Shown here: piece after piece, positions 1 through 201 of the stretch | Position numbering within the stretch: the stretch's first letter is position 1 | How the letters are laid out: every line of letters begins with the position of its first letter | DNA from: Escherichia coli | Lineage (GTDB): Bacteria > Pseudomonadota > Gammaproteobacteria > Enterobacterales > Enterobacteriaceae | Length of the DNA: 201 nt | Assembly: GCF_003334385.1 (NCBI RefSeq) | Contig: NZ_QOWN01000233.1 | Strand: one strand, 5' to 3' | Made by a program: the position numbers and the translations under genes | Notes under the pieces: model-generated | Told to the model about the DNA's origin: nothing | The model's database searches: none | Seen by the model: the letters and a program-made list of their open reading frames with translations, nothing else

Positions 1-30
1 ACAGTCCGTCACCCCGTGCTCAAAGCGCCG
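1..30 (-). other. Probable N-terminal edge of the NlpC/P60 (C40) peptidase-like domain, with a candidate catalytic Cys encoded at window 1-3 (RRFEHGVTDC)
   Basis: Seen in sequence: minus-strand codons from 28-30 (CGG, Arg) down to 1-3 (TGT, Cys) encode RRFEHGVTDC. Established knowledge: NlpC/P60 enzymes use a Cys-His-His/Asp catalytic core with the Cys near the domain N-terminus, often preceded by Asp. Inference: the domain boundary and the catalytic role of this Cys cannot be confirmed because the rest of the domain, including the His, lies outside the window. Confidence 0.5.
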
Positions 31-201
31 TCCTGTCAGATGTGGCACACAGCGGAATTTGTGAATGTCACCCCGGCTGACCAGCCACCAGGGCAGTGCG
101 CTTTTTATCTGCAGCCGCCGGTCGGCCTCGCTCAGCCAGGGCAGACCACCGGGATGACTGTGGACCAGTGCCACAATCTCCCCCTGCATCTCTGCCCGCA
201 G
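1..201 (-). CDS. Internal fragment (5' and 3' ends both outside window) of a lambda gpK-like phage tail tip assembly protein K: JAB/MPN metallopeptidase-like domain followed by the start of an NlpC/P60 (C40) peptidase-like domain
   Basis: Seen in sequence: the minus-strand frame with codons 201-199, 198-196 and so on has no stop across all 67 codons. Third-codon-position GC is about 70% against about 63% overall, and CTG is the dominant Leu codon (7 times), as in enterobacterial coding sequence. The other two minus frames contain TGA stops. The translation carries the JAMM motif HSHPGGLPWLSEAD and ends in FEHGVTDC. Established knowledge: lambda K-family proteins combine an N-terminal JAB/MPN domain with a C-terminal NlpC/P60 domain. 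Inference: assignment to the K family is from motif and architecture recognition, not from a search. Confidence 0.85.
   Translation of the reverse strand, partial: MRAEMQGEIVALVHSHPGGLPWLSEADRRLQIKSALPWWLVSRGDIHKFRCVPHLTGRRFEHGVTDC
121..162 (-). other. JAMM/MPN+ zinc-coordinating motif H-x-H-x7-S-x2-D (His-Ser-His-Pro-Gly-Gly-Leu-Pro-Trp-Leu-Ser-Glu-Ala-Asp), apparently intact
   Basis: Seen in sequence: minus-strand codons CAC(160-162) AGT CAT(154-156) CCC GGT GGT CTG CCC TGG CTG AGC(130-132) GAG GCC GAC(121-123) give HSHPGGLPWLSEAD. The spacing matches the canonical JAMM signature exactly (two His, seven residues, Ser, two residues, Asp). The preceding residues IVALV (window 163-177) form the hydrophobic strand that usually leads into this motif in JAB domains. 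Confidence 0.8.

What the first reader, a model, noticed from the sequence alone, without database searches (positions are those of the whole stretch)
1..201. Window lies inside a lambdoid phage/prophage tail module (gene K homologue on the minus strand)
The only supportable feature is a fragment of a tail tip assembly protein K-like gene. That places this locus inside a phage or integrated prophage, that is, in accessory, horizontally acquired DNA. From the established lambda gene order (V-G-T-H-M-L-K-I-J), and because K is on the minus strand here, the L homologue should lie at higher coordinates (to the right of this window) and the I and J (tail tip and host-specificity) homologues at lower coordinates (to the left). 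This is well-described biology, not a novel system.
Basis: partly seen in the sequence, partly recalled or inferred. Interest (0 to 1): 0.3.

Follow-up and report, generated by a model that had tools for sequence, protein, structure and literature searches.

The report
Phage lambda-type tail gene K fragment
The window is an ordinary internal piece of a lambda-type phage tail-tip assembly gene (K) sitting in a prophage of an Escherichia coli-type chromosome; this gene occurs in most E. coli genomes and has been described before.

Summary
The finding is confirmed and it is ordinary. The minus-strand frame is open across all 201 bases. It encodes residues 55-121 of a 247-residue homologue of lambda tail tip assembly protein K (91% identical to K of a resequenced lambda). 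Homology is overwhelming: PHROG tail families at E about 1e-35, Pfam Prok-JAB at 1.5e-6 on the fragment, and DNA matches in 223 phage records and 3832 of 5426 complete E. coli genomes.

Substitutions among 37 DNA variants fall mainly on K-frame third codon positions (29 of 45), so the minus strand is the coding strand. The equally open plus-strand frame is a by-product.

The window carries the JAMM zinc-site motif HSHPGGLPWLSEAD and, at its last codon, the NlpC/P60 cysteine. All five of these residues are invariant in 23 homologues.

One such contig continues from the portal gene through the tail fibres to host tRNA-Ser and hyaAB.

The mechanism was predicted in 2006 and reported in a 2025 talk: K clips the ubiquitin-like domain off gpI during tail-tip assembly.

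Nothing here is novel. Whether this prophage is intact was not determined.

The parts
1..201 (-). Internal fragment of the tail tip assembly protein K gene (codons 55-121 of 247); no gene start or end lies in the window
   Evidence: Translation. Exact match placed in the 247-residue ORF at L003 3061-3804. 91% identity to lambda K. Third-position bias of substitutions.
49..201 (-). C-terminal half of the JAB/MPN (Prok-JAB, JAMM) metallopeptidase domain, K residues 55-105
121..162 (-). JAMM zinc-site motif H-x-H-x7-S-x2-D: H68 (160-162), H70 (154-156), S78 (130-132), D81 (121-123)
   Evidence: Read directly from the sequence. All four residues are invariant in 23 homologues of 67-97% identity. 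They align with the HSH...S..D motif of 2KKS and P. furiosus JAMM1.
34..48 (-). Short linker between the two peptidase domains, K residues 106-110
   Evidence: Gap between the two Pfam domain envelopes. Low pLDDT around residues 111-120 of the model.
1..33 (-). First 11 residues of the NlpC/P60 (C40) cysteine peptidase domain, ending with the conserved Cys121 codon TGT at window 1-3
76..78 (-). Codon AGC = Ser96, where at least 90% of homologues (lambda included) have Cys; a minority allele of unknown consequence

Best explanation
The window is the middle of a functional gene K of a lambda-like prophage in an E. coli-type chromosome.

K is a 247-residue, non-structural tail-tip assembly factor made of two peptidase domains. 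The N-terminal domain is a JAB/JAMM zinc isopeptidase; the window holds its zinc-binding HxHx7Sx2D motif. The C-terminal domain is an NlpC/P60 papain-like cysteine peptidase; the window holds its first residues, including the conserved cysteine.

K is expressed from the late operon between L and I. During assembly of the J-I-L-K tail-tip initiator it cuts the N-terminal ubiquitin-like domain off gpI, the product of the next gene. The C-terminal part of gpI is then left as the plug inside the tip, and K itself does not stay in the virion.

Shown here: identity, coding frame, domain architecture, conservation of the catalytic residues, gene order, and location in a prophage.

Taken from the literature or inferred: the cleavage of gpI, the timing of that cleavage, and the absence of K from virions. 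What the NlpC/P60 domain does is still not established.
For: Identity and frame.

Catalytic residues: E19, H68, H70, S78, D81, C121, H187 and H199 are invariant in 23 homologues.

Intact gene: the ORF is 247 residues in 81 of 82 loci.

Synteny: H-M-L-K-I-J in the exact-match loci and in all but one truncated locus of the 84 compared. The downstream gene carries Pfam Lambda_tail_I, the ubiquitin-like domain.

Literature:
- Iyer et al. 2006 predicted that the JAB domain of K releases the ubiquitin-like domain of I (PMC1779556).
- gpK was not detected in lambda virions by mass spectrometry, and only gpI residues 134/135 to 222/223 are seen in the tip (PMC10721106 and PMC12617516).
- A 2025 conference report states that A. 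[quoted passage not shown]
Against: No experiment bears on this particular allele. It carries Ser96 where nearly all relatives have Cys, and the effect of that is unknown.

The gpI-cleavage result is known to me only from a meeting report, not from a primary paper.

The role of the NlpC/P60 domain is unexplained by this model.

The rest of the 45-kb provirus (integrase, regulatory and lysis genes) was not retrieved, so expression and prophage viability are not shown.
Confidence: 0.9

Rival explanations
1. K's main job is to cut another tail protein, for example to process the tape measure gpH into gpH*, rather than (or as well as) gpI.
For: The protease that cleaves gpH is unknown according to PMC12617516. 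K has two peptidase domains, and only one is accounted for by the gpI model.
Against: There is no direct evidence. The conserved K-I adjacency, the occasional K-I fusions, and the JAB/ubiquitin-like pairing all point to gpI. The meeting report names gpI as the substrate.
Confidence: 0.1
2. The JAB domain of K is an anti-defence enzyme. It removes ubiquitin-like proteins that bacterial Bil-type systems attach to the central tail fibre J.
Against: K is required for tail assembly in hosts without Bil systems, so this could only be an extra role. Nothing tested here bears on it.
Confidence: 0.05
3. The NlpC/P60 domain makes K a virion-borne cell-wall hydrolase that opens the peptidoglycan during DNA injection.
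Against: gpK was not detected in lambda virions by mass spectrometry and is not resolved in any tail-tip structure.
Confidence: 0.04
4. The fragment is a decayed remnant of a cryptic prophage and no longer encodes a working protein.
For: Lambdoid remnants are common in E. coli, at a median of 2 and up to 13 K-like copies per genome. A near-identical relative sits in a prophage whose portal gene is frameshifted (L001).
Against: In every contig with the exact window, the K ORF is a complete 247 residues with all catalytic residues, and it is flanked by uninterrupted M, L, I and J genes. The substitution pattern shows purifying selection.
Confidence: 0.03
5. The plus strand, whose frame 1 is also open over the whole window, encodes a protein.
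For: There are 67 open codons on the plus strand, and this frame is open in all but one of its 32 distinct translations among the 37 DNA variants.
Against: No family match. Variation is concentrated on its first codon position (29 of 45 columns), and there are 32 different peptides among 37 variants. The frame is open simply because the K frame uses no TTA, CTA or TCA codons here; the chance expectation is 0.19.
Confidence: 0.01

Closest known systems
Tail tip assembly protein K (gpK) of Escherichia phage lambda
   Same: 91% identical over 245 of 247 residues (61 of 67 in the window). Same length, same two Pfam domains, and same position between L and I in H-M-L-K-I-J.
   Different: A few substitutions in the window: R56Q, I86V, K87Q, A89D, S96C and D99T when read as this allele then lambda. 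The only one at a near-invariant position is Ser96 for Cys. The old lambda reference record annotates K as 199 residues because that record lacks one base.
JAMM/MPN+ deubiquitinases and prokaryotic JAB peptidases (Rpn11, CSN5, BRCC36, P. furiosus JAMM1; Pfam PF14464)
   Different: Only about 20% sequence identity. K's domain is fused to an NlpC/P60 domain, and its reported substrate is a linear fusion (ubiquitin-like domain joined to the gpI body) inside a phage assembly intermediate, not an isopeptide conjugate.
NlpC/P60 (MEROPS C40) DL-endopeptidases such as CwlO, LytE and MepS
   Different: No signal peptide or cell-wall-binding domain is evident. The protein is cytoplasmic, acts in assembly, and is absent from virions. 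Its substrate is unknown and probably not peptidoglycan.
PA0639 of the Pseudomonas F-type pyocin cluster
   Same: Described as a gpK homologue that is absent from mature particles and treated as an assembly factor (bioRxiv 10.64898/2026.02.24.707460).
   Different: It belongs to a tailocin, not a phage. No sequence comparison was made here.

Membership tests
Lambda tail tip assembly protein K family | Full-length sequence similarity to lambda gpK | tested here: met
   222 of 245 residues identical (91%), E = 6e-178, against K of resequenced lambda PV340536. PHROG phrog_30 at 4.1e-161 for the whole protein.
Lambda tail tip assembly protein K family | Two-domain architecture: JAB/MPN followed by NlpC/P60 | tested here: met
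Lambda tail tip assembly protein K family | Gene lies between L and I in the tail-tip block M-L-K-I-J | tested here: met
   Found in the exact-match loci L003 and L088. The genes found follow this order in 83 of the 84 loci compared; one truncated locus was placed as J-L-K-I.
Lambda tail tip assembly protein K family | Required for tail assembly but absent from the virion; cleaves gpI | not testable with these tools
   Literature on lambda only: PMC10721106, PMC12617516, PMC12908700.
JAMM/MPN+ metallopeptidases | Metal-site motif E ... H-x-H-x7-S-x2-D | tested here: met
   E19 lies outside the window. H68, H70, S78 and D81 are at window 121-162. All are invariant in 23 homologues.
JAMM/MPN+ metallopeptidases | MPN fold | tested here: met
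JAMM/MPN+ metallopeptidases | Zinc binding and peptidase activity | not testable with these tools
   Needs biochemistry.
NlpC/P60 (C40) cysteine peptidases | Significant profile match to the domain | tested here: met
   Met for the whole gene. The 67-residue fragment alone gives no NlpC/P60 hit, because only 11 residues of the domain lie in the window.
NlpC/P60 (C40) cysteine peptidases | Conserved catalytic Cys and His residues | tested here: met
   C121 (window 1-3), H187 and H199 are invariant. Their assignment as the catalytic triad is by position in the domain and was not checked residue by residue against a solved enzyme.
Integrated lambdoid prophage | Phage structural genes on both sides of the window, and a junction with host chromosome | tested here: met
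   L088 is 100% identical to the exact-match contig over 10,499 bases. It carries portal, protease, D, E, FI, FII, Z, U, V, G, T, H, M, L, K, I, J and two fibre genes, then tRNA-Ser(UGA), hyaA and hyaB.
Integrated lambdoid prophage | Integrase, attachment sites, and complete regulatory and lysis modules (intact rather than cryptic) | not tested
   Only 10.5 kb of the 45,254-base IMG/VR provirus and 20.7 kb of the assembly were retrieved. The left part was not examined.

The most novel reading that the evidence does not exclude
The JAB domain of K might also strip host-attached ubiquitin-like proteins (Bil-type defence) from the tail tip, in addition to clipping gpI. Gene K, widespread in E. 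coli prophages, would then be a counter-defence gene, and minority alleles such as this Ser96 form could reflect that arms race. Hör et al. already published the idea as a speculation. Nothing found here supports it beyond the fold resemblance to BilC and Cap3.
Probability: 0.04. Interest if true: 0.5.

Novelty: already known. Interest (0 to 1): 0.06.

Why it matters
It matters little beyond annotation. It marks the locus as prophage DNA of the lambda tail-tip module. [quoted passage not shown] The exact protein is already in public databases in dozens of contigs.

Tried and rejected
A 199-base pattern worked.
- The exact pattern found nothing in the one-genome-per-species GTDB collection. No complete RefSeq E. 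coli genome has a 100% match; the best is 99.5%, with one synonymous difference at window position 124. The source was therefore traced through IMG/VR and an exact-protein look-up.
- NCBIfam has no K model; the only hit was a sub-threshold 'desampylase' (JAB) match.
- The PDB holds no K structure. Sequence profile searches reach only small JAB proteins and no NlpC/P60 entry.
- One literature search on 'gpK'/'TAPK' returned mostly noise. The Casjens and Hendrix lambda review was not available.
- Plus-strand coding, an RNA element, a promoter or terminator, and repeats were all considered and rejected.
- I did not walk the rest of the 45-kb provirus, because that would have used all remaining collection scans on a low-value question.

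Full report
**Observation**

The window has 63% G+C. Its minus-strand frame 1 is open for all 67 codons and reads LRAEMQGEIVALVHSHPGGLPWLSEADRRLQIKSALPWWLVSRGDIHKFRCVPHLTGRRFEHGVTDC. Plus-strand frame 1 is open as well. At this composition a 67-codon frame is open by chance with probability 0.12-0.19. The open frame is therefore not evidence in itself.

**Homology**

- The minus-strand peptide matches PHROG tail families phrog_30 and phrog_2635 at E about 1e-35, and phrog_28576 at 5e-44.
- It matches Pfam Prok-JAB at 1.5e-6.
- The plus-strand peptide matches nothing.
- The DNA matches 223 phage records. The listed top hits are 97.5-98.5% identical, and the matched genes are annotated as tail tip assembly protein K or as tail assembly proteins.
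- The DNA also matches 3832 of 5426 complete E. coli genomes, with a median of 2 copies and up to 13 per genome. There the gene is annotated 'C40 family peptidase'.

**Coding strand**

I collected 83 ungapped homologous stretches, which give 37 distinct DNA sequences. Variable columns fall 10, 6 and 29 on K-frame codon positions 1, 2 and 3. The variants yield 14 K-frame peptides but 32 antisense-frame peptides. The plus frame stays open only because the K frame uses no TTA, CTA or TCA codons here. The minus strand is the coding strand.

**Exact source context**

- No complete RefSeq E. coli genome matches perfectly. The best is 99.5%, with one synonymous difference at position 124.
- The species-representative genome collection has no exact match.
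- IMG/VR contig IMGVR_UViG_643348545_000006 (45,254 bases) carries the window exactly, at L003 3223-3423 on the minus strand.
- In that contig the frame belongs to a 247-residue ORF (L003 3061-3804) that starts 10 bases after the stop of L. The window covers residues 55-121.
- The neighbouring ORFs are the tape measure (TIGR01541), M, L (TIGR01600), K, I (Pfam Lambda_tail_I), J (NF049904 lambda_TipJ, 2124 bits) and two tail-fibre genes. All are on one strand and uninterrupted.
- An exact-protein look-up found the same K in at least 24 contigs.
- One of these, CAJSIA010000001.1 (5.2 Mb), is 100% identical to L003 over all 10,499 bases. It shows a full lambda-like morphogenesis block: portal, S49 protease, D, E, FI, FII, Z, U, V, G, T, H, M, L, K, I, J and fibres. 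This is followed by tRNA-Ser(UGA) and hyaA/hyaB, which are 97-98% identical to E. coli.

The locus is thus a lambdoid prophage in an E. coli-type chromosome. In all 84 loci held at that point, the H, M, L, K, I and J genes found lie on one strand, and they follow the order H-M-L-K-I-J in all but one truncated locus, which tblastn placed as J-L-K-I. K is an intact 247-residue ORF in 81 of 82 loci.

**What the window encodes**

The whole protein has Pfam Prok-JAB on residues 3-105 (9.7e-16) and NLPC_P60 on residues 111-224 (2.9e-13). In window coordinates:

| Window bases | K residues | Feature |
|---|---|---|
| 49-201 | 55-105 | C-terminal half of the JAB domain |
| 34-48 | 106-110 | Linker |
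| 1-33 | 111-121 | First 11 residues of the NlpC/P60 domain |

- The JAMM metal-site motif H68-x-H70-x7-S78-x2-D81 lies at bases 121-162. The conserved Cys121 is the last codon, at bases 1-3.
- In an alignment of 23 homologues (67-97% identical; Escherichia, Shigella, Salmonella, Citrobacter, Edwardsiella) these five residues are invariant. So are E19, H187 and H199 outside the window.
- No structure of K itself is in the PDB.

**Mechanism**

- Iyer, Burroughs and Aravind (2006, PMC1779556) noted that K (JAB plus NlpC/P60) sits next to I, whose N-terminus is a ubiquitin-like beta-grasp domain ending in a conserved glycine. They predicted that K releases this domain.
- Cryo-EM and mass-spectrometry studies of lambda found no gpK in virions. 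They resolved only gpI residues 134/135 to 222/223, which form a plug under the C-terminus of gpH (PMC10721106 and PMC12617516).
- A report of an October 2025 meeting states that A. [quoted passage not shown] This enforces stepwise assembly (PMC12908700).

I therefore take this gene to be a transient assembly peptidase that acts on gpI. The identity, architecture, residue conservation and synteny are shown here. The cleavage itself is taken from the literature on lambda and inferred for this 91%-identical allele.

Several questions stay open. The role of the NlpC/P60 domain is unknown. K might also cut gpH, whose protease is unknown. The JAB domain might also counter Bil-type ubiquitin-like conjugation to J, which Hör et al. 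proposed as a speculation.

**Comparison and novelty**

This is an orthologue of lambda gpK, and its exact protein sequence is already in public collections. It meets every family feature that could be tested. The only departure is Ser96, where at least 90% of relatives (lambda included) have Cys. This is a minority allele also seen in a few other prophages, and its significance is unknown. The finding is already known biology and scores low.

**Not settled**

I did not determine whether this prophage is intact. The integrase, attachment sites, immunity genes and lysis genes were not retrieved.

Noticed in passing
L004 (lambda NC_001416) about 5270, i.e. lambda coordinate about 14,270; compare L085 1515-2258: The classic lambda reference (J02459/NC_001416) lacks one base in gene K relative to all relatives. 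The first 45-48 codons of the JAB domain, including the conserved Glu, then fall in another frame, and K is annotated as only 199 residues. Independently sequenced lambdas and lambda hybrids span 202 rather than 201 bases here, and PV340536 annotates a 247-residue K. The 199-residue K is probably an artefact of the old record. Analyses based on it (for example HHpred 'residues 52-182 of 199') miss the JAB domain.
   Followed up: yes
L001 21269-22432 (E. coli 2012EL-2448, NZ_CP027586.1 308573-309736): A porin gene annotated ompC is inserted between tail genes M and L of a prophage whose K is 99.5% identical to the window. Only 2 of 76 loci with both M and L show this gap of about 1.5 kb. It is a cargo gene in an unusual place, inside the tail-tip block.
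   Followed up: partly
window 76-78 (minus strand codon AGC): The window has Ser96 where at least 90% of 23 diverse homologues and lambda have Cys. The difference from BP-4795 is a single base, T versus A, at window position 78.
   Followed up: partly
L088, L089, L091, L092, L093 (K at 10001-10744 or 7860-8603): The identical 201 bases, and the identical K protein, occur in prophages whose other modules differ. L088 has lambda-type head and connector genes. L093 has HK97-type connector genes (HK97-gp10_like, gp17) and a TMP_3/HK97 tape measure. Outside K these loci are only about 95% identical to L003. This is typical lambdoid mosaicism, with exchange points around the tail-tip block.
   Followed up: partly
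Protein hits P0023, P0026, P0030, P0033, P0041, P0043, P0096, P0109, P0110, P0113: Several database proteins join K to L (PF05100) or to I (PF06805) in one polypeptide. Some may be gene-calling or frameshift artefacts. Iyer et al. describe genuine K-I and I-J fusions.
   Followed up: no
One of the 37 variants of the window stretch: A few relatives carry changes in or next to the JAMM motif (HSRPGG, i.e. H70R; HGHP) or a premature change nearby. These suggest occasional inactive copies among the many prophage K genes.
   Followed up: no
L003 3702-4382; L086 10690-11322 versus L087 10741-11322: The start of gene I is called inconsistently, giving 226, 210 or 193 residues. The calls either overlap the end of K by about 50-100 bases or start at the ATGA stop/start overlap. 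The old lambda record uses the long form and the new one the short form.
   Followed up: no
L001 29208-31792: In the closest complete-genome relative, the prophage portal gene is annotated as frameshifted, so that particular prophage may be defective although its tail genes are intact.
   Followed up: no
L088 17440-18091: The prophage end lies within about 570 bases of tRNA-Ser(UGA), next to hyaAB. In related genomes a YkgJ-family gene is annotated twice there, which suggests the attachment site is at or near this tRNA or gene.
   Followed up: partly

Follow-up and report, generated by a model that had tools for sequence, protein, structure and literature searches.

We read the window, the whole 201-nucleotide stretch of Escherichia coli DNA analysed here, as an internal piece of a lambda-like prophage K gene (probability roughly 0.85, from sequence comparison), encoding part of a tail assembly protein with a JAB/JAMM and an NlpC/P60 peptidase domain in which C121 is the putative nucleophile of the latter. 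Frame 1 of the minus strand is open over all 201 bases and its translation, LRAEMQGEIVALVHSHPGGLPWLSEADRRLQIKSALPWWLVSRGDIHKFRCVPHLTGRRFEHGVTDC, contains the peptide quoted in the initial annotation. An annotated 247-aa prophage protein of E. coli 2012EL-2448 (L001:3839-4582) has the identical sequence at residues 55-121, and its gene differs from the window by a single synonymous base. This product served as a full-length proxy; residues beyond C121 fall outside the window and are known from homologues that are protein-identical over it, and it is possible that the source copy is truncated or decayed past that point. In megablast, 223 phage records matched the window, the best at 98.5% identity; these are Stx-converting and lambdoid phages in which the gene is called "tail tip assembly protein K", "tail assembly protein" or a similar name. 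Among 5,426 complete E. coli genomes, 3,832 also matched, with identities reaching 99.5% and as many as 13 copies in one genome, under the annotation "C40 family peptidase". PHROG 30 ("minor tail protein") was matched at E 1.3e-160. Relative to lambda K, 23 codons differ in the minus frame, 17 synonymously and 6 non-synonymously, the latter giving six amino acid differences (for example S96 where lambda has C96), none at a catalytic residue. Identity to an annotated prophage protein, the PHROG 30 match and the synonymous bias against lambda K indicate that the minus frame is genuine coding sequence and not a chance open reading frame. The features read from the window are as follows.

1-201, minus strand: encodes residues 55-121 of a homologue of lambda gpK (tail-tip assembly protein K; "C40 family peptidase" in RefSeq), from translation and homology
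49-201, minus strand: C-terminal two-thirds of the predicted JAB/JAMM metallopeptidase domain (residues 55-105)
121-162, minus strand: JAMM zinc motif H68-S-H70-x7-S78-x2-D81, read from the sequence using the motif definition of PMC300881
160-162, 154-156, 130-132 and 121-123, minus strand: codons of H68, H70, S78 and D81, respectively
34-54, minus strand: inter-domain linker R104-C105-V-P-H-L-T110, the gap between the Pfam domains, which lacks regular secondary structure in the model
1-33, minus strand: first 11 residues of the predicted NlpC/P60 (C40) domain, G111-R-R-F-E-H-G-V-T-D120-C121, with the Pfam match starting at residue 111 (model position 1)
1-6, minus strand: conserved Asp D120 (4-6) and predicted nucleophile C121 (1-3), from conservation, alignment to Spr and the structural model

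Frame 1 of the plus strand is likewise open over the whole window, and a 30-aa plus-strand ORF beginning with ATG lies at 65-157. Both are regarded as antisense artefacts, given the homology and substitution bias of the minus frame; no homology supports either.

In the full-length proxy, Pfam places Prok-JAB (PF14464) at residues 3-105 (E 9.7e-16) and NLPC_P60 (PF00877, MEROPS C40) at residues 111-224, the latter spanning all 105 model positions (E 2.9e-13). The proposal that K combines two peptidase folds in a single protein is thus borne out by the 247-aa homologue, as is the junction placed within window positions 1-60, since the boundary maps between residues 105 and 111, equivalent to window positions 31-51. 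Divergent relatives were drawn from 1.84 billion cluster representatives, 2,825 of which matched at E <= 0.001, and conservation was counted over 106 aligned full-length relatives (33-57% identity) or over a cleaned alignment of 104 sequences, A2. The JAB half carries the E-x(n)-H-S/T-H-x7-S-x2-D motif and MPN fold of JAB/JAMM (MPN+, PF14464) proteins, and its motif residues are retained almost throughout the 106 relatives (E19 in 103, H68 in 104, H70 in 103, S78 in 96 with Thr in a further 7, D81 in 103). A profile of A2 matched the prokaryotic JAMM proteins 2KKS, 2KCQ and PfJAMM1 among PDB sequences (E 7e-14 to 4e-11). On the NlpC/P60 side of the junction D120 is invariant in A2, where G111, R112 and C121 each show 90% conservation or more. 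No NCBIfam model was passed by K: TIGR02219 (phage_NlpC_fam) scored 24.6 bits (E 2.9e-05) against a cut-off of 81.9, and the desampylase model 30 bits against 130. On these scores K is related to the TIGR02219 equivalog but not a member of it.

A second cysteine had been pointed out in the FRCVP segment at window positions 49-51, and the TGT codon there on the minus strand does encode Cys, as C105. Pfam boundaries and the AlphaFold2 model both put this residue after the last JAB strand, within the inter-domain linker. It could in principle be functional, acting as another nucleophile, binding metal or forming a disulfide, being found in lambda K as well as in the window homologue, and the JAMM protein AfJAMM carries a structural disulfide near its zinc site (PMC300881). 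However, only 6 of the 106 relatives have Cys at position 105, against 73 with Pro (residue 108 of the linker is also commonly Pro, in 70), and the residues forming the AfJAMM disulfide, C74 and C95, have no counterpart there, the equivalent 71-77 loop of gpK lacking Cys. Correspondence of C105 to that disulfide was rejected on this ground, and a match to the JAMM paper's "semiconserved cysteine" was rejected after comparison. A function for C105 is hence highly improbable, and its distribution and location mark it as a lineage-specific, non-catalytic residue of the linker.

The Cys codon at window positions 1-3 (ACA on the plus strand, TGT on the minus) follows an Asp codon (GAC, 4-6), and its provisional assignment as the NlpC/P60 nucleophile agrees with the behaviour of the family. 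C121 is present in 102 of the 106 relatives, D120 in 103, and the downstream features anticipated for such a domain, a His followed some 10-12 positions on by a third polar residue of the type His, Glu, Gln or Asn, correspond to H187 and H199 in the homologues, outside the window (104 each; the adjacent H200 in 99). In A2, 100 sequences keep both sites, JAMM and NlpC/P60, intact. Single-sequence phmmer searches of the PDB gave marginal NlpC/P60 matches (E 0.2-0.9) in which the Cys region was unconvincingly aligned, and a family profile was needed. The A2 profile matched E. coli Spr/MepS (2K1G) at E 9e-8, pairing l-D-C-y-t-l with I-D-C-S-G-F, n-H-a-a-i-Y with R-H-V-G-I-Y and i-l-H with F-V-H. 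This aligns the putative K triad with C33, H84 and H96 of the Spr chain, whose spacing of 51 and 12 residues is that of the Spr Cys-His-His triad. The Cys-containing stretch of this alignment is weak by itself (7 bits), and structural confirmation was therefore sought. An AlphaFold2 model built on A2 (mean pLDDT 97.4, pTM 0.92) has a papain-like alpha+beta fold in which C121 opens the core helix (121-131), H187 opens a downstream beta-strand (187-193) and H199 closes the next (196-199), with residues 104-113 free of regular secondary structure. C121, H187 and H199 are accordingly the predicted triad of an NlpC/P60 papain-like cysteine peptidase domain.

This domain could instead be catalytically dead, serving only as a scaffold that holds gpI or other tip proteins in place for JAB, with C121 not a working nucleophile. 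The pTM of the model suggests that the two domains form one rigid body, and the one account of gpI cleavage that our literature search returned, a conference report of a 2025 talk, credits it to the JAB ("deubiquitinating") domain only (PMC12908700). Yet the triad is retained in relatives of only 33-57% identity to the same degree as the JAMM zinc ligands, which is not expected of an inactivated site, and a scaffold of this kind seems very unlikely. Retention of the triad in about 97% of divergent relatives, as strict as that of the zinc ligands, leads us to infer that the NlpC/P60 domain is catalytically active.

What an active domain would cleave is a separate matter, as the best structural matches of residues 111-247 are all peptidoglycan endopeptidases (MepS/Spr, CwlO, LytE, Acd33800 and RipA). 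Other tails carry NlpC/P60 hydrolases in the tail or baseplate (diffocin, 8v3w_H; phi812, 9euf_A), and TIGR02219, matched weakly, is described as a "putative phage cell wall peptidase". K might on this basis be a cell-wall endopeptidase of the gamma-D-Glu-mDAP type that assists tail passage through peptidoglycan or lysis. In lambda virions, however, cryo-EM and mass spectrometry detected no gpK (PMC10721106), and neither a 2025 study of Ur-lambda nor any other tail structure resolved it, so that it could not act during infection. The N-terminus of K is a JAB domain and not an export signal, the TIGR02219 score is far under the cut-off, and the NlpC/P60 domain is almost always linked to the ubiquitin-like gpI (PMC1779556). 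Compared with the C40 peptidoglycan DL-endopeptidases Spr/MepS, CwlO, LytE and Acd33800, K has approximately 20% identity and DCY(T/S)L in place of their DCSG(F/L), lacks a signal peptide or lipobox, is fused to JAB, and would be cytoplasmic as well as absent from virions, which makes peptidoglycan an unlikely substrate. By our analysis the cell-wall reading draws solely on the identity of the nearest solved folds and is improbable. An intracellular tail-tip protein or peptide, rather than peptidoglycan, is most likely the substrate, considering the missing export signal and the absence of K from virions.

The literature provides a context for such a substrate. The JAB plus NlpC/P60 make-up of the lambda protein, there called "TAPK", was described by Iyer, Burroughs and Aravind (2006; PMC1779556) with reference to Anantharaman and Aravind (2003). 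They assigned to the adjacent TAPI an N-terminal ubiquitin-like (Ubl) beta-grasp domain with a C-terminal Gly, and proposed that I is a substrate of K, with the cut after the Ubl made by JAB and NlpC/P60 possibly taking part as well. Lambda K was listed among JAMM proteins of unknown function in the JAMM paper (PMC300881). According to the conference report, gpK cuts the Ubl domain off gpI only once gpI engages other tip proteins (PMC12908700), and in the virion structure only gpI residues 135-223 were modelled, as a plug in the tip lumen (PMC10721106). Our literature search returned no primary paper on gpK cleaving gpI, the conference summary being the only account, and nothing on a substrate of the NlpC/P60 half. 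The I gene of the 2012EL-2448 prophage encodes a Lambda_tail_I Ubl ending ...VPRLAGAGKGG, then a Gly/Ala-rich hydrophobic linker and a C-terminal domain.

In the mechanism we propose, K is one cytoplasmic polypeptide with its two peptidase domains joined by the short Pro-rich linker (104-110). The N-terminal JAB/JAMM zinc metallopeptidase would use E19, H68, H70, S78 and D81, and in the other domain C121, at the N-terminus of the core helix, would be the nucleophile, activated by H187 on the adjacent strand, itself oriented by H199. According to the literature K is a non-virion assembly factor, its deubiquitinase-like JAB domain cutting off the N-terminal ubiquitin-like domain of gpI after gpI docks in the tail-tip complex, and the NlpC/P60 site would most likely act inside the cell on a tail-tip protein or peptide and not on the cell wall. 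We tentatively suggest, at less than even odds, that the NlpC/P60 half with its C121 nucleophile is the second intracellular peptidase of a dual-protease assembly checkpoint and not a cell-wall enzyme. Possible forms of this checkpoint include trimming of the gpI Gly/Ala linker after the JAB cut, substitution for JAB in K proteins consisting of NlpC/P60 only, and cleavage of gpH to gpH*. K differs from prokaryotic JAMM deubiquitinase-like peptidases (Pyrococcus furiosus JAMM1, acting with SAMP2; BilC; Cap3) in having a second peptidase domain fused to it, and in that its Ubl substrate would be the N-terminal domain of gpI, a linear fusion cut during virion assembly without E1/E2 conjugation machinery.

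The gene neighbourhood is that of a lambdoid tail-tip operon, with the JAB plus NlpC/P60 protein located between L and I as in the gpK family (PHROG 30). The order is tape measure, M, an ompC-like gene, L, K, I and J in E. coli 2012EL-2448 and H-M-L-K-I-J in phage vB_EcoS-569R3, and H-M-L-K-I-J is common to both loci and lambda. The protein resembles lambda gpK most closely, sharing its position between L and I, its 247-aa length, its two domains, an identical HKFRCVPHLTGRRFEHGVTDC segment and 90% protein identity to re-sequenced lambda K. Unlike lambda, the reference prophage of 2012EL-2448 has an ompC-annotated porin gene between tail genes M and L (L001:1770-2933), missing from phage 569R3 also, which looks like a moron encoding a porin. 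The K gene of vB_EcoS-569R3 is annotated as 858 nt (285 aa; L002:2839-3696) versus 744 nt and extends 41 nt into the annotated I gene; compared with the 247-aa form, its 3' end could be different or carry a frameshift. In several database entries (P0024, P0026, P0030, P0032, P0040, P0043, P0099 and P0109) K is fused to L (PF05100) or I (PF06805), and these fusions could be genuine or the product of a frameshift or of gene mis-calling; prophage fusions of K with I and of I with J were mentioned by Iyer et al. (2006; PMC1779556).

Annotation of this region in lambda itself varies between records. The lambda reference (J02459/NC_001416; the stretch concerned is L003:1129-1290, NC_001416 14128-14289) annotates a 199-aa K starting at MSPEDW, with the first ~45 K codons, including the JAB catalytic Glu in AESCGF, lying directly after L in another frame. 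It reads GAGGC-TATTTC where homologues have GAGGCGTATTT. Lambda records from re-sequencing carry one additional base in the alignment (LC730321, 48,503 bp) and PV340536 annotates a 247-aa K, suggesting that the 199-aa form most likely reflects a one-base error or a strain-specific deletion in the 1982 sequence; it is still in use in some papers (for example PMC7291167). The start of gene I is also annotated in two ways. RefSeq, and PV340536 for lambda, begin I at a GTG/ATGA overlap with the K stop, giving a product whose Pfam Lambda_tail_I match starts as late as model position 26 of 83. With the ATG at L001:4480 as its start, the I ORF is longer (226 aa; L001:4480-5160) and shares the final 103 nt of K, read in another frame (L001:4480-4582); the lambda reference annotation likewise uses a longer, K-overlapping I. 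The initial strands of the ubiquitin-like domain probably come from the longer ORF.

In itself the window is ordinary, thousands of prophage copies of lambda K being nearly identical to it, and the feature is already known: lambda K was described as JAB plus NlpC/P60 in papers of 2003-2006, and the RefSeq name of the product is "C40 family peptidase". Both the domain boundary and the catalytic Cys had been placed correctly from a 21-residue segment read from the sequence alone.

What the first reader, a model, noticed from the sequence alone, without database searches (positions are those of the whole stretch)
121..162. Complete JAMM metal-binding signature retained, suggesting a catalytically competent JAB domain
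Both His, the Ser and the Asp of H-x-H-x7-S-x2-D are present with exact canonical spacing. Many MPN domains are degenerate and inactive (MPN-minus), so an intact signature is worth recording. If this gene sits in a cryptic prophage, conservation of the motif would argue that it is still under purifying selection or only recently acquired. The upstream Glu that completes the JAMM active site would be encoded beyond window position 201 and cannot be checked here.
Basis: partly seen in the sequence, partly recalled or inferred. Interest (0 to 1): 0.35.

Follow-up and report, generated by a model that had tools for sequence, protein, structure and literature searches.

The report
Lambda gpK tail-assembly protease active site
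The window encodes part of a prophage copy of phage lambda's tail-tip assembly protein K, and the motif is its intact, strongly conserved zinc-protease (JAMM) active site, which was described for this protein family in 2006, so the finding is correct but ordinary.

Summary
On the minus strand, frame 1, the window is open end to end. It reads HSHPGGLPWLSEAD (H-x-H-x7-S-x2-D) at exactly 162..121.

The window is residues 55-121 of a 247-aa orthologue of phage lambda gpK, about 90% identical to it. The protein has an N-terminal Prok-JAB domain and a C-terminal NlpC/P60 domain. The gene sits in the lambda order H-M-L-K-I-J, inside a complete lambda-like head and tail module of E. coli-type prophages.

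E19, H68, H70, S78 and D81 align with the catalytic residues of solved JAMM enzymes (PfJAMM1, an Rpn11-like archaeal enzyme). They are kept in 93-100 of 100 family representatives down to 33% identity. dN/dS is 0.10-0.16.

An intact motif is therefore the rule in this family, not an exception. The architecture, and the idea that K's JAB domain cuts the ubiquitin-like domain off the neighbouring protein gpI, were published in 2006. A 2025 conference report says this cleavage has now been shown for lambda.

Side observation: the classical lambda reference lacks one G, so its 199-aa K annotation omits the catalytic Glu.

The parts
1..201 (-). Internal fragment (residues 55-121 of 247) of a lambda gpK-type tail-tip assembly protein gene
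   Evidence: The frame is open over the whole window. The same DNA is found in L006 at 1663-1863, inside the 744-nt gene 1501-2244. It differs by 1 synonymous base from the E. coli 2012EL-2448 gene WP_106913351.
49..201 (-). C-terminal half of the Prok-JAB (JAMM/MPN+) domain, residues 55-105
   Evidence: Pfam PF14464 matches residues 3-105, E 9.7e-16. The AF2 model has pLDDT 97.3. Foldseek matches PfJAMM1 5LD9/5LDA with target TM 0.68-0.69 and rmsd 2.5-2.7 A.
121..162 (-). JAMM motif HSHPGGLPWLSEAD (H68-x-H70-x7-S78-x2-D81)
   Evidence: Translation, regex and shuffles, and alignment to solved JAMM enzymes. Conservation in 100 representatives: H 100, H 100, S 93 (plus 6 Thr), D 100.
160..162 (-). 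His68 codon (CAC), predicted zinc ligand
   Evidence: Invariant in 100/100 representatives and in 67/67 close nucleotide sequences.
154..156 (-). His70 codon (CAT), predicted zinc ligand
   Evidence: Invariant in 100/100 representatives. One close relative, L075, has CGT (Arg).
130..132 (-). Ser78 codon (AGC), the conserved JAMM serine
   Evidence: Ser in 93 of 100 representatives, Thr in 6, Gly in 1.
121..123 (-). Asp81 codon (GAC), predicted zinc ligand
   Evidence: Invariant in 100/100 representatives.
34..48 (-). Short linker between the two peptidase domains (residues 106-110)
   Evidence: This is the gap between the Pfam domain boundaries 105 and 111.
1..33 (-). Start of the NlpC/P60 (C40) domain, residues 111-121, ending on the Asp120-Cys121 'DC' pair (Cys codon at 3-1)
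   Evidence: Pfam PF00877 matches residues 111-224, E 2.9e-13. D120 is present in 100/100 and C121 in 99/100 representatives. Fold matches to MepS/Spr and LytE.

Best explanation
The window is part of the gene for a prophage orthologue of phage lambda gpK (tail-tip assembly protein K, also called TAPK). This 247-residue non-structural protein has an N-terminal JAMM/MPN+ metallopeptidase domain fused to a C-terminal NlpC/P60 cysteine-peptidase domain. The flagged motif is the JAMM active site.

By the general JAMM mechanism (established knowledge), H68, H70 and D81 hold a zinc ion. E19, encoded upstream of the window, activates the zinc-bound water, and S78 stabilises the tetrahedral intermediate.

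The most likely substrate is the product of the next gene, gpI. This protein starts with a ubiquitin-like beta-grasp domain that ends in ...VPRLAGAG and continues into the plug domain found in the virion. K's JAB domain would cut the ubiquitin-like domain off during tail-tip assembly, and K itself then leaves, since it is absent from virions.

Shown here: gene identity, domain architecture, all five catalytic residues in the right alignment columns, deep conservation, purifying selection, and synteny with gpI.

Inferred: metal binding, catalysis, and gpI as the substrate. The substrate inference rests on a 2006 prediction, a 2025 conference summary, and the fact that only gpI residues 135-223 are resolved in the lambda virion.
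For: Identity:
- Best matches are K genes of lambdoid and Stx phages and E. coli prophages, at 98.5-99.5% DNA identity.
- The protein is about 90% identical to full-length lambda gpK.
- PHROG phrog_30 'minor tail protein' matches with E 1e-160.

Architecture:
- Pfam Prok-JAB covers residues 3-105 and NLPC_P60 covers 111-224.
- The AF2 model has pLDDT 97.3.
- Its two halves match PfJAMM1, AMSH-LP, CSN5 and BRCC36 on one side, and MepS and LytE on the other.

Active site:
- E19, H68, H70, S78 and D81 align with E/HSH/S/D of 2KKS, 2KCQ, PfJAMM1 and the Rpn11-like 6FJV.

Conservation:
- In 100 representatives down to 33% identity the counts are E19 99, H68 100, H70 100, S78 93 (plus 6 Thr) and D81 100. 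The exact spacing is kept in 81 of 100.

Selection:
- dN/dS is 0.148 for the whole gene, 0.161 for the JAB domain and 0.102 for the window, across 67 unique genes. Against lambda it is 0.10.

Context:
- The module runs portal, protease, D, E, FI, FII, Z, U, V, G, T, H, M, L, K, I, J, stf, tfa.
- gpI carries Pfam Lambda_tail_I at residues 15-97, ending at PRLAGA.

Literature:
- TAPK was described as JAB + NlpC/P60 and predicted to process the Ubl of TAPI (PMC1779556).
- gpK is absent from lambda virions and only gpI 135-223 is resolved (PMC10721106).
- The Davidson group reported that gpK cleaves the Ubl of gpI (PMC12908700).
- Deleting the F-pyocin homologue PA0639 gives tip-less tubes.
- Prokaryotic JAMMs cut linear Ubl fusions such as MoaD-MoaE (PMC8832034).
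Against: - No enzymatic or metal-binding data exist for this protein or were obtainable here.
- The gpI-cleavage result is known to me only from a conference summary, not a full paper.
- That summary speaks of gpK's 'deubiquitinating domain' but does not separate the contributions of the JAB and NlpC/P60 domains. Iyer et al. allowed that either might process gpI.
- Whether the prophage that carries the window is inducible was not assessed, because only its structural half was seen.
- One close relative (L075) carries H70R, so individual copies can decay.
Confidence: 0.85

Rival explanations
1. The JAB domain is a non-catalytic scaffold or chaperone, MPN-minus-like in function. The metal site would be kept only for structural stability, while processing is done by the NlpC/P60 domain or by nothing at all.
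For: - gpK has classically been called an assembly factor or chaperone and is absent from virions.
- The NlpC/P60 triad candidates are equally conserved: C121 99, H187 99, H199 99 of 100.
- Iyer et al. considered that the papain-like domain might also process the Ubl.
Against: - The general-base Glu (99/100) and the Ser/Thr (99/100) are not metal ligands, and a purely structural site would not need them, yet they are conserved as strongly as the ligands.
- The conference report attributes Ubl removal to gpK and describes it as having a deubiquitinating domain.
- The closest solved relatives are active desampylase-type JAMMs.
Confidence: 0.07
2. The JAB domain serves mainly as a counter-defence deubiquitinase. 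It would remove ubiquitin-like proteins that host Bil-type systems attach to the central tail fibre, rather than process gpI, or in addition to processing gpI.
For: - Hor et al. explicitly raise this speculation for DUB domains in siphophage tail-assembly proteins.
- K acts at the tail tip, next to gpJ, which is the Bil target.
Against: - K is needed for tail assembly in hosts with no Bil system: lambda K is required for tail assembly, and the PA0639 deletion is tip-less.
- The gene is almost always next to a Ubl-bearing gpI.
- No data show activity on Bil Ubl conjugates.
Confidence: 0.05
3. The motif is a chance match or sits in a decaying pseudogene of a cryptic prophage, so it carries no functional information.
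For: - The bare pattern arises in 0.16% of shuffled windows.
- The window peptide alone finds no solved relative and no NCBIfam family.
- One relative has H70R.
- The protein database holds many truncated or fused K fragments.
Against: - The gene is full length and uninterrupted in three loci with the exact window DNA.
- The whole morphogenesis module is intact.
- dN/dS is about 0.1.
- Pfam, profile and fold matches are all significant.
Confidence: 0.02

Closest known systems
Phage lambda gpK (tail tip assembly protein K, TAPK)
   Same: About 90% protein identity over 245-247 residues. Same JAB + NlpC/P60 architecture, same position between L and I, and an identical HSHPGGLPWLSEAD motif.
   Different: 8-9 amino-acid differences within the window (for example Q56R, V86I, Q87K, D89A, C96S, T99D). 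At residue 49 it has Ile where lambda has Met, so the 199-aa start used in the classical lambda annotation is not even available.
Archaeal and bacterial stand-alone JAMM/MPN+ desampylases and MoaD-processing enzymes (PfJAMM1 5LD9/5LDA, HvJAMM1, DR0402/DRJAMM, 2KKS, 2KCQ)
   Same: Same minimal MPN+ fold and the same E...HSHx7Sx2D site. Profile E-values run from 1e-13 to 4e-11, with rmsd 2.5-3.3 A. These enzymes cut a beta-grasp Ubl from whatever follows its C-terminal Gly, including linear fusions, which is the reaction proposed for gpI.
   Different: Those enzymes are single-domain and act in sulfur-carrier or SAMP pathways. K is fused to an NlpC/P60 peptidase and acts in virion assembly. The NCBIfam desampylase model scores 30 bits against a cut-off of 130, so K is not a member of that equivalog.
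Eukaryotic JAMM deubiquitinases (Rpn11, CSN5, AMSH/AMSH-LP, BRCC36)
   Same: Same catalytic motif and core fold.
   Different: The relation is very distant: profile E 0.01-0.6 and 11-21% identity. The eukaryotic enzymes carry Ins-1 and Ins-2 insertions and work in large complexes.
F-pyocin PA0639 (Pseudomonas tailocin gpK homologue)
   Same: A non-structural maturation factor needed to form the tail tip. Its deletion gives tip-less tubes.
   Different: It belongs to a tailocin, not a phage. Its sequence relation to this protein was not examined here.

Membership tests
JAMM/MPN+ metallopeptidases (Pfam Prok-JAB PF14464) | Upstream catalytic Glu (E-x(n)-H-x-H...) | tested here: met
   E19 in PAESCGF is encoded 108 nt beyond window position 201. 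It is present in L006, L088 and L089, which carry the exact window DNA. It aligns with the Glu of 2KKS, 2KCQ, PfJAMM1 and 6FJV, and is present in 99/100 representatives.
JAMM/MPN+ metallopeptidases (Pfam Prok-JAB PF14464) | H-S/T-H pair of zinc ligands | tested here: met
   H68-S69-H70 at window 162-154 (minus strand). Both His are invariant in 100/100 representatives.
JAMM/MPN+ metallopeptidases (Pfam Prok-JAB PF14464) | Ser seven residues after the second His, and Asp two residues after the Ser | tested here: met
   S78 and D81 have the exact spacing. D is present in 100/100 and S/T in 99/100 representatives.
JAMM/MPN+ metallopeptidases (Pfam Prok-JAB PF14464) | MPN fold | tested here: met
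   Predicted model only: AF2 pLDDT 97.3. Foldseek finds PfJAMM1, 2KKS, AMSH-LP, CSN5 and BRCC36 at probability 1.00. Pfam E 9.7e-16.
JAMM/MPN+ metallopeptidases (Pfam Prok-JAB PF14464) | Zinc-dependent (iso)peptidase activity | not testable with these tools
   This needs biochemistry. The only support is a conference summary for lambda gpK.
Lambda gpK / TAPK tail-tip assembly proteins | JAB domain fused to an NlpC/P60 domain | tested here: met
   Pfam finds both domains, and the fold search matches both halves.
Lambda gpK / TAPK tail-tip assembly proteins | Gene located between L and the Ubl-bearing I, upstream of J | tested here: met
   The gpI Ubl domain matches Pfam PF06805 at residues 15-97.
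Lambda gpK / TAPK tail-tip assembly proteins | Required for tail assembly but absent from the virion | not testable with these tools
   Known for lambda and for F-pyocin PA0639 from the literature. Not tested for this prophage.
NlpC/P60 (C40) cysteine peptidases | Conserved Cys nucleophile and His residues in a papain-like fold | tested here: met
   C121 (window 3-1), H187 and H199 are each present in 99/100 representatives. Pfam E 2.9e-13. Fold matches to MepS and LytE. Which His pairs with the Cys was not resolved.
MPN-minus (inactive) domains | Loss of one or more motif residues | tested here: not met
   All five residues are present, so this is not an MPN-minus domain.
NCBIfam NF041370 desampylase (equivalog) | Score above the curated cut-off of 130 bits | tested here: not met
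   The score is 30.4 bits. K is related to this equivalog but is not a member.

The most novel reading that the evidence does not exclude
Besides maturing gpI, the conserved JAB active site of gpK-type proteins might act as a phage counter-defence. It would strip host Bil-type ubiquitin-like conjugates from the central tail fibre during tail-tip assembly. Hor et al. 2023 raise this as speculation, and nothing found here excludes it.
Probability: 0.05. Interest if true: 0.6.

Novelty: already known. Interest (0 to 1): 0.1.

Why it matters
The finding adds nothing new. It confirms that one more lambdoid prophage copy of gene K keeps a working-looking JAMM site, which is the norm for the family.

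The general system is of real interest: a phage-encoded deubiquitinase-like domain paired with a ubiquitin-like domain that times tail-tip assembly, an ancient prokaryotic Ubl/DUB pair. But it was predicted in 2006 and is reportedly now demonstrated for lambda.

The one practical point for annotators is that the classical lambda reference sequence (J02459/NC_001416) has a one-base gap. This truncates K to 199 aa and hides the catalytic Glu. Some pipelines also start gene I too late and cut into its ubiquitin-like domain.

Tried and rejected
- **Exact source search.** An exact 70-mer scan of the species-representative genome collection found nothing. The exact window was later found in a viral-contig locus (L006) and in two NCBI assemblies (L088, L089).
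- **Window peptide alone.** It has no NCBIfam family. Its only PDB hit is a spurious ribosomal L13 match at E 0.97. The full-length protein or a family profile was needed.
- **RNA element.** Rfam in sensitive mode gave three matches at 8-18 bits against gathering scores of 50-84. Rejected.
- **Plus-strand ORF 65-157 (30 aa).** It is antisense to a well-supported gene and has no support of its own. Rejected.
- **Pseudogene or cryptic-remnant reading.** Rejected for the loci seen, because the gene and the module are intact and dN/dS is about 0.1.
- **MPN-minus reading.** Rejected because all five residues are present.
- **Active-site geometry.** I could not inspect it in the AF2 model, because the coordinates were not among the files exposed to scripts (file listing).

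Full report
**Observation**

The window was read on both strands. Only the minus strand in frame 1 is open across all 67 codons: LRAEMQGEIVALVHSHPGGLPWLSEADRRLQIKSALPWWLVSRGDIHKFRCVPHLTGRRFEHGVTDC. The other two minus frames carry stops. The only + strand ORF is a 30-aa antisense one.

HSHPGGLPWLSEAD fits H-x-H-x7-S-x2-D exactly. The pattern occurs in some frame of 319 of 200,000 dinucleotide-preserving shuffles of the window, and in 1,431 of 2,000,000 shuffles of the peptide. The pattern alone is unlikely but not conclusive. Homology settles it.

**What the gene is**

The window matches K genes of lambdoid and Stx-converting phages at up to 98.5% identity. It matches 'C40 family peptidase' genes in 3,832 of 5,426 complete E. 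coli genomes, the best at 99.5%. The single difference from the best hit is a synonymous change at window position 124.

In E. coli 2012EL-2448 the gene is 744 nt (247 aa) and lies in the order H, M, (an ompC insert), L, K, I, J. Phage BP-4795 has the same order.

The exact window DNA occurs in a 45-kb viral contig (L006) and in two NCBI assemblies (L088, L089). There the same 247-aa protein sits in a complete lambda-like module. The module runs portal, S49 protease, D, E, FI, FII, Z, U, V, G, T, H, M, L, K, I, J, then two fibre genes, and then host genes.

The window encodes residues 55-121. Pfam finds Prok-JAB at residues 3-105 (E 9.7e-16) and NLPC_P60 at 111-224 (E 2.9e-13). PHROGs gives phrog_30 'minor tail protein' with E 1e-160. 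The window therefore covers the second half of the JAB domain (49-201), a short linker (34-48) and the first residues of the NlpC/P60 domain (1-33). It ends on Cys121, the conserved nucleophile.

**The upstream Glu and alignment to characterised enzymes**

Neither happens.

E19 (PAESCGF) is present in the source-identical loci.

- With the single sequence, 2KKS aligns PNEACGL, HSH, S and D to E19, H68, H70, S78 and D81.
- With a 100-sequence family profile, the hits are 2KKS (1e-13), 2KCQ (4.5e-13), PfJAMM1 5LD9/5LDA (4-5e-11), AfJAMM (1.8e-3), then an Rpn11-like archaeal enzyme, BRCC36 and Rpn11.
- A JAB-only profile gives the same picture. It prints the alignment to the Rpn11-like 6FJV with E, HSH, S and D in register.

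An AlphaFold2 model built on the family alignment has mean pLDDT 97.3. Its N-terminal half superposes on PfJAMM1 (target TM 0.68-0.69, rmsd 2.5-2.7 A), 2KKS, AMSH-LP, CSN5 and BRCC36. Its C-terminal half superposes on MepS/Spr and LytE.

**Conservation and selection**

A full HMMER scan of 1.84 billion cluster representatives found 2,825 relatives. I aligned 98 of these that span both domains (33-58% identical to the query), together with the query and lambda gpK. The counts out of 100 are:

| Residue | Present |
|---|---|
| E19 | 99 |
| H68 | 100 |
| H70 | 100 |
| S78 | 93 (plus 6 Thr) |
| D81 | 100 |
| D120 | 100 |
| C121 | 99 |
| H187 | 99 |
| H199 | 99 |

The exact H-x-H-x7-S-x2-D spacing holds in 81 of 100. 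An intact JAMM site is thus the rule in this family, which removes most of the 'worth recording' value.

Nei-Gojobori dN/dS was computed over 67 unique K genes. These came from my loci (82 in all, mostly the 80 viral contigs) plus lambda.

| Region | dN/dS |
|---|---|
| Whole gene | 0.148 |
| JAB domain | 0.161 |
| Window | 0.102 |
| Window source vs lambda | 0.10 |

These values show clear purifying selection. One copy, L075, has H70R.

**Mechanism**

Iyer, Burroughs and Aravind (2006, PMC1779556) described TAPK as JAB + NlpC/P60. They described the neighbouring TAPI (gpI) as carrying an N-terminal ThiS/MoaD-like ubiquitin fold that ends in a conserved Gly. They predicted that the JAB domain releases that domain.

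In the loci studied here, gpI's long ORF matches Pfam Lambda_tail_I at residues 15-97 and ends ...IHIVPRLAGAG-KGG.

- The lambda virion structure resolves only gpI residues 135-223, and mass spectrometry does not detect gpK in virions (PMC10721106).
- The Ur-lambda study also did not resolve gpK.
- A report of a 2025 conference says A. [quoted passage not shown] The cut happens only after gpI has joined other tip proteins (PMC12908700).
- Deleting the F-pyocin homologue PA0639 gives tip-less tubes.
- Prokaryotic JAMMs are known to cut linear Ubl fusions such as MoaD-MoaE (PMC8832034).

My best explanation is that the motif is the active site of a zinc peptidase that matures gpI during tail-tip assembly. 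The residue roles (His, His and Asp as zinc ligands, Glu as general base, Ser stabilising the intermediate) come from established knowledge of JAMM enzymes. They were not tested here.

**Rivals**

- A purely structural JAB domain fits poorly, because the non-ligand Glu and Ser are conserved as strongly as the ligands.
- A counter-defence role against Bil-type Ubl conjugation is speculated by Hor et al.. It cannot be excluded, but it cannot be the main role, because K is needed for assembly without Bil.
- Chance or pseudogene readings are refuted for the loci seen.

**Comparison and novelty**

The protein is a member of the lambda gpK/TAPK family and of the JAMM/MPN+ superfamily by every sequence and fold criterion I could test. 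Only catalysis itself is untestable with these tools. It is not a member of the NCBIfam desampylase equivalog, scoring 30 bits against a cut-off of 130. Everything in the finding was already described, so the result is 'already known' and of low interest.

**Seen in passing**

1. The classical lambda reference (J02459/NC_001416) lacks one G, reading GGC-TAT where two independently sequenced lambda genomes (PV340536, LC730321) read GGCGTAT. The N-terminal 48 residues of K, including the catalytic Glu, therefore fall in another frame, and K is annotated as 199 aa from Met49. A 2020 review analysed the 199-aa version and saw only the peptidase domain.
2. Short gpI starts (193 aa) cut into the Ubl domain. 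The long ORF overlaps K's last 33 or so codons. In K, synonymous diversity drops to 0.01-0.02 in codons 211-247 against 0.1-0.25 elsewhere, as expected for dual coding.
3. One prophage has an ompC porin gene inserted between M and L.
4. The protein database holds apparent L-K and K-I fusions.

Noticed in passing
window 1-33 (minus strand); Cys codon at 3-1: The window does not stop at the JAB domain. Its last 11 codons begin the NlpC/P60 domain and end on the Asp120-Cys121 'DC' pair. Cys121 is the conserved nucleophile of the second peptidase (99/100 representatives). The window therefore touches two active sites, not one.
   Followed up: yes
L003 (lambda NC_001416) about 1268, record position about 14267; compare L004 and L005: The classical lambda reference sequence lacks one G (GGC-TAT against GGCGTAT) relative to resequenced lambda genomes. 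Gene K is therefore annotated as 199 aa starting at Met49, and the N-terminal 48 residues, including the JAMM catalytic Glu, lie in another frame. Resequenced records give a 247-aa K. Some literature still analyses the 199-aa form.
   Followed up: yes
L006 2142-2822 (gene I) overlapping L006 2142-2244 (end of K): Pfam Lambda_tail_I matches residues 15-97 of the long 226-aa gpI ORF, so the 193-aa start used by some gene callers cuts into the ubiquitin-like domain. The long ORF overlaps the last 33 or so codons of K in another frame. Synonymous diversity in K drops about tenfold over codons 211-247, consistent with dual coding.
   Followed up: partly
L001 3770-4933: In the E. coli 2012EL-2448 prophage, a full-length porin gene annotated ompC is inserted between tail genes M and L. 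It looks like a moron inside the tail-tip operon.
   Followed up: no
L075, K codon 70: One of 67 unique K sequences has His70 changed to Arg (CAT to CGT). This is a single copy with a broken metal site, possibly a decaying prophage or a sequencing error.
   Followed up: no
protein hits P0024, P0026, P0030, P0032, P0040, P0043, P0099, P0109: The protein database contains ORFs that join K to L (PF05100 + JAB + NlpC/P60) or K to I (+ PF06805). They may be real fusions of the kind Iyer et al. mention, or frameshift or assembly artefacts.
   Followed up: no
L089 against L086-L088 and L090, beyond about 17500: The same tail module, with an identical K protein, is flanked by different host genes. In four loci these are NiFe hydrogenase genes. 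In L089 they are an ABC transporter and an M20 peptidase. This implies either different integration sites or module exchange between prophages.
   Followed up: no

Follow-up and report, generated by a model that had tools for sequence, protein, structure and literature searches.

A 9-bp direct repeat in the lambdoid prophage gene K as a probable coincidence of codon use at two unrelated Leu-Pro-Trp tripeptides

The exact 9-bp direct repeat in a 201-nt stretch of Escherichia coli DNA (the window, i.e. the whole stretch that was analysed) is very probably a coincidence of codon use at two unrelated Leu-Pro-Trp (LPW) tripeptides. The repeat would be a by-product of coding, with two unrelated LPW tripeptides in the JAB domain of the tail tip assembly protein K sharing the codons CTG CCC TGG. 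The first LPW would occupy the variable spacer loop between the zinc ligand His70 and Ser78, and the second LPW would correspond to a conserved [LVI]-P-W motif that enters the next core beta-strand. The Leu codon CTG would simply be the dominant Leu codon of the gene, and the Pro codon CCC may be favoured in front of TGG by a known context bias, as CCC-TGG contains the Dcm site CCTGG. Such a bias would make identical codons more likely, and no function of the repeat would be implied. Seen in this way, the repeat has no biological standing of its own and contributes no element, mechanism or variant.

The 9-mer CCAGGGCAG is present in exact copies at positions 88-96 and 136-144 of the plus strand, with a start-to-start distance of 48 nt, and the match stops short of 10 nt. 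Only frame 1 of the minus strand is open over all 201 nt (translation LRAEMQGEIVALVHSHPGGLPWLSEADRRLQIKSALPWWLVSRGDIHKFRCVPHLTGRRFEHGVTDC). The remaining two minus-strand frames are interrupted by stop codons, and the plus strand has a single ORF, of 30 codons. In the open minus-strand frame, both copies are read as CTG CCC TGG, i.e. as Leu-Pro-Trp. The original prediction had described an exact 9-bp direct repeat with copies 48 bp apart and in the same frame, each encoding LPW, and it was correct in every detail. A search of the window with Tandem Repeats Finder revealed no tandem repeat. A second exact 9-mer pair, GTCACCCCG, is unrelated to the repeat under study. The elements are located as follows:

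Positions 136 to 144, minus strand: repeat copy 1 (first in reading direction), CTG CCC TGG, encoding L74-P75-W76, positions 4 to 6 of the 7-residue JAMM spacer.
Positions 88 to 96, minus strand: repeat copy 2 (second in reading direction), CTG CCC TGG, encoding L90-P91-W92.
Positions 8 to 16 and 67 to 75, no strand assigned: further exact 9-mer pair GTCACCCCG, with a distance of 59 nt between its copies, which are not in the same frame.

The gene in the window can be assigned by sequence to the already known tail tip assembly gene K of lambda. The window shares 99.5% identity with the K genes of E. coli prophages, 98.5% with that of phage BP-4795 and 86.1% nucleotide identity with lambda K over 201 nt without gaps. 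Of the 5,426 complete E. coli genomes, 3,832 contain K-like matches, which add up to 11,377 places. The full K protein has 247 amino acids, is annotated as 'C40 family peptidase' and matches PHROG 30 'minor tail protein'. It contains a Prok-JAB domain (Pfam PF14464, residues 3-105, E = 9.7e-16) followed by an NlpC/P60 domain (PF00877, residues 111-224, E = 2.9e-13), and the window covers the end of the former, with the JAMM motif and the helix and strands behind it, and the start of the latter. The gene is flanked by L upstream and I-J downstream, in the order H (tape measure)-M-L-K-I-J in BP-4795 and in E. coli 2012EL-2448. Thus, the two domains, the gene order and the 86% identity to lambda K bear out the earlier assignment to a lambda-type K. 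The coding features are:

Positions 1 to 201, minus strand: codons 55-121 of the lambdoid prophage tail tip assembly gene K, assigned from the open frame, homology, Pfam and gene order.
Positions 121 to 162, minus strand: JAMM zinc-site motif H68-S-H70-x7-S78-x2-D81 of the JAB domain, assigned from alignment, Pfam and fold matches.
Positions 1 to 3, minus strand: Cys121 (codon TGT), a catalytic-type Cys at the start of the NlpC/P60 domain, invariant in the 103-sequence alignment A2 and assigned with PF00877.

The JAB + NlpC/P60 architecture of the lambda protein (TAPK) was described by Iyer, Burroughs and Aravind (2006; PMC1779556), who proposed that protein I, which is ubiquitin-like, is processed by the JAB domain. 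A role of K in tail tip assembly and a peptidase action on protein I are proposed functions, as predicted in the literature. In alignment A2, the residues E19, H68, H70 and D81 of the JAB domain are invariant and conservation of S69 and S78 is 90% or higher; in the NlpC/P60 domain, D120 and C121 are invariant, and H187, H199 and H200 are at least 90% conserved. Lambda gpK resembles the K protein of the window in that it combines JAB/JAMM and NlpC/P60 domains, is encoded between L and I-J and carries both LPW tripeptides. Other peptidases of the PF14464 family, such as PfJAMM1 (5LD9/5LDA), DSY2949 (2KKS) and AMSH, share the E...HxHx7Sx2D motif and the fold with K. The hydrophobic strand after the Asp helix is also found in 2KKS, in which LSYLIIS aligns to LPWWLVS. 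In contrast to K, the PfJAMM1, 2KKS and AMSH relatives lack a fused NlpC/P60 domain, and an LPW in the 7-residue spacer is found only in the lambda-like subgroup. The C-terminal half of K from Cys121 onwards matches the NlpC/P60 (C40) peptidases, for instance E. coli MepS/Spr, in fold and Pfam family. This domain is irrelevant to the repeat, which is located entirely in the JAB domain.

The two LPW tripeptides differ in conservation. A homologue search among 1.84 billion cluster representatives yielded 2,825 relatives with E values of up to 0.001, and the best 150 of them were taken; the counts given here refer to 113 aligned sequences, i.e. the query and those 112 hits among the best 150 that comprise 200-290 residues. 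In this set, from the best 150 of 2,825 relatives, L occupies position 74 in only 10 sequences (P 25, S 18, T 17), and at position 75 there is a P in 40 and an A in 30. At position 76, the six most frequent residues are E, A, Y, H, R and Q and do not include W. An LPW at residues 74-76 is restricted to lambda-like sequences among the same 113. By contrast, position 90 is occupied by L, V or I in 100 of the 113 sequences (66, 20 and 14, respectively), position 91 by P in 80 and position 92 by W in 97 and by F in 7, again among the best 150 of 2,825. In this alignment, the first LPW is lineage-specific and not conserved, and the second one, as [LVI]-P-W, is a hallmark of the family. The location of the first LPW inside the JAMM motif had been recognised before, and it does lie in the spacer of HxHx7Sx2D. 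It had also been suggested to check whether the second LPW is conserved, with a lack of conservation pointing to simple coincidence. Conservation of the second LPW proved to be strong (W in 97 of 113), and as a refuter the check was aimed at the wrong copy. It is copy 1, the LPW of the JAMM spacer, that is unconserved among the 113 sequences from the best 150 of 2,825. For mutagenesis, the [LVI]-P-W after the Asp helix would be a better target than the lineage-specific LPW of the spacer.

The predicted structure separates the two tripeptides as well. An AF2 model of K that was built on 103 sequences (mean pLDDT of 97.5) places residues 74-76 in a loop (residues 70-78) between the strand formed by residues 62-69, which ends in His68/Ser69, and the Asp81-bearing helix (residues 79-88). 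L90-P91 form the turn after this helix and W92 is the first residue of the strand comprising residues 92-96. In fold, the N-terminal half of the model matches PfJAMM1 (5LD9), AMSH and 2KKS, and its C-terminal half matches NlpC/P60 enzymes of the MepS/Spr type. No solved structure of K itself was retrieved, as the sequence search gave only 2KKS and the fold search only generic JAMM and NlpC/P60 structures. The two LPW tripeptides are structurally and evolutionarily unrelated.

The alleles of the two copies were also compared at the DNA level. Copy 1 is identical in all 82 close loci and is also CTG CCC TGG in lambda, cdtI, 2B8 and PhiR29_1. Copy 2 is identical in 78 of the 82 close loci, and the other four have one ambiguous base, CTGTCCTGG, CTACCCTGG and TTGCCGTGG, respectively. 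Copy 2 is TTG CCG TGG in lambda, 2B8 and PhiR29_1 and TTG CCT TGG in cdtI. These four form the VQSD-LPW class, and the IKSA-LPW class with CTG CCC TGG comprises the window, BP-4795, Stx phages, PhiR12_1 and Stx1_14744. Thus, lambda K differs from the K gene of the window in having TTG CCG TGG at the second LPW, a DNA match of 7/9, and VQSD instead of IKSA upstream of it. As judged from these alleles, the exact DNA repeat is confined to the IKSA class and would reflect synonymous choices in one lineage. The original prediction had favoured a coincidental reuse of preferred codons. Coincidence was the right idea and CTG is indeed the preferred Leu codon (20 of 23 Leu codons in K). CCC is a minority Pro codon, accounting for 3 of 14 Pro codons in K, all three of them within the window, and for 13 of 75 in the annotated tail genes of the E. 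coli 2012EL-2448 prophage. A reuse of preferred codons alone is therefore insufficient to explain the repeat because CCC is not the preferred Pro codon.

How often such a repeat arises by chance was estimated in several ways. On average, 0.15 exact 9-mer direct pairs are expected for independent, identically distributed bases and 0.14, 0.16 and 0.25 for mononucleotide, dinucleotide and codon shuffles, respectively. The earlier estimate on the order of 0.1 pairs was right (0.14-0.25). At least one exact pair occurs in 9.7% of the mononucleotide, 11.1% of the dinucleotide and 15.8% of the codon shuffles, and an in-frame pair is present in 11.9% of the codon shuffles. At the protein level, a repeated tripeptide is found in 28% of shuffled 67-residue fragments and in 99.5% of shuffled full-length K sequences; the real K protein has three of them, namely ERY, LPW and ASA. 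Given two LPW tripeptides, all of their codons would agree with a probability of 0.27 under the codon usage of the K gene itself. Hence, an exact 9-mer repeat is not statistically remarkable and chance suffices to explain it. The GTCACCCCG pair is read as R-G-D in one copy and as H-G-V-T in the other on the coding strand. Since this pair is out of frame, no coding explanation is possible for it; it appears to be due to pure chance and can serve as an internal control for chance repeats. Only about 3% of the nucleotide and 6% of the codon shuffles contain two exact 9-mer pairs; to find two of them in the 201-nt window is thus somewhat uncommon, which counts against pure chance.

The two copies also have a methylation site in common:

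Positions 88 to 92 and 136 to 140, no strand assigned: Dcm/EcoRII site CCAGG in each repeat copy, 2 sites against 0.69 expected from composition.

Very-short-patch (Vsr) repair restores CCWGG from CTWGG and biases oligonucleotide frequencies in E. coli. It is conceivable, albeit rather unlikely, that the codon identity is a convergence via Vsr repair, with CCC being favoured as CCTGG is restored from CTTGG. The annotated tail genes of the 2012EL-2448 prophage (L002) encode only these two Pro-Trp dipeptides, and both use CCC, as compared to 13 of 75 Pro codons overall. Across all fetched loci, CCC precedes TGG in 24 of 31 distinct Pro-TGG contexts, which are non-independent sites, as compared to 26% of the Pro codons overall. 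These numbers give only a hint of a context effect of CCC before TGG on codon identity. If true, Dcm and Vsr would shape the codon choice before Trp in genes of coliphages and their hosts, a minor extension of the known bias.

A rival reading holds that copy 2 of the IKSA class was converted to copy 1 by micro gene conversion, or that both copies converged through Vsr repair. It is very unlikely to be correct. Copy 2 departs from the allele of the lambda class at exactly two synonymous positions, and these make the copies identical. The minority codon CCC at both Pro-Trp dipeptides and its enrichment before TGG in the fetched loci also fit this idea, as do the 18 CCWGG and 0 CTWGG sites in 6.2 kb of L002 (single-strand count). 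However, a Markov-3 model already expects 19.9 CCWGG sites and thus covers the observed number, and the 31 Pro-TGG contexts are not independent of each other. Moreover, the differences in copy 2 lie within a patch that is generally divergent between the classes (ATAAAAAGCGCA vs GTGCAGAGTGAT), so that ordinary divergence or mosaicism explains them, and a conversion tract of 9 bp is indistinguishable from chance.

It is also very unlikely that the repeat acts as a slippage or deletion hotspot. Direct repeats of such length and spacing are able to support replication-slippage deletions. The 9-bp repeat could accordingly drive RecA-independent 48-bp deletions or duplications at a relevant rate and give rise, e.g., to JAMM-dead K variants; a 48-bp deletion would preserve the reading frame and eliminate both Ser78 and Asp81. 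In the expected 48-bp deletion or tandem-duplication allele, the junction consists of a single CTGCCCTGG copy, and 44-nt junction queries were built in such a way that normal alleles cannot seed the 28-nt word. The deletion query had no full-length match in the 5,426 complete E. coli genomes with their 11,377 K-like places, the duplication query had no match in the same genomes, and degenerate patterns for both junctions retrieved nothing from IMG/VR. The deletion query gave one 28-nt partial match (H103). It is limited to the left portion of the query, ends one base beyond the repeat copy and fits a single-base variant rather than a deletion. To be detected in these searches, an allele must have an exact 28-nt word (E. 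coli) or the exact degenerate pattern (IMG/VR) in common with the predicted junction, and rare or divergent deletion alleles could escape them. At the level of close relatives, all 82 loci align to the window without gaps. The H70-W92 distance amounts to 23 residues in 92 of the 113 aligned sequences from the best 150 of 2,825 relatives; the exceptions in this set are insertions of one to four residues or chimeric ORFs, and a loss of 16 residues occurs in none of them. The suggested check for length variation ending at the repeat copies was thus carried out on K homologues and uncovered no 48-bp or 16-residue event. The proposed slippage or deletion hotspot was not substantiated either, as such alleles are absent from the E. 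coli genomes, from IMG/VR and from the 82 ungapped close loci. It has to be noted that absence in genomes is no measure of the mutation rate because selection would purge the loss of Ser78 and Asp81.

The only indels found at the repeat copies are 1-nt deletions in a single locus, and these are sequencing errors. The cluster representative P0018 appears to be frameshifted at both copies. Its DNA (L089) derives from a 5.5-Mb contig of assembly GCA_910593955.1 (CAJVAO010000001.1, K homologue at 1356-2090) and lacks one nucleotide in each of the two copies (CCC-GG instead of CCCTGG). The locus contains no CCWGG site in 3.7 kb, and indels are present at five of the nine CCWGG sites of the closest reference. 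In addition, there are several further indels in homopolymer runs, and the tail genes are fragmented. Given that all CCWGG sites are lost, that homopolymer runs carry indels and that the tail genes are broken, the indels of L089 and P0018 were dismissed as real variation. Nanopore consensus errors at Dcm-methylated motifs have been described (Wick et al. 2019; PMC6591954). The deletions of L089 resemble these errors in lying exactly within the CCWGG of both copies, and the locus most likely stems from an unpolished long-read assembly with Dcm-motif errors. Indels at these 9-mers in public assemblies can thus be Dcm-motif errors and not slippage. The frameshifted ORF of P0018 nevertheless stands as the representative of a 50% cluster in the protein library.

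Base substitutions at the Dcm sites were also considered. If the methylated C of the non-coding strand were deaminated, the TGG codon of Trp76 or Trp92 would become the amber codon TAG. In lacI, amber hotspots were reportedly traced to the deamination of 5-methylcytosine at Dcm sites by Coulondre and co-workers in 1978. CCWGG is common to those hotspots and to both repeat copies, but amber alleles were not found here: among the 5,426 E. coli genomes, there was no record at least 99% identical to the mutant 65-mers for TGG-to-TAG changes at W76 or W92.

Three chimeric ORFs are present among the cluster representatives. In P0058, K residues 1-85 are followed by a C-terminal part that is I-like. 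P0022 combines an I-like sequence with K residues 118-222, and P0053 combines the N-terminal part of K with an unrelated sequence. Their breakpoints never coincide with a repeat copy. They may represent K-I fusions, degraded prophages or misassemblies. K-I fusions have been noted previously (Iyer et al. 2006; PMC1779556).

It is extremely unlikely that the coding sequence is overlaid by a functional nucleic-acid element, e.g. an mRNA hairpin or a motif for protein binding, of which the repeat forms part. The mRNA strand folds with a z-score of -2.19 and 5 of 200 shuffles fold as well; a long hairpin (window positions of about 62-149, minus strand) takes in both copies, and positions 71-80 and 132-141 form an imperfect inverted repeat. 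However, the G+C content is 63%, an alignment of eight sequences contains no compensatory changes (covariation term of -0.02 kcal/mol), its consensus structure differs from the single-sequence fold, and copy 2 varies synonymously between the allele classes. The matches to Rfam are far under the gathering scores (E values of 0.18-0.66). The RNA element was rejected for the lack of covariation, the differing consensus fold and the sub-threshold Rfam matches.

There is next to no chance that a 16-codon unit was duplicated inside the JAB domain and that LPW is its surviving remnant: although the spacing is in frame and amounts to exactly 16 codons, and a Leu follows within two residues of both copies (LPWL/LPWWL), the 18-nt flanks on each side share only 7 of 36 bases, at or below the random level, with no extension of the match to 10 nt, the copies occupy non-equivalent elements in the AF2 model (the JAMM spacer loop versus a turn and a strand start), the JAB domain is an old single domain with the same topology in PfJAMM1, AMSH and 2KKS, and the first LPW is missing from most relatives and the second is conserved (113 aligned sequences from the best 150 of 2,825), which argues that the two did not arise together. 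An internal duplication, which the original prediction had already regarded as the less likely possibility, is thus ruled out by the flanks, by the AF2 model and by the contrasting conservation of the two copies.

The codon-use coincidence at two unrelated LPW tripeptides thus stands as the preferred reading of the repeat. Two further observations concern tail genes around K. In the prophage of E. coli 2012EL-2448, a gene annotated as porin OmpC is located between M and L (L002, 4269-5432); it is absent at the same place in BP-4795 and looks like a moron-type insertion inside the tail cluster. In BP-4795, K is annotated as ORF70 (L001, 2620-3501), a 'putative tail fiber component' of 882 nt, and shares 128 nt with the L gene upstream of it. 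The start of ORF70 is probably over-extended because K is called at 744 nt in the RefSeq records of E. coli.
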